Translations under genes and position numbers: made by a program | Notes under the pieces: model-generated | What the model saw: only the letters and a program-made list of their open reading frames with translations | Databases searched by the model: none | Told to the model about the DNA's origin: nothing | From: an uncultured Marinoscillum sp. | GTDB lineage: Bacteria; Bacteroidota; Bacteroidia; Cytophagales; MED-G16 | Assembly (NCBI GenBank): GCA_902634135.1 | Contig: CACPJB010000002.1 | Coordinates: forward strand, 24-64,023 | Reading direction: 5' to 3' | Length of the DNA: 64,000 bases | Part shown: piece after piece, positions 1-64,000 of the stretch | Layout: each line of letters opens with the position of its first letter | How positions within the stretch are numbered: the first letter of the stretch is position 1

Positions 1-641
1 AAATTGCTCAAACAGATTATGAAACTTTGACTCCGGTCGATATAACTTATTCAGATGAAGCTGTAAATCTTGCTAAAAAAATATTTCAGTTAAGTATTAC
101 TGGAAAATGTACTTCATCAGAAATTGCATTAGAAGCTGCTAAAATTATGTTTACTAATGAAAAAGATTTTGCTGTAGCAAAATTTATATCTAGTAGAGAA
201 TTATCTTCAAAAAACTACGAAACTGCTTTACAATATTGTGATGCTGCTATAGAAAGTACAGATGATAACAATAAAAAATCTGAAATGTTTTTAAGAAAAG
301 CACAGGTTTATCAGGTTATTGGAAATAAAGTTAAATCTAGAAATAATGCTAGAAAATCTATATCATTGAACTCAAGTAATACCGATGGCTATAATCTGAT
401 TGGAAATTTATATATGTCATCTTATGATGACTGTAGAGAAGGAAAAAGTAGAGTTCAGGATAGATTGGTGTTTATTGCAGCTTATAATATTTTTAAAAGT
501 GGGGGTCTTAACTCAAAAGCCAATCAAGCTCGTGAGCAGTTCCCTTCAATGGAGGAAATATTTAATGAAAACCTTGAAGTAGGTGAATCTATGAATACTG
601 GATGTTGGATAAATGAAACTGTAACTTTAAATAAAAGATAA
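1..641 (+). CDS. Tetratricopeptide-repeat protein, 5'-truncated by the window
   Basis: Frame is open back to position 3. TPR-like helices (YETALQYCDAAI, GYNLIGNLY) and a C-terminal 'GCWINETV' tail typical of the Bacteroidota TPR gene found upstream of lptC. Confidence 0.75.
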   Translation, partial: IAQTDYETLTPVDITYSDEAVNLAKKIFQLSITGKCTSSEIALEAAKIMFTNEKDFAVAKFISSRELSSKNYETALQYCDAAIESTDDNNKKSEMFLRKAQVYQVIGNKVKSRNNARKSISLNSSNTDGYNLIGNLYMSSYDDCREGKSRVQDRLVFIAAYNIFKSGGLNSKANQAREQFPSMEEIFNENLEVGESMNTGCWINETVTLNKR

Positions 642-1981
642 TGAAAAATTTTAGTATTGATCAGTTTATATCTAGTGTTCCTGTTTTAAGATTATTTGGT
701 AAAAACTTAGCTCTAAATGCAGGTATAGCTTTTGTCATTCAGGATTTTTTGATCCCTTTATATAAACAATATATCTTTAATATTGTTGTTGGGTTGATTG
801 TATTTGGATTATTTTCTTTGTTTTATTGGTTTTTAATATATAAAAGCAAGAAAAAAAACTTTGCTCATTTTTCTTTTCAAGTTTCTGTAGTCAGTATTAT
901 TTTATCAATAATGGTAGGAGCTTTAAGCTCAGTCTCAAAAGCGCTTTCATCTGATGACAGAGGTATATTAGCATCTAATGTAGATTTTGTTGCAGATCTT
1001 CAGGATAATACAAATATTTATAATGAAGACATTCAGTCTCTCGGAAGAGATATATCTAAAGTTTCTAATCAATTTTCCGAATTACAAAGTGATCTTTCAA
1101 CATTATCTGAACAAATATCATCTCAACTTTCTGAGGAAGGAAATCCATTAGATGAAGAAGAGTTTTTAGATAAAATTTCAACTCTTATTGATGAAAAAGG
1201 ATTATCTAATGAGACTGTTATTTTAAATGATGATGATTCAGAAGAAGTTAAAGAATTAAAGAAGAATTTAGATATTGCAACTGAACTTCTAAGGCAGGTT
1301 ACTCTTGCAAATGTAAATCTCCAAAAAAGAGATGAAATTGTAGAAGAATCACTGAATGCCGATAGCTTAGTTTATTACATTGATGATTTAAAGAGTGATG
1401 TTAATGATCTTAGAAATTTTTCATTACAACTATTAGCAAACACTGCTTTGGCTGATTCTCGATCTGAATTTAATAATTTTAAAAATGAAACTAAAAAAGA
1501 GTTAGAAGACTTTAAGTTATTTACTTCAAATCAAATTCAAGAGATTAAAGAATTATCAAATGAGATCTTGAATAACTATAATAGAAATCCAGGTAAATCA
1601 GATAATAATTTATCAAAAGAGCTTAAAGATTTATCTAAAGCAATGGAAAAGAATAACTCAAAGAGCTCTATTATAGATGAAAATTATTTAGAAGAAATAG
1701 TAGAGACCTATCAAGAATTGGCTCAAAAAATCGAAAATAATTCAGTTCAAACTGATTTAAAAGAAATTAAAGAAGAAATAGCAAATCTTTCCAGTTCTAA
1801 AACAACAATGGATCCTGCTGTAATTGAAAAAATAAATTCAGCTCCAGATGGTGGTATAAACAATTCAGCTGGATTATCTGAGCTCAAATATTATATAGTC
1901 GAATTAATGAAGGACCAAAATGAAATTAGACAAATAGTTAAGGATTTGAGAGAGCTCCTAGAAAAAAATGAAGAAAATTAA
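641..1981 (+). CDS. Hypothetical membrane-anchored coiled-coil protein
   Basis: 446 aa with about 3 hydrophobic N-terminal segments followed by about 340 aa of acidic heptad-like sequence. Overlaps both neighbours by TAATG. Confidence 0.7.
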   Translation: MKNFSIDQFISSVPVLRLFGKNLALNAGIAFVIQDFLIPLYKQYIFNIVVGLIVFGLFSLFYWFLIYKSKKKNFAHFSFQVSVVSIILSIMVGALSSVSKALSSDDRGILASNVDFVADLQDNTNIYNEDIQSLGRDISKVSNQFSELQSDLSTLSEQISSQLSEEGNPLDEEEFLDKISTLIDEKGLSNETVILNDDDSEEVKELKKNLDIATELLRQVTLANVNLQKRDEIVEESLNADSLVYYIDDLKSDVNDLRNFSLQLLANTALADSRSEFNNFKNETKKELEDFKLFTSNQIQEIKELSNEILNNYNRNPGKSDNNLSKELKDLSKAMEKNNSKSSIIDENYLEEIVETYQELAQKIENNSVQTDLKEIKEEIANLSSSKTTMDPAVIEKINSAPDGGINNSAGLSELKYYIVELMKDQNEIRQIVKDLRELLEKNEEN

Positions 1982-2505
1982 TGCCTTATTTTTTTCTAGT
2001 ATCATTATTCTTTTTTTTATCGTGTTCAAATAATAATCAAATTCAAAACATGGATCTCTATGAAGGACCCATAGTTGAGATAAAGGATTTAAATACTTTT
2101 TTTTCCGACTCTGCTCAAGTTAGATTTAAGTTAATATCAGATATATATCAGGTTTTTGAATCTGGTGAAGAACAATACCCTAAAGGGTTATATATGGATA
2201 TTTATTCTAAAGATTCAGATTTAATTTCGGCATCTTTTAAGGCAAATTATGTTATTAAATTTGAAAATGAAAATTATTATTTAGCAACTGGTAATGTGAT
2301 TCTATTTAATTACAGTACTAGTGATGAATTAAGAACTGAGGAACTTTTTTGGTATCCAAATGATGAGAAATTTATTTCAGAAAAATTTGTTACAATAAAG
2401 ACTGGAAATGAATTACATACTGGAGAGGGGATGGTATCTAATCAAGATTTTTCTGATTATGAAATTTTAAAGCCTGCGGGAGTTATAGAAGTTGATGAAA
2501 ACTAA
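1981..2505 (+). CDS. lptC: LPS export ABC transporter periplasmic protein LptC
   Basis: Lipobox-like start (FLSC) and motifs FSDSA, YPKG, ATGNV, LRTEELFW, SEKFVTI, GEGM.SNQDF. Confidence 0.85.
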   Translation: MPYFFLVSLFFFLSCSNNNQIQNMDLYEGPIVEIKDLNTFFSDSAQVRFKLISDIYQVFESGEEQYPKGLYMDIYSKDSDLISASFKANYVIKFENENYYLATGNVILFNYSTSDELRTEELFWYPNDEKFISEKFVTIKTGNELHTGEGMVSNQDFSDYEILKPAGVIEVDEN

Positions 2506-2641
2506 ATACCTTTTTCTAATAATTGGAACAGTTTTATTTTTGTATGCTATTTATTTAAGTGTATCAATAGGCTTTTTAGATTCATACATTGTTTTCATGT
2601 TATCATTTGTTGTCTTATTTATTTATAAATTAAAGGAATAA
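2495..2641 (+). CDS. Small two-helix membrane protein (48 aa, not in the ORF track)
   Basis: ATG 2495 to TAA 2641, MKTKYLFLIIGTVLFLYAIYLSVSIGFLDSYIVFMLSFVVLFIYKLKE. Overlaps the lptC end and fills the gap before the next gene. Confidence 0.55.
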   Translation: MKTKYLFLIIGTVLFLYAIYLSVSIGFLDSYIVFMLSFVVLFIYKLKE

Positions 2642-2714
2642 ATGAATGAAATTTATATGCAAATGATTCAGATTTATTAATAAAAAATTTAATTTTGGCA
2701 TCCAAATAAAAGAT

Positions 2715-4805
2715 ATGGCAATAATTAGCACACTTAGAGATAAAATGGGGAAATTCCTCGTAGTAGTAGTGGGATTCTCCATTGCAGCTTTTGTATTAGG
2801 TGATATTTTAGGTCCTAACTCTTCAATAGGTAATCCGAACCAAAACACAGTTGGAGAAATTAATGGTGAAGAAATAGATCTAATTAGATTTAATTCTGTT
2901 TTTGAACAATTATCTTACAATTTTTCTCTAAATAATGGAAGATCACCAAATTCTCAAGAAATGGCAGGTATTAGAGATCAGGCTTGGGAAAAATTAATTA
3001 ATGATATTAGTTATAACGAACAGTATAATAAACTTGGATTAACTGTTACTGATAGGGAATCTGTTGACATGGTACAAGGTGATAATATTCACCCAATGAT
3101 TTTACAGGCATTTACCGACCCTAATACAGGATCTTTTAGTATCGATAATATAATAGGATACCTTCAAAATTTATCAACCCAACCTGTAAATCAGCAACAA
3201 GCTTGGTTTTCATTTGAAGCTAATTTAAAGCCTATGAGGCTTAGAACGAAATATGATAACTTGATAAGTCAAACAACGTTTATTAATACACTTCAATCCC
3301 AAGCAGAGTATTTTAACTCTTCAAATGTAGTTGACATATCTTACTATTTTATACCTTTTTATAAAGTTCCCGATTCTTTATTTCAAGTATCAACTGCAGA
3401 AATGAATAATTTTCTTAGAAAAAATAAAGATGATTATAAACAAGAGGAATCAAGATCTATAAATTTTGTTTATTTTCCATTATCACCTTCACAGGAAGAT
3501 TCAACATTTGTACTTTCTGATATAAATGAAATAAAATCTAGTTTAAGTAATAATAAAATTAATGATTCAACATTTGCATTATTAAATTCTGATGGATTTA
3601 ATCCATATACCAAATTTAATATAGATCAACTGCCTGAAGAATTAGTTGGAAAGGGTATTGGGTATACCTCAGACATTATATTTAGAGACGGTGGAATTTT
3701 GCTTTATAAATTATCTGATATTGTACAAGATGACAAATATAAAGCCAGAGCTAAACATATTTTATTAAAATTTAATGATCAAAATAAACAAGATGTTAGA
3801 TCTGAAGCTTTAAGAATTTTGTCCCTTCTTAGAAATGGAAGTGATTTTGATGAAACAGCAAGAACATATAGTGAAGATGGGTCTGCTTCATTAGGTGGAG
3901 ATTTAGGCTGGTTTTCTGAGGATGTAATGGTTAAACCTTTTCAAGATGCTGTTTTTTCTAGAAAGAGAGCTGGCTTAATACCTAGAATTATTGAATCAGA
4001 CTTTGGCTTTCATATTATTAATGTTACTCAGCCAAAAACAAAGGAATCATATATGGTTACAACTATTATGAAAGAGATTATTCCAAGCGATAATACCAGA
4101 AACAATGTTTACAGAGATGCTGAGTTATTTAAAATAGATGCTTTATCTTCAAATGATTCATTTGAGGAAATAACTTTGAAAAATAATTATTCCTTAGAAT
4201 CTGTAGAGAATATTGATAAAAATACATCTTCAATCTCTAATTTGTCAGATGCAAGAAGCGTTGTACTTTGGGCATATGCTGATGATAGATCTGTAAATGA
4301 TATATCAGATGTTATTGAATTAAATAATGGATATGTTGTCTCTTTTTTAAGTGATATGACTAAAAAAGGCACAAAAAAATTAGATGATGTTGAAAATTCG
4401 GTTAGAAAAAAAATACTTGATGAAAAAAAGTTTAAATATTTCTCTGGAATGTTTGATAGTTATTCCTCGCTAGATGATATAAAAAATTTATATGATGGAG
4501 GGGAGATAAATAATATGGATGATTTAGATTTTAATTCTAATTCTATTCAAAATGTGGGATTTGCTCCAGAGGCAATTGGTGTTGCTTTCTCAATGAATGA
4601 AGGTGAATTGACAAAACCAATTAAAATTGATGATGGATTAATTATTATTCAACTTAATGGATTAAGTCAGGTGGATTCACTACAATCCTATTCAGATTAT
4701 GGTACATCTTTACTTCAGGCTAATAAGTTTACTTCATCTTTAAAAATTGATAAGGCAATTAAAGAATTTTCAAAAATAGAAGATTTAAGATATAAATTCT
4801 TCTAA
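2715..4805 (+). CDS. PpiD/SurA-N-domain parvulin peptidyl-prolyl isomerase
   Basis: N-terminal membrane anchor, SurA_N-like region, rotamase motifs ARAKHILL, SED.SA..GGDLGWF, ESDFGFHII. Confidence 0.9.
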   Translation: MAIISTLRDKMGKFLVVVVGFSIAAFVLGDILGPNSSIGNPNQNTVGEINGEEIDLIRFNSVFEQLSYNFSLNNGRSPNSQEMAGIRDQAWEKLINDISYNEQYNKLGLTVTDRESVDMVQGDNIHPMILQAFTDPNTGSFSIDNIIGYLQNLSTQPVNQQQAWFSFEANLKPMRLRTKYDNLISQTTFINTLQSQAEYFNSSNVVDISYYFIPFYKVPDSLFQVSTAEMNNFLRKNKDDYKQEESRSINFVYFPLSPSQEDSTFVLSDINEIKSSLSNNKINDSTFALLNSDGFNPYTKFNIDQLPEELVGKGIGYTSDIIFRDGGILLYKLSDIVQDDKYKARAKHILLKFNDQNKQDVRSEALRILSLLRNGSDFDETARTYSEDGSASLGGDLGWFSEDVMVKPFQDAVFSRKRAGLIPRIIESDFGFHIINVTQPKTKESYMVTTIMKEIIPSDNTRNNVYRDAELFKIDALSSNDSFEEITLKNNYSLESVENIDKNTSSISNLSDARSVVLWAYADDRSVNDISDVIELNNGYVVSFLSDMTKKGTKKLDDVENSVRKKILDEKKFKYFSGMFDSYSSLDDIKNLYDGGEINNMDDLDFNSNSIQNVGFAPEAIGVAFSMNEGELTKPIKIDDGLIIIQLNGLSQVDSLQSYSDYGTSLLQANKFTSSLKIDKAIKEFSKIEDLRYKFF

Positions 4806-4808
4806 TTA

Positions 4809-5066
4809 ATGATTGGTTCAGATAGTTTTAAAAAATCCTTAGATGTTGAATATAATTTTCCCTCTAAGTATAATTTTAAATTCATAGTAGCTACTAAGGA
4901 AAAAAATAAAGTAATAGACCTTTTACCAAAAGCTAAAATTGCTGAAAAAAAATCAAGAAGTGGTAAATATACATCTGTAACTATGACTTCAGTCGTGAAA
5001 AATTCCTCTGAAATACTTTATATTTATGAAAAAGCTTCAAAAATTAAAGGGGTTATTTCATTGTAA
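4809..5066 (+). CDS. DUF493 (YbeD-like) family protein
   Basis: FPS.Y.FKFIV, SRSGKYTSVT and GVISL C-terminus. Confidence 0.85.
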   Translation: MIGSDSFKKSLDVEYNFPSKYNFKFIVATKEKNKVIDLLPKAKIAEKKSRSGKYTSVTMTSVVKNSSEILYIYEKASKIKGVISL

Positions 5067-5067
5067 T

Positions 5068-5298
5068 ATGTGGACTATATCAGATAATAAATTAAAAAGA
5101 GAATTTGTTTTTAAAGATTTCAAAGAGTCAATATCTTTCATTAATAAGATTTCTATTATTGCTGAAAAATATAATCATCATCCCGAAATATTTAACGTTT
5201 ACAATAAGGTTATAATAACATTGTGTACACACGATAAAGGTTCAGTCGTAACTGATAAAGATTATAATTTAGCAAATAAAATAGATGAATTATTATGA
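5068..5298 (+). CDS. Pterin-4-alpha-carbinolamine dehydratase
   Basis: F.FKDF, NHHPE, L.THD, VTDKD..LA motifs. Start moved to ATG 5068, just after the upstream stop. Confidence 0.9.
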   Translation: MWTISDNKLKREFVFKDFKESISFINKISIIAEKYNHHPEIFNVYNKVIITLCTHDKGSVVTDKDYNLANKIDELL

Positions 5299-5978
5299 GT
5301 AAAAGTTATGTTTTAAATATTATCCCTACCCCAATTGGAAATTTAGAAGATATTACTTTTAGATCATTAGATACATTAAAAAAATCAGATTATATTTTAT
5401 GTGAAGACACTAGAGTTTCAAAAAAACTATTATCAAAATATAATATAGACGTTCCTTTGGTTTCTTTTCATTCCTATAATGAACACAAAACAGTTCAAAA
5501 ACATATAGATCAAATTCTTGATGGTAAGACGATATCTTTAATATCTGATGCTGGCACTCCATCTATCTCAGACCCAGGTTTTTTAATTGTAAGGGAGTCT
5601 ATTATTAATGATATTGAAATAAATTGCTTACCTGGACCAACAGCATTAATTCCTGCAATTGTTAATTCTGGATTGTCTTCAGATAGATTTATTTTTGAGG
5701 GATTCATTCCTAATAAAAAAGGTCGAACTAAAAGACTTAAAAGCTTAGTAGATGAAGAGAGATCTATAATTATTTATGAGTCTCCAAAAAAAATATTAAG
5801 ATTACTAAATAATTTAATTAGCTTTTTGGGTGAGAAAAGAAAAGCTTCTGTTTCAAGAGAATTATCAAAAATTTATCAAGAAAATATCAGAGGTACTTTA
5901 AAAGAATTATACGATAAATTTGAAAACAAAAATATTAAAGGTGAATTAGTAATAGTTATTGATGGTAATAAAAATTAA
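5295..5978 (+). CDS. rsmI: 16S rRNA (cytidine1402-2'-O)-methyltransferase
   Basis: PTPIGNLEDIT.R, CEDTR, SDAGTP.ISDPG, YESP, RELSK, KGE.V motifs. Confidence 0.95.
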   Translation: MSKSYVLNIIPTPIGNLEDITFRSLDTLKKSDYILCEDTRVSKKLLSKYNIDVPLVSFHSYNEHKTVQKHIDQILDGKTISLISDAGTPSISDPGFLIVRESIINDIEINCLPGPTALIPAIVNSGLSSDRFIFEGFIPNKKGRTKRLKSLVDEERSIIIYESPKKILRLLNNLISFLGEKRKASVSRELSKIYQENIRGTLKELYDKFENKNIKGELVIVIDGNKN

Positions 5979-7122
5979 ACACTTTCTTCTATCTAGTTTA
6001 TTGCTTGTATTTTCTTTATCTCTCCAAGGTAATGATGAGACAGAGTTTTCAATAATTACAATTGGTCCTTATGAATCTGAGTTATATAGTGCATTTGGTC
6101 ATAGTGGGATAAGATATTTAGATAAAAAGAATGATATTGATCATTTTTATAACTATGGAATTTTTGATTTTAATCAACCTAATTTTTATATAAATTTTTT
6201 AAATGGGAAGCTCCTATACATGGTAGCTAAGTATAATTATAAAACTGCTGAGAAATATTATATTAATCAAGATAGATATGTTAAAGAGCAAGTACTAATT
6301 TTAACTGAATCAGAGAAAATTTTTTTATATAATTATTTAGAACAGAATATAAGGCCTGAAAATAGAACCTATTTATATAATTATGTATATAATAATTGTG
6401 CAACCAAGATTAGAGATGTATTATCAGTTGTATATGGAGAAGATTTGGAATTTATTTCGATGCCTGAAAATAAATCTTTTCGGGAGCTTATGGATTTATA
6501 TTTATTTAATAATAAATGGGGAGATTTAGGGATTGATATTTGTCTTGGCCCTGAAATTGATTATAATGTTTCTTTTAATGAAGAAATGTTTCTTCCAGAA
6601 TATTTATTTAAAGGTATAGGTGATGCATTAATTAATGGAGATAAAAAGATTATTTCGAAAACCAATATTATTAATACTCAGAAAGCTTTATTTCAAAATC
6701 ATTTTTTGAATCCTTTTTTTGTGTTTTTAATCTTTTTTATTTTATCAATATACTTATCATTTCGACAAATTAAGTATCATATTAATTATATATTTTTTGA
6801 TGTTTTAACTTTTTTAGTCTCAGGTATAATAGGATGTCTTTTGGTATATTTATGGGTTTTTACTGATCATTTGTCTGCTTTTAATTTTAATATAATATGG
6901 GCAATGCCACTTAATATAATTATTGGTATTTTATTATTAATTAATCTAAAGTCAAACCTAATTAAATGGTATTTCTTTTTATATGGCATATTATTATCTT
7001 CTCTTTTAATTTTATGGAAATGGATTCCTCAAAATTTAAATGAAGTTCTAATTTTATTTGTTATTGGAATAGTTGTTAGATTATTTGTTAATTTCATTAG
7101 TTTATCTAAAATGAAATCATAA
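5959..7122 (+). CDS. DUF4105-domain membrane protein (Lnb-type lipoprotein N-acyltransferase family candidate)
   Basis: LYSAFGHS, YNYG.FDF, Y.YN..YNNCATK motifs (His/Cys) followed by several C-terminal TM helices. Confidence 0.75.
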   Translation: MMVIKIKHFLLSSLLLVFSLSLQGNDETEFSIITIGPYESELYSAFGHSGIRYLDKKNDIDHFYNYGIFDFNQPNFYINFLNGKLLYMVAKYNYKTAEKYYINQDRYVKEQVLILTESEKIFLYNYLEQNIRPENRTYLYNYVYNNCATKIRDVLSVVYGEDLEFISMPENKSFRELMDLYLFNNKWGDLGIDICLGPEIDYNVSFNEEMFLPEYLFKGIGDALINGDKKIISKTNIINTQKALFQNHFLNPFFVFLIFFILSIYLSFRQIKYHINYIFFDVLTFLVSGIIGCLLVYLWVFTDHLSAFNFNIIWAMPLNIIIGILLLINLKSNLIKWYFFLYGILLSSLLILWKWIPQNLNEVLILFVIGIVVRLFVNFISLSKMKS

Positions 7123-7560
7123 TATATTTTGAAGAATTACATCCATCTCATATCCTTTGTTTATTAAGTGAGCAATAAGTTTGTTCCTATCAGGTTGTTT
7201 TAGTTTTTGATTATATACTTCTATATTTTTTTTTAAAACATTTAAGTAAGTTTCTTCATCTATACTTGCAATACCTATTGTGACTTCATTTGATGATAGC
7301 CCCTTATTTTTTAGATGAAATTTAATTTTATTTTTTCCCCATCTATTGTTATTATTTTTTCCTCTTGAAAAAGATTTTGAAAACCTTATGTTATTAAGAA
7401 AGTCTAACTCAACAAGTCTTTTAATACAACTAATTATAACTTTTTGACTAAAGTTTTTTTTTTTAAGTTTATCTCTTACCTCCTTTTCTGATCGCTCTCT
7501 ATAACTGCAAAATTTCATTGCTATTTGAAATGCATCATCTGCAGTTAGATTACTTAACAT
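7117..7560 (-). CDS. recX: Regulatory protein RecX
   Basis: FCSYRERSEKEV..KL, FLN..RF, WG.NKI...L..KG, L.NKGYE. Confidence 0.9.
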   Translation of the reverse strand: MLSNLTADDAFQIAMKFCSYRERSEKEVRDKLKKKNFSQKVIISCIKRLVELDFLNNIRFSKSFSRGKNNNNRWGKNKIKFHLKNKGLSSNEVTIGIASIDEETYLNVLKKNIEVYNQKLKQPDRNKLIAHLINKGYEMDVILQNIL

Positions 7561-8023
7561 AACCTTTTCTATTTAAAATACTTTTAAGAAAACGAATCTC
7601 ATTTTCATTATTAAAAACTCTGAAAGGAAAAATTATAAATTGTACAATATTAAGCTTAAACAAAAAACCATCACTTTGAATTTTTACTTTCTTTATAGTA
7701 TCCCATTTTATTGGCATTCCTTGCTTATTATTAATTTTCATCATGATTTGATTACTAGATATTTCATAAGATAATCTCTCAAACATATAACTACTTTGTT
7801 CTACTTGAGTAACACCAAAAAATTGTATTAACCAGAAAATTATATATATAAATAAAGCTATTGTGCCACCAAATATCCACCATAGAGATGGAATAAAATA
7901 ATGCATTCCACATATTGAAAAATAAATAATTAACACCCACCATTGTTCACCAAGTAGATTAAAAAATCCTTTTTTTATATATTGACTTTTATTCATTTGA
8001 AATTTTTTAGTTCTTATAATCAT
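7550..8023 (-). CDS. YcxB-like membrane protein
   Basis: Two TM helices followed by a small beta domain (I.W..IKKV, F.IFP.R.F). Confidence 0.65.
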   Translation of the reverse strand: MIIRTKKFQMNKSQYIKKGFFNLLGEQWWVLIIYFSICGMHYFIPSLWWIFGGTIALFIYIIFWLIQFFGVTQVEQSSYMFERLSYEISSNQIMMKINNKQGMPIKWDTIKKVKIQSDGFLFKLNIVQFIIFPFRVFNNENEIRFLKSILNRKGYVK

Positions 8024-8394
8024 AATTTTTTATCTATTTTGAATTTTTGAACAATATACTTTTTGTCTGAATTATAAAGAGTCAAAAATACTTTGTAAAT
8101 ATCGTTATTAGACGAATACTCACCAAGAATATAAATTAGATTCTTTTCGGAATTTCCCTTATGAACGATTTTAAATTTATTTATATCATTTTTATCAAAG
8201 AAACTATCCAATGCCTTAGTTTGTTGGAAATTATTTCCCTTATATATCTTATCGTTAATTATTAGTTCACTTTTTAAATTTAAATATTTCGCTATGTCTT
8301 TAGTGCTTCTTATTTCTAATGAGCTTAATAAATTATCTATTGAATTTGTATTAATTAAAATAATAAATAGATGTACATATAAGAATTTCATCAT
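8020..8394 (-). CDS. DUF4783 family exported protein
   Basis: Signal-like N-terminus, L..FF..N....F...H.G.S, YI.G.Y pattern; divergent from gpmI. Confidence 0.65.
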   Translation of the reverse strand: MMKFLYVHLFIILINTNSIDNLLSSLEIRSTKDIAKYLNLKSELIINDKIYKGNNFQQTKALDSFFDKNDINKFKIVHKGNSEKNLIYILGEYSSNNDIYKVFLTLYNSDKKYIVQKFKIDKKL

Positions 8395-8452
8395 AATAAA
8401 TCTTTTGAAAAATAATGTAAATACCTAGAATTCAATAATTAATTTTACAATT

Positions 8453-9970
8453 ATGAGTGAAAAAGTGATTCTTTTGATTATGGATGGTTGGGGTATTGGA
8501 GCCTCAACTGATAATTCGGCAGTATATAAAGCGAAAACTCCATTTTATGACAACTCACTAATTCAATATCCAAATTCTAAATTATCAGCATCAGGTGAAG
8601 ATGTTGGGCTTCCCTCAGGTCAAATGGGTAATTCTGAGGTTGGTCATATGAACATTGGGGCAGGAAGAGTAGTTGATCAAGATTTAATTAGACTAAATAA
8701 ATCTTTATCAAATGATGGAATTAAAAATAAGGAAGATTTTATTTCAGCAGTAGAATATGCAACTAAAAATAATTCAACTTTTCATTTGACTGGTCTTTTT
8801 TCTGATGGTGGAGTTCACTCACATTCGGACCATTTATATTTTATATTGGATTACCTTAAAAAAACTTCATTATCAAAAATTAGTTTGCATCTTTTTACAG
8901 ATGGGAGAGATTGTAAACCAAAAGATAGTTACAGTCAAATTGCCAAATTAATTTCTTATATAGAGGGAACAAACATTTCAATAGCATCAGTTTCTGGAAG
9001 ATATTATTCTATGGATAGAGATAATAGGTGGGAAAGAACAAAATTAGCTTACGATGCGATTGTTAATGGAATAGGGATAGAGTCACGTGATATTTTATCT
9101 TCAATTCAAACATCTTATTCTGAAGGGATAACAGATGAGTTCATCAAACCAATAGTATGCATTAAAGATAACAAACAACCTATTTCTAAAATTGAAAACG
9201 ATGATATTGTTTTTTGTTTTAATTATAGGTCTGATAGAATGCGTCAAATGTCAAGAGTTCTAACTCAAGAGGATAATGTTGATTTTGATATGAAAAAGCT
9301 AAAATTAAAATATTTAACACTCACTCAGTATGATGAAAGTTTCAAGAATATTTCAGTTTTATATTCAAAAGAAAATATTAAAAATACTCTAGGAGAAGTT
9401 TTATCAAATAACTCGAAAAAACAATTGAGGATAGCCGAAACAGAGAAGTATCCTCATGTTACATTTTTCTTTTCAGGTGGAAGAGAGAAAGAATTTGATT
9501 TTGAGAAAAGGATATTATGCCCATCGCCTAAGGTTGCCACCTATGATTTGAAACCAGAAATGAGTGCTATAGATGTATCTGAAAAATTTATTTCTGAGGT
9601 AAATGCAAGATCATTTGATTTTGCTTGTTTAAACTTTGCAAATCCAGACATGGTGGGTCATACTGGAGATTTTGATGCTGCAGTTAAAGCTTGCGAAGTT
9701 GTAGATAAGGAAGTTTCTAAAATTGTGGAAGTTGCAAATAAGAATGGATATACTATTTTATTAACAGCTGATCACGGTAATGCAGAACTGATGAGAAATG
9801 AAGATGGTTCCCCTCATACTTATCATACTACAAACCTTGTTCCTTTTATTGTCTTTTCTAAAAATAATTATTCTCCTAAAGACGGTAAGCTCGGTGATAT
9901 AGCTCCAACAGTTCTTAAAATTATGGGTATCGATATACCAACTGAAATGTCAGGAAACATCCTTATATAA
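8453..9970 (+). CDS. gpmI: 2,3-bisphosphoglycerate-independent phosphoglycerate mutase
   Basis: LIMDGWG, GQMGNSEVGH, DGGVHSH, AETEKYPHVTFFF, NPDMVGHTG, TADHGNAE. Confidence 0.97.
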   Translation: MSEKVILLIMDGWGIGASTDNSAVYKAKTPFYDNSLIQYPNSKLSASGEDVGLPSGQMGNSEVGHMNIGAGRVVDQDLIRLNKSLSNDGIKNKEDFISAVEYATKNNSTFHLTGLFSDGGVHSHSDHLYFILDYLKKTSLSKISLHLFTDGRDCKPKDSYSQIAKLISYIEGTNISIASVSGRYYSMDRDNRWERTKLAYDAIVNGIGIESRDILSSIQTSYSEGITDEFIKPIVCIKDNKQPISKIENDDIVFCFNYRSDRMRQMSRVLTQEDNVDFDMKKLKLKYLTLTQYDESFKNISVLYSKENIKNTLGEVLSNNSKKQLRIAETEKYPHVTFFFSGGREKEFDFEKRILCPSPKVATYDLKPEMSAIDVSEKFISEVNARSFDFACLNFANPDMVGHTGDFDAAVKACEVVDKEVSKIVEVANKNGYTILLTADHGNAELMRNEDGSPHTYHTTNLVPFIVFSKNNYSPKDGKLGDIAPTVLKIMGIDIPTEMSGNILI

Positions 9971-10022
9971 AAACTTTTAAAATATATATTTTATATTCGC
10001 TTTTTAAGTAAATATATATCTG

Positions 10023-10463
10023 TTGAGAAAATTTTTATTAATATTTTTATTCCTCTCTTGTGAAAATCATGAAGTTTTAGACCCTAATCCTACAGATATG
10101 GAAATTAGTTTGGCTAAAGAAAAATGGGAAAATAAAAATTTTAATAACTATGAATATACACTCGAAGTATCATGTTATTGTTTTAACGATGGTCCTAATG
10201 ATATTGAAATCAAAAACAATGATTTATTTAAAGTTAATGGTAAATCTGTAACATTAGAACAGTTACAGAATGAGTATTGGGACGTGAAAACAATAGAGGA
10301 GTTATTTAATATCATAGATTCGAAATTAGAAGATGATCCTTTTAGCTATTCATTAAAATTTGACGAAAATTATGGTTTTCCAATTGATATATATTTCGAT
10401 ATGGAAGAAATGATTGCAGATGAGGAAATCGGTTATAAAATATCTTATTTTCAAATAAATTAA
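10023..10463 (+). CDS. Lipoprotein, DUF6174-like
   Basis: Lipobox FLSC; W......Y.Y....SC.C, TIEELF, YGFP..I..D....IADEE. TTG start. Confidence 0.65.
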   Translation: MRKFLLIFLFLSCENHEVLDPNPTDMEISLAKEKWENKNFNNYEYTLEVSCYCFNDGPNDIEIKNNDLFKVNGKSVTLEQLQNEYWDVKTIEELFNIIDSKLEDDPFSYSLKFDENYGFPIDIYFDMEEMIADEEIGYKISYFQIN

Positions 10464-10469
10464 TTAATT

Positions 10470-10679
10470 ATGAAAAACATATCAATTCTTTTATTAGCAT
10501 TTTTATTTGTAAGTTGTGACGACGAAGATTCTTCTTCTCCGTGCAAAGTTGATGGTCTTGATGGACGTATTTGTACAGAAGAGTATCAGCCTGTTTGCGG
10601 ATGTAATAATCAAACTTATTCTAACTCATGTTATGCTGGGAGAGATGGTGTGACATCCTGGTCAGAAGGTGAGTGTTGA
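10470..10679 (+). CDS. Kazal-type serine protease inhibitor lipoprotein
   Basis: Lipobox VSC; CTEEYQPVCGCNNQTYSNSC..G.C Kazal signature. Confidence 0.9.
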   Translation: MKNISILLLAFLFVSCDDEDSSSPCKVDGLDGRICTEEYQPVCGCNNQTYSNSCYAGRDGVTSWSEGEC

Positions 10680-10772
10680 GGTTAATTTACTTTTAACTTT
10701 GGGCTCTTTTTTTTACTTCTTCAAAATTTAATTTATATTGATCTCATATTTTAATTTATAAACTATTAAGAG

Positions 10773-11426
10773 ATGAGAAAATTTTATCTAATAATCGCTA
10801 CGATTTTTATTGTAGCTGCGTGCTCTGCACCTACTCAAAATACTGACATGGGAATGAGTATGGACGGTGAGCCTGATGGCCCACATACAAGTGTAGAATG
10901 GCAAGTATGGGCATATTCTACTGCTGCTCCAGAATTCATTGCAGAAGGAGCAACAGTATATGATGGACCACCTGATATGGGAGGAAAACTATTAAGACAA
11001 GGAACTAATGGATGGACTTGTTTACCAGCAAATCCGAGAGGTATGTCCGATCCTGAAAATGGATGGAAAGATGCTCATGAAGCAATGGCTTTATGTGGAG
11101 ATGCAGAAGTATTTAAATGGATTGGAGCTTATTTTGCTGGAGAAGTGCCAGTAATGGATAAAGATGGATATGCATGGATGTTACATGGAGACATGGGTGA
11201 AGATAATACAACACCAATGATAACAGACAAAGCAATGGCAGCTGAAGGACACTGGATTGAATCAGGACCTCATCTTATGAGAATGCCAAAAGATCCTGCT
11301 TCATTAGAGGGTATGACTACAGACTTTAATTCTGGAGAACCATACGTAATGTTCGCTGGAACACCTTATGCTCACGTAATGTATCCAGTTGGTGATTATT
11401 ACAAATACCAAGATCAAATAAAATAA
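10773..11426 (+). CDS. Conserved hypothetical lipoprotein
   Basis: Lipobox VAAC; conserved-looking motifs GTNGWTCLP, GYAWML.GD, GPHLM, PYVM..GTPYAH.M.P. Confidence 0.75.
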   Translation: MRKFYLIIATIFIVAACSAPTQNTDMGMSMDGEPDGPHTSVEWQVWAYSTAAPEFIAEGATVYDGPPDMGGKLLRQGTNGWTCLPANPRGMSDPENGWKDAHEAMALCGDAEVFKWIGAYFAGEVPVMDKDGYAWMLHGDMGEDNTTPMITDKAMAAEGHWIESGPHLMRMPKDPASLEGMTTDFNSGEPYVMFAGTPYAHVMYPVGDYYKYQDQIK

Positions 11427-11444
11427 TTTTTTGGTTAGTAATAG

Positions 11445-11472
11445 AAGGGTATGATATTCATACCCTTTTTTT
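11445..11472 (+). terminator. Intrinsic terminator between convergent genes
   Basis: AAGGGTATGA-tat-TCATACCCTT perfect 10-bp stem followed by a T run. Confidence 0.85.
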
Positions 11473-12316
11473 ATTGATTTTCACTAAGTGCTACTAACAA
11501 CTCAATAAACAGATTTATAATATCTAGGTATAATGACACAGCAATATTTATAGCTGTATCCCAAGACGCATCTCCGTTTGCATTTGCCTTTTCTAATCTA
11601 TCAAAGTCATAAATTAAGTATAATACAAAAATTACAACACCCACATAACTTTGATATAGCATCTGTTTTGGGGATTTGAATATAAAATAATTTAGTGCCC
11701 TCATAACTATCAATGCACAGAGTGAAATCAAAAGTATTAATTCTAAAAAGCTAAAATCAATGGGAGACAGATAAACTACTAAAAGTGTAATAAATACAGC
11801 TGTACATGTTGAGATCAATGCTTGAAATACAATATTTTGCCATTTCTGGTTGTATGGATCATCATCAATTGCTAATACATTATTTCTAAAGTCGTCCTCA
11901 AGCTCCCTCATTTTATTTGACTTCAATTCAAAATAGTTTTCTTCATCTTCCTCGAAATAATATACTATATGCTTTTCTTCAGTTGTCCCCCAGAAACCTG
12001 AAGGTTTATTTAAATCTTTTGACTTAACACCTTTATCTTTTAAAAACTTTCTCCACTTAAATCTTTCTCCTATGTAACCAATGGTAGGACCCAGAGACCA
12101 ACCCATAAATCCAGAAAGAAGTCCGCAAGCGATAAGATTATGCGGATAGATATCTTCAAAATAAATTATCAAGAATAGTGAGCCAAAAGCACCAATAATT
12201 GTAATAAATTTTTCTGTAAATGTTTCGTAAGCCTTATTAAACCTTGCAGCAATTGTAGATATTATTAACATCCCTCCTACAATACTAAAAGTTCTTATCA
12301 TCAGTAAATCTTCCAT
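11471..12316 (-). CDS. Bax inhibitor-1 / YccA (TMBIM) family membrane protein with a soluble insertion
   Basis: GFMG..LGP, GVVIF.LYLIYDF..L and A..LYLDIINLF signatures. Confidence 0.85.
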   Translation of the reverse strand: MEDLLMIRTFSIVGGMLIISTIAARFNKAYETFTEKFITIIGAFGSLFLIIYFEDIYPHNLIACGLLSGFMGWSLGPTIGYIGERFKWRKFLKDKGVKSKDLNKPSGFWGTTEEKHIVYYFEEDEENYFELKSNKMRELEDDFRNNVLAIDDDPYNQKWQNIVFQALISTCTAVFITLLVVYLSPIDFSFLELILLISLCALIVMRALNYFIFKSPKQMLYQSYVGVVIFVLYLIYDFDRLEKANANGDASWDTAINIAVSLYLDIINLFIELLVALSENQ

Positions 12317-12320
12317 ATAC

Positions 12321-13151
12321 TTAATTTATTTTAAATTTAAATAATCTAGGAAATCCATTTCCTTCATCTTCTGATGTAATCCAAAAAGACGATTCGTTAA
12401 TAATTTTGACTGCTTCTATCTGAGCTTTTCCTACTGGAATTTTAAACTTTTCAATTAAAGTTTGGTCCATGTTTGAAAGATCAAAATTACTTATCTTGTA
12501 GAAATACTGGTTCCAATTAAAATCATATCCAACTAGTGCTACTAATTTTAATTCTTCGTTATAATCTGCACCAGTAATTAATGAATTTACTGGGAATGAG
12601 TAGATTGGTTCAATCTCATATGAGCCAGGTATTTTAGGTAATGAATACAACTCAGTAATAAGGTCCCTTCTGTCTTTAGAAAACAAGATCAAATTGTCTC
12701 CTACAGAAATTATTCCTTCAGAATCATAGGGGTGTTTATTTCTGTTTTCAAAATTTTCTTGTCTTTTATATCTAAATTGGATCTGACCTTTACATTGAAA
12801 ACCAGTTTCTTTATCTAGCGTTAATACGCTAAGATTTTCTCTATTCCCAAAATTATTTCCTGAATTAGCGACATAGATGTTTTTACTATCTGCAGTTATA
12901 TCTTCCCAGTCATTGTTTTCACCACAATTTTCTATGAAGTATTCATTAACAATTTTACCTTCTTTATTAAATTCATATAAAATAGTTTCTCCACCCGAGT
13001 CATTATGTGTTAAGAAATTAGTGTTATAATATTCAAGACCTGAGGTCTCATTTATTTTTAATGGAAGAAATAGGCCTTCTAAGGTTGTTTCTTCTTCTGT
13101 ACATGAGAAGAAAACTAAAGAAAGAAATAAGTTAATTATTGTTTTATTCAT
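12321..13151 (-). CDS. Lipoprotein, predicted beta-propeller
   Basis: Lipobox FFSC; ETSGL, THNDSG, DWEDI, GNN.G.R, D.EG, ITGAD, Q.EAV repeats. Confidence 0.7.
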   Translation of the reverse strand: MNKTIINLFLSLVFFSCTEEETTLEGLFLPLKINETSGLEYYNTNFLTHNDSGGETILYEFNKEGKIVNEYFIENCGENNDWEDITADSKNIYVANSGNNFGNRENLSVLTLDKETGFQCKGQIQFRYKRQENFENRNKHPYDSEGIISVGDNLILFSKDRRDLITELYSLPKIPGSYEIEPIYSFPVNSLITGADYNEELKLVALVGYDFNWNQYFYKISNFDLSNMDQTLIEKFKIPVGKAQIEAVKIINESSFWITSEDEGNGFPRLFKFKIN

Positions 13152-13224
13152 AATTCTTTAGTGATATAAAGTGATTTTAATTTAATTTAAGTAAAATTTT
13201 TTAAGTAAATGCATTTTAATTCTT

Positions 13225-13680
13225 ATGAAAAAATTAATTTTAGATTTTCAAAGTAAGTGGGCAAATGGAATAGTTGAAATTGGAAAAACTAAAAACAACT
13301 TTGAAGAATCATCATCAGTAACTACAAAATTTATAAATGACCTTTATGATTTTCAAAATGGCAATGTTCAGTTTAAACCTACAAAAGCGTCTATAAATCA
13401 ATTTAGAAATGATTTTGAATCTGCACTTTCTTATTTTATTGGAAATAATTCAAATTTTTCTGAGGATTCAGGTTTTGCTTTAAAACCATGGGTTAATGTA
13501 GAGTTTAAAAACGAAAGCATTAATATTTATGGTGATATTGGTATAGCTATGGGGAATTATTTCTTTACAGATGAAAATGGTGCTAAAACTAAAGTGGAGT
13601 ATTCATTTGTTTACAAGAGAGTAGGAGACTCTCTTAAAATAGTATTACATCATTCTTCTCTCCCCTATAGTTCAAACTAG
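13225..13680 (+). CDS. COG4337-like NTF2-fold protein, candidate metal-independent (iota-type) carbonic anhydrase
   Basis: FKPTKA, ALSYF.G, ED.GFAL.PW, AMGNYFF, KVEYSF.Y and terminal LHHSSLPY. Confidence 0.7.
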   Translation: MKKLILDFQSKWANGIVEIGKTKNNFEESSSVTTKFINDLYDFQNGNVQFKPTKASINQFRNDFESALSYFIGNNSNFSEDSGFALKPWVNVEFKNESINIYGDIGIAMGNYFFTDENGAKTKVEYSFVYKRVGDSLKIVLHHSSLPYSSN

Positions 13681-13689
13681 GTAAGTCCT

Positions 13690-15120
13690 ATGAGGCACCC
13701 AAATAAAATATTTATTGGTTTATCGGTTTTAATACAAGTATTATTCTTTAGTTGTACAGATAAGTCTAATCAAGGTAAAAAACCCAATGTTATTTTTATT
13801 TTGGTAGATGATTTAGGATGGAATGATTTAGGGTACACAGGAAGTAAATTTTATGAAAGCCCACATATTGATACTTTATCTAATTATAGTTTTCAGTTTA
13901 CTAATGCTTATTCTGCTAGTCCTGTATGTTCTCCTACCAGAGCATCTATAATGACAGGGAAACATCCATCAAGAGTGAACATTACTGATTGGATTCCAGG
14001 AAACGACCCAAAAGATAAACTCTTACTTGGTCCACAAGATTTGGATGGGCTTCCTCTTGAGGAAATTACAATTGCTGAAGAATTAAAAAGTTCAGGGTAC
14101 AATACTTTTTATGTTGGTAAATGGCATCTAGGCTCTGAGGGATCATATCCTGAAGATCATGGCTTTGATATTAATATTGGAGGTTTTGAAAAGGGTAGCC
14201 CGATGGGAGGATATTATTCTCCATATAAAAACCCTAAACTGAGCGATGGCCCTGAGGGAGAGTATCTTACAGATAGATTGACAAATGAAGCTCTGGGTTT
14301 AATAAATAATAGAGATTCAAGTAAGCCATTTGCCCTTTTTCTCTCTTTTTATAATGTACATACACCGATTCAAGCAAACTTAGAGCATGTCGATTATTTT
14401 AAAGAAAAATTATCAAAAATTAGTGATAATGTTGTTAGAACAAGAGATGAGGGAGAGGCGGTAACAAGATTAAATCAAACTAATGCTGAATACGCATCTA
14501 TGGTTTATGCAGTTGATGAAAATATGGGAAAGTTAATTAAGTTTCTAAAAGATAATGATTTATACGAAAACTCATTAATTATTTTTACTTCAGATAATGG
14601 TGGTTTGTCTACTCTAAGAAGGGTAGCTCCAACCTCTGTTTATCCTCTTAGAGCAGGTAAAGGTTGGTTGTATGAAGGAGGAATTAAAATTCCACAATTA
14701 ATTAAGTTACCAAGGGAATCAAAAAAAGTAATAGTTGATGATTTGACAGTCTCATATGATCTTTTTCCAACTATTTTAGATGTTTTAGGCATTAAAAACA
14801 GAAATGAAATTGATGGTAGAAGTATAATGCCAGTTTTAAAAGATAAATCTAAGATAGATAGAGAAAATATTTATTGGCATTTTCCACATTATCATGGTAG
14901 TCTATGGAAGCCTGGTTCAGCTATTAGATCTAGAGATTGGAAACTAGTTCTTCATTATGAGTCTAATGAAGCAGAATTATTTAACCTGAAAGACGACCCC
15001 GAAGAGTTAAATGACGTTTCAACTTTGTTTAAGGAAGAAAAAGAACGTCTTCTAGATCAATTAAATAAAATGAAAAGAGAAACTAACGCAAATTCTGTAT
15101 CTATAAATTCAAAAATTTAG
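13690..15120 (+). CDS. Formylglycine-dependent (S1) sulfatase, lipoprotein
   Basis: PNVIFILVDDLG, CSPTRASIMTG (CxPxR), GKWHLG, SDNG, YEGG; lipobox FFSC. Confidence 0.95.
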   Translation: MRHPNKIFIGLSVLIQVLFFSCTDKSNQGKKPNVIFILVDDLGWNDLGYTGSKFYESPHIDTLSNYSFQFTNAYSASPVCSPTRASIMTGKHPSRVNITDWIPGNDPKDKLLLGPQDLDGLPLEEITIAEELKSSGYNTFYVGKWHLGSEGSYPEDHGFDINIGGFEKGSPMGGYYSPYKNPKLSDGPEGEYLTDRLTNEALGLINNRDSSKPFALFLSFYNVHTPIQANLEHVDYFKEKLSKISDNVVRTRDEGEAVTRLNQTNAEYASMVYAVDENMGKLIKFLKDNDLYENSLIIFTSDNGGLSTLRRVAPTSVYPLRAGKGWLYEGGIKIPQLIKLPRESKKVIVDDLTVSYDLFPTILDVLGIKNRNEIDGRSIMPVLKDKSKIDRENIYWHFPHYHGSLWKPGSAIRSRDWKLVLHYESNEAELFNLKDDPEELNDVSTLFKEEKERLLDQLNKMKRETNANSVSINSKI

Positions 15121-15146
15121 ACAATTTTTTTCCACATTAATTTTTG

Positions 15147-15221
15147 TGGGTGATACTGGATTCGAACCAGTGACCCCTGCCCTGTCAAGGCAGTGCTCTG
15201 AACCAACTGAGCTAATCACCC
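15147..15221 (-). tRNA. tRNA-Val(GAC)
   Basis: Reverse complement GGGTGATTAGCTCAGTTGGTTCAGAGCACTGCCTTGACAGGGCAGGGGTCACTGGTTCGAATCCAGTATCACCCA. Acceptor stem pairs, anticodon stem CTGCC/GGCAG encloses GAC, GTTCGAATC T-loop. CCA is not fully encoded. Confidence 0.95.
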
Positions 15222-15289
15222 GTTTGTTAAAAATACTTAAAAAAGCTTACGAAAATAATACTAAAATTTACTTTAAGTAAATTTACACT

Positions 15290-16840
15290 GTGAACAAAAA
15301 AAATTTTTTATTAATTATTGTTTTGCTTGCTGTATCATTAGTATCAATACTATTTGTTCAGTTTAATTGGATTTCAGATTTAAATAAATTAAACGAGGAT
15401 AGATTTAGGCAAGATGTACAGCATGTTCTATATATGATTAATGAAAGGCTTGAGGAACAAGAAATTATAGCGTTAACAAGAGATAACTTACAAGCAACTT
15501 TTAAAATAAGAAGAAGTATTGAAAGTGGTAATTTTGAATTAATCGAATCTACCTTTAACAAAAAAACATTAGATTCTTCTGAAGTAGTATCATCTAAAAA
15601 CTCTTTTCAATATGATATTGAGGCAGATAATTTGGTTGAAGGAAGATTACCTCCAAATATTAATGCATCTATACAGATAGAAGACCTACAGGATATAACA
15701 TTGGATTCATCAATGCAGAATCAAATAAATAAAATATTAGATAGATCTGAAATGATACAAATTATTTTGAATAAACTGTTAACAAATGATAGAGCTATAA
15801 AATCTGAATTTGATAAGGATTTTTTGGATAAGATAATAAAGCTTAATCTTTCAAAAATGAATCTAGATCTTAAATATGAATTTATAATATATAATAATGA
15901 AGAAAATAGAATAGAATTAGCAAGTTCTAATAATACTATTGTTTTAAAATCTGAGTTTAAAATAAATCTATTTCAAAATGATTTGATGGATTCTAACCTT
16001 GACCTTTATTTATATTTTCCAAATCAGAGACAATTTATTCAAGAAAATAATTTTTTTAATTTGATATTTTCGATAATTTTTTTAATGGTCATAGGATTAT
16101 GTTTTTATTATGTTATTCTTAAAGTTTTTGAGTTAAAAAAACTTTCAGAAATTAAAAATGAATTTATTGATAATATGACTCATGAATTAAAAACTCCAAT
16201 TTCTACAATATCATTAGCTTCTGAAGCCTTGTTAGATAAAGAAATAAAAAATAATACATCTAAGGAAAATTATCTCAAAATTATAAATGATGAAAATAAA
16301 AGGTTAGGAATACAAGTTGAAAAAGTATTAAGTATAGCAAAAACAGAAAAAGATAATTATAAAATTAAATTCAAGAAACTTAATATTCATAGTATAATTG
16401 AAGATTCAGTTGATATTAATAAGTTTAAAATAAAGAAAAGAGGAGGGGTTATTAATCAAAATTTAAATGCTGAAAAACATTTTATCTATGGAAACTATGA
16501 TCATTTATTGAATGTTTTTAATAACTTATTAGATAATGCTAATAAATATTCGTTGGAAAACCCAATAATTAATATATCCTCAAAAAATTCTAATGACTCA
16601 ATAGAAATAGTTATATCTGATGAGGGTATAGGTATAAGAAAGAGTAATATTGAGAAAGTTTTTGATAAGTTTTATAGAGAGCCTCAGGGGAATATTCATA
16701 ACGTAAAAGGTTTTGGTTTAGGATTATCTTATGTTAAAAACATTTTGATGAAACATAAAGCCTCAATTAAATTAAAAAGTAAAGTTAATCAAGGAACAAA
16801 ATTCTTAATAAATTTTAAATTATATAATGGAAAGAAATAA
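15290..16840 (+). CDS. Sensor histidine kinase (RprX-like)
   Basis: Two TM helices, FIDNMTHELKTP H-box, NLLDNA.KYS, D.GIG, G.GLGL. Confidence 0.92.
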   Translation: MNKKNFLLIIVLLAVSLVSILFVQFNWISDLNKLNEDRFRQDVQHVLYMINERLEEQEIIALTRDNLQATFKIRRSIESGNFELIESTFNKKTLDSSEVVSSKNSFQYDIEADNLVEGRLPPNINASIQIEDLQDITLDSSMQNQINKILDRSEMIQIILNKLLTNDRAIKSEFDKDFLDKIIKLNLSKMNLDLKYEFIIYNNEENRIELASSNNTIVLKSEFKINLFQNDLMDSNLDLYLYFPNQRQFIQENNFFNLIFSIIFLMVIGLCFYYVILKVFELKKLSEIKNEFIDNMTHELKTPISTISLASEALLDKEIKNNTSKENYLKIINDENKRLGIQVEKVLSIAKTEKDNYKIKFKKLNIHSIIEDSVDINKFKIKKRGGVINQNLNAEKHFIYGNYDHLLNVFNNLLDNANKYSLENPIINISSKNSNDSIEIVISDEGIGIRKSNIEKVFDKFYREPQGNIHNVKGFGLGLSYVKNILMKHKASIKLKSKVNQGTKFLINFKLYNGKK

Positions 16841-17525
16841 GATTTTAATAGTTGAAGATGATCCAAATCTTGGAAAAATCCTTTTGGAGTATTTAGAGGC
16901 AAAAAACTATAACGTTAGTTTAGCAATAGATGGAGAAGATGGTTTCAAAAAGTTTTTAGAAAATCAAGAATGGGATGTTGTGTTGCTTGATGTAATGATG
17001 CCAAAAAAAGATGGGTTCTCATTGGCTAGAGATATTAGAAAGGTGAATCAAGATATACCTATAATTTTTCTTACTGCAAAGTCACAAAAAGATAATATTA
17101 TAAAAGCTTTTAACTTAGGAGCTGATGATTACCTAACAAAGCCATTTAGTATTGAAGAATTAATTGCTAGAATTAAAGCAATTATGAAGAGGATTCCTAA
17201 AAAAATAGATAATATTTTAACTGATAAGTTCAAACTTTCTACATATCAATTTATACATAATCAAAACCTTCTTATAGATAAACAAAATAGAGAATACAAA
17301 TTGACTACTAAAGAAAATGAGCTATTAAAGTTGTTTTGTGAGAATGTCAATAAAAAAGTTAATAGAAATACAGCACTAATTAAAATTTGGGGAGACGATT
17401 CATATTATAATGCCAGAAGTATGGATGTTTATATTGCAAAGCTTAGAAAATATCTAAAATCTGACCCTAAAATTGAAATAAAAACTATCCATGGACATGG
17501 ATTTAAATTATTGATTTTAGATTAA
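16827..17525 (+). CDS. OmpR/PhoB-family response regulator (RprY-like)
   Basis: ILIVEDD, LDVMMP..DG, FLTAK, GADDYLTKPF, RSMDVYIAKLRKYL, HG.GF. Confidence 0.92.
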   Translation: MERNKILIVEDDPNLGKILLEYLEAKNYNVSLAIDGEDGFKKFLENQEWDVVLLDVMMPKKDGFSLARDIRKVNQDIPIIFLTAKSQKDNIIKAFNLGADDYLTKPFSIEELIARIKAIMKRIPKKIDNILTDKFKLSTYQFIHNQNLLIDKQNREYKLTTKENELLKLFCENVNKKVNRNTALIKIWGDDSYYNARSMDVYIAKLRKYLKSDPKIEIKTIHGHGFKLLILD

Positions 17526-17565
17526 TTACTTGTTTTAAATTATTTTTTTTATTAATAATAGTGAT

Positions 17566-18288
17566 ATGAATCTTATTTCATCAATTTATATTAAAGATAA
17601 TCAGACTGTTAATATCAAGTCTGGTGACTTTAGGACACTTAAAGTGCATGCTGAAAGTCCTATTGACCTTATAAATAGATTTGAAGAGTCAGGAATAAAA
17701 GAAATTTATGTTGTTGATTTAGGCTCGGCTAAAATGCATGAGAAAAATAATTTTAATCTATTAGAAATGATGAGTCAGTTTACTAAAATTAAAATTAATT
17801 ACTCTGGAGGAATGAGAAACAGTGAGCAGGTTAGTAATGCATTTATCCATGGTGCTAAAAAAGTTACACTTGGTAGTATGCCGGTTTATGACAAAGAGAT
17901 ATTTCTAAATTGTTTGACTACTTGGGGGTACAAGAAAATTGTTTTAGCAGTTGATATATTAAAAAAAAGTTTAAGAATAAATGGTTGGAAGTATCAAACA
18001 AAAATTGACCCTATCGAACATATAAAATATTTTCACAATAAAGGATTACAAAACATAAAAGTTACAGATATTTCAAAAGATGGAACTATGGAAGGTCCTC
18101 CTTTTCCTCTTTATAAAAAAATTTTAAAAAAATTTCCAAATATTAATTTAACTACAGGAGGAGGAATTAGAAATATAAAAGATTTGGTTAAACTTAAAGA
18201 TGTTGGAGTACATAATGCTATTTTTGGTAGAGCTTTTTATGAAGGCAATATTACATTGGAAGAAATTAAAAACTTTATCAAAAAATAA
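17566..18288 (+). CDS. HisA/HisF-like TIM-barrel protein (divergent)
   Basis: SGGMR, TDISKDGTMEGP, GGGIR, GRAFYEG. The N-terminal PAID motif reads SSIY. Confidence 0.75.
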   Translation: MNLISSIYIKDNQTVNIKSGDFRTLKVHAESPIDLINRFEESGIKEIYVVDLGSAKMHEKNNFNLLEMMSQFTKIKINYSGGMRNSEQVSNAFIHGAKKVTLGSMPVYDKEIFLNCLTTWGYKKIVLAVDILKKSLRINGWKYQTKIDPIEHIKYFHNKGLQNIKVTDISKDGTMEGPPFPLYKKILKKFPNINLTTGGGIRNIKDLVKLKDVGVHNAIFGRAFYEGNITLEEIKNFIKK

Positions 18289-18359
18289 AATTTCTTATCT
18301 AACCAAAAATCATTAAAACTATCCTTTTTTCGAATTTTATATTTGAATAGAAATTATTG

Positions 18360-18367
18360 TAGTTTTG
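18360..18367 (+). promoter_or_regulatory. Bacteroidota -7 promoter element for purK
   Basis: TAGTTTTG matches TAnnTTTG and ends 5 nt before ATG 18373. Confidence 0.6.
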
Positions 18368-18372
18368 CATTC

Positions 18373-19524
18373 ATGAAATCTGAGAAATTAAATAAAAAAC
18401 TTGGTATTATAGGAGGTGGTCAGTTAGGGAAAATGCTTCTTTCAGAGTGTAATAAGATGAGTATATCTACTTCAGTTTTAGACCCTAGTGACAAATCTCC
18501 ATGTAAAAATATATCTGATAAATTCATCTGTGGTGATTTTAATGATTTTGATACTGTGTTTAACTTTGGTATAGGTTGCGATATTATTACTTTTGAAATT
18601 GAACATATTAATGTTGATGCTCTAGAAAAATTAGAAAAAGAAGGAAAAATGGTTTTCCCTAAATCTAAAACTCTTAGAATAATTCAAGATAAAAACAAAC
18701 AGAAATCCTTTTTTGTTGAACATAAAATTCCTACTTCTAATTTTAAATATTATAACTCTATTAATGATTTAAAAAATTCAATTAATAACGGTGATATTAG
18801 CTTTCCTTGTGTTTGGAAAAAAACAAAATTTGGTTATGATGGTTTTGGTGTGAAAATCTTAAATTCAATAAATGATATAAATATTCTACCAGAATCTGAA
18901 ATGATAATTGAGGACTTAATTCCATTTGAAAAAGAATTAAGTGTGATTGTTGCACGAAATGAAAGAGGTCAAGTAAGTTGCTTCGATACAGTCGAAATGG
19001 AATTTAATAAAACATCAAATCAAGTTGAATTTGTTATAAGTCCAGCAAATATTTCAGAAGATATTAATAATAAAGCTAAAGAGTTAGCTATTAAGTTAGC
19101 TGAATCTTTAGACTGTATAGGTATATTGGCAGTTGAAATGTTTATGATTAATGGAGAAGTTCTGATCAATGAGATAGCTCCTAGGCCACATAATAGTGGT
19201 CATTTTTCTATTGAAGCTTGTAGAAGTTCACAATTTCAGCAACATATTAGAGCAATATTTGATTTAAATTTAGGTGAACCCCTTCATTCAGGTTCAGCTG
19301 TAATGTTAAATTTAGTTGGTGAAGAAAATTATCATGGAAAAGTTTTTTATGAAAATATCGATTCAGTTTTTAAAGTAAAATCAGCTAATCTTCATATTTA
19401 CGGAAAAGAAGAGACAAGACCAAATAGAAAAATGGGGCACGTAACAATTATTTGTGATAAATTTGAGGACGCATATGAAAAAGCTAAATTTTTAAAAGAA
19501 AAAATTAAGATTAAATCAAAGTAA
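18373..19524 (+). CDS. purK: N5-carboxyaminoimidazole ribonucleotide synthase
   Basis: GIIGGGQLG, GYDG.G, NEIAPRPHNSGH, YGK...RP.RKMGH. ATG 18373 preferred over TTG 18343. Confidence 0.95.
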   Translation: MKSEKLNKKLGIIGGGQLGKMLLSECNKMSISTSVLDPSDKSPCKNISDKFICGDFNDFDTVFNFGIGCDIITFEIEHINVDALEKLEKEGKMVFPKSKTLRIIQDKNKQKSFFVEHKIPTSNFKYYNSINDLKNSINNGDISFPCVWKKTKFGYDGFGVKILNSINDINILPESEMIIEDLIPFEKELSVIVARNERGQVSCFDTVEMEFNKTSNQVEFVISPANISEDINNKAKELAIKLAESLDCIGILAVEMFMINGEVLINEIAPRPHNSGHFSIEACRSSQFQQHIRAIFDLNLGEPLHSGSAVMLNLVGEENYHGKVFYENIDSVFKVKSANLHIYGKEETRPNRKMGHVTIICDKFEDAYEKAKFLKEKIKIKSK

Positions 19525-19526
19525 TT

Positions 19527-20006
19527 ATGTCAAAAGTTGGAATTATTATGGGAAGTAAGTCAGACTATCCAATTATGGAAGAGGCTACTTTGATACTTAA
19601 AGAATTAGGTGTAGGTTACGATGTTAATATTGTATCTGCACATAGGACTCCTGATAAAATGATGGAATTCAGCAAAAATGCGCACAAAAATAATGTAGGC
19701 GTAATTATTGCTGGTGCAGGGGGGGCAGCACATTTACCAGGAATGGTAGCCTCAAATACCCATCTTCCTGTTATAGGTGTTCCTATTAAGTCAAGGAATT
19801 CAATAGATGGTTGGGATTCAGTTTTGTCAATTCTTCAAATGCCTGCTGGTGTTCCTGTAGCAACTGTAGCTTTAGATGGAGCAAAAAATGCCGGTATTTT
19901 GGCTGCTCAAATTCTAGGTATTTCAAATTCTAAATTATCTGAAAATATTAAAAAATTTAAAAGTGATCTTGCTGATAAAGTTGTAAAAGATGACTCAACT
20001 TTATAA
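19527..20006 (+). CDS. purE: N5-CAIR mutase
   Basis: IIMGSKSD, SAHRTP, AGAGGAAHLPGM, QMPAGVPVATV. Confidence 0.97.
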   Translation: MSKVGIIMGSKSDYPIMEEATLILKELGVGYDVNIVSAHRTPDKMMEFSKNAHKNNVGVIIAGAGGAAHLPGMVASNTHLPVIGVPIKSRNSIDGWDSVLSILQMPAGVPVATVALDGAKNAGILAAQILGISNSKLSENIKKFKSDLADKVVKDDSTL

Positions 20007-20014
20007 GGGTTTCA

Positions 20015-21691
20015 ATGAATAATTCTGATTCTACTAATTCTAATGAAAATTTTTTAGAGCAAATTATCAAAAATGATTTAGATAATGGATTTGATAATAC
20101 CAAACTAAGGTTTAGGTTTCCACCAGAACCAAATGGATATCTTCACATAGGTCATGCTAAATCTATATGTTTAAATTTTGGTTTAGGTAAATTATTTTCT
20201 GCTCCAGTAAACTTAAGGTTTGATGATACAAACCCAGAAAAAGAAAACATTGAATATATTAACTCAATCAAAGAAGATATCAAGTGGTTAGGCTTTAATT
20301 GGGACTTAGAGTGTTACGCATCAGACTATTTTGATAAATTATATGATTGGGCTATTCATTTAATAAAAACTGACAAAGCATATGTAGATTTTCAAGATCA
20401 GGAAACAATATCAAAACAGAGAGGAATACCTACCGTCCCTGGAGAAAAAAGTCCATATAGGGAAAGGTCAGTTAATGAGAATTTAGATAATTTTCAAAAG
20501 ATGAAATTCGGTAAATATAATCCTGGGGATTGTGTTTTAAGAGCAAAAATTGATATGGGATCTCCTAATATGCACATGAGAGATCCAGTATTGTATAGAA
20601 TTATGAATACAAGTCATCACAGGACTAAGGGAGAATGGAAAATATACCCTACATATGATTGGGCTCATGGACAGTCTGATTTTATTGAACAGGTTTCTCA
20701 TTCTTTTTGTACCTTGGAGTTCGAAGTCCATAGAGAATTATATGATTGGTTTTTAGAAAATATTGATCAAAAAAATAAGTTAATTCCTAAACAAAGAGAG
20801 TTTGCTAGACTCAATTTGTCATATACAATTATGAGTAAAAGAAAGTTAGGAGAATTAGTAGATTCTGGATTGGTAGAAGGATGGGATGATCCCAGAATGC
20901 CTACAATTTCTGGTTTAAGAAGAAGAGGAATTCCTCCTCAGGCAATACTAAATTTTTGTGAGAAGGTTGGTGTAGCTAAAAGAGAAAACATTATTGACTA
21001 TGCTTTACTTGATTTCTGTACAAGAGAAGTTTTAAACAAAATTTCATATAGATTAATGGTTGTTTTTGATCCTGTAGAATTAATAATAACAAATTATGAT
21101 GAAAATAAATCGGAAGTATTATTAGCTGAAAACAATCCTGAAGATGAAAAATATGGTAATCGTGAAGTATCCTTTTCAAAAAATTTATTAATTGAAAGAG
21201 AAGATTTTAAAGAGGAAGCTAATAGAAAATTTTTTAGACTGGCATTAGGGAAAGAAGTGAGGCTTAAAAACGCTTATATTATTAAAGGAGAAAGTATTGA
21301 AAAAGATAATAAAGGAAATATTAAAAAAATATTTTGTTCATATGATCCTAAATCAAAAAGTGGATCTGGATCACCTGAAAGTTTAAGGAAAGTTAAGGGT
21401 ACTATTCATTGGGTAGACAAGAATAATTACGAAAAAATTTCTATAGATATATATGATAGATTATTTAAAATTGAATCTCCAGATGAAAATAAAAGTGATG
21501 ATTTTAAAGCTCAATTAAATAAAAATTCCCTGAAAACATTTGAAAATGCATGTGGAGAATCAAATATAAATAATGTTGAATTTGATAATTATTATCAATT
21601 TCAGAGAAAAGGGTATTTTAAACTTGACAGTAGAAATTCGAATAAAAAATTTAATAGAACTGTTACTTTGAGAGATAATACTAAGTTCTGA
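20015..21691 (+). CDS. glnS: Glutamine--tRNA ligase
   Basis: RFPPEPNGYLHIGH, RFDDTNP, CTLEF, MSKRKL, WDDPRMPT, FNRTV.L.D. Confidence 0.96.
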   Translation: MNNSDSTNSNENFLEQIIKNDLDNGFDNTKLRFRFPPEPNGYLHIGHAKSICLNFGLGKLFSAPVNLRFDDTNPEKENIEYINSIKEDIKWLGFNWDLECYASDYFDKLYDWAIHLIKTDKAYVDFQDQETISKQRGIPTVPGEKSPYRERSVNENLDNFQKMKFGKYNPGDCVLRAKIDMGSPNMHMRDPVLYRIMNTSHHRTKGEWKIYPTYDWAHGQSDFIEQVSHSFCTLEFEVHRELYDWFLENIDQKNKLIPKQREFARLNLSYTIMSKRKLGELVDSGLVEGWDDPRMPTISGLRRRGIPPQAILNFCEKVGVAKRENIIDYALLDFCTREVLNKISYRLMVVFDPVELIITNYDENKSEVLLAENNPEDEKYGNREVSFSKNLLIEREDFKEEANRKFFRLALGKEVRLKNAYIIKGESIEKDNKGNIKKIFCSYDPKSKSGSGSPESLRKVKGTIHWVDKNNYEKISIDIYDRLFKIESPDENKSDDFKAQLNKNSLKTFENACGESNINNVEFDNYYQFQRKGYFKLDSRNSNKKFNRTVTLRDNTKF

Positions 21692-21741
21692 AGTAACATT
21701 TTTTTCTTTTTTAAGTATAACTGAATTATAAATTATAAAAT

Positions 21742-22404
21742 ATGGACACAAAAAAAATTGAATTAATTGGTGATAATCACGAAATTTTTTCTTTGGATAC
21801 TCCTCTAAGAAAAGATGCTTTTGTTAAATCTAATAATGAAAAAATAAAAAATATAGAAAAACATTTTACTAAGATTATAGATGAATTAGGTCTTGATCTT
21901 ACAGATGATAGTATAAGTGGAACTCCTTATAGAGTTGCTAAAATGTATGTTAAGGAAATTTTTAGTGGTTTAGATCCTGAAAATAAACCAAGAATATCTC
22001 TTTTTGATAATAAGTATAATTATAATAAGATGCTTATTGAGAAAAACATTGATTTAAATTCTACTTGTGAACATCATTTCCTACCTATTACCGGTAAAGC
22101 ACATATTTCTTATATTTCTAGCGGCAAGGTGATTGGTCTATCAAAATTAAATAGAATAGTTCAATATTATTCTTATAGGCCTCAAGTTCAGGAAAGATTG
22201 ACAACTCAAATTTATAATGAATTGAAAGAAGTTTTAGATACAGATAGTATTATGGTAGTTATTGAGGCAAAACACCTTTGTGTTTCTGCAAGAGGCATAA
22301 AGGATTACTCAAGTTCGACAGTAACAGAGATGTATGGAGGAGATTTCAATATTTATAATAAAAGGGATGAATTTTACAAACTTTTAAATTCTGTAAAAAT
22401 TTAA
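21742..22404 (+). CDS. folE: GTP cyclohydrolase I
   Basis: TP.RVAKMY, STCEHHFLP, GLSKLNR, RPQVQERLT, HLCV..RG. Confidence 0.96.
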   Translation: MDTKKIELIGDNHEIFSLDTPLRKDAFVKSNNEKIKNIEKHFTKIIDELGLDLTDDSISGTPYRVAKMYVKEIFSGLDPENKPRISLFDNKYNYNKMLIEKNIDLNSTCEHHFLPITGKAHISYISSGKVIGLSKLNRIVQYYSYRPQVQERLTTQIYNELKEVLDTDSIMVVIEAKHLCVSARGIKDYSSSTVTEMYGGDFNIYNKRDEFYKLLNSVKI

Positions 22405-23594
22405 ATTATAAAGTCCTCTAAATATTTATATTTTTTTTTAAGCCTTCCATTTTCAGCAATTGTAGCATTATATAATATTTTTTCTTCATCTTTTTTAAAT
22501 AATGGTAGCACTTCATTGATAAGCTTATTTCCAAAATAATTTGATGCATCTCTAGGTAGCTCTGAAGCTAAATTATCAATTGACATGATAGTTATATTTT
22601 GTTTATCAATAAATCCTTTTTTCACTTTTTTAGTTCTGACACAGTAATCAAAAAAAGGCTCATCTATTGTTGATGCTTTTTTTGTACATGGAATTGACCC
22701 ATTTATATCACAACTAATATCACCAATAATTTTAATTCCAAAATTTTTATTTATTTCACTTTCCTCAAAAAGTCTAGGTGAATTAGGATTCCAATAAGTT
22801 CCATTGATTAAAATATCAGTTTTATCAATAAATTTTTTAAAGGTTGATTTATATTTTTTAGGATTATCATAAAATTCTTTTTTATTAAATGGTTTACTTT
22901 TTTTTGATTTATAATAATCGGAAGCATCTGCTATTGTATAAGTTGGATATTTAAATTTTTTTTTTAAAAATTCATTCACTTTAATTTTTTTTATTTTAAA
23001 CGACCTAAGAAGTTCTTCACATCCTTTAGAGACTCTGCCTTTACCTGTAATTAATATCTTTATGGGGTATCTAAGATTTAAATTTTGATTTTGGACATAT
23101 AAATCTTTTGTGTCTTTAAATTCTTTTAACCTTTTTAATTGAAACAATTTATATTTTAAACCATAACCCATTAATGTATTATAAGCCCCTGCTATTCCTG
23201 CATATTTTCCGAATGCAATAATTCTTTTGTTGTTATTATTTAGGCATTCATAATCAATTAATTTTATTTTTTTCTTAATTATTTCCTTCAATAAGTTTTT
23301 ATTATGTTTTTGCTTTTTTATTGTATGAGAAAAAATTAAATATGTTTTTTTTTCAAGTAATTTTTCAACAGGAATTTCTTTAATGCCAATTATTAAATTA
23401 CAATGGGATAAGTCATTTTGTACTTTAACTTTTTCATCTAAAAACTCTTGATCAGAGAAACACCTTATGTTACTTTTTTCAACAGAAACAGAGAAATCAT
23501 TTAATTCATTTAGTTTCTTTGCCTGTTTTGGTGTTATTGGGCTTCTACTGTCAAATGGTACTTTATATTCTTTAGCTATTCCAATTCTTATCAT
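22401..23594 (-). CDS. AlaDh/PNT-family NAD(P) oxidoreductase (saccharopine dehydrogenase / lysine-ketoglutarate reductase-like)
   Basis: GIKE.P, FSHTIKKQ, LIDYE.L, AFG..AG, G.GRV..G, DISCD..GSIP, DNL..ELP.DAS..FG. Confidence 0.8.
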   Translation of the reverse strand: MIRIGIAKEYKVPFDSRSPITPKQAKKLNELNDFSVSVEKSNIRCFSDQEFLDEKVKVQNDLSHCNLIIGIKEIPVEKLLEKKTYLIFSHTIKKQKHNKNLLKEIIKKKIKLIDYECLNNNNKRIIAFGKYAGIAGAYNTLMGYGLKYKLFQLKRLKEFKDTKDLYVQNQNLNLRYPIKILITGKGRVSKGCEELLRSFKIKKIKVNEFLKKKFKYPTYTIADASDYYKSKKSKPFNKKEFYDNPKKYKSTFKKFIDKTDILINGTYWNPNSPRLFEESEINKNFGIKIIGDISCDINGSIPCTKKASTIDEPFFDYCVRTKKVKKGFIDKQNITIMSIDNLASELPRDASNYFGNKLINEVLPLFKKDEEKILYNATIAENGRLKKKYKYLEDFII

Positions 23595-25107
23595 TTATGG
23601 TTTTAAGGCTGTTGTTTATTCTTTGAATTAATATTTCATTTTTAATAAAATTAATTTGAGAAAAAAGATCCGCTCCACTTACTTTTCCTGATATACATAA
23701 TCTTAAAGCTTTCATTCCATCTCCAATTTTTATTTCCTTTTGACTCAATTTATTTGTATAAAAATTTTTTAGTATTTGAGTACTTTTATTTTTTTTTATT
23801 TCATTCTTAAATAATACTAATAATTCTATAAGATCTTTACTTAAATTAATTTTTGATATATTTTCTTTAAGTTCTAATAGATTGTATTCAATGATTATTT
23901 TAATTTCATTGATTATGTCTCTTCGAAATATTACTCTATCTCTAACAATTTCAATAATGTTTTTAATTTTTTTACTATCAATTATATCTTCAAATCTTTC
24001 CTTTATTTCATCTTGAAGTTCAACAATTAAAATTTTATCAGAGATTTTTTTAATGTGTTCTATATTGAACCATTTTGCTTTTTCATAATCATATTTTGCT
24101 CCGCTTTTAATTATCCTCTCTATAGTAAACTGATTTATTAATTCATCTAACTCAAAAATTTCTTTTTCATTTCCAGGATTCCATCCTATCATACTTATAA
24201 AGTTTATAAAAGCCTCTTTTTCAAATCCAATTTCTTTAAATCCTTCGAAGGTTATATCATTATCAGACCAACTAATTGGGTAAACAGGAATTCCAAATTT
24301 TTGTCCATCTCTTTTACTTAATTTACCTTTACCAGTAGGCTTTAATATTAAAGGTAAATGAGCAAAATTAGGTTTATTCCAACCAAAAGATTCATATAGT
24401 TGCCAATGTAAAGCTAAAGATGGTAACCACTCTTCGCCTCTAACTACATCAGAAATTTTCATCAAATGATCATCAATAACATTTGCTAGATGATATGTGG
24501 GCATACTATCATTTTTAAAAAGAATTTTATCGTCTAACAATTTTAAGTCTACTTTTATTTTCCCTCTTATCTGATCTTCTATTAGTATTGAGTCATTATT
24601 AAAACTCTTGTCATAGGATTTAAATCTTATTACATAATTTTTTTCTTCTAGAAATTTTCTATAAGTGCCTTCATCTAATGATAGCGAATTTTGAAATTTT
24701 TCTCTGTTTTCCCAGTTATATATAAATGTCTCTCCTTTTTTTTCTTTTTCTTTCCTTGCCTGATCAAGTGCTTCTGTGCTATCAAAAGCAAAATAGGCTT
24801 TACCATTTTCTATCAGCTTTTTAATATGTTTATTATAAATAGATTTTCTTTCAGATTGTCGATAAGGGCCAAATTTTCCAGGATTTTTTGGGCTTTCATC
24901 TGGTATAATTCCACACCATTCTAGGCTATCATTAATATGTTTTTCAGCTTTTTTATCAAATCTATTAAGGTCTGTATCTTCAATCCGTAAAATAAACTTT
25001 CCTTTTTGATTTTTTGAAATTACATAATTGTAAAGAGCTGTTCGAAGTCCTCCAATATGTAAAGGTCCCGTTGGGCTAGGCGCGAATCTTAATCTTTTTT
25101 CAAGCAT
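23572..25107 (-). CDS. gltX: Glutamate--tRNA ligase
   Basis: RFAPSPTG.LHIGG, RIEDTD, PYRQSER, RGEEWL, KLSKR. Confidence 0.96.
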   Translation of the reverse strand: MLEKRLRFAPSPTGPLHIGGLRTALYNYVISKNQKGKFILRIEDTDLNRFDKKAEKHINDSLEWCGIIPDESPKNPGKFGPYRQSERKSIYNKHIKKLIENGKAYFAFDSTEALDQARKEKEKKGETFIYNWENREKFQNSLSLDEGTYRKFLEEKNYVIRFKSYDKSFNNDSILIEDQIRGKIKVDLKLLDDKILFKNDSMPTYHLANVIDDHLMKISDVVRGEEWLPSLALHWQLYESFGWNKPNFAHLPLILKPTGKGKLSKRDGQKFGIPVYPISWSDNDITFEGFKEIGFEKEAFINFISMIGWNPGNEKEIFELDELINQFTIERIIKSGAKYDYEKAKWFNIEHIKKISDKILIVELQDEIKERFEDIIDSKKIKNIIEIVRDRVIFRRDIINEIKIIIEYNLLELKENISKINLSKDLIELLVLFKNEIKKNKSTQILKNFYTNKLSQKEIKIGDGMKALRLCISGKVSGADLFSQINFIKNEILIQRINNSLKTINDKNWNS

Positions 25108-25491
25108 TTACTTTTTAATTGCTATGCATGATATTTCAACATTTACATCTAGCGGTAATTTAGACACCTCTACAGTTTCTCTTGCTGGAGGAATGCTATT
25201 TTCAAAATATTTTCCATATTCCTCATTAACTTCTGCAAAGTTTTCCATGCTTTTTAGGAAAATGGATGTTTTTACTATATCATTTATTTGAAAATTTGCC
25301 TCATATAATATTGCTTTTAAATTTTCCATTACCTGTTTAGTTTCTTCTCTAATTCCTGAATTAACTAAACTTCCATTTTTAGGATTTAATGGTATTTGAC
25401 CAGAAACAAATATCATGTTATCATAACTAATAGCTTGATTATAGGGCCCTATTGGTTCTGGAGCCAGCTCTGTTAATATTGGTTTTTTCAT
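25108..25491 (-). CDS. RidA/YjgF family imine deaminase
   Basis: AP.PIGPYNQA, VSGQIP, N..Y..YF, PARE.V.V..LP....VEI. Confidence 0.92.
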   Translation of the reverse strand: MKKPILTELAPEPIGPYNQAISYDNMIFVSGQIPLNPKNGSLVNSGIREETKQVMENLKAILYEANFQINDIVKTSIFLKSMENFAEVNEEYGKYFENSIPPARETVEVSKLPLDVNVEISCIAIKK

Positions 25492-25521
25492 TGTTTTATT
25501 GTTTGATACAAGATACTTTTT

Positions 25522-26454
25522 TTATTTCTTTTCTAAAAAATTTTCAGCTATCATACACCTGGCACTTCCTCCACCTAGAGTTTCGATTATATTTAAATCA
25601 CTATAAATTATTTCATTATAATTTTCAATTGCTGTAATTTGATCTTTATGAAGACTTTTGTATGCTCTTTTACTCATAACTATAAACTTTTTATTATTTT
25701 CATTTTCAATTTCAAGCATATTTCCTGCAAAATTATTCAGTTGAAATTCAGAAATCTCAATTATTTCTTTTCCAGTATTTTTCAGTTTTCTAATAATTAG
25801 GTCTCTTTCATTTTTATTATCTATACATTCTAAACAAATTATTGAATAATTTTCTCCAATATTCATAATTACATTTGTGTGATATATTTCTTTTCTTTTT
25901 TTATCTACTGTATGGTAAGATCTAAAAGTTATAGGGTCATATTCTAATTTTTCACAAAAACTATTTAATAGATTTAAATCTGTTCTTTCAGAAATTGATG
26001 CATAACATATTTTATGTATTCTGTCCAAAACCATACTTCCAGTTCCTTCTAAAAATTTTTTTTCTTCCTCATATTTTGTTAAATCAATGATTTGATTTAG
26101 ATGATAATTGTTATTTAAGTATTCAACAATATCGTTTCTTCTTTCTCTTCTTCTGTTCTTTGAAAACATAGGATATAAATATAAATTCCCATTTTTATGA
26201 AGAGAGAACCAATTGTTAGGAAAAACACTATCAGTTGTTATAATGTCTTCTCTGTCATCAAAAACATCTACTGTTATGTTGTTGTCTTCTAATTTACATA
26301 CCAACATGTTAAATTCTTCAATTGATTTTTGTTTAATATCTAAACTTGAAAGGTTATTTATTCTTTTTTGAAAATAATTATTATCGGCTGTTTCAATGTT
26401 ATAATTAAAATGTTTTGGCCTTATCATAATAACCTTTGATGTATTCTGAATCAT
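25522..26454 (-). CDS. ctlX: Citrulline utilization hydrolase CtlX-like amidinotransferase
   Basis: MIRP..F.YN.ETA.NN.FQ, D..FPNNWFS, LEGTGSMVLDR, IYHTNV, GGGSARCM.AE. Confidence 0.85.
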   Translation of the reverse strand: MIQNTSKVIMIRPKHFNYNIETADNNYFQKRINNLSSLDIKQKSIEEFNMLVCKLEDNNITVDVFDDREDIITTDSVFPNNWFSLHKNGNLYLYPMFSKNRRRERRNDIVEYLNNNYHLNQIIDLTKYEEEKKFLEGTGSMVLDRIHKICYASISERTDLNLLNSFCEKLEYDPITFRSYHTVDKKRKEIYHTNVIMNIGENYSIICLECIDNKNERDLIIRKLKNTGKEIIEISEFQLNNFAGNMLEIENENNKKFIVMSKRAYKSLHKDQITAIENYNEIIYSDLNIIETLGGGSARCMIAENFLEKK

Positions 26455-26508
26455 CCTAAATTTTATTTTCTAATACTAAAATATGCATTAAATATTATTT
26501 ATATAATG

Positions 26509-27672
26509 TTATTTTTTAAATGTATCCTGTAGTGTATCCTTCCTATAGGATAATAAATTCCCTTTTTTAAATAGTATTTTTGGTTTTTTCTCTTTAATTC
26601 TTTCTGTATTTTCAATTTTTATATCAAGAATTTTACTGATATAATCTTTCTCATTCATATAAGTGTATTCTTTTTTGGTTTTTTCAATTGAATTATGCCC
26701 AAGTATTGATGATATAAGATAAACATTCTTGGTTTTATTATACATCTTCATTACGTATGTGTTTATTCCATCTCTATATTTTTTTTGAGGGTTAATTCCT
26801 GATATAACCATAAGCCTATTGAATTCTTTTGATTTGTTTTTTTTAGAATTTTTAAGTTTAAATACGTTTTTTATTTTTTCTTTTCTTTTGCCAAGTAATT
26901 TTCTAGCTTTTTCTCCAAAAGGGATGACAAACTTTTTTTTATTATAATCAACATCTATATAGTATTTTTTGTTTTTAAGATTTTTGATATTTTCCCATTT
27001 GATTATTTCTAGGATTTTTAATTTTGAGCCAGTATAAAAAGAGAATAAAAAGGCATTTTTTATTTCTTTATTTCTAAACTTAGCTCTCTTTATTTTTTCT
27101 ATTTCTTTTTTACTAAAAACATTTTTTATTTTTTTTTCTTCTTTATATTTTATTCCTGACACTCTAGGATATTCACATAATTTTAATTTATTTATATTAA
27201 TTAAGACGCTTTTGAAATTGTTCCAATATTTCGAGGCTGTACTGCCTTTTATTTCATTATTTCTGATTTTTTTTTCTATATTTTGTTTTGTTATTTCAAG
27301 AAATTTTTGATTTATATCTCTAATATTAAGATGTTCAATATTATTATTGGATCTAATAAAATTAAATACAGCATTTGTATTATTGATATTTGAAAATTCA
27401 TAAAATAAATTTTTAAATAGGTATTGATTATTTTCTTCTAACTTAATATTTGATCTATTATTTTCTAAGTCATCTTTTGCTCTTCGTAAGATTTCTTCAC
27501 AACTTATTTTTATTTCTTTATTATGTGACTTTTCAATATCATTGTTGGGTGATATCCATTCCCACAATTTTAAACTTTCAACTTTTGCCTTATTTTGACT
27601 TACTCTATATCTAATGTATAAGTTATACTTTGTGTTATTATAGTTTTTTCTTTTCCAAAGTTGTATTTTCAA
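26509..27672 (-). CDS. Tyrosine recombinase/integrase homolog with a degenerate active site
   Basis: Bacteroidota integrase-like N-terminal arm domain (LYIRY...KVESLKL...EK.HNK), central STA..Y, AFLFS.YTG, ..ISSILGH. The box I Arg and the HxxR motif are not recognisable. TTG start. Confidence 0.75.
   Translation of the reverse strand: MKIQLWKRKNYNNTKYNLYIRYRVSQNKAKVESLKLWEWISPNNDIEKSHNKEIKISCEEILRRAKDDLENNRSNIKLEENNQYLFKNLFYEFSNINNTNAVFNFIRSNNNIEHLNIRDINQKFLEITKQNIEKKIRNNEIKGSTASKYWNNFKSVLININKLKLCEYPRVSGIKYKEEKKIKNVFSKKEIEKIKRAKFRNKEIKNAFLFSFYTGSKLKILEIIKWENIKNLKNKKYYIDVDYNKKKFVIPFGEKARKLLGKRKEKIKNVFKLKNSKKNKSKEFNRLMVISGINPQKKYRDGINTYVMKMYNKTKNVYLISSILGHNSIEKTKKEYTYMNEKDYISKILDIKIENTERIKEKKPKILFKKGNLLSYRKDTLQDTFKK
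26518..26541. repeat. Tandem TGTATCCT pair, left (candidate integrase arm-type sites)
   Basis: TGTATCCT at 26521-26528 and 26533-26540, 12-bp period, inside the last codons of the integrase. Confidence 0.7.
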
Positions 27673-27700
27673 TAGTGTATCCTTAAATGTATCCTTAAAT
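27673..27700. repeat. Tandem TGTATCCT pair, right (candidate integrase arm-type sites)
   Basis: TGTATCCT at 27676-27683 and 27688-27695, 12-bp period, directly upstream of the integrase start. Confidence 0.7.
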
Positions 27701-27740
27701 TTTATTTAAAAATACATATATTTATTGATTTAAGGCCTAT

Positions 27741-28646
27741 TTATTTTATTCTTTTTAATGGTAAAGTTGAGCATCTAAATAATCCACCAAATTTTGAAAT
27801 CTCTCTATAATATACTTTTTCAACAGTTATTTTATAACCTGTTAATACATCATTTAGTCTATGAAATGTAGAGTCAGATACTACTACATTGCTATTGATT
27901 GAAAAAATATTAGAGTTTCCATCATACATTTCCTTTTGGTCAATATATATTAAATTATTCTTCCCAAAAATTTTCTTTATCTTTTCATAATCCTCTTTAT
28001 TTTCAAAACCATCCTTATATATAATTAATTTATTTTTTCCTACTGGTTGCATTGCACAGTCAAGATGGAGAATGTTTTTATAAGGATTATTATCATCTTT
28101 TATCATTTCAAAACCTATAACTTTTTTATTTGGGAAATGTTTTTGCATAAATTTTATAGAATTATATGATGTTCTTGCCACTTTTAATTTATCATCTTTA
28201 CTATATCCTATAAAAATAAAATCATTATGAATAATAATATCTCCTCCTTCAATATGTATTGTATTTGGAACCAAAATTTTTTCCTTTTCTTTCAGACTAT
28301 TAGAAAAATACTTGATCCCATCTTTTTCATTATTTCTTTGATCAATGATTTCAGGGATAAAGAATTTATTTTCCACAACAAAGGCAATATCTCTTGTGAA
28401 AATCTGATTTAAATTTTTAATAATATTCGGTCGAAAAACTTCAATTTCATATTTGAGCAAAGTTTCATGAAACCTCTCAATTTCTTTAATACAATCTTCT
28501 TGTGATGGGAATGTATTATTTAATATATTTTCTTTAGTCTTTGGATCTATACATTTATCAATGGATTGGTTTTCAATCATATCGTCAGCTATACCTAATA
28601 TAACAGACACTAATTGGTTGGTCTCATTGTTTATATATAGCCCCAT
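27741..28646 (-). CDS. Arginine deiminase / dimethylarginine dimethylaminohydrolase family protein
   Basis: NQIFTRD, IEGGD, LHLDC, GGLFRC.TLPL.R pentein motifs. Confidence 0.85.
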   Translation of the reverse strand: MGLYINNETNQLVSVILGIADDMIENQSIDKCIDPKTKENILNNTFPSQEDCIKEIERFHETLLKYEIEVFRPNIIKNLNQIFTRDIAFVVENKFFIPEIIDQRNNEKDGIKYFSNSLKEKEKILVPNTIHIEGGDIIIHNDFIFIGYSKDDKLKVARTSYNSIKFMQKHFPNKKVIGFEMIKDDNNPYKNILHLDCAMQPVGKNKLIIYKDGFENKEDYEKIKKIFGKNNLIYIDQKEMYDGNSNIFSINSNVVVSDSTFHRLNDVLTGYKITVEKVYYREISKFGGLFRCSTLPLKRIK

Positions 28647-28650
28647 AAAA

Positions 28651-29835
28651 TTAATCTACACTTAAAATGATTTTCACGTATTCTTTTGGCGCAATTATAC
28701 CATTTAAAACTTCAAATTCTAGATTTTTTAAATCTTCTCCTTTTGTTTTAACTGCTAATGTATGAGTTGAATTAGGATTTATAGAAATAATATCACTATT
28801 TGTCTCGAAGGTAAATGGGTTTAAATTTTTTAAAATAAATGGAGCATCAGAAATATTTTTTATTTCTATTTTTTTAATAGTTGATTTTCCATCTTCAGAG
28901 TAACCAAGTTCTAAATCATTAATGTTATTAATTAAAAGACATTTTTGGATTAAAGGCTTTAAGTTTTCTTCTTTACCTATTAAAAGCTCATTATAAAATA
29001 CGACAGTTCTGCCAGAAAAAAGAGCTTCTTTAATACTTTCTTTACTTTTATTTTTTGCAAAAACCATAGTGATTGGTCGATGACCAGGTGAGTTTGTATT
29101 TAACGCTTCATCATCATTTGGAACTTTAAATAACCAGTCAATTAATCCATGAATATCTGAGGTTCCCATTATAGTGAGATTATTTTTAAGTGCTATATCT
29201 AATGCCTCTTCAGAAAAATATAATTCATTTACAACTTCTATACCGTGTAATAAATTCTTATCAATTAGATATTTATGAAATTCATCTAATCGTGCAATTC
29301 CATCACTTCTCTGAGCGGGCCAAGCAGGATGATTCCAAAAAACAAATGCATTCTGTTTATTTGCCTCTTGAATACCTTTTAAAGAATCATTTGGATGTAA
29401 TAATTTGTTTGCATCATCAAGAAAAATGGCATTAATATGACCAGGAGGCATTGATCTAGTTATTTCTTGACCATTTATAATAATTAACTTTTTATCAATT
29501 GATTTATTTAACCTTTCAGTAAAATCATTTGCAACAATATAGGCCCTATTTCTATCTGGATTAGGAATATCTTTTGAAAATGGTTGATATTCAAGATGTT
29601 CTGTTAACGAAATTGCATCTAAACCATCTCTTACAGCCTCATCTACTCTTATAGTAGGCCAAACTAAACCATCAGAGAAAACTGTATGCTGATGAAAATC
29701 GGTTAGTAATGTTTTATAATTTTCGATATCAGGAAAAAATAGTTTTCTTTCATATTTATTTTGCTTTTGTCCGTATAATTGATTGTTAAAAAGTAAAAAA
29801 ACACATAGTAGAAAAGTTGGATTTATTTTTATCAT
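28651..29835 (-). CDS. Exported PHP-domain phosphoesterase (Sb-PDE-like)
   Basis: Signal peptide; DFHQHTVFSDG.VWP..RV.EA, TEHLEY, EITR.MPPGH.NA, FWNHP, GTSDIH. Confidence 0.85.
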   Translation of the reverse strand: MIKINPTFLLCVFLLFNNQLYGQKQNKYERKLFFPDIENYKTLLTDFHQHTVFSDGLVWPTIRVDEAVRDGLDAISLTEHLEYQPFSKDIPNPDRNRAYIVANDFTERLNKSIDKKLIIINGQEITRSMPPGHINAIFLDDANKLLHPNDSLKGIQEANKQNAFVFWNHPAWPAQRSDGIARLDEFHKYLIDKNLLHGIEVVNELYFSEEALDIALKNNLTIMGTSDIHGLIDWLFKVPNDDEALNTNSPGHRPITMVFAKNKSKESIKEALFSGRTVVFYNELLIGKEENLKPLIQKCLLINNINDLELGYSEDGKSTIKKIEIKNISDAPFILKNLNPFTFETNSDIISINPNSTHTLAVKTKGEDLKNLEFEVLNGIIAPKEYVKIILSVD

Positions 29836-29893
29836 TTTAAATATTGGTTAAGTTTTATTGTTATTAAAAATATAAGTATTATTTTATTAAAAA

Positions 29894-31066
29894 ATGAGAA
29901 CACAGTATTTTTTGATTTTTAGTTTTATGTTTTTTAGTTGTACTTCAACTAAGTACCTTGTTTCAAATACTGGGTTTCCAAAAGCTCCAGATTATAAATA
30001 CATGAAAAATTGGATTTCATCTCCAAAAAAAGAAATTCCATTACCATTAAATTATATGGACTCTTTAAAAGGTTTCAAATCAGAGGTTGATGTTTTTTAT
30101 ATTTATCCAACTGTATATTACGGTGGGTATAATGGTAATTTCTGGAACTCAAATCCTGAAAATTTTGATCATCAAAATAGAGTAGACGCTCTAGCTTTAA
30201 AAAATCAAGCAAGCGTATTTTCAGGTTTAACTAATGTATATACTCCTTTATATAGACAGCTGTTTTACGATGGTTTAGTTTATCATAATACTAATGAGTT
30301 ATTAACAGAGATAGCATTAGACCCTAAATTAAAGAGTAATTTCAATTATTATAAAGATCTTATTTACTCAAATAAATCTTTGGAATATTTTTCTTTTGAG
30401 AACAATAAACTTAAGTCATACGCAAAAGAGTCTTTTGATGTAGCTTATAATGATATTAAAAGAGCATTTTTAATTTACCTAGAACAAGAAAACAAAGGGA
30501 AAAAAATAATTATTGCTGCTCACAGTCAAGGGACTCTCCACGCAGCAAGACTAATTGATGAAGTTATTTTGCCAGATGCTAATTTAAAAAGCAATTTAAT
30601 ACTAGCCTATCTTATAGGGATGCCTGTATCTAGTGAATTTAAAGATTTTCCAGTTTGCGAAGATCCTTTGCAGCTAAATTGCTTTATGTCCTGGAACACT
30701 CATGGAAATAATTATTTTCCATATGATAATGAAGTCTATAAAGAAATTGTAGCTAATAACCCAATAACTTTTAAGTCCGACAGAAACATTAATAATATAA
30801 AAGATCATAAGGGAATTTTAATGCCAAGCTTTTTTCAGATGTTTAAATATCAAATTTTAAACCGACCTATAGGCCCATTAAAATTAAAAAATGAGAATAA
30901 AATTAAAGCTCAATCAGACAAAGGTTCTTTGCAATTAATAGAATTAAATATACCATGGATTAAAATATTTGAAAAAGAAAGTTTTCATGCTGGTGACTAT
31001 AATTTTTTCTGGCTTAATATAAGAGAGAATTTATTTTTCAGATTATCTAATTATTTTAATGAATAA
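29894..31066 (+). CDS. DUF3089 alpha/beta-hydrolase lipoprotein
   Basis: Lipobox FFSC; DVFYIYPT, QASVF, P.YRQ, AHSQG nucleophile elbow, H.GDY..FW.NIREN. Confidence 0.85.
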   Translation: MRTQYFLIFSFMFFSCTSTKYLVSNTGFPKAPDYKYMKNWISSPKKEIPLPLNYMDSLKGFKSEVDVFYIYPTVYYGGYNGNFWNSNPENFDHQNRVDALALKNQASVFSGLTNVYTPLYRQLFYDGLVYHNTNELLTEIALDPKLKSNFNYYKDLIYSNKSLEYFSFENNKLKSYAKESFDVAYNDIKRAFLIYLEQENKGKKIIIAAHSQGTLHAARLIDEVILPDANLKSNLILAYLIGMPVSSEFKDFPVCEDPLQLNCFMSWNTHGNNYFPYDNEVYKEIVANNPITFKSDRNINNIKDHKGILMPSFFQMFKYQILNRPIGPLKLKNENKIKAQSDKGSLQLIELNIPWIKIFEKESFHAGDYNFFWLNIRENLFFRLSNYFNE

Positions 31067-32027
31067 ATTACTATTCAATTCTTTTTTTTTATTTCTATTT
31101 ATTTCTTGTAATGTTGATTCACAAGAATGTTGTGATGATGAAATAATAGAGGAGGTTTTTCAAGATTTAGGATTTGATAAACCATATACTTATAATAATA
31201 TTTATTATGGTAGAAATAAATATATTGAATTTCATCCTGGTTCACTTCCACTAATTATAGCGGCTCCTCATGGAGGTGACTTAATACCTTCAGAAATTCC
31301 AGATAGAACATATGGTACTATGGTTACAGATAGCTATACAAAAGAATTAACATTAGCAATCAAAAATGCTTTTTTATCAAAGCTAGGCAAAACACCATAT
31401 GTGATAATTAATAACTTAAAGAGAACAAAATTTGATGCTAACAGAGATAGTATAGAGGGCGCACAAGGTAATAGATATGCAAGAAGAGCATGGGAAGAAT
31501 TTCACTATTACATTAATGAGTCCAAAATAATGGTTAAACAAGATTTTACCTATGGTTTGTTTTTAGATATACATGGTCATGGGGCAAACCCCGATGGATT
31601 TTATGATTTAAGAACATGGTTAGGGTATTTGTTAAATAAAGATGAATTACAATTATCAGATGTGGAATTAGATAATGAAAATTACCAAAATAAAAGTAGT
31701 ATTAAAACTCTTTCTATTATATCGCCTGAAAATTTTATTGATGTTTTGAGAGGTAATAATAGCCTTGGATCTTTACTTGATAGTCTTGGTTATAAATCTG
31801 TTCCTAGTGTTAATGATCCAAGCACAAATGGCACTCACTATTTTAGTGGCGGGTATAATACCAAGACTCATGGTTCAGCAATTAGTGGAAGTCCTATAAG
31901 TTCTATTCAACTTGAACTTCCAAAACCAGGGATAAGAGAAAACTCATTGCAAAGAAAAAATTACTCTGAGTCCTTAGTAATTACTCTTCAAAAATATTTT
32001 AAAATACACTATGGTATAGAATTATAG
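31059..32027 (+). CDS. N-formylglutamate amidohydrolase-like (Zn-exopeptidase fold) lipoprotein
   Basis: Lipobox ISC; APHGG, K.DANR, DIHGH, YFSGGY.T..HG, IQLE.P. Confidence 0.7.
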   Translation: MNKLLFNSFFLFLFISCNVDSQECCDDEIIEEVFQDLGFDKPYTYNNIYYGRNKYIEFHPGSLPLIIAAPHGGDLIPSEIPDRTYGTMVTDSYTKELTLAIKNAFLSKLGKTPYVIINNLKRTKFDANRDSIEGAQGNRYARRAWEEFHYYINESKIMVKQDFTYGLFLDIHGHGANPDGFYDLRTWLGYLLNKDELQLSDVELDNENYQNKSSIKTLSIISPENFIDVLRGNNSLGSLLDSLGYKSVPSVNDPSTNGTHYFSGGYNTKTHGSAISGSPISSIQLELPKPGIRENSLQRKNYSESLVITLQKYFKIHYGIEL

Positions 32028-32029
32028 AT

Positions 32030-32872
32030 CTAGTCTAACCTGTACCTTCCATCTGGCAGATTAGTTGGAAATTTAAATTCTGGGTCAGTTAATAAAGAGT
32101 AAACTAACTGGTCGCCATTCTTTACTTTTTCTTTTGTATTGAGCCTCCATTCATGTTGTATTTCTTCTAGTCGTCCAGGAAACTCTTGTGCCCCTAGTAT
32201 AGAAGTCAACGCCCAATAGGTATATTCAGTGATTTGACAGGAGTAGTTACATGTTTTATCATCATAAGTATACCAGGCACTAGATGGATATGAATTAGGA
32301 ACATTTTTAAAATACCCTCCTCTAGCTTCATCCATAGCTTTTGCTATTTCTGAATTTTTATTTTCACCAAATTTATTAGGGTACACTTCAGCATAGCCAT
32401 GTTGTGTAATGAGGTGCAGTATTTCTTCGAGAGAAGCATCAAATCTAGGATTCCCATTAATTATTGATACCTCTTCATCATATAATTCTAAAAAAGCTAA
32501 ATTTCCAATAGGGAACCTTATTGCAGCACTTGATTCTTCTTCATTCATAGCCATTAATAACCAAGCTTTTTTATCAATTAATCTATTTACTATTCTTTGA
32601 TTATCAGCAGTTCCATCTTCATCATTATCCAAATATTCAGCCAATATAGAGGCTGCGTGAAGTACTTTCTCATTGTCTACGTTTTCTGTAGCATAAATTT
32701 TAATGCCAAAGACGTCTGATGTTTTACAGAAATACTTAAAGTAATTCTTATCGGATTCGCTTACTCCAGTAATTTTAATAAATTCCGTGCCATATTCTAG
32801 ATCCAAGCAATTCTCATAATTATCTTGACATGATAATAAAATAAATAGGAGTATGAAAAAAATATTTTTCAT
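32030..32872 (-). CDS. Lipoprotein with a zincin-like EExxH motif
   Basis: Start set to MKNIFF (lipobox LLSC); FDASLEEILHLIT.HG, CQITEY.YW. Confidence 0.65.
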   Translation of the reverse strand: MKNIFFILLFILLSCQDNYENCLDLEYGTEFIKITGVSESDKNYFKYFCKTSDVFGIKIYATENVDNEKVLHAASILAEYLDNDEDGTADNQRIVNRLIDKKAWLLMAMNEEESSAAIRFPIGNLAFLELYDEEVSIINGNPRFDASLEEILHLITQHGYAEVYPNKFGENKNSEIAKAMDEARGGYFKNVPNSYPSSAWYTYDDKTCNYSCQITEYTYWALTSILGAQEFPGRLEEIQHEWRLNTKEKVKNGDQLVYSLLTDPEFKFPTNLPDGRYRLD

Positions 32873-32873
32873 G

Positions 32874-34070
32874 TTAATTAAATAATCTTTTTTTTTCTTT
32901 GTATTTAATTTGAGCGTTGTAGTATTGAGATGATGTGCCTTCACAATTTAGTCTTTCTAAATTAAATTCTTTTGGAATTTCATTATTAAAAATCAAAATA
33001 TTTTTAACCATTTCTCCTAAGCCAGGTCCAAGTTTGAATCCATGGCCAGAACTTCCTGATAAAACAAGAACATTATCATTTTTTTTATGATAATTCATTA
33101 TAAAATTACCATCCAAACTATTCTCATATTGACAAACTCTTGTTTCAGCAATTGGTAACCCTTTTAGGTTAGGGAATCTATGGTAAAGATATGTCTTTGT
33201 CCTTTTGACTAGTTCAGGAAGTGGAACCCTGTCTGAAGAATCAGGGTCAAATTTAGTTGATCTTTCATCATATGCTATTTTAAATCCTTTATTTAAATGG
33301 AATGGAATACCATAATATGAAGGATTATTAGCATTTAAATCAAGCCAACATGGAATTTTATTTAAATTATATTCCGCAGCTTTATTATTAGGAACTCCGA
33401 AATAATAAACCTCTTGTCTAGAAATGTAAGTCGTATTTTCTAACATTTCAGGAAGTAATTTCCTGTTCCATGGTCCACAAGCTATAACATATTTATCAGC
33501 CTCAATGTTTTTTCCATTATAGGTTATTGAATTTTTATTTTCTAAGTTTTTTTCATCAATTGCAACTTCACCTAAATAAACTTTACCACCGTTATCTTTG
33601 AATTTTCTAACAATATTTTTACAACACCTGCTAGCCATTAAAGCACCAGCTTTTTTTTCAAGGTGAACCTCATTTATATCATCAAAATTTATTAAAGGAT
33701 ATCTTTCCTTAGCATCTTTTTTTGAAATTTGCTCAATATTATGACCTACGCTTTCTATATGCTTTTTAGATTTAGTTATATAACTATTATCTTCTTGACT
33801 TACAAGCCATAACATTCCACATTCATCATAAAGTTTTCTTTCACTCTTATTTGATAGGTTTTCCCAAAATTTAAAAGAATTATTTGTTAGCTCTGTATAT
33901 ATTTTATCATCTCCATATGTCAATCTAATTATTCTTGAAGCTCCTCCTGAACCCGATCTAGAATTACCGGCTCCCCACATATCATAAAGTTCAACATCAC
34001 AGCCTTCCTTATTTAAAAAGTATGCTGAGCATGCTCCCCAAATTCCAGATCCTATAACCGCTATTTTCAT
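32874..34070 (-). CDS. FAD-dependent oxidoreductase, monomeric sarcosine oxidase / SolA-like
   Basis: IAVIGSGIWG, SGSGG.SRIIR..YG, GPW, CQYE...DG.FI, GSSGHGFK.GP. Confidence 0.85.
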   Translation of the reverse strand: MKIAVIGSGIWGACSAYFLNKEGCDVELYDMWGAGNSRSGSGGASRIIRLTYGDDKIYTELTNNSFKFWENLSNKSERKLYDECGMLWLVSQEDNSYITKSKKHIESVGHNIEQISKKDAKERYPLINFDDINEVHLEKKAGALMASRCCKNIVRKFKDNGGKVYLGEVAIDEKNLENKNSITYNGKNIEADKYVIACGPWNRKLLPEMLENTTYISRQEVYYFGVPNNKAAEYNLNKIPCWLDLNANNPSYYGIPFHLNKGFKIAYDERSTKFDPDSSDRVPLPELVKRTKTYLYHRFPNLKGLPIAETRVCQYENSLDGNFIMNYHKKNDNVLVLSGSSGHGFKLGPGLGEMVKNILIFNNEIPKEFNLERLNCEGTSSQYYNAQIKYKEKKRLFN

Positions 34071-34123
34071 TTTACGTTATTAATTTGATAGTTTGCATAA
34101 ATATAGATTTATTATTTTTAACT

Positions 34124-34801
34124 ATGAGAAAAACATTTATAAAACAGGGTTATTTAGGAATATTAGTTTTTGTTTCTTTATGTGTTGTTTCAATGATATA
34201 TTATCCTGGAGGAACTATAATTGATTCATCTACTGTTGGTTATCTATTTTTCTATAACTTTTTTAGCAATTTAGGTGAATGGACAGCAAAAAATGGAGAG
34301 TCAAATCTTTTTTCAGCATATTTATTTAATACATCAATGTTAGTTTTAGCATTATCTTATTCTTTGTTTTATTTCAATTTTTTAAAAGTTATTATCAATA
34401 AAAGCAAAAACATTTTACTAAAAAGTTTATTAATTACCAGTATATCAATCTCTCTATTGGGTTTTGTTTTTGTTGCTATATTTTCATCGGAAACAAGTAC
34501 ATTTTCTCTTCATATTCTTTTTGTTAAAATTGGTTTTTATTCACTTTTCATACATTGTATAATTCAGACTATATTTATTTATTCAATAAAATTGCCTAAT
34601 AATATTTTGTTTAAATCAACCTTCTCATTTACAACTATTATGTTTCTTTTTGTTCTCATGATGGAATTTGGCCCAAATCCATTTGAAAACAATCAATCAT
34701 TATTTATTCAAGTAACCTCTCAGAAAATTATTGTTACAAGTATTTTAATTTATTACTTTGTTCAGATTAGGGAGGGACTAATATTAGAGAGTTCTAATTA
34801 A
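34124..34801 (+). CDS. Hypothetical multi-pass membrane protein (DUF998-like)
   Basis: M..YPGG....GY.F..NFFS.LG motif and about 6 TM helices. ATG 34124 preferred. Confidence 0.6.
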   Translation: MRKTFIKQGYLGILVFVSLCVVSMIYYPGGTIIDSSTVGYLFFYNFFSNLGEWTAKNGESNLFSAYLFNTSMLVLALSYSLFYFNFLKVIINKSKNILLKSLLITSISISLLGFVFVAIFSSETSTFSLHILFVKIGFYSLFIHCIIQTIFIYSIKLPNNILFKSTFSFTTIMFLFVLMMEFGPNPFENNQSLFIQVTSQKIIVTSILIYYFVQIREGLILESSN

Positions 34802-35459
34802 ATATTTTTTTAATAAGTTTTTTTAATTCAATCTCAGAAAATTTGTTATTTATATAGCAAGAAGAATGGTATTCATTTATTAAGTTGTTATCTAAAAACC
34901 TATTAATATTAGAGGCTCTTAATTTAGATCCAGGCATTATTGATATTCTGTTTTTACCTTTTAAAGCAAGTTTATTAATTATATTAATACCTTCTATAGC
35001 ACTATTAGATTGTCCAGCTGTTAATATTCTATCAAATCCAAGATCAATAATTTTTTCCATTGATTCAAAAGGGTCTGTTGTTTGATCAAAGGCCATATGA
35101 AAAGTTAAAGACATACCATTAGCTTCTCTTATTAAATCTCTACATTTAATAATATCTATATTATTTTTTTTATCTAAAACTCCAAATACTATTCCTTTAC
35201 AGCCAACTTCTTTGCAAAAAGAAATTGAATCAACCATAATTTTAATTTCTTCATTATTGTATATAAAGTCTCCTCCTCTAGGTCTAATTATTGGATGAAT
35301 GGGTATGTTTTTTGATAAAGCATATTCAATATCCGTTTTAGTTGGAGTTATTCCACCTTCATCTTTATTTTTACATAGTTCAACTCTTGAAATATTATAT
35401 TGAATTGCTTTATTAAAGTCTTCTAATGTAAATGTGCAGACTTCTAGATTTGGGTTCAA
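34794..35459 (-). CDS. cutC: Copper homeostasis protein CutC
   Basis: LEVC, RVELC....GG.TP, IRPRGGDF.Y, TFH.AFD, RILT.G, IMPG. Confidence 0.92.
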   Translation of the reverse strand: MNPNLEVCTFTLEDFNKAIQYNISRVELCKNKDEGGITPTKTDIEYALSKNIPIHPIIRPRGGDFIYNNEEIKIMVDSISFCKEVGCKGIVFGVLDKKNNIDIIKCRDLIREANGMSLTFHMAFDQTTDPFESMEKIIDLGFDRILTAGQSNSAIEGINIINKLALKGKNRISIMPGSKLRASNINRFLDNNLINEYHSSCYINNKFSEIELKKLIKKIFN

Positions 35460-35461
35460 TT

Positions 35462-36817
35462 TTAATCTTTGTATTTTGTATAATATACTTTTAGAAAAAA
35501 CTTATCCTTATCAATAACTAAATTATCAAATGTATTCGGTGAATCTGGGAATGCTATTAATTCATTTGCTGTTAAATTGTTCATCGCTACTTCTTGAAAG
35601 AAAACAGTGGATTCACCTTTATATGAAAATGAAATAACACTATCAAAAGGGTGTTCTGCTGGGTCTGAGTCATCAGAATAATATGCATTATCTTTCATCA
35701 CGACATTTTCTTCTGGGTTTGAAATGATACCTACAGGATTTAATCTATTATTTTTTAAAATATAATATAATGCTTTAGAAGGGGGTAATAAATTATTGAC
35801 ATTATCAATGGGACCCGTAACTAATTCAACTTTATTTAATACTATATTTTTAGCTGTATCTAAGAAGCTATGAAAATTTTCTAAGTTAATAACTGGATAT
35901 ACTCCTGTTGCTGACTGCCAATAAATTTTATCTTGAAAATTAAACTTTTCATTTGAATCTATATTATCTAATAAAGCTAATTCAGATGATGATCTTTCGA
36001 TATCATAGTAACTATATTTTTTTGTAAGGGGAGAATTAAATCTAAAAACATATTGTAGAGAATCATCTGCTGGACTGTATGCGTTCCCTTCTTCTGGATT
36101 GTTGAAATATAAAATAAATTTAGAATCTTCATGATCTAAATCAAAGCTTACTAATTGTGAATTATTTTCGCCAGGAACAAATGCTAGACCTCTTGTTTGA
36201 TCTATTAACTCTACAATTCCAACATCATCTATAAGTCTATTTAATATTGATTTTCCATAAAAATCTTTAATTGGAACAGTTAGAAATGTATCTGTATTTA
36301 ATGTTTTAAACCTAGTAAAGCCAATCTGACCAATAGAAGGGCTTAGCTCTACATATCTAGATGAAATGTACAATGCAGAAGAGAATAACGTGTCTTCAAT
36401 CTGAGATATTGTTATCTCTTGTTCATCAAATGTAGGTTCGCCATACACTTTTGAAAATTTTAAATATAGAACAGCTGAATCTAATTGAGATGATTCATTT
36501 GGTAAATAATAATTTTCAGCAACTTGTCCAGGAATTGGTAGAACTTCATCTCCTTTTTGAAATGAAAATTGAGAATAAGCAATCGATTTTACATCACCAA
36601 AAACTGAATTTGAATATTTTCCAAAATAAACATCTCCCTCATCAGTTCTTACACTGTCAAAATAAATATTTGTTACATTTAAAGGAATTTCTAAATAATG
36701 AACTTTGATTTTATTCTTTTGATTTGAAAGAAGTTCATCAATACCAATCTCATTAGTTTCATCACATGAGATATTTAGAATAGATAATATTATTATTAAT
36801 CTAACTAAGAATTTCAT
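35462..36817 (-). CDS. DUF4270 family lipoprotein
   Basis: Lipobox ISC; DSVRT, G.Y....FG, DSAVLYL, LKVYYT C-terminus; adjacent to the glycogen-synthase-like gene. Confidence 0.75.
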   Translation of the reverse strand: MKFLVRLIIILSILNISCDETNEIGIDELLSNQKNKIKVHYLEIPLNVTNIYFDSVRTDEGDVYFGKYSNSVFGDVKSIAYSQFSFQKGDEVLPIPGQVAENYYLPNESSQLDSAVLYLKFSKVYGEPTFDEQEITISQIEDTLFSSALYISSRYVELSPSIGQIGFTRFKTLNTDTFLTVPIKDFYGKSILNRLIDDVGIVELIDQTRGLAFVPGENNSQLVSFDLDHEDSKFILYFNNPEEGNAYSPADDSLQYVFRFNSPLTKKYSYYDIERSSSELALLDNIDSNEKFNFQDKIYWQSATGVYPVINLENFHSFLDTAKNIVLNKVELVTGPIDNVNNLLPPSKALYYILKNNRLNPVGIISNPEENVVMKDNAYYSDDSDPAEHPFDSVISFSYKGESTVFFQEVAMNNLTANELIAFPDSPNTFDNLVIDKDKFFLKVYYTKYKD

Positions 36818-37619
36818 TATATAATTTATAATGCGATTCTACTGATTTCTCATCATTATTTATAGTATATATCTTCTTCTTAGGAGAAACAGTCGATAAT
36901 ACGCTTTCAACTTTTTTACTAAGATCATCCTTAGGGCGAATTACTGCATCAGAGTATTTTGATGCAATCCTAATCAGACCAGAATAATCTAAAGATTCTA
37001 GAGGTTCTGTCATACTTTTATCAATTTCTTCATCTTCAAGTATTTTATGAATCATTTTTTTATCTAGCTTATCTTTAAACTCATTATTATATATAGAATA
37101 TATACACTTAGTATTTTCAAATAAATGAGATTCAGAAAATGCCGATTTAATTAACATAGGAACTAATGAACTCATCCAATCATTACAATGAATAATATCT
37201 GGTGACCATCCTAATTTTATAACAGTCTCTAGTACACCTCGGCAGAAAAACAATATTCTTTCATCATTATCTTTATGAAATTTCCCGCTTTTATTATTAA
37301 AAACAGTTTTTCTTTTAAAATAATCTTCATTGTCAATAAAGTAAACCTGTAGCTTAGCAGTTGGTATTGATGCAACTTTTATGATTAAGGGTCTGTCATC
37401 ATCTCCAATCGAAATATTAAGCCCAGAAAGCCTAACAACTTCATGTAATCTATTTTTTCTTTCGTTAATAAGACCGAATCTAGGGACTAGAATTCTAATT
37501 TCAACACCTTTTTTTTGCATTTCTTGAGGTAACATTCTTACTATTTCTGAGACATAAGTGTCATTAAGAAATGGTTTTATTTCTGAAGCAACATAAAGAA
37601 CTCTAAAACTTTTTGCCAT
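36801..37619 (-). CDS. Glycogen/starch synthase N-terminal-domain protein (Glyco_transf_5)
   Basis: RVLYVASE..PF, RI.VPRFG.INER.NRLHEVVRLSG, DNDER..FF, PDIIHCNDW. Start 37619 preferred because TTG 37652 lies in a TAAATTTG promoter box. Confidence 0.85.
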   Translation of the reverse strand: MAKSFRVLYVASEIKPFLNDTYVSEIVRMLPQEMQKKGVEIRILVPRFGLINERKNRLHEVVRLSGLNISIGDDDRPLIIKVASIPTAKLQVYFIDNEDYFKRKTVFNNKSGKFHKDNDERILFFCRGVLETVIKLGWSPDIIHCNDWMSSLVPMLIKSAFSESHLFENTKCIYSIYNNEFKDKLDKKMIHKILEDEEIDKSMTEPLESLDYSGLIRIASKYSDAVIRPKDDLSKKVESVLSTVSPKKKIYTINNDEKSVESHYKLYNEILS

Positions 37620-37757
37620 TTTTACGGTGAATAAAAATTTAAAATGAAGCACAAATTTAAATAAAATAAGTCATTTATCAATTTTAAAATTTAATCATTA
37701 GAATAAGAGCAGATTCATAATTAATAAGAATTAAATTTGTAACTATAAAGTTGAGTT

Positions 37758-38726
37758 TTGAAAACAAGAAATATAATAATTAACACCCTTCTTTCTCTCG
37801 CATTAGGTCTTTTCCTTTTATATATTGTTTTTAATAATATTGACTTAAATCTATTTCTAGATAGGTTAGATAATTTAGATTATTCATGGATCTATTTATC
37901 GATGTTCATTTCAATTTTTGAACATATTGTCAGAGGCTACAGATGGAATTTGTTAATGCAAACAAAAAAAACTAACCTCTCAACTTATATTACTACTCAT
38001 ATATTGATTGTTTCTTATTTCTTTGCTTTATTCATACCTAGATTTAATGATTTTGTGAGATGTTATCTTATATCAAAAACTAATAAGGTTAAGATCTCTT
38101 CATCTTTAGGCACTGTGGTGTCTGAAAGAATTTTTGATTTAATATCATTGTTAATAATTTCTCTATTATTCTTTGTTATTGAATTTGATTTATTTGTTAA
38201 TTTTTTCTCAACCTATATTTTAACCAATATATCATTTGATTTATATTATCTTCTTTTAGTTTTTATTGTTCTTACTATAATTATTTCATTTTTATTCTAT
38301 TTGAATAAAAATTCAAATCTTTTCTCTTCAAAATTTTCTGAATTTAAATCAGGTGTATTTTCAATTACTAAAATTTATAAGAATAAAAAGTTTCTATTCT
38401 CTACTCTAATTTTATGGATAATTTATTTCTTAATGGGTTATGTAATTTTCTTTTCATTAGATGAGACAAGTAGTTTAGGAATAAATTCTGGTATTGCCGT
38501 ACTGGTGGCGGGATCATTAGGGATGATTGTACCTGTTAATGCTGGGATTGGTGCTTATCATTTTCTTGTAGCGTCAATATTATTAAGCTATAATTTAAAT
38601 TATGAAACAGGTTTATTTTTTGCCACTATCCTTCATACATCTCAAATTATTTGTTTGGCTGTACTCGGAATAATTAGTTCTTTAATTTTATTTTTTAAAA
38701 TAAGGTCAAATAATGAGTATAGTTAA
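37758..38726 (+). CDS. Lysylphosphatidylglycerol-synthase TM (flippase-like) family protein
   Basis: R.YRW..L, PR.....RC, GTVV.ERIFD, P..AGIGAYH; multiple TM helices. Confidence 0.85.
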   Translation: MKTRNIIINTLLSLALGLFLLYIVFNNIDLNLFLDRLDNLDYSWIYLSMFISIFEHIVRGYRWNLLMQTKKTNLSTYITTHILIVSYFFALFIPRFNDFVRCYLISKTNKVKISSSLGTVVSERIFDLISLLIISLLFFVIEFDLFVNFFSTYILTNISFDLYYLLLVFIVLTIIISFLFYLNKNSNLFSSKFSEFKSGVFSITKIYKNKKFLFSTLILWIIYFLMGYVIFFSLDETSSLGINSGIAVLVAGSLGMIVPVNAGIGAYHFLVASILLSYNLNYETGLFFATILHTSQIICLAVLGIISSLILFFKIRSNNEYS

Positions 38727-39180
38727 ATCAGAAATTGAGTTAGAAGAATTACTCTCTAGAATTAGTGATAAAAAGCTTAAAATAGTTTTTACTAATGGAT
38801 GCTTTGACATATTACATCCAGGTCATATCCACGTATTAGAGAAATCAAAATCGTTTGGAGATATACTAATAGTTGGTCTAAATAGTGACTCTTCAATTAA
38901 AAACTTAAAAGGGGCTTCAAGGCCAAAGGTAAAAGAAGGAGATAGAATGAAAATCATTTCTTCAATTAAGTATGTAGATCATGTTATTCTTTTTGAGGAA
39001 GACACCCCACTGACACTAATCAAAAAAATTAAACCACATATTCTTGTTAAAGGGGGCGACTATAGTTTAAATAATATTGTTGGTAGTGAATTTGTTAAAA
39101 AAAATGGAGGAGAAGTTAAAGTAGTAAAGTTATTACAAGGATATTCTTCTTCAAGTCTGATTGATAAATTTGAAAGTTAA
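38713..39180 (+). CDS. rfaE2: D-glycero-beta-D-manno-heptose 1-phosphate adenylyltransferase domain protein
   Basis: VFTNGCFDILHPGH, VGLNSD.S...LKG..RP, FEEDTP, LVKGGDY. Confidence 0.88.
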   Translation: MSIVKSEIELEELLSRISDKKLKIVFTNGCFDILHPGHIHVLEKSKSFGDILIVGLNSDSSIKNLKGASRPKVKEGDRMKIISSIKYVDHVILFEEDTPLTLIKKIKPHILVKGGDYSLNNIVGSEFVKKNGGEVKVVKLLQGYSSSSLIDKFES

Positions 39181-39231
39181 TTTATTTGATTTTGTCCTTT
39201 TTATTTTAGATTTGAAGTCCTTTAAATAAAT

Positions 39232-40146
39232 ATGGACAAGAATTTTATAAATGTTATTAATGATCACCTTTCAATTTCTTTGAAAAAGGTTAATATAATT
39301 GATGTAAAAAAATCATTTACAATTGATAACTACTATGATATTGATAACACTATAATTTATCCTATATCCGGAAAATTCAGATTTGGAAAATATAAGAAGT
39401 TATTAACTAACGATTCTGCTTTATTTATTCCAGCTCATAATACAGTTTCACTTTCTTTTGGATCAGAAAGAACAAGAACACTGGCCTATGAAGATTTTAT
39501 TGACCAGAAGAGAAAATATTTACGTGAAAATAAAAAGGCAACCTCTAAATCAGATAAGTATCTCATACTTAATTTAGATGCAAAGGCATATGATCTTGTT
39601 AATATATTTCACAGTAAAAATCTGGGAATATCTACTATTGAAAATAACAAATCTTTTATCTACTTATTAAATAGTATAATAAAAGAGGTTTCTAATGATT
39701 TGCCTGGTTCTCAAAAGGTAATGGAGGCAATTACTAATCAAATTGTTTTTGAAGTAATTAGATACATTCTTTCTCAACAGCCTCTTTTTTCAAGTATTGA
39801 AGAAAACTTTAAATTTTTTAATGACGAAAAAATTTTAGATCTATTCTTATTCATTGATGAAAATATTAGTAAAGATTTATCAAACAAAATACTATCTGAC
39901 CATTTGAATATATCTGAGGATTATGTTGGACAATTTTTTAGAAATAATATAGGTTTTTCTCCTCAGGATTATATTGAACACAGGAGAATGGAAAAAGCTA
40001 TAAAAATTTTAAGAGAAAAAACTGACGCAATTAAGGTAATAAGTAATGATGTAGGATTTAAAGACACCGCTTATTTCTGCAGAAGGTTTAAAATGATGTT
40101 TGGTGTTCAGGCAGGAAAAATGAAGAAAAGATTAAACGAAATTTAG
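39232..40146 (+). CDS. AraC-family transcriptional regulator
   Basis: C-terminal double HTH: LS...L...LNISEDY, SP.DYI...R, VGF.D.AYFCR.FK..FG. Confidence 0.88.
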   Translation: MDKNFINVINDHLSISLKKVNIIDVKKSFTIDNYYDIDNTIIYPISGKFRFGKYKKLLTNDSALFIPAHNTVSLSFGSERTRTLAYEDFIDQKRKYLRENKKATSKSDKYLILNLDAKAYDLVNIFHSKNLGISTIENNKSFIYLLNSIIKEVSNDLPGSQKVMEAITNQIVFEVIRYILSQQPLFSSIEENFKFFNDEKILDLFLFIDENISKDLSNKILSDHLNISEDYVGQFFRNNIGFSPQDYIEHRRMEKAIKILREKTDAIKVISNDVGFKDTAYFCRRFKMMFGVQAGKMKKRLNEI

Positions 40147-40475
40147 CTTTTTAAACCTTTTCTCATTTCTTTTTCTATCATTTTTTTTAGTGTTCCAGAT
40201 TTCGATAATTGGAATAGTAGTAAGAAGATAATTAGATAAAAAAGACTAATTATTCCATACCCTAAGAAAGAGCTATCTAAAACAGTGTTGATGTAATTCC
40301 CTAACGATATGCTAGCAAATCCTACAACGAACATTAGTATAAGAAAAAGAATAAAAAAGGATATTAATTTTGAAATTATTGAAGAAATTTTTTCAATTAA
40401 ATCTCCTTTCATACTATCAAATCTTTCTCTTAAGAAAGATGATATTGAATCTATAAGTTTATCTATTTTAATCAT
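40143..40475 (-). CDS. Small two-TM membrane protein (holin-X/DUF1469-like)
   Basis: Amphipathic N-terminus and two TM helices with a G.YI....S..LGY.I pattern. Confidence 0.6.
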   Translation of the reverse strand: MIKIDKLIDSISSFLRERFDSMKGDLIEKISSIISKLISFFILFLILMFVVGFASISLGNYINTVLDSSFLGYGIISLFYLIIFLLLFQLSKSGTLKKMIEKEMRKGLKS

Positions 40476-40508
40476 AACTAAGGTAAAGTTACTTTCTTTT
40501 TTATAATG

Positions 40509-40554
40509 ATGTTAATTTTAATAATTAACATTAAATTAATTAAGAATTTAAGGT
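40509..40554 (+). promoter_or_regulatory. Candidate Pho-box-like repeats upstream of the PiT-like gene
   Basis: TTAACAT 40525 and TTAATTA 40536 (11-bp period); inverted ATGTTAATT/AATTAACAT at 40509/40523. Confidence 0.4.
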
Positions 40555-40583
40555 AGTAAATTTTAAAACTTATATATTCATAT

Positions 40584-41618
40584 ATGAAATTCATAAAGTC
40601 AGATTTATTAATACCCTTTATACTATCAATTGTATGCTTTTTTGCTTATCCATACCCAGAAGTAGCGATGTGGTTAGTTTTTTTTCTTGCTTCATATTCA
40701 GCTATAGCAAATGACAGTATACAAACTATTGGTACTTTTATTGCATCTAATGCTGATAAAAAGTGGTATTATCTCTGGATATATATGGGGTCAATATTTT
40801 TGATAACGGTAACTTATAGTTGGATTAATTATGGAGGTGACATTAGCTACGAAAGGTTAGCTTCAAAAGGTTTAAATGAAGCACCTCAACAATTTAAGTT
40901 TTTACAAGTTTTTGCTCCTGTTGTTCTTCTTATTTTAACAAGATTTAGAATGCCAGTTTCAACTTCAATTTTGTTGTTAAGTGCATTTGCTACACAGGCT
41001 AGTTCTATTACAAGTATTCTCCAAAAAAGCTTTTTTGGATATTTTATTGCTTTTGCACTTGCAATTATTGTTTGGCTTTTAACTACAAATCTTTTTGAAA
41101 AATATAAAAACCACAAACCATCTAAATTATGGCTGCCATTACAGTGGATATCAAGTGGCGCTTTATGGTCTACTTGGATTATGCAGGATATGGCAAATGT
41201 TGCAGTTGTATTACCTCGATCTTTAACCTTAGATCAGTTTTTAGTAGTAAGTTCATTCATTTTCTTTGGTCTAGGTTTATTATTTTATCTGAGAGGAGAT
41301 AGAATTCAAAAAATTGTTACTGAAAAAACAGATATAATTGATGTGAGAGCAGCTACAGTTGTTGATTTTATATACGCCTGTCTTTTATATTATCTTAAAG
41401 TAATTAGCACTATTCCAATAAGTACTACATGGGTTTTTATAGGCCTTTTAGGTGGTAGAGAATTAGCCATAAATATAAAATTGTACTCAAAAGGCAATTA
41501 TATAAAAGCATTAAAAATGATTTCTAAAGATGCGCTATATGCTGGAATTGGACTCGCTGTATCTTTAGCATTAGCTTTATCTATTAATGAAAATATGAGA
41601 GATCAATTGTTTAATTAA
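40584..41618 (+). CDS. Membrane protein distantly related to PiT/PHO4 inorganic phosphate transporters
   Basis: Two internal repeats with PiT-like motifs: ANDSIQT.GT...MPVSTS and QD.AN...PISTT. Confidence 0.65.
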   Translation: MKFIKSDLLIPFILSIVCFFAYPYPEVAMWLVFFLASYSAIANDSIQTIGTFIASNADKKWYYLWIYMGSIFLITVTYSWINYGGDISYERLASKGLNEAPQQFKFLQVFAPVVLLILTRFRMPVSTSILLLSAFATQASSITSILQKSFFGYFIAFALAIIVWLLTTNLFEKYKNHKPSKLWLPLQWISSGALWSTWIMQDMANVAVVLPRSLTLDQFLVVSSFIFFGLGLLFYLRGDRIQKIVTEKTDIIDVRAATVVDFIYACLLYYLKVISTIPISTTWVFIGLLGGRELAINIKLYSKGNYIKALKMISKDALYAGIGLAVSLALALSINENMRDQLFN

Positions 41619-42108
41619 TTTTAATTTTTTCAGGAATTATAATTGCATTTGGAAAGAGTTTTTTAAACCTTTGATACTCTTCATTTACTTTAAATCTATC
41701 AGTATACTGACCAATTTTCACTCTATAATTTGGCTGAGTAAAAACTGTATTCTTAAATATAAGACTATCAATTTCACTTATTTTCTCTTCAGTTTCTTCT
41801 GCTTTATTTCTATCACCTCCTAAATAAAGTTGTATGGTATATCCATCTATATAATTAATATTTTCACTTTCACTTCTAATAATTTGAATGATACTATCTA
41901 ACTCTGATTTTATATTATTTTTGACTTGATCTGATAATATTATTTTTTCTTCTTTTACAAAATTTTTGGGTTTTTCTTGAGATCTTAAAATTGAGAGATC
42001 TTCATAATATCCTCTTTCTTCTTTCTTGGATGTAATTGTTTTTTGAGTGCTGCAAGAAAAAATGATAGCAAAAGAAAGAAAGTAAATTAATCCTCTATTA
42101 TCACACAT
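41611..42108 (-). CDS. SPOR-domain lipoprotein
   Basis: Lipobox IFSC; GYTIQLY.G.DR..A, F.QPNYRVK.G, FPNA.I.P. Exact start uncertain. Confidence 0.8.
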   Translation of the reverse strand: MCDNRGLIYFLSFAIIFSCSTQKTITSKKEERGYYEDLSILRSQEKPKNFVKEEKIILSDQVKNNIKSELDSIIQIIRSESENINYIDGYTIQLYLGGDRNKAEETEEKISEIDSLIFKNTVFTQPNYRVKIGQYTDRFKVNEEYQRFKKLFPNAIIIPEKIKIN

Positions 42109-45100
42109 TTCTCTTGGTTTATATCATTTTCAACCTTCTTGAATTTTATATCTTTTTTGATTGATCCGTCAGCATATTTTACAGAAACTCTTGAATTTCT
42201 TCCATATGTTTTATCAGATCTGATAGGTTTTGTTTTCTCAACAGCTGATGTTCTGTTCCCAGTTAATAAAGACCTTGATTCTTCTTTGTTTGTTTGGTAA
42301 GACTCTTTCTTACTTGCCGAACTTTTATTTTCTTGAACTTGACTAGGGTTTTGAACCGGAATCAAACACTTTGTCAAAAATGAAACTGTGTCTTGATTAA
42401 CTTTTGCTATAAACTTCTTAAACAATTCAAAGCCTTCAAATTTATAAATTACTAATGGATCTTTTTGTTCGTAGACTGCACTTTGAACTGACTGTTTAAG
42501 GTCATCCATCTCTCTTAAGTGTTCTTTCCAGTTAAAATCTATCATTCCAAGTGAAACAATTTTTTGCATCTCTTCAATTATACTTTTCCCTTCATCTTCA
42601 ATCACATCATCTAAATTAATTGATACTCCAATTTGTCTTGATCCATCAGTAAATGGAATAAGTACATCCTTGACAACAGCCCCTCTTTCTTTTTTTATTT
42701 TTTTGATTATTGGCATTGCAGCAGAAATAATGCTAGTATTCTTTTTTTCATAATTTTCAATAACCTTCACATATAACCTTTCAGTTATTAAAGAACTATC
42801 ATTTTTAAAGAAATCTTCATTCGAAAAGTCATTAAAGTCTAGACCTAAAATAGTCAATACATTAAGTCTGAAATCATCATAGTTTTCAGAACCTTTGGTT
42901 GTTAATACTATATCTTCACAAGTATCGTACAACATATTTAATATGTCTACATCAAGTCTTTCTCCATTAATAGCATTCCTTCTCTTTTTATAAATTACTT
43001 CTCTTTGTGAATTCATTACATTATCGTACTCTAGTAATCTTTTTCTGATGGCGAAATTATTTTCTTCTACCTTTTTTTGTGCTCTCTCTATAGATTTTGT
43101 GATCATGCTGTGTTGGATAACTTCATCTTCATCCATATTCATTCTATCCATGACCTTAATCATTCTGTCTGAACCAAATAATCTCATCAGGTTATCCTCT
43201 AAAGAAACAAAAAACTGAGACGAACCAACATCTCCTTGCCTTCCAGATCTACCTCTTAGCTGTCTATCTACTCTCCTTGACTCATGTCTTTCTGTTCCAA
43301 TAATAGCAAGTCCACCACTTCCTCTGGAATCTTCAGTAAGCTTAATATCAGTCCCTCTACCGGCCATATTTGTAGCAATAGTTACTGTTCCAGGCTTACC
43401 AGCTTCAGCTACTACATCCGCTTCTTTTGAATGTTGTTTAGCGTTTAATACCTGATGAGAGATTTTTTTCATATTTAGCATTCTGCTTAAGAGTTCAGAA
43501 ATTTCTACAGATGTTGTTCCTACTAGGATTGGTCTTCCATTATTTTTTAATTCAATTATCTCGTCAATAACTGCATTAAATTTTGCTTTTAATGTCTTGT
43601 AGACTTTATCCTCCATGTCAGACCTTACTATACCTCTATTAGTAGGGATTACCACACAATCTAATTTGTAAATTTCCCAGAATTCTCCAGCTTCTGTCTC
43701 AGCTGTACCAGTCATCCCAGATAATTTATTATACATTCTAAAATAATTTTGGAGTGTAATAGTTGCGTATGTTTGAGAGGCATCTTCAATTTTCACATTT
43801 TCTTTAGCTTCTATTGCCTGATGAAGTCCATCTGAATATCTTCTGCCTTCCATAATTCTTCCAGTCTGCTCGTCAACAATTTTTACCTTTGAGTCCATTA
43901 CTACATACTCTTGATCTTTCTCAAACATGGAGTAAGCTTTTAAAAGTTGATTGATAGTATGAATTCTTTTAGTTTTTACACTATAGTCTTGAATTATTTT
44001 TTCTTTTTCTTTTGCTATTTCATCTATTGGTTTTTCTGAATTTTCTAGTTTATTTATATCTACCCCAATATCAGGTACTATGAAAAAGTTACTATCATCT
44101 CCTGAGCTAGTTATATTATCTGTCCCTTTTTCAGTAAGTTGAATGCTATTACTTTTTTCTTCGATAGTAAAGTAAAGAGGCTCATCGGCTTCTGGCATCA
44201 ACTTTGAATTATCTTGTAAGTAATAGTTTTCAGTTTTTTGCATTATAGCCTTAGTACCTATCTCACTTAAATATTTTATGAGAGGCTTATATTTTGGTAA
44301 TCCCCTATGTGCTCTAAATAATGAAAGGCCACCTTCTGCCTCATTGCCTTCAGATATTAATTTTTTTGCTTCTGCTAGGTATTGGGTTACCAGTTTTTTT
44401 TGTAGGTCAAATAATTTCTGAACTCTAGGCTTTAATTCAAAAAACTCATGATCATCCCCTCTTGGAACAGGCCCAGAAATAATAAGTGGTGTTCTAGCTT
44501 CATCAATAAGAACTGAGTCTACTTCATCAACCATGGCAAAATTATGTTCTCTTTGAACTAATTCACCCTTCTCTCTAACCATATTATCTCTTAAATAATC
44601 AAAACCAAATTCATTATTAGTGCCATAGGTAATATCTGCATTATATGCATTTATCCTATCTTTTGAATTAGACTCATGTTTATCTATGCAGTCAACTCTT
44701 AGTCCGTGAAATTCGAATATTGGAGCATTCCATTCTGCGTCTCTTTTAGCTAAGTAGTCATTTACCGTCACTATATGGACACCTCTTTCTGAAAGAGCAT
44801 TTAAATATGCTGGAAGTGTAGCAACCAATGTTTTCCCTTCACCTGTTGCCATTTCTGAAATTTTCCCTTGATGTAAAACAACTCCGCCAATTAATTGTAC
44901 ATCATAATGAATCATATTCCACTTAATATCAACTCCAGCAGCAGACCACTCATTATACCAAACAGCTTTAGATCCATCAATTTCAATATTATCTTTCTTA
45001 CTTGCTAATTCTCTGTCGAAGTCTGAAGCGGTAACTTCCAAACTTTCGTTTTCTGTAAACCTTCTGGCTGTTTCCTTTACAACTGCAAATGCTTCTGGTA

Positions 45101-45419
45101 AAAGTTCATCAAGAGTTTTTTCTATAATTTCTTTTTGTGATTCCTTAAGGGAATCTATTTCATTTAGAATATTTTCTTTTTCAGACAATGAACCTTCTGA
45201 TTTTTTATATTTTTCTCTTAGATTATCAATTACTTGATCAGACTCTTTAAGATTATTTTGAATTATTTCTTTAAACTCAAAAGTCTTATTTCTTAACTCA
45301 TCATCTGATATGTTTTTAAGTTTATCAAATTCTGAATTGATTTTATCGACCATAGGATAAAGATCTTTAAGATCTTTATCTGACTTTGAACCTAAAATAT
45401 TTTTAAGAAATCCAAACAT
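42087..45419 (-). CDS. secA: Protein translocase subunit SecA
   Basis: EMATGEGKT, VTVNDYLA, DEVDS.LIDEARTPLIISG, ATNMAGRGTDI, QLRGRSGRQGD. Confidence 0.98.
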   Translation of the reverse strand: MFGFLKNILGSKSDKDLKDLYPMVDKINSEFDKLKNISDDELRNKTFEFKEIIQNNLKESDQVIDNLREKYKKSEGSLSEKENILNEIDSLKESQKEIIEKTLDELLPEAFAVVKETARRFTENESLEVTASDFDRELASKKDNIEIDGSKAVWYNEWSAAGVDIKWNMIHYDVQLIGGVVLHQGKISEMATGEGKTLVATLPAYLNALSERGVHIVTVNDYLAKRDAEWNAPIFEFHGLRVDCIDKHESNSKDRINAYNADITYGTNNEFGFDYLRDNMVREKGELVQREHNFAMVDEVDSVLIDEARTPLIISGPVPRGDDHEFFELKPRVQKLFDLQKKLVTQYLAEAKKLISEGNEAEGGLSLFRAHRGLPKYKPLIKYLSEIGTKAIMQKTENYYLQDNSKLMPEADEPLYFTIEEKSNSIQLTEKGTDNITSSGDDSNFFIVPDIGVDINKLENSEKPIDEIAKEKEKIIQDYSVKTKRIHTINQLLKAYSMFEKDQEYVVMDSKVKIVDEQTGRIMEGRRYSDGLHQAIEAKENVKIEDASQTYATITLQNYFRMYNKLSGMTGTAETEAGEFWEIYKLDCVVIPTNRGIVRSDMEDKVYKTLKAKFNAVIDEIIELKNNGRPILVGTTSVEISELLSRMLNMKKISHQVLNAKQHSKEADVVAEAGKPGTVTIATNMAGRGTDIKLTEDSRGSGGLAIIGTERHESRRVDRQLRGRSGRQGDVGSSQFFVSLEDNLMRLFGSDRMIKVMDRMNMDEDEVIQHSMITKSIERAQKKVEENNFAIRKRLLEYDNVMNSQREVIYKKRRNAINGERLDVDILNMLYDTCEDIVLTTKGSENYDDFRLNVLTILGLDFNDFSNEDFFKNDSSLITERLYVKVIENYEKKNTSIISAAMPIIKKIKKERGAVVKDVLIPFTDGSRQIGVSINLDDVIEDEGKSIIEEMQKIVSLGMIDFNWKEHLREMDDLKQSVQSAVYEQKDPLVIYKFEGFELFKKFIAKVNQDTVSFLTKCLIPVQNPSQVQENKSSASKKESYQTNKEESRSLLTGNRTSAVEKTKPIRSDKTYGRNSRVSVKYADGSIKKDIKFKKVENDINQEKCVIIED

Positions 45420-45494
45420 TTAATTAAATTTTAATTCAAATTTAACAATTCTGTAATCAGTTATATTTAAATCGTTTATTATAATTGCGAAATT

Positions 45495-46505
45495 ATGAAA
45501 AAATATCTACTTATTTTATTTGTTAGTATAGGCTGTAATTTCTCAAATATTGATTATTCAAAAATAAATATAATTTCCTCTTTAGTACAGACCGAAAAAG
45601 TTGAAAGAGATATTGATGATCCAGCAATTTGGTATAACAAAACTAACCCTTCGGAAAGTTTAATTATTGGTACTCAAAAAGATGAAAATGGGGCTTTGGT
45701 TGTATATGGATTAGATGGAAAGATTGATAAAAATAAAACTATATATAACTTATCTAGACCTAATAATGTTGACGTCATTTACAATGTTAATTTTGGTGAT
45801 GATACAATTGATATAGTAGTCACTACAGAAAGATTTAAAAATAATTTAAGAATTTTTTCATTACCAGATATGCGAGAATTAGACGGTGGAGGACTTAGAG
45901 TTTTTGAAAATGAAAAAAATCCAGAACCTATGGGAGTTGCATTATGGAAGGATGATGAAGGTAATGTTCATGCAATTATTGGGAAAAAAACTGGAAAATC
46001 AGGTGAATATATAAACCAATACAAATTGAATTTTGATGAAGATAAATTCAGATTAATTTATCAGAGAAGTTTTGGTGAATTTTCTGGGAAAAATGAAATT
46101 GAAGCGATAGCTGTAGATAAGAAAAAGAATATTGTTTATTATTCTGATGAAGGTTTTGGCGTTAGAGCATATTACGCTAATCCACTTTTAGGAAATCAAG
46201 AAATATTAACATTTGCTAATAATTTTGTGGGGGATCAAGAAGGTATAAGTGTTGTTTATAAGGATGGAAAGAATTTTGTTATTGTCTCTGACCAACAAGA
46301 AGTAAATCAATTTAGAATTTTCTCTCCTGAAGATGACTACAACGAGATAGGTAATTTCTATGTTAACTGCATTGATTCAGATGGATCTGAATTTCATCCT
46401 GGCCCATTTCCTGAACCATTTCAAGATGGATTATTTGTGGCGATGAGTGATGATTTATCATTTCATTATTACTCATGGGCTCAGATTAAGAGTGAATTTC
46501 AATAA
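45495..46505 (+). CDS. Beta-propeller phytase (3-phytase), lipoprotein
   Basis: Lipobox IGC; DDPAIW, IIGT.K, R.NNVD, EIEAIAVD, YYSDE, D.EG, SDG.E, GLFVAM.D. Confidence 0.9.
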   Translation: MKKYLLILFVSIGCNFSNIDYSKINIISSLVQTEKVERDIDDPAIWYNKTNPSESLIIGTQKDENGALVVYGLDGKIDKNKTIYNLSRPNNVDVIYNVNFGDDTIDIVVTTERFKNNLRIFSLPDMRELDGGGLRVFENEKNPEPMGVALWKDDEGNVHAIIGKKTGKSGEYINQYKLNFDEDKFRLIYQRSFGEFSGKNEIEAIAVDKKKNIVYYSDEGFGVRAYYANPLLGNQEILTFANNFVGDQEGISVVYKDGKNFVIVSDQQEVNQFRIFSPEDDYNEIGNFYVNCIDSDGSEFHPGPFPEPFQDGLFVAMSDDLSFHYYSWAQIKSEFQ

Positions 46506-46549
46506 AATAAAATTTAGACCAAGAAAATTTTAAAAATTTAAAAATAGAC

Positions 46550-46557
46550 TATATTTG
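46550..46557 (+). promoter_or_regulatory. -7 promoter element for rplS
   Basis: TATATTTG, 18 nt upstream of the ATG. Confidence 0.65.
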
Positions 46558-46575
46558 CACACCTAAAAAATAACA

Positions 46576-46929
46576 ATGGCAACAGCTGATATTAATCTAA
46601 GTAAGGAGAATAAAGAACTAAGCAAGAGCTTTCCTGATTTTAGTGCTGGTGATACTATTAATGTCCATGTAAAAATTAGAGAAGGTAATAAAGAAAGAAT
46701 ACAGCAGTTTCAAGGTACAGTACTACAAAGGAAAAATGTAGGCTCAAACGGAGAAACTTTTACTGTTAGAAAAATTTCAGATTCAATTGCTGTAGAAAAA
46801 ATTATGCCAATATTTTCTCCTAATATTGAAAAAATTGAAGTTCTTAGAAGAGGGAAGGTAAGAAGAGCTAGAATTTTCTATTTAAGAAAAAGAAAAGGTA
46901 AGAACGCTAAGATCAAAGAAAAAATTTAA
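46576..46929 (+). CDS. rplS: 50S ribosomal protein L19
   Basis: [37 protein letters not shown]. Confidence 0.97.
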
Positions 46930-46933
46930 TTTT

Positions 46934-46960
46934 AAACCTATCAATTTGATAGGTTTTTTT
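46934..46960 (+). terminator. Intrinsic terminator after rplS
   Basis: AAACCTATCA-att-TGATAGGTTT followed by a T run. Confidence 0.8.
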
Positions 46961-47728
46961 ATGCAAATTAAATACTATAAATATCAATCCTCCGGAAATA
47001 GCTTTGTGTTAATAGATAACCTAAATGTAAAGCCGCTTTCTAATCAAGTTATATCAAAAATTATATCAACTAATGAAGTAAGGGACTCTGATGGTCTTCT
47101 CTTATTATATCCATCTGAAAAATTTGATTTTAAGTTAATCTTTTTTAATCCCGATGGTTCAAAAAGCTTTTGTGGAAATGGGAGTATCTGTTCGGTGCAT
47201 TATCTTAAATCAAAAAATTTAATTAAAAATCAGTGTTCTTTCCAATCATATGGAAAAAAATATAACGCAATAATAGATCCAGAAATCAAAATAAAAATGG
47301 TCGATATATCAAAGATAAAAAAAATCAATAATGGTTATTTTGTTAATTCTGGAGCTCCTCATTATGTTGAGTTTGTTGATGACTTAAATAAAGTTGATAT
47401 TATACAAGAAGTAACTAAAATAAAATCTTCTAAGTTTTATGACAACTTACCTTGTAACATAAATTTTATACAAAAAGAAAATAATTTAATCTATATAAGA
47501 ACATTTGAGAAAGGTGTTGAGAGAGAAACTTTAAGTTGTGGTACAGGAGCTGTTGCTTCTTCCGTTGTGTGTTCAAAGATATTTGAAGATAATTTTCCTT
47601 TGATAAAAGCAAGAGGGGGAAATCTTCGTGTGAATTATAAAAAAAAGAGGGATTTATTTTATGATATAACCCTTTCATCTAATCCTTTGATGGAATATAA
47701 TTCGTATTTAAAAATAATGTCTTCTTAA
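46961..47728 (+). CDS. dapF: Diaminopimelate epimerase
   Basis: KY...GN.FV, FN.DGS..FCGNG, G.PH.V, N.NF, RT.E.GVE.ETL.CGTG. ATG 46961 preferred because TTG 46946 is inside the terminator. Confidence 0.9.
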   Translation: MQIKYYKYQSSGNSFVLIDNLNVKPLSNQVISKIISTNEVRDSDGLLLLYPSEKFDFKLIFFNPDGSKSFCGNGSICSVHYLKSKNLIKNQCSFQSYGKKYNAIIDPEIKIKMVDISKIKKINNGYFVNSGAPHYVEFVDDLNKVDIIQEVTKIKSSKFYDNLPCNINFIQKENNLIYIRTFEKGVERETLSCGTGAVASSVVCSKIFEDNFPLIKARGGNLRVNYKKKRDLFYDITLSSNPLMEYNSYLKIMSS

Positions 47729-47758
47729 TATTAGCTTAATATCTGAATTATAAGTTTG
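47725..47758 (+). promoter_or_regulatory. 11-bp direct repeat plus -7 promoter for the TonB-dependent receptor
   Basis: TTAATAT at 47725 and 47736, then TAAGTTTG at 47751-47758. Confidence 0.6.
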
Positions 47759-47775
47759 TCAAAAAATTTATAATT

Positions 47776-50523
47776 ATGAAATACATATTTATTCTTTTAT
47801 TTAGTTTTTTTTCATCTGTGATTTATGCACAAAATGGTGCAGTTGTTGGAAAAATAACGGACAGTGATAATGGACTTCCTTTACCGGGAGCAAATATTAT
47901 TTTAAAGGGTACTGATTATGGTACTATTTCTGATGTTAGTGGCAATTTTGTTATACCTAATGTTACACCAAGTGATTATACCTTAATTATAACCTACATT
48001 GGTTATTCAGATATAGAAAAAGAAATTTCAGTTCAAGGTTCTTCTAACACTGAGATTGATATTGCTTTAGAGTCAGGTGTTTTGGTTGGGGATGAGATAA
48101 TTATAATAGGAAATAATTTACAAGGTCAGGCTAGAGCTATAAATGAACAAAAGAATAATGTAAATATTACTAATATTATATCATCTGATCAAACTGGGAA
48201 ATTTCCTGATTCTAATATGGGGGATGCTTTAAAAAGAATTCCTGGGATAACAATGCAAGGTGACCAAGGAGAAGCAAGAAATATTGTTGTTAGAGGTTTG
48301 GCTTCAGCTCTAAATTCTGTTATGATTGATGGCTCAAGAATTCCATCAGCAGAAGGTGACAATAGAAATGTACAACTTGATCTTATTCCTGCCGATATGA
48401 TTCAAACAATCGAAGTTAATAAAGCTACTCTTCCTTATATGGATGGCGATGCTGTAGGTGGAGTTGTAAACCTTGTAACTAGATCTGCTCCAGATGGATT
48501 TAGGTTTTCAGCAGATTTAGGTTCTGGTTATACTCCAATAACTTCTAAACCTATATACAATGGATCATTTGTTCTTGGTAACAGATTAGGAAATTTTGGT
48601 TTTTTATTGTCAGGTTCATATAATAATAGAGAATTTGGTTCAGATAACATTGAAGCTGAATGGGCAGAGGCTGAAGGCGGAAATTGGGTCCCAGACGAAA
48701 TGGACATTAGAACTTACTATGTCAAAAGAGAAAGAAAAAGCATATCTCTTAACTTGGATTATGAATTTTCAAGTTCTAGTAAAATTTATTTAAACACTCT
48801 TTATAACCATAGAGATGACTGGGAAAACAGATATAGACTAAGATATAAGAAAATTACTGATGGTTTTGAAGATGGATTCGAGTCCCTTGGAAATGGAAGA
48901 TTTAAGACGACTGCAAGAATTGAAAGGCAAACTAAAGGTGGTATCGATGATGATAGAAATAAGGGAACAAGATTAGAAGATCAGAAAGCTTCAAATATAA
49001 CCTTAGGAGGAGATCACCTTGCCGCTTCTAAGTTAAAAATAGATTGGATGGTTAATTTCTCAAGAGCTTCTGAAGAAAGACCAAACGAAAGATATCTTAC
49101 TTTTAGAAATAGTGATGTTCCTATTATTTTAGATATATCTGATCCCTCAAGGCCACTTGTTAATTATGAAGATCCTACAGCTTGGGAAGCATCTAAAGCA
49201 AGAAATCCTGAGGAAGCACAGAAATGGACTTATGAAAATGAAGTTAACGCAAAAGTTGATTTTACTTTACCGATAACAGATGACGGTATATTAAAATTTG
49301 GTTTAAAGAATAGAGCAAAAACAAAACATAGAAATAATACTTGGTCAGAGTACGATGGAACATTAGTGGGGTCTAGGCTAAATGAATTTCCGTTAATTGA
49401 TCAGTCAGATTCAGACTATCTTGCTGGAGGACAATATTTAGGAGGTAATTTTGTGACTACAGGATATTTAGGAGGTTTAGATTTAACTGGAGGTAGTTTC
49501 GAATCGGAATTACTTCTTGATGAGTTTGCATCAGGAAATTATGACGCAAATGAAAATATATTTGCTGCCTATGCAATGGTAGACATGAACCTGACAGATA
49601 ATTTATCTCTTATAGCTGGGGGTAGATTTGAGGCGACAAGTTTAGAATATACTGGAAGAGATGTTGATTATGAAAATGAGTCAGTTACTATTACTGATCC
49701 ACAAAAAGATAATTATTCAAATTTTTTACCGGCTGTTTTATTTAAATTAAATCCATCAGAGAACTCTGCCTTAAGATTATCATATACTAATAGTATAGCA
49801 AGACCTAACTATTATGATTTGGTTCCATACCAAGAATATATTGAAGAAGATGAGGAATTAAATTTAGGAAATTCATCATTGAAACCGATGAAGGCTATGA
49901 ATTTAGATTTGAATTATGAGACATACTTCTCAACGGTCGGATTATTTTCTGCTGGTTTATTCTATAAAGACTTAAAAGACTTTGTATACTCATATCAATA
50001 TGATGGTACATATTCAGGTTACAATGGCGAGCTGGAAATAACGCAACCAAGAAACGGAGCGAGTGCTTCGGTATTTGGTTTTGAAGTTGCTTTCCAAAGG
50101 CAAATACTAAAAAATTTAGGTCTCTATGCAAACTATACGTTTGCTGACACTAACACCGAAGGAGTATTAAATAGATCAGATCTTGATAAAACACCTCTCC
50201 CAGGAGCAGCTAAAAATACATTTAATGTTTCTTTAGATTATGAAACAAATAAGTTTAACATAAGAGTTTCTTATAATGTAACTGATTCATATATTGATGA
50301 GTTTGGTGGTGAGATTATGGAGGATAGATACTATGACTCTCAATCTTTCCTAGATGTTAACGCTTCATATTCATTTTCAGATAATTTAAGATTTTATCTT
50401 CAGGCTAAAAACCTTACAAATCAGCCCTTAAGATACTATCAAGGAACCGAGGAATATTTAATGCAGGAGGAGTTCTATGGAGCAAGATATACTGCTGGGT
50501 TTAAATTTGATTTATTTAAATAA
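47776..50523 (+). CDS. TonB-dependent receptor (phytase-associated type)
   Basis: Signal peptide, CarboxypepD_reg-like N-domain (PLPGANI), plug (GKFPD.N..DAL.RIPG...DQGEAR), NLTNQPLRYYQG near the C-terminus. Confidence 0.92.
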   Translation: MKYIFILLFSFFSSVIYAQNGAVVGKITDSDNGLPLPGANIILKGTDYGTISDVSGNFVIPNVTPSDYTLIITYIGYSDIEKEISVQGSSNTEIDIALESGVLVGDEIIIIGNNLQGQARAINEQKNNVNITNIISSDQTGKFPDSNMGDALKRIPGITMQGDQGEARNIVVRGLASALNSVMIDGSRIPSAEGDNRNVQLDLIPADMIQTIEVNKATLPYMDGDAVGGVVNLVTRSAPDGFRFSADLGSGYTPITSKPIYNGSFVLGNRLGNFGFLLSGSYNNREFGSDNIEAEWAEAEGGNWVPDEMDIRTYYVKRERKSISLNLDYEFSSSSKIYLNTLYNHRDDWENRYRLRYKKITDGFEDGFESLGNGRFKTTARIERQTKGGIDDDRNKGTRLEDQKASNITLGGDHLAASKLKIDWMVNFSRASEERPNERYLTFRNSDVPIILDISDPSRPLVNYEDPTAWEASKARNPEEAQKWTYENEVNAKVDFTLPITDDGILKFGLKNRAKTKHRNNTWSEYDGTLVGSRLNEFPLIDQSDSDYLAGGQYLGGNFVTTGYLGGLDLTGGSFESELLLDEFASGNYDANENIFAAYAMVDMNLTDNLSLIAGGRFEATSLEYTGRDVDYENESVTITDPQKDNYSNFLPAVLFKLNPSENSALRLSYTNSIARPNYYDLVPYQEYIEEDEELNLGNSSLKPMKAMNLDLNYETYFSTVGLFSAGLFYKDLKDFVYSYQYDGTYSGYNGELEITQPRNGASASVFGFEVAFQRQILKNLGLYANYTFADTNTEGVLNRSDLDKTPLPGAAKNTFNVSLDYETNKFNIRVSYNVTDSYIDEFGGEIMEDRYYDSQSFLDVNASYSFSDNLRFYLQAKNLTNQPLRYYQGTEEYLMQEEFYGARYTAGFKFDLFK

Positions 50524-50554
50524 TAATACTTTACAGTTTAGTTAAATACTAATT

Positions 50555-50580
50555 GCCTCTCACTTTTGAGAGGCTTTTTT
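50555..50580 (+). terminator. Intrinsic terminator after the TonB-dependent receptor
   Basis: GCCTCTCA-cttt-TGAGAGGC followed by a T run. Confidence 0.85.
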
Positions 50581-50609
50581 GTTTTATAATTTCTATATTG
50601 CAGAGTAAT

Positions 50610-51221
50610 ATGGTAAGGATAATTATCTTTTTTTTGTTTTTGAGTACTAACTTGTTTTCACAGTCTACGTTTCAGACATGGCCAACTATAAGTTTAAAAG
50701 GGGAGGTTATTGATAATTTAGATGTGAAGTTTAAGTATAGGAATAAATATGATCATAAAGAAAGTAGTTCTGTCACCTCTTGGTTTAATATGGGCTTAGA
50801 GTATAAATTAAATAAGTCATCATTTGGCATTTACTACAGGGAATTACACAGGATCAAATCTTCAGAAAAAAGACCTTTCGTAGAGTTTGAGTACGAGGTA
50901 AATAATAACATGAAACTTAGACTAAGGAATGCTTTAAGGATTAAGGAAGGGGATAAAGCTTTCTTAAGGTATAGGATAAGGTATCAATATGAATATGATA
51001 ACATCAAGAGAATTAAACCCTTTGTTTATAATGAAATTTTCATATCAAAAGAAAGTTTAAAAAGGAATAGATTAGGTTTTGGTTCAAAATTTAAAGTAAA
51101 GAAAATGCCTTTTGATTTTAGACTTGCTTATTTAATTGAGATGTACAGGGATGTTGAAAATTCAGTAGTTAATTGGTCAACAAAAAATGCTCTTTTAGTT
51201 TCATTAGATTTTAAAATCTAA
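50610..51221 (+). CDS. DUF2490-like outer-membrane beta-barrel protein
   Basis: Signal peptide from ATG 50610; E.RP, R.R.R.R alternating strands, PF...E.F, RNR...G, C-terminal LDF. Confidence 0.7.
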   Translation: MVRIIIFFLFLSTNLFSQSTFQTWPTISLKGEVIDNLDVKFKYRNKYDHKESSSVTSWFNMGLEYKLNKSSFGIYYRELHRIKSSEKRPFVEFEYEVNNNMKLRLRNALRIKEGDKAFLRYRIRYQYEYDNIKRIKPFVYNEIFISKESLKRNRLGFGSKFKVKKMPFDFRLAYLIEMYRDVENSVVNWSTKNALLVSLDFKI

Positions 51222-51895
51222 TCTAGTAAATCTGGCCTTTGTTTTTTTGTTTTTTTATAAGACGTTTTTATTCTCCATTCATCAATTTCCTTTTGATTCC
51301 CAGAAAGAAGAATTTTGGGCACTTTCCATCCATTAAAATCGGCGGGTCTCGTGTAATTTGCGTGTCCCAGTAAGTTATCTTGAAATGAATCAGAAAGGGC
51401 TGCAGATTCATTAGAAACAACTCCAGGAATCAATCTTATTACTGAATCAATTAATATTGCTGCAGGTAATTCTCCTCCTGTTAGCACATAGTCTCCAATA
51501 CTTATCTCTTTAGTAATTAAATGTTTCCTTACTCTTTCATCTATTCCTTTATAGTGACCGCATAAAATTACTATGTTCTCTTTTAATGATAGTGAGTTGC
51601 TTGTTTTTTGGTTTAGTTTTTCTCCATCAGGGGACATATAAATAATTTCATCAACTTTTTTGTGTTTTTTAATAAACTCAATACAGTTAAAAATTGGTTC
51701 AATCTTCAGTACCATACCACCACCACCACCAAAAGCATAATCATCAACTTTTTTGTGTTTGTTATCGGAAAAATCTCTGAGATTATGAATTTTTATATTA
51801 ACTAGTTTTTTCTCTTGAGCGATCTTTAAAATGCTATTATTCAAAGGACTATCTAAGAGTTCTGGTTGGCAGGTGATTATGTCAATATGGTTCAT
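51218..51895 (-). CDS. trmD: tRNA (guanine37-N1)-methyltransferase
   Basis: VDD..FGGG.GMV, LCGHYKGIDERV, SIGDYVLTGGE, YTRP, RPDLL. Confidence 0.97.
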   Translation of the reverse strand: MNHIDIITCQPELLDSPLNNSILKIAQEKKLVNIKIHNLRDFSDNKHKKVDDYAFGGGGGMVLKIEPIFNCIEFIKKHKKVDEIIYMSPDGEKLNQKTSNSLSLKENIVILCGHYKGIDERVRKHLITKEISIGDYVLTGGELPAAILIDSVIRLIPGVVSNESAALSDSFQDNLLGHANYTRPADFNGWKVPKILLSGNQKEIDEWRIKTSYKKTKKQRPDLLD

Positions 51896-52392
51896 TAATT
51901 TAAATCTAATAATCCTTTTGGAATAATTACGTGAATCTCTTTTTTAAAATTATCAACCCTGTGAATTATTTCTTTAGTATATGGAATCATAGTTTCTTTA
52001 TTATTAATATCACAAAATAGTATTGGTTGATTTTTTTTATGAAAGTTGGTTATAGTGCCTATAACTTTATCATTTTCTTTTACCTCATATCCAATTATTT
52101 TGGAAAGTTCACTTTCGAATTTTATTCCGCTTTTATTTTCTATAAAGACATTTGTGTTAATTAGCATATTATTATCTTCTCTAGAATTATAATCTTTAAA
52201 CTTTAACTCAATTGTTGTTGTGTTAATTATTGATAGCTTTTCAATAGAAAAAGGCACCTTGCTACCTCTTAATTCTAAATACAAAGAATTGATATTCTTA
52301 AAATCAAATTCAATATCTAAATTTAATCTTAAGATACAATAGCCCTTTAGTCCCTTATGTTTTGTTATTTTCCCTATTTGGGTGAATCCCAT
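51895..52392 (-). CDS. rimM: Ribosome maturation factor RimM
   Basis: IGKI...GLKG, VPF.IE, IIGY.V, IP, P.GLLDLN; lies between rpsP and trmD. Confidence 0.9.
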   Translation of the reverse strand: MGFTQIGKITKHKGLKGYCILRLNLDIEFDFKNINSLYLELRGSKVPFSIEKLSIINTTTIELKFKDYNSREDNNMLINTNVFIENKSGIKFESELSKIIGYEVKENDKVIGTITNFHKKNQPILFCDINNKETMIPYTKEIIHRVDNFKKEIHVIIPKGLLDLN

Positions 52393-52397
52393 CAGGA

Positions 52398-53183
52398 TTA
52401 TTTTTTAGAATCTTCTTCTTTTGCCTCTTCAGATTCTTTTGCCTCTTCAGATTCTTTAGTCTCTTCAGCTTTTGGAGCTTCTTCCTTAGCTTCTTCCGCT
52501 GCTGGAGCTTCTTCCTTAGCCTCTTCCGCTGCTGGACCCTCTTCCTTAGCTTCTTCTGCTGCTGGAGCCTCTTCCTTAGCCTCTTCCTTAGCCTCTTCCG
52601 CTGCTGGAGCTTCTTCCTTAGCCTCTTCCTTAGCTTCTTCTTTAGCTTCTTCCGCTACTGGAGCCTCTTCCTTAGCCTCTTCTGCTGCTGGAGCCTCTTC
52701 CTTAGCCTCTTCTACTTTTGCAGCTTCTTCTAATTTTTTCTTTTGTTCTTCTTCTCTTTTTTTATTGTAAGCTTTTTCTTCAGCTAATTTTTTCTTTTGA
52801 TCCTGTTCTTTAGCTTCAGATAGAGAATCGATTTTCTTTGTAATCTTTCCTTCTTTCTCTTTTAACCAAGCTTCAAGTTTTTTATCAGCTTCTTCTTGCT
52901 TAAGTGCTCCTTTTAAAACACCTACTTGTAGATGTTTTTTCATCATTACTCCTTTGTAAGATAATATAGCTCTAGCTGTTTCACTTGGTTGAGCACCTTT
53001 CATGACCCATTCAAGTGCTTTGTCTAGATCAAGGTTAATTGTTGCTGGATTTGAGTTTGGGTTATAATTTCCTATTTTTTCTATAATTCTACCGTCTCTA
53101 GGTGATCTAGCATCTGCTACCACAATATCAAAGATTGCTAGTTTTTTTCTTCCTCTTCTTGATAATCTAATTTTTACTGCCAT
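52398..53183 (-). CDS. rpsP: 30S ribosomal protein S16 with a long acidic C-terminal extension
   Basis: MAVKIRL.R.GRKK...DIVVADAR.PRDGR.IE.IG.YNP, W...GAQP. Start at 53183. Confidence 0.96.
   Translation of the reverse strand: MAVKIRLSRRGRKKLAIFDIVVADARSPRDGRIIEKIGNYNPNSNPATINLDLDKALEWVMKGAQPSETARAILSYKGVMMKKHLQVGVLKGALKQEEADKKLEAWLKEKEGKITKKIDSLSEAKEQDQKKKLAEEKAYNKKREEEQKKKLEEAAKVEEAKEEAPAAEEAKEEAPVAEEAKEEAKEEAKEEAPAAEEAKEEAKEEAPAAEEAKEEGPAAEEAKEEAPAAEEAKEEAPKAEETKESEEAKESEEAKEEDSKK
52413..52712 (-). repeat. Intragenic tandem repeats in the rpsP tail
   Basis: Mixed 30-, 12- and 18-bp units encoding EEAKEEAPAA, EEAK and ESEEAK. Confidence 0.85.
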
Positions 53184-53234
53184 AATATTTTGTTTAGATG
53201 GAACACGTCCATTAACGTTAAAAAAAATTGTGCG

Positions 53235-53242
53235 CAAATATA
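53235..53242 (-). promoter_or_regulatory. -7 promoter element for rpsP-rimM-trmD
   Basis: Reverse complement TATATTTG, about 50 nt upstream of the rpsP ATG. Confidence 0.65.
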
Positions 53243-53387
53243 TACATATTAATAATATTTTCAACCATAAGAAATTATATTCCTTTTTTGACTAATTTTT
53301 AGGATATAAACAATAATTATTTGTATAATCGTGTAAACGGTTTTTATATTATAATTTATATAACTATTTTTGTTAAAATATATAATA

Positions 53388-56084
53388 GTGACCAAGTATA
53401 ATTATATGTCTGGATCTGATATTAACTATATGGATGATTTATATTCTAAATATAAATCTGACCCACATTCTGTTGATATATCTTGGCAAAAATTTTTTGA
53501 AGGCTTTGATTACTCTATAACTAATTCTCTTGGATCTGTTAAATTCACTGAATCATCTGTTTCTCAATTAATTGAAGCTTATAGAAGATATGGACATTTA
53601 AAGTCATTAACTAATCCAGTCAGAACACGAAGAGATCATAATGTTGATTTTTCAATTGAGAAATTTGGATTATCTGATTCGGATTTATCTCAAACATTTT
53701 CTGCAGGTTCCGAAATTGGAATTGATAATGGTACTCTTAAAGAAATTCTAGAGAAATTAAATAAAATTTATTTAGGACCTATTGGCTTTGAATATGTTAA
53801 TATTAGAAATACCGAGGAGGTTAACTGGATAAAGGAATGGGTAGAAAATAAATGGTATTCTCAAAACATAGGCATTGATAAAAAGAAGAGTATTTTAACA
53901 AAACTCAACGAAGCTGTTGTTTTTGAAAATTTTCTTCATACAAAATATATTGGGCAAAAAAGATTTTCTTTAGAAGGAGGAGAAAACACCATAACCTTTT
54001 TAAATGAGATTGTAAACTCAGCATGTGATAATGATGTGAAAGAGGTTGTAATAGGTATGGCACACAGAGGTAGATTAAATGTTTTAACCAGCATATTGAA
54101 AAAAACTTATGATGAGGTTTTTAATGAGTTTGAAGGAAATATGGATCCTGACAAGATCTTTGGAGATGGAGATGTTAAGTACCATCTTGGATATAATAGT
54201 TATATAAATAGAGATAAAAATAATATTTATGTTAAGCTTATTCCTAACCCTAGTCATTTAGAATCTGTTAACCCTGTGGTTATGGGGTATGTTAGAGCTC
54301 AAATTGATGAGGAGTATAGAGGTGACTTTAATTCTGCGATACCTATTCTTATTCATGGAGATGCTGCTATTGCTGGTCAAGGAATAGTTTATGAAACTGT
54401 TCAAATGACAAAGTTGAAAGGGTATCAAGTCGGAGGTGTTATCCATTTTGTTATTAATAATCAGATTGGTTTTACAACGGATTATGATGATGCTAGATCT
54501 AGTATTTATTGTACTGATTTGGCAAAAATTATTGATTCTCCTGTTTTACATGTGAATGGTGATGATCCGGAGGCTGTTTATTATGCTTCTCAGTTTGCTT
54601 TGGAGTATAGGCAAAAGTTTAAAAAAGATGTATTTATAGATCTTCTTTGCTACAGAAGACATGGACATAATGAAAGCGATGAACCTAAATTTACACAACC
54701 TAACTTGTATAATTTAATTTCAAAGCATCCAAGCCCAAGAGATGTTTACTTTAAAAAGATTATTGAAAAAGACAGTGAAATTGATAAAGGTCTGGCCGAT
54801 AAATTGAACAAAGAATTTAAATCATTACTTCAAGAAAGACTTAATGAAGTTAAGCAGAAACCACTTCCTTATAAGCCTCAAAAAAAAGATGAGGAATGGA
54901 ATTTTTTGAGAAATTCTACTAGTAAAGATTTTATTAGTTCACCAAAAACATCTATTAATGAGAAAACAATTAATAAAATTGGTAAATCATTAACTACTGT
55001 TCCGAAAGGATTTAAGCCTATTAAGCAAATAATAAGGTTATTGAAGGATAGAGAATCTAATTTTTTTGATAAAAAATTATTGAACTGGGCTGATGCTGAA
55101 CTATTAGCATATGGTTCTTTGCTATTAGATAACAAAAACATTAGAATTTCTGGACAAGACGTAATTAGAGGTACATTTTCACACAGGCATGCTAAATTGT
55201 TTGACACTAGTACAAATCAGCCATATTCTCCACTAAATAATCTTTCTAAAGAACAAGCTAATTTTAATATTTATAATTCTCTTTTATCTGAGTTTGGAGT
55301 ATTAGGCTTTGAGTATGGTTATTCTATGGCAAGCCCAAATACTCTTGTAGTATGGGAGGCACAATTTGGTGATTTTTCCAATGGTGCTCAAGTCATTATA
55401 GATCAGTTTATATCTTCAGCAGAAACAAAATGGGAGAAAATGAATGGACTTTTGGTATTACTGCCTCACGGTTATGAGGGTCAAGGCCCTGAACATTCAA
55501 GTGCAAGACCACAGAGGCTATTAAGCTTATGCTCTGAGGATAATATGGTTGTAGCTAATTTGACTACACCTGCAAATTTCTTTCATCTAATTCGAAGACA
55601 ATTGGCTTGGGAGTTTAGAAAACCTTGTTTTCTGCTTAGTCCAAAAAGTTTACTAAGACATCCTTCTGTTATTTCTAATTTTGATGACTTTACAAACTCT
55701 CAATTCCAAGAAGTCATAGATGATAATGTAAAAAGTAAAAAATTAATTAATAAAGTAATACTTTGTACAGGAAAGTTTTATTATGATTTAGACGATTATA
55801 GACAGGATAACAATATAAAAGATGTTGCTATTGTTAGAATTGAACAATTAAGTCCTTTCCCAAAATCAAAAATTGAAAAAATCTTAAATACTTATTCAAA
55901 TGCTAAAAAGATAATTTGGGCACAAGAGGAAAACCAAAATATGGGTTATTGGTCTTACATTTCTTCATTCAATTTAAAAAACATAGAACTGTTTTCAAGA
56001 AAAAGAAGTTCTTCTCCATCAACAGGGTTTCTTAAAGTACACTTGAAAGAACATGAAGAATTAATTAAGAAAATATTTAACTGA
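53388..56084 (+). CDS. sucA: 2-oxoglutarate dehydrogenase E1
   Basis: KRFSLEG, GMAHRGRLN, GDVKYHLG, HGDAA.AGQG, WEAQFGDF, LPHGYEGQGPEHSSAR. GTG 53388 is the likely start. Confidence 0.96.
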   Translation: MTKYNYMSGSDINYMDDLYSKYKSDPHSVDISWQKFFEGFDYSITNSLGSVKFTESSVSQLIEAYRRYGHLKSLTNPVRTRRDHNVDFSIEKFGLSDSDLSQTFSAGSEIGIDNGTLKEILEKLNKIYLGPIGFEYVNIRNTEEVNWIKEWVENKWYSQNIGIDKKKSILTKLNEAVVFENFLHTKYIGQKRFSLEGGENTITFLNEIVNSACDNDVKEVVIGMAHRGRLNVLTSILKKTYDEVFNEFEGNMDPDKIFGDGDVKYHLGYNSYINRDKNNIYVKLIPNPSHLESVNPVVMGYVRAQIDEEYRGDFNSAIPILIHGDAAIAGQGIVYETVQMTKLKGYQVGGVIHFVINNQIGFTTDYDDARSSIYCTDLAKIIDSPVLHVNGDDPEAVYYASQFALEYRQKFKKDVFIDLLCYRRHGHNESDEPKFTQPNLYNLISKHPSPRDVYFKKIIEKDSEIDKGLADKLNKEFKSLLQERLNEVKQKPLPYKPQKKDEEWNFLRNSTSKDFISSPKTSINEKTINKIGKSLTTVPKGFKPIKQIIRLLKDRESNFFDKKLLNWADAELLAYGSLLLDNKNIRISGQDVIRGTFSHRHAKLFDTSTNQPYSPLNNLSKEQANFNIYNSLLSEFGVLGFEYGYSMASPNTLVVWEAQFGDFSNGAQVIIDQFISSAETKWEKMNGLLVLLPHGYEGQGPEHSSARPQRLLSLCSEDNMVVANLTTPANFFHLIRRQLAWEFRKPCFLLSPKSLLRHPSVISNFDDFTNSQFQEVIDDNVKSKKLINKVILCTGKFYYDLDDYRQDNNIKDVAIVRIEQLSPFPKSKIEKILNTYSNAKKIIWAQEENQNMGYWSYISSFNLKNIELFSRKRSSSPSTGFLKVHLKEHEELIKKIFN

Positions 56085-56090
56085 TTTAAT

Positions 56091-57293
56091 ATGAAAAATG
56101 AAATAATTAAAATGATGGTCCCAGCAGTTGGGGAATCTATAAATGAGGTAACCATATCTTCTTGGTTAAAAAAAGACGGTGATATAGTTGAGCTTGACGA
56201 AGTCATTGCTGAAATAGATTCTGATAAAGCAACTTTTGATTTAACTGCTGAATCTTCAGGTAAATTAAAAATTGAAGCACAAGAGGGAGATACTTTAGAA
56301 ATAGGTGCACCTATATGTTCAATAGAACAGGGTGATTTTAAAGTTCAAGAATCAGCTAAATCTATAAAATCTGAAAGTGAAACTGAAGAACAACCTAAAG
56401 ACGCCGACATCAAAGAGATAGAAGAAAAAAGAGAAGATTCAACAAGTAATGTAACACCTGTTGCTCAAAAAATAATTGACGATAAAGGTATTGATATAAA
56501 TAATATTAGTGGTTCAGGTGCTGGTGGAAAAATTACTAAAGAAGATGTATTAAATGTTACTAGCAGCAATACTGAAGAAAAATTAGAAACAACTGAGAAT
56601 CAGAATAGAGTAAAGATGACTCAGCTTAGAAAAACAATTGCTAAAAGATTGGTCAGTGTTAAAAACGAGACAGCTATGTTAACGACATTTAATGAAGTTG
56701 ATATGTCATCAATTATGGATTTAAGATCAAAATATAAAGAATCTTTCAAAGAGAAATATGGTGTTAATTTAGGTTTTATGTCATTTTTTACGAAAGCTTG
56801 TTGTGTTGCTTTGAAAGAGTGGCCTGCAGTTAATGCTATGATTGAAGGTGATGAAATTGTATATAATGATAATTGTCATATCTCTATCGCCGTTTCAACT
56901 CCTAAAGGACTTGTAGTTCCGATAATTAGAAAAGCAGATGAATTAGGATTTGATGATATTGAAAATGAAGTTATAAGGTTAGCTACAAAGGCTAGAGATG
57001 GGAAACTTTCTATAGATGAAATGCAAGGAGGAACTTTTACAATAACTAATGGTGGAATTTTTGGTTCTATGTTATCAACACCAATTATAAATGCTCCTCA
57101 GTCAGCTATTTTAGGAATGCATAATATTGTTAAAAGAGGTGTAGTAGTTAATGATGAATTGGTAATAAAACCAATGATGTATCTAGCATTATCTTATGAT
57201 CACAGAATAATAGATGGAAGAGAGTCCGTTAGTTTTCTCGTTAGGATTAAAGAATTATTAGAGGATCCCTCAAGACTAATGTTAGAAATATAA
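56091..57293 (+). CDS. sucB: Dihydrolipoamide succinyltransferase E2
   Basis: Lipoyl domain (DSDKAT), E3-binding [21 protein letters not shown]. Confidence 0.96.
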
Positions 57294-57323
57294 AAACCCC
57301 TCAATTAGATGAGAGGTTTTTTT
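57293..57323. terminator. Imperfect bidirectional terminator between sucB and the convergent small ORF
   Basis: AAAACC(C)CTCA...TGAG(A)GGTTTT with A and T runs on both sides. Confidence 0.55.
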
Positions 57324-57561
57324 GATTTATTGATATTTTCTTTTTTCTTTTTTTTAAAAAAGCCTTATTAACCTTTGATTGATTTTTAAGTTCTTTCCAT
57401 TGTGATTTTGTGTAAACTGTTTCAGTTCTTATAACTACGAAATCACCTTTTTTTTCTACTTTCTTATTAACCTTAAAAGGTTTGAACTCTTTCTTCTTCT
57501 CTTTAGATAAAACGTCTATTGATAAAAAAGAAAACATCAAAAACATTGATATATATTTCAT
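57301..57561 (-). CDS. Small Lys-rich exported hypothetical protein (86 aa)
   Basis: Signal-peptide-like N-terminus and a very basic mature part with a 'GDFVVIRTETVYTKSQWKEL' core. Confidence 0.6.
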   Translation of the reverse strand: MKYISMFLMFSFLSIDVLSKEKKKEFKPFKVNKKVEKKGDFVVIRTETVYTKSQWKELKNQSKVNKAFLKKRKKKISINQKNLSSN

Positions 57562-57573
57562 AACATTTATTTT

Positions 57574-57613
57574 ATATTAATAGTATGTTAATTCAATGTT
57601 AAGGAATTGTTAA
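57574..57613 (-). promoter_or_regulatory. Four 11-bp-periodic TTAA(C/T)A(T/A) boxes (Pho-box-like)
   Basis: Minus strand reads TTAACAAttcc TTAACATtgaa TTAACATacta TTAATAT, ending 12 nt before the ATG at 57561. Confidence 0.7.
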
Positions 57614-57754
57614 CTAATATCAAAATATTTGTTTGTTAATTATTTAAATGATGGTAATTTAGGTTCTCCATAATCTTTTCTTTTTTTAAGTTAAATTTTT
57701 CTTTTTTTTCTAAAGATTTTCAGAATTACAATTTATATTGCAAAATAAATTTCC

Positions 57755-60568
57755 ATGCCTCGAGACAAGAGCATCAAGTCAATTTTAATCATCGGTTCAG
57801 GTCCTATTATTATTGGTCAAGCATGTGAATTTGATTATTCTGGATCCCAAGCATCAAGGTCATTAAGAGAAGAAGGAATTGAGGTTACTCTCATCAATTC
57901 TAATCCGGCTACAATCATGACAGATTCTGTTACAGCTGATAATATTTATTTAAAACCTCTAACAAAAAAATCAATAATTCAGATTTTAGAAAAACATAAA
58001 ATTGATGCAGTCCTTCCGACAATGGGTGGGCAAACTGCATTGAATTTAGCTATTGAATGTGATAAAGCTGGTATTTGGGAAAAGTATAAAGTGAGGATGA
58101 TTGGTGTAAATGTTGATGCAATTAATACAACTGAAGATAGAGAGCTCTTCAGATTAAAAATGAAAGAGCTGAATGTAAATGTATGTAAAGGAGAGATTGC
58201 CAAATCATATTTAAGAGGTAAAGAAATTGCACAAGAAATAGGTTTCCCATTAGTAATTAGACCATCCTTTACTCTGGGTGGATCTGGAGGAGGATTTGTT
58301 GAAGAAGAAAAAGATTTTGATAATGCTCTTAACCACGGATTAAATAAATCTCCTGTGCATGAAGTTCTAGTTGAACAAAGTGTTTTAGGATGGAAAGAAT
58401 ACGAGCTGGAGTTATTGAGAGATAATATAGGTAATGTAATTATTATCTGCTCTATAGAAAATTTTGATGCTATGGGTATTCATACTGGGGATTCTATAAC
58501 AGTTGCACCTGCTATGACCCTACCAGATACAGTTTATCAGGAGATGAGAAACTTGGCAATTAAAATGATGAATGGTATAGGTGATTTTGCTGGTGGGTGT
58601 AATGTTCAATTTGCTGTGAATCCAGAAACAGATGATATAATAGGAATTGAAATTAATCCTAGAGTTTCGCGATCTTCTGCCTTAGCTTCAAAAGCCACTG
58701 GTTATCCTATTGCTAAAGTTGCTGCTAAATTAGCTATTGGATATAACTTGGATGAATTAAAAAATCAAATTACAAAAACAACTTCAGCATTTTTTGAACC
58801 AGCTTTAGATTATGTGATTGTTAAAATTCCTAGATGGAATTTTGATAAGTTTAAAGGTTCAGACAGGAGATTAGGTCTTCAAATGAAGTCTGTTGGAGAA
58901 GCTATGGGAATTGGAAACAACTTTCAGGAAGCACTCCAAAAAGCTTGCCAATCTTTAGAAATAAAAAGAAATGGTCTAGGTGCAGACGGAAGAGAACTAA
59001 AAGATCAAAATAAATTATTGGAAAGTTTAAAAAATCCTAGCTGGAATAGACTCTTTCATATTTATGATGCTCTTAAATTAGGCTTACCTTTTAATACTAT
59101 TCAGCAGTTAACTAAAATTGACAAATGGTTCTTAAATCAGATAAATGAATTAGTGCTATTAGAGAAGGAAGCTCAAAATTATGATTTAGATTCTTTACCA
59201 AAAAACATTTTAAAACTAATGAAAGAAAAAGGGTATGCTGACAGGCAAATTGCTCATCTTCTAGGATGTCTTGAAAGTGAAATCTTTAACAAAAGAATGG
59301 AGCTCAATATTAAAAGAAATTATAAGTTAGTTGATACGTGTGCCGCAGAGTTTGAAGCAGCAACACCCTATTATTATTCTACTTTCGGTGATGAAAATGA
59401 ATCCGTATCTTCGGATAAAGAAAAAGTAATAGTAATAGGCTCAGGTCCAAATCGAATAGGCCAAGGAATTGAATTCGACTATTGTTGTGTTCATGGGGTA
59501 CTTGCAGCTAAAGAATGTGGATACGAAACAATTATGATTAATTGTAATCCAGAAACAGTCTCTACAGATTTTGACGTTGCAGATAAGTTATATTTTGAAC
59601 CAGTTTTTTGGGAGCATTTATATGAAATTATTTTACATGAAAAGCCAATTGGTGTAATTGTTCAACTTGGAGGACAGACAGCACTAAAGTTATCTGAAAA
59701 ATTAGATAAATATGGTATTAAAATTTTAGGGACTTCTTTTGATGCTTTGGATTTAGCAGAAGATAGAGGAAGATTTTCAGACTTATTGAAAGAGAATAAA
59801 ATTCCTTATCCTGAGTATGGTACCATAGATTCAGCTACTGATGCTATAGAATTGTCTAGAAAAATTGGGTTTCCACTTCTTGTTAGACCTTCATATGTTT
59901 TGGGTGGTCAGTCTATGAAAATAGTTATAAATGAAAAGGAGTTAGAGAAACATGTTGTCGATCTGATAAAAGATAAACCTGAAGGTAAAATTTTATTAGA
60001 CCACTTTCTGGAAGGAGCAATAGAAGCGGAAGCTGACGCAATATGTGACGGAAAAAATGTATATATAATTGGAATTATGGAACATGTTGAGCCAGCAGGG
60101 ATTCACTCGGGGGATTCAAATGCTGTACTGCCACCTTACAGTTTAGGTGATTTTGTAATTAATCAAATAAAAAAATATACAGAAAAAATTGCTATAGCAC
60201 TCAAGACAGTTGGACTTATAAATATTCAGTTTGCTATAAAGGATGATAAAGTTTATATAATTGAAGCAAACCCTAGGGCATCAAGAACTGTTCCATTTAT
60301 TTCTAAAGCTTACAAAGAGCCTTATGTAAATTATGCAGTAAAAATTATTCTTGGTAAAAAGAAGGTTACAGATTTTAAAATGAAACCTTATAAGAATGGT
60401 TATTCAATTAAAGAACCGGTCTTCTCATTTGATAAGTTTCCAAATGTTAACAAGGAACTTGGTCCAGAAATGAAATCCACAGGAGAATCGATTTATTTTA
60501 TTGATGATTTAATGGATGATTATTTTCTTGATATTTATTCAAAAAGAAATCTCTACCTTAGTAAATAA
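57755..60568 (+). CDS. carB: Carbamoyl-phosphate synthase large subunit
   Basis: IGSGPIIIGQACEFDYSG, GGQTALN, EINPRVSRSSALASKATG, second ATP-grasp, LGPEMKSTGE. Confidence 0.97.
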   Translation: MPRDKSIKSILIIGSGPIIIGQACEFDYSGSQASRSLREEGIEVTLINSNPATIMTDSVTADNIYLKPLTKKSIIQILEKHKIDAVLPTMGGQTALNLAIECDKAGIWEKYKVRMIGVNVDAINTTEDRELFRLKMKELNVNVCKGEIAKSYLRGKEIAQEIGFPLVIRPSFTLGGSGGGFVEEEKDFDNALNHGLNKSPVHEVLVEQSVLGWKEYELELLRDNIGNVIIICSIENFDAMGIHTGDSITVAPAMTLPDTVYQEMRNLAIKMMNGIGDFAGGCNVQFAVNPETDDIIGIEINPRVSRSSALASKATGYPIAKVAAKLAIGYNLDELKNQITKTTSAFFEPALDYVIVKIPRWNFDKFKGSDRRLGLQMKSVGEAMGIGNNFQEALQKACQSLEIKRNGLGADGRELKDQNKLLESLKNPSWNRLFHIYDALKLGLPFNTIQQLTKIDKWFLNQINELVLLEKEAQNYDLDSLPKNILKLMKEKGYADRQIAHLLGCLESEIFNKRMELNIKRNYKLVDTCAAEFEAATPYYYSTFGDENESVSSDKEKVIVIGSGPNRIGQGIEFDYCCVHGVLAAKECGYETIMINCNPETVSTDFDVADKLYFEPVFWEHLYEIILHEKPIGVIVQLGGQTALKLSEKLDKYGIKILGTSFDALDLAEDRGRFSDLLKENKIPYPEYGTIDSATDAIELSRKIGFPLLVRPSYVLGGQSMKIVINEKELEKHVVDLIKDKPEGKILLDHFLEGAIEAEADAICDGKNVYIIGIMEHVEPAGIHSGDSNAVLPPYSLGDFVINQIKKYTEKIAIALKTVGLINIQFAIKDDKVYIIEANPRASRTVPFISKAYKEPYVNYAVKIILGKKKVTDFKMKPYKNGYSIKEPVFSFDKFPNVNKELGPEMKSTGESIYFIDDLMDDYFLDIYSKRNLYLSK

Positions 60569-60747
60569 TGTTCAAGTTTTTATTATTTATATTCATACTT
60601 ATCTATGTTATTTATAAAATTTCAACATTTTATGTAAAAACATTTATAGGTAAATCAGTTAATAATTTTAAAAAATCTAAGGATGTTAAAAAGAATGGAA
60701 TATTAGATGAAGAGGGAGACTTTATCGATTATGAAGAAGTAGATTAA
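60568..60747 (+). CDS. DUF4834-like small membrane protein (59 aa, not in the ORF track)
   Basis: MFKFLLFIFILIYVIYKIS...EEGDFIDYEEVD; TAATG coupling to carB and characteristic G.(F/Y).DYEEV tail. Confidence 0.75.
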   Translation: MFKFLLFIFILIYVIYKISTFYVKTFIGKSVNNFKKSKDVKKNGILDEEGDFIDYEEVD

Positions 60748-60764
60748 ATTTCTAACTTTGCAAC

Positions 60765-61607
60765 ATGAATTGGTTTAGTAGAAAACAAAAAAATATTAAT
60801 ACACCAACCTCTCAGAAGAAAGAATTGCCTGATGGTATGTGGTATAAAACTCCTGGTGGTTCAATAGTTCATATTAGAGAATTAAAAAACAATTCCTTTG
60901 TTTGCCCTGAAGATGACTATCATGTTAGAATTGGATCTAAAGAATACTTCGAAATTCTTTTCGACAATAAATCATTTACAGAATTAGATAAAGATCTTAT
61001 GTCATCTGATCCCTTAAAGTTTTCAGACACTAAATCCTATAAAGATAGAGTTTCAAAATCTGTAAAATCTACAGGCCTAAATGATGCAATTAGAACTGCC
61101 TATGGAAAATTAGATGGTCATAAAATAGTGATTTCATGTATGGATTTTTCTTTCATTGGTGGATCTATGGGTTCTGTTGTAGGAGAAAAAATTTCTAGAG
61201 CCATAGATTTTTCTTTAAAAAGTAAAATGCCTTTAATGATAATTTCTAAATCTGGAGGAGCAAGGATGATGGAATCAACATATTCATTGATGCAAATGGC
61301 TAAAACATCTGCCAAATTATCACTTTTATCTAAAAATAAAATACCATATATTTCATTAATGACTGATCCAACAACAGGCGGGGTATCCGCTTCTTATGCT
61401 ATGTTAGGAGATTTTAATATTGCTGAGCCAGGAGCATTAATTGGATTTGCTGGTCCTCGTGTTATCAAGGAAACAATAGGCTCAAATCTTCCAAAGGGTT
61501 TTCAAAGATCAGAATTTTTAGTCGACCATGGTTTTCTTGATTTTATAGTGGATAGAAGAGATTTAAAAAACAAAATTTCTAAACTATTAAAGATGTTGAA
61601 AAACTAA
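60765..61607 (+). CDS. accD: Acetyl-CoA carboxylase carboxyltransferase beta subunit
   Basis: DPL.F.D...[45 protein letters not shown]. Confidence 0.96.
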
Positions 61608-61683
61608 TTTTTATTTTTTTTTAATTTATAATACATCAAATTATTTCTGATTTATATTTGTCAAAAATTTTAAGGAATTAATA

Positions 61684-62985
61684 GTGTCTTTAACAATTGC
61701 AACTTCAGTAGTCGCCTTCTCATTAGTGATATTATTACTTGTTTTTATCTTATTATTTGCACAATCAAAACTTGTTCAATCTGGTGATGTTAATATAGTT
61801 ATCAATGGTGATTCAGATAATCCAATCATTACATCAGCTGGCTCAACATTACTATCTACTTTATCAGCTCAAAAGATGTTTTTACCTTCAGCATGTGGAG
61901 GTGGAGGAACATGTGCTATGTGCAAATGTACAGTTTCTGAAGGTGGTGGTGATGTATTACCCACAGAAGTAGGTCATCTTTCAAGATCTGAAAAAGCAAG
62001 TAATGTGAGATTATCTTGTCAGGTTAAAGTAAAACAAGATATGAAGATTGAAATTCCAGAAGAAATTTTTGGAATAAAGAAATGGGAATGCGAAGTTGTA
62101 TCTAATTACAATGTTTCAACTTTTATTAAAGAATTTGTTGTAAAATTACCACCTGGAGAAACCTTAAACTTTGAGTCTGGTGGTTATATCCAAATTGATG
62201 TTCCTGAAACTGAAATAGATTTTAATGATATGGATATCACTCCTCATCCTGATCTTGGTCACAAAAAAGATGTATTTAAAGGAGATTGGGATAAATTTAA
62301 TTTATGGCCGCTTAAGATGAAAAATGATGAACCAATATTTAGAGCTTATTCTATGGCAAATCATCCTGCTGAAGGTAATATCATTATGCTAAATATTAGG
62401 ATAGCCACTCCTCCCTGGGATAGATTAAAAAATAACTGGATGGATGTTAATCCAGGTATTTGTTCCTCCTATGTTTTTTCGAGAAAACCTGGAGATAAAA
62501 TTTTTATATCTGGTCCTTATGGTGAGTTTCATATTAATGAGACACAAAGAGAGATGATTTATATTGGTGGAGGTGCAGGTATGGCCCCTTTAAGATCTCA
62601 TATTTTTCATTTGTTTCATACTCAAAAGACTAAGAGAAAGGTTTCGTATTGGTATGGAGGTAGGTCCAAAAAAGAATTATTTTATTTGGATCATTTTAAA
62701 AAAATAGAAAAGGATTTTAAGAACTTTAATTTTTATGTTGGTCTATCTGAACCTCTACCTGAAGATAATTGGTCTAAAAAAGAAAAATTAGAGGATAAAA
62801 AAGATGGGTATGAAGGGTTTATTCATCAAGTTTTATATGATAATTACTTGAGTAAACATAAAGAACCCGAGGATGTAGAATATTATTTGTGTGGTCCGCC
62901 TCTAATGAATCAGGCAGTTCTTAAAATGTTAGAAGACATGGGTGTTCCAGATGAAAATATCAGATTTGATGATTTTGGAGGTTAG
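61684..62985 (+). CDS. nqrF: Na+-translocating NADH:quinone reductase subunit F
   Basis: N-terminal TM, SACGGGGTCAMCKC 2Fe-2S motif, RAYSMAN, GGGAGMAP.RSH, CGPP.M, DDFGG. TATATTTG promoter at 61653. Confidence 0.96.
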   Translation: MSLTIATSVVAFSLVILLLVFILLFAQSKLVQSGDVNIVINGDSDNPIITSAGSTLLSTLSAQKMFLPSACGGGGTCAMCKCTVSEGGGDVLPTEVGHLSRSEKASNVRLSCQVKVKQDMKIEIPEEIFGIKKWECEVVSNYNVSTFIKEFVVKLPPGETLNFESGGYIQIDVPETEIDFNDMDITPHPDLGHKKDVFKGDWDKFNLWPLKMKNDEPIFRAYSMANHPAEGNIIMLNIRIATPPWDRLKNNWMDVNPGICSSYVFSRKPGDKIFISGPYGEFHINETQREMIYIGGGAGMAPLRSHIFHLFHTQKTKRKVSYWYGGRSKKELFYLDHFKKIEKDFKNFNFYVGLSEPLPEDNWSKKEKLEDKKDGYEGFIHQVLYDNYLSKHKEPEDVEYYLCGPPLMNQAVLKMLEDMGVPDENIRFDDFGG

Positions 62986-64000
62986 CATTCCATACTCTAA
63001 AAAAATTTTTATAACATATCTTTTCAATACTTTCTTTAGAATATCCTCTTTTAATTAAACCTTCTATTAAATTTATATACGCTGACACATCTTTTAAATT
63101 TTTGGGTAAAGAGTTGCCTAATCCATCGTAATCTGATCCAAAACCAATAAAATTATCACCAACCAAATTGTTTACATGATCTATTGCATCTAAAACATCT
63201 TCTAACTCTGCAAATGGATTTAATTTATTTATTAATGAGTCTTTATATTTTTCTAATTCTTCCGAATTTTTTTTTAATTTTTTTTTAACTCTCCATTTTT
63301 CAGCTATTTTATTTATTTGACTGAATAATTTATTTGATTTTGAGTTAACAAAACTTGAACCAAAATTGATTAATATAACTCCTTTATTTTTTGAAATTAA
63401 TTCAATCATTTTATCACTTAAATTTCTTTCAAAACCAGGTGTTAAGACTCTTGGTGATGAATGAGATGCAATTACTGGTTTATTTGTAATCATCATAATA
63501 TCTAAGAATGCATCATCAGAAATATGAGAAACATCTATCATCATCCCAATATCATTCATTTTTCTAACTAGGGATTTTCCGAAATCACTTAATCCACTCC
63601 ATTTTTTTTCTTTATCATATGATGAGTCACATATTTGATTGTTTTTTGCATGAGTAAGAGTTATGTATCTTATTCCTCGATTAAAAAAGTATGTTAAATT
63701 ATCAATGTTAGTTCCTATTGCAGAACCATTTTCTATCCCCATTGGTAAAGAAATTTGATTGTTTTTAAAATTTTTTATTACATCTTTTGGTGAATAGGCA
63801 GAACTAAATTTTTCGTTAGATTTTATTAAATTTCTAACTAAATCAATTAAATCATTTGCAAAATCATATGCTTCCTCCTCTAATTTTTCAGATGGAATAT
63901 AGATTGCCATAAAGGGACAATTTAGCCCTCCTTTTTCTGCTTTAGGTATATCAAAATTTCCTTTAGTTTCGTAGTTTAGATTAATATTTTTTTCATAAAG
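62960..64000 (-). CDS. Membrane dipeptidase (peptidase M19), 5'-truncated by the window
   Basis: GIENG, G.RYITLTH...N, IDVSH, ASHS, GSDYDG. Frame stays open to 64000 (..GNFDIPKA..GGL..FM). Confidence 0.9.
   Translation of the reverse strand, partial: LYEKNINLNYETKGNFDIPKAEKGGLNCPFMAIYIPSEKLEEEAYDFANDLIDLVRNLIKSNEKFSSAYSPKDVIKNFKNNQISLPMGIENGSAIGTNIDNLTYFFNRGIRYITLTHAKNNQICDSSYDKEKKWSGLSDFGKSLVRKMNDIGMMIDVSHISDDAFLDIMMITNKPVIASHSSPRVLTPGFERNLSDKMIELISKNKGVILINFGSSFVNSKSNKLFSQINKIAEKWRVKKKLKKNSEELEKYKDSLINKLNPFAELEDVLDAIDHVNNLVGDNFIGFGSDYDGLGNSLPKNLKDVSAYINLIEGLIKRGYSKESIEKICYKNFFRVWNANLQNHQI

Follow-up and report, generated by a model that had tools for sequence, protein, structure and literature searches.

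A degenerate, probably domesticated tyrosine integrase with tandem repeats at both ends of its gene is retained across a streamlined marine Cytophagales family

A degenerate tyrosine integrase encoded in the window (the whole 64,000-nucleotide stretch analysed here, from a contig of an uncultured Marinoscillum sp.) is, in the clade to which the window belongs, very probably a domesticated, non-catalytic protein (Table 1). The original prediction had proposed that selection keeps this integrase for a non-catalytic role, and that claim is supported: the gene is family-wide, single-copy and syntenic, its dN/dS resembles that of its housekeeping neighbours, and the arm-binding domain is the most conserved region. 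By the features tested, the protein does not classify as an active tyrosine recombinase, nor the gene as a mobile element.

Table 1 Coordinates of the integrase gene, its predicted domains, the tandem repeats and the neighbouring genes within the window.
Feature	Position	Strand	Details
Degenerate three-domain tyrosine integrase gene	26509..27672	minus	387 aa, TTG start, TAA stop, pI 10.0
Predicted arm-binding domain, aa 1-70 (three strands and a long helix)	27463..27672	minus	Profile alignment and model; most conserved region, dN/dS 0.12
Predicted core-binding domain, aa 86-162, conserved TASKYW helix	27187..27417	minus	
Catalytic-fold domain, aa 182-349; K217, R300, I303, H326, Y336	26626..27129	minus	
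Family-specific C-terminal motif FKKGNLLSY, aa 368-376	26545..26571	minus	Low model confidence
5′ tandem repeat AGGATACA-N4-AGGATACA	27676..27695	minus	Ends 3 nt before start codon
3′ tandem repeat AGGATACA-N4-AGGATACA	26521..26540	minus	Same orientation as 5′ pair; overlaps last codons
Upstream neighbour, amidinotransferase / arginine-deiminase-like gene	27741..28646	minus	
Downstream neighbour ctlX (citrulline utilization hydrolase)	25522..26454	minus	First of tight same-strand run
Rest of downstream same-strand run: RidA-family gene (Pfam), putative gltX, saccharopine-dehydrogenase-like gene	22401..25491	minus	

The 387-codon frame had been described as staying open in AT-rich DNA, and this is borne out by composition: GC content is 21.6% in the gene and 29.0% in the genome, and 387 stop-free codons would arise at the gene's composition with a chance of ~2e-19. 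Single-sequence searches with the 387-aa protein returned no match in NCBIfam or the PDB, and its Pfam Phage_integrase score (20.7 bits, E 4e-4) falls below the cut-off of 27.1 bits. The AF2 model (mean pLDDT 82.5) has a three-strand-plus-helix N-terminus followed by helical core-binding and catalytic domains, with a low-confidence tail from residue 354. Foldseek returned tyrosine recombinases in all listed rows (including XerH, XerA, Tn1549 Int and lambda Int), profile matches included XerA and HP1 Int, and the core-binding and catalytic fold of tyrosine recombinases is therefore present. Against a 31-member profile built from intact integrases, profile-profile alignment extended the homology over residues 1-342 (probability 100, E 1.2e-52). 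Arm-DNA-bind_5, SAM_5 and Phage_integrase domains were found together in 7/7 outgroup integrases scanned, an architecture that we take to be that of the IntCTnDOT subgroup as described in PMC8138268. The Pfam arm-binding model matched 0 of 32 members of the dead-integrase family, in which the predicted arm-binding domain rests on the profile-profile alignment from residue 1 and on the model. At the level of sequence homology, the 387-aa protein descends from IntCTnDOT-type arm-binding integrases of mobile elements.

A protein search recovered 93 family proteins of 39-100% identity and one distant integrase, and a 32-protein family profile run against 1.84 billion representatives found the family and then dropped sharply to ordinary integrases. 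The nearest outgroup is a small clade known from metagenomes (P0133 and P0294-P0296) in which R-K-H-R-H is intact; P0133 joins the dead-integrase family with an SH-like support of 99 (FastTree, 90 rows, with a long branch and midpoint rooting only), and none of 401 genomes searched for P0133 gave a match. These intact sister proteins end ~35 residues earlier than the dead-integrase family, whose C-terminus consists of a variable linker followed by FKKGNLLSY, a motif that is conserved, with synonymous variation, among 26 non-redundant members and is absent from the intact sister clade. The tail looks like the product of read-through to the 3′ repeat followed by selection, and the gain of the motif suggests a new contact.

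The active-site motifs had been read from the translation alone as TGSK, KYRDGINTY and LGH with a downstream Tyr, and these readings hold in both a MAFFT alignment with active integrases and the profile-profile alignment. TGLR reads TGSK, with Arg-I replaced by K217; TFHxxRHTF reads KYRDGINTY, with R300 for His-II and I303 for Arg-II; LGH is retained (H326), with Y336 at H+10. Residue placements agree between the two methods, an alignment artefact behind the missing residues is rejected for that reason, and no better alignment restored them, an outcome that had been named as contrary to the prediction. The catalytic pentad R-K-H-R-H/W is thus incomplete (K217, no conserved hairpin Lys, R300, I303, H326). 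The 142 distinct family proteins tallied are redundant rather than independent; at the Arg-I position they have Lys in 114, Arg in 16 and Ser or Thr in 9. All 16 proteins with Arg-I lack His-II and Arg-II; these two residues occur together in only 9/142, which form the basal clade with Ser/Thr at Arg-I, and the combination of Arg-I, His-II and Arg-II was found in 0/142. His-III is present in 119/142 and Tyr at H+10 in 138/142. Among 63 outgroup integrases, the catalytic positions are 95-100% conserved and the hairpin Lys-Thr is present in 63/63, with no conserved counterpart of this Lys-Thr in the dead-integrase family. The canonical H+9 position is Glu in the 387-aa protein, and Y336 is probably the former nucleophile, because Phe at H+9 followed by Tyr at H+10 is the arrangement in 3/4 intact sister proteins.

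In Tn1549 Int, the substitution R225K (Arg-I to Lys) gives an inactive mutant (PMC5871717). The IntCTnDOT trait of an Arg-I or a downstream replacement Arg does not describe the dead-integrase family (Arg-I in 16/142, and no conserved hairpin Arg in the Ser/Thr clade). The basal genus, in which His-II, Arg-II, His-III and Tyr are kept, is probably dead too, less certainly than the window's clade, because IntDOT works without Arg-I via a downstream Arg (PMC8138268); no conserved hairpin Arg or Lys-Thr was found in this genus. Two other integrases in a same-genus genome (G007; L045 743-1969 and L047 991-2280) have SSLPF at the Arg-I box and keep the Arg-x-Lys-Thr hairpin and HxxR, an IntDOT-like arrangement, and one of them adjoins an apparent type I methyltransferase gene.

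The orthologue is single-copy in 22/24 other genomes of the family, in all three genera. The two absences are assembly gaps: G016 also lacks both neighbours, and the G024 contig stops 47 nt into the gene. Family genomes are ~1.5-1.8 Mb, and the sequencing runs holding the stretch are marine where labelled. Synteny was counted at loci with at least 250 nt of flank, drawn from 23 genome and 51 metagenome loci (own genome included), and every assessable locus kept the arrangement: the upstream amidinotransferase gene adjoins the integrase in 22/22 genome and 49/49 metagenome loci and ctlX adjoins it in 22/22 and 36/36, respectively, and no assessable locus in the dead-integrase family lacks the integrase. 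Outside the family, the upstream gene and ctlX are adjacent without integrase or repeat at 4/28 outgroup ctlX loci (4 genomes), and the remaining 24/28 have no upstream-gene match within 1.5 kb. A 201-genome sample of the order contained 32 genomes of other families with only distant matches (E 1e-26 to 1e-47), and the 17 distant loci inspected in other families had mostly intact motifs and other contexts. No close relatives were found in viral contigs or GenBank phages.

The statement that no mob, excisionase or cargo genes flank the integrase was confirmed, its neighbours being the amidinotransferase/arginine-deiminase-like gene and ctlX, and the patchy distribution, variable site and cargo typical of a mobile element are not seen in a gene that is present in 22/24 genomes at one site and without cargo. 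A tRNA-linked island is rejected, as the sole tRNA of the window lies 11 kb from the integrase gene. Genes in the same-strand run around the cassette are separated by 0-68 nt, and no terminator is predicted there on that strand; gltX, presumably encoding glutamyl-tRNA synthetase, and the saccharopine-dehydrogenase-like gene were named by recognition from their translations. A sigma-70 scan was at chance level (52 vs 58 ± 9), and no structured RNA was matched by Rfam in 22000-30000. In metatranscriptome run X19, a single contig matches 26713-27114 with 2 differences (DNA carry-over is possible, so it does not establish expression), and no long piece on the integrase gene was found in three further RNA-type runs. 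Beyond the upstream neighbour, the presence of the genes at 28651-34801 of the window (a PHP-domain gene and several predicted lipoprotein/hydrolase genes) varies across L001-L019, the downstream block being fixed. On the other side, the genes read as glutaminyl-tRNA and glutamyl-tRNA synthetase (20015-21691 and 23572-25107) lie <2 kb apart on opposite strands.

Pairwise NG86 dN/dS of the integrase ranged from 0.08 to 0.52 (median 0.18) over 91 pairs with at least 72% identity and dS >0.03. The value was 0.15 over 12 hand-picked disjoint pairs; ctlX gave 0.17 (10 pairs) and the upstream amidinotransferase gene 0.13 (11 pairs). Of the domains of the integrase, arm-binding had the lowest value (0.12), followed by core-binding (0.14), catalytic (0.17) and the tail (0.25). 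Internal stops are absent from all locus-derived copies, and dN/dS is far below 1, where the original prediction had named frameshifts and values near 1 as signs against it. In the gene tree, the basal genus, the middle genus and the window's own genus form separate clades, and comparison with a tree of four flanking genes gave 15/20 shared splits and five well-supported conflicts, all inside the largest genus; descent has been mostly vertical, with some exchange or tree error. Between some close relatives (L017 vs L075/L078; L015/L016 vs L019/L083), the upstream amidinotransferase-like gene diverges more (dN ~0.33) than the integrase (dN 0.02-0.16), which suggests allele replacement right beside a fixed cassette. 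In one locus (L081, 1728-2411), the orthologue enters unrelated DNA after ~125 codons, owing to an insertion or a chimeric contig.

The two tandem repeats, at 27676-27695 and 26521-26540, were missed by the earlier reading of the window. The 5′ pair is present in 57/57 distinct full-length orthologues and the 3′ pair in 56/57 (the lone exception, L068, has one base changed), and these counts are not circular, since the loci were fetched by protein; the 5′ pair of G024 has one change. Only two such tandems occur in the window's own 965-kb assembly, both at the integrase gene, with 0.02 expected by chance, and 45 of the 46 exact tandem sites in 25 family genomes flank the integrase gene, exactly two tandems being present in 21/25; a reversed control pattern had 2 occurrences in all 25 family genomes. 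The span from pair to pair is 1141-1204 bp across orthologues, and the 3′ pair lies entirely past the stop codon in 10/57. The GGATAC pairs are the sole conserved sequence in 32 5′ and 36 3′ non-redundant flanks; in the intergenic DNA around them, where core sites would be expected, no att core or overlap sequence is conserved. With the form and position expected of tandem direct repeats bound by the N-terminal domain of an integrase, the repeats are likely arm-type sites (or an operator at the 5′ pair), and there is good reason to expect that the 387-aa protein binds them.

Other origins of the repeats were considered and set aside. As a by-product of coding 'KDTL' they are rejected, since the 5′ pair does not encode protein and, in 10/57, the 3′ pair is located entirely beyond the stop; as a Shine-Dalgarno sequence, AGGA in the second 5′ copy is suitably spaced, yet four copies are left unexplained. 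A regulon controlled via the motif is also rejected, as a search of 25 genomes that tolerated 2 mismatches found only scattered extra sites, in numbers comparable to the control. One identical variant repeat site recurs in G004 and G011, and the L009 gene carries a third repeat unit at its 3′ end, the first of the three having one change. Some orthologues (L006, L008, L015, L040, L088 and L089), though not all, carry a TAnnTTTG-like element, which we take to be the -7 promoter box of Bacteroidota, immediately before the 5′ pair.

The same tandem also occurs near a tyrosine-integrase ORF in 22/80 viral loci listed (80 of 106 matches), but 20 of these 22 belong to one near-identical prophage group, leaving ~3 independent cases, so that the association is suggestive only. 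In this prophage group (L100/L145, L115/L136), the AGGATACA tandem lies near both contig ends, inverted, with one copy ~20 nt past an intact integrase gene. A few intact relatives (L044, L253 and L258, among 20 inspected) have tandem direct repeats upstream, with a different sequence.

We propose that the family ancestor acquired an element between its amidinotransferase gene and ctlX, and that cargo, core sites and chemistry were subsequently lost and the new C-terminal motif gained. With its arm-binding domains, the protein would bind the tandem GGATAC repeats at either end of its own gene, and binding at the 5′ pair, abutting the start codon, would repress the integrase gene, as IntS does at attL. 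The lambda Int geometry is a tetramer on two arm pairs; here, likewise, four sites in two pairs would equal the four arm-binding domains of an integrase tetramer, closing a loop of ~1.15 kb. Because the cassette lies in a same-strand run without a predicted terminator, the complex would set or buffer transcription into ctlX-ridA-gltX. The placement of the flanking repeats favours self-repression or looping, and a regulon through the GGATAC motif is not expected, because the repeats occur only at the integrase gene. Pure self-regulation would not explain the retention of a dead integrase, and the presence of the cassette at every assessable locus argues for a benefit, because 20-bp direct repeats should make its deletion easy. 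On whether that benefit is the regulation of the downstream run we are inclined about equally either way, and our confidence is likewise evenly divided over the full model, in which a domesticated dead integrase binds its own four sites and regulates both itself and ctlX-ridA-gltX. Purifying selection also acts on the core-binding and catalytic folds (dN/dS 0.14 and 0.17) despite the lack of a conserved core site, and this constraint hints at another target or partner.

Several other readings of the same observations carry less weight. The dead protein may be an anti-element decoy that poisons incoming related integrases through mixed oligomers, trapped Holliday junctions or occupied arm sites, the repeats serving only to keep its level low. 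Retention of all three domains, of His-III and of a Tyr at the sister clade's likely nucleophile position is in keeping with this idea, as are the existence of an intact sister clade in metagenomes and the viral tandems described above (22/80 viral loci listed, ~3 independent cases). Nevertheless, PADLOC matched 0/32 family members, no relative was found in viral contigs, and the 3′ pair would be superfluous for simple self-repression. Genes for defence against changing elements tend to be variably present and fast-evolving, unlike the dead integrase, which is core and as constrained as its neighbours, and we consider the decoy unlikely, if still worth weighing.

A rather unlikely explanation is that the integrase is an entrenched relic that confers no new benefit, ctlX-ridA-gltX having come to depend on the element's promoter, which is harmful unless the protein represses it. 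The position of the cassette among closely packed same-strand genes, upstream of one that is likely essential, and the restriction of the sites to the gene's own ends, are what such entrenchment would leave behind. However, a single deletion between the 20-bp direct repeats would approximately restore the ancestral outgroup junction, yet no assessable locus is empty, and the C-terminal motif is newly gained and conserved at the protein level.

We regard as improbable a role as a chromosome anchor or architectural factor that marks one locus and tethers it via the new tail or via non-specific binding by the core-binding and catalytic domains. There is one locus per genome, the protein is basic (pI 10.0) and the motif in its disordered tail is conserved, but dnaA is on another contig in 5/5 genomes checked, the recurring dif-like site is on other contigs where listed, and two Xer-sized recombinases are retained in most genomes. 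Replacement of Xer, or a link to origin or terminus, likewise finds no support in dnaA, the dif-like site or the Xer counts, the contigs being short. An identical 20-bp dif-like sequence, a candidate dif site for this Cytophagales family, occurs once per genome among the matches listed (G004:C10:58032, G006:C19:30895, G009:C10:7087, G022:C49:85, G023:C43:6727, G024:C4:57178 and G021:C64:2995).

It is also quite improbable that the protein is still an enzyme, nicking DNA or excising the 1.15-kb cassette as a switch through atypical chemistry or, in the basal genus, with full activity. The near-universal Tyr at H+10 (138/142) and the frequent His-III (119/142) would be expected of an enzyme, and the basal genus, with Ser/Thr at Arg-I, has an intact HxxR, IntDOT being active without Arg-I via a downstream Arg (PMC8138268). 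The window's clade, however, lacks both Arg residues, His-II and Lys, the basal genus has no conserved hairpin Arg or Lys-Thr, and there is no conserved core or overlap sequence. Excision, which had been named as an observation that would speak against a dead integrase, was not detected in contigs of four DNA runs, a weak test because contigs drop rare forms; the joints detected in these contigs and in those of the RNA-type runs have short sides of 21-37 nt, and none connects the two cassette ends. Ordinary decay of a defunct element is scarcely credible and is rejected: the low Pfam score, the database homologues that are short or end in unrelated residues (8/93 are <365 aa, maybe as broken copies or assembly errors) and the basal-type P0095 (on a 1.76-Mb contig; its 300 aa end short of HxxR, as a broken copy or through a sequencing error) are outweighed by a dN/dS of 0.08-0.52 in 91/91 pairs, by the absence of an internal stop from every locus-derived copy, one of which (L081) enters unrelated DNA, and by family-wide retention in ~1.5-1.8 Mb genomes.

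Among known systems, the closest in homology are the IntCTnDOT-subgroup integrases of Bacteroidota conjugative and mobilizable elements (IntDOT, IntN1, Tn4555 Int), which resemble the dead integrase over their full length, including the arm-binding domain, and in host phylum; a few of its intact relatives of this type also have tandem direct repeats beside the start codon. In contrast to this subgroup, the dead integrase has an incomplete catalytic set and no cargo, excisionase or conserved core site, and it is a fixed single-copy core gene with an extra C-terminal motif and repeat pairs at both gene ends. XerC and XerD share with it a vertically inherited chromosomal tyrosine-recombinase fold, but they are active and lack an arm-binding domain, and two Xer-sized genes are separately present in most family genomes.

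In its probable mode of action, by analogy, the dead integrase would work most like SroF or the autoregulatory side of IntS, and it parallels TnsF. IntS of prophage KplE1 represses its own gene by binding near the -10 box in attL, so that the region where that gene starts is overlapped by its binding sites, as we infer for the dead integrase; IntS is itself active, tRNA-linked and prophage-borne and has a directionality factor (PMC2951348), whereas the dead integrase seems left with the binding layer only, plus a second pair at the 3′ end. SroF of SPbeta-like phages is a dead tyrosine-recombinase fold that acts as a repressor (10.1101/2025.11.27.690993), and it thus exemplifies the reuse of a catalytically dead fold as a sequence-specific DNA-binding regulator, a role that the position of the sites would suggest for the 387-aa protein. 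As described in the same source, SroF is the product of a phage gene and has an antirepressor; it binds as a monomer, comprises just the core-binding and catalytic domains and is missing the Tyr, in contrast to the 387-aa protein, a host core gene product with an arm-binding domain and the Tyr kept. TnsF of Tn6022-like transposons is an inactivated tyrosine-recombinase derivative with an active relative, but it is a target selector with zinc fingers within a mobile transposon (PMC10293859), and there is no transposase near the dead integrase gene. Reuse of dead integrase folds as DNA binders is therefore already known from SroF and TnsF. For a dead arm-binding integrase of the host core with sites at both gene ends, we found no description in the open-access literature, and the available text of a review of mobile-element recruitment (PMC8987985) contains no such case.

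Genomes of ~1.6 Mb keep few dispensable genes, and a core dead integrase with intact sites must do something. Its domestication is visible stepwise, from an intact sister clade through a basal genus with a partly intact active site to derived genera with none, together with an empty outgroup junction. As a tentative possibility, which we doubt more than we believe, what the host kept is the 'arm layer' of an integrase: a dead tetramer that, with its exactly four arm sites, would close a 1.15-kb loop on itself and act as a feedback valve on an essential gene run. Such regulators may have arisen repeatedly in streamlined bacteria, from integrases unrelated to one another. Should the loop model be right, the protein would be a host-encoded counterpart to the phage repressor SroF, and if repeated domestication is true, it would represent an undescribed class of host regulators. 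These results suggest that 'integrase' annotations in streamlined genomes can be regulators, and not signs of mobile DNA.
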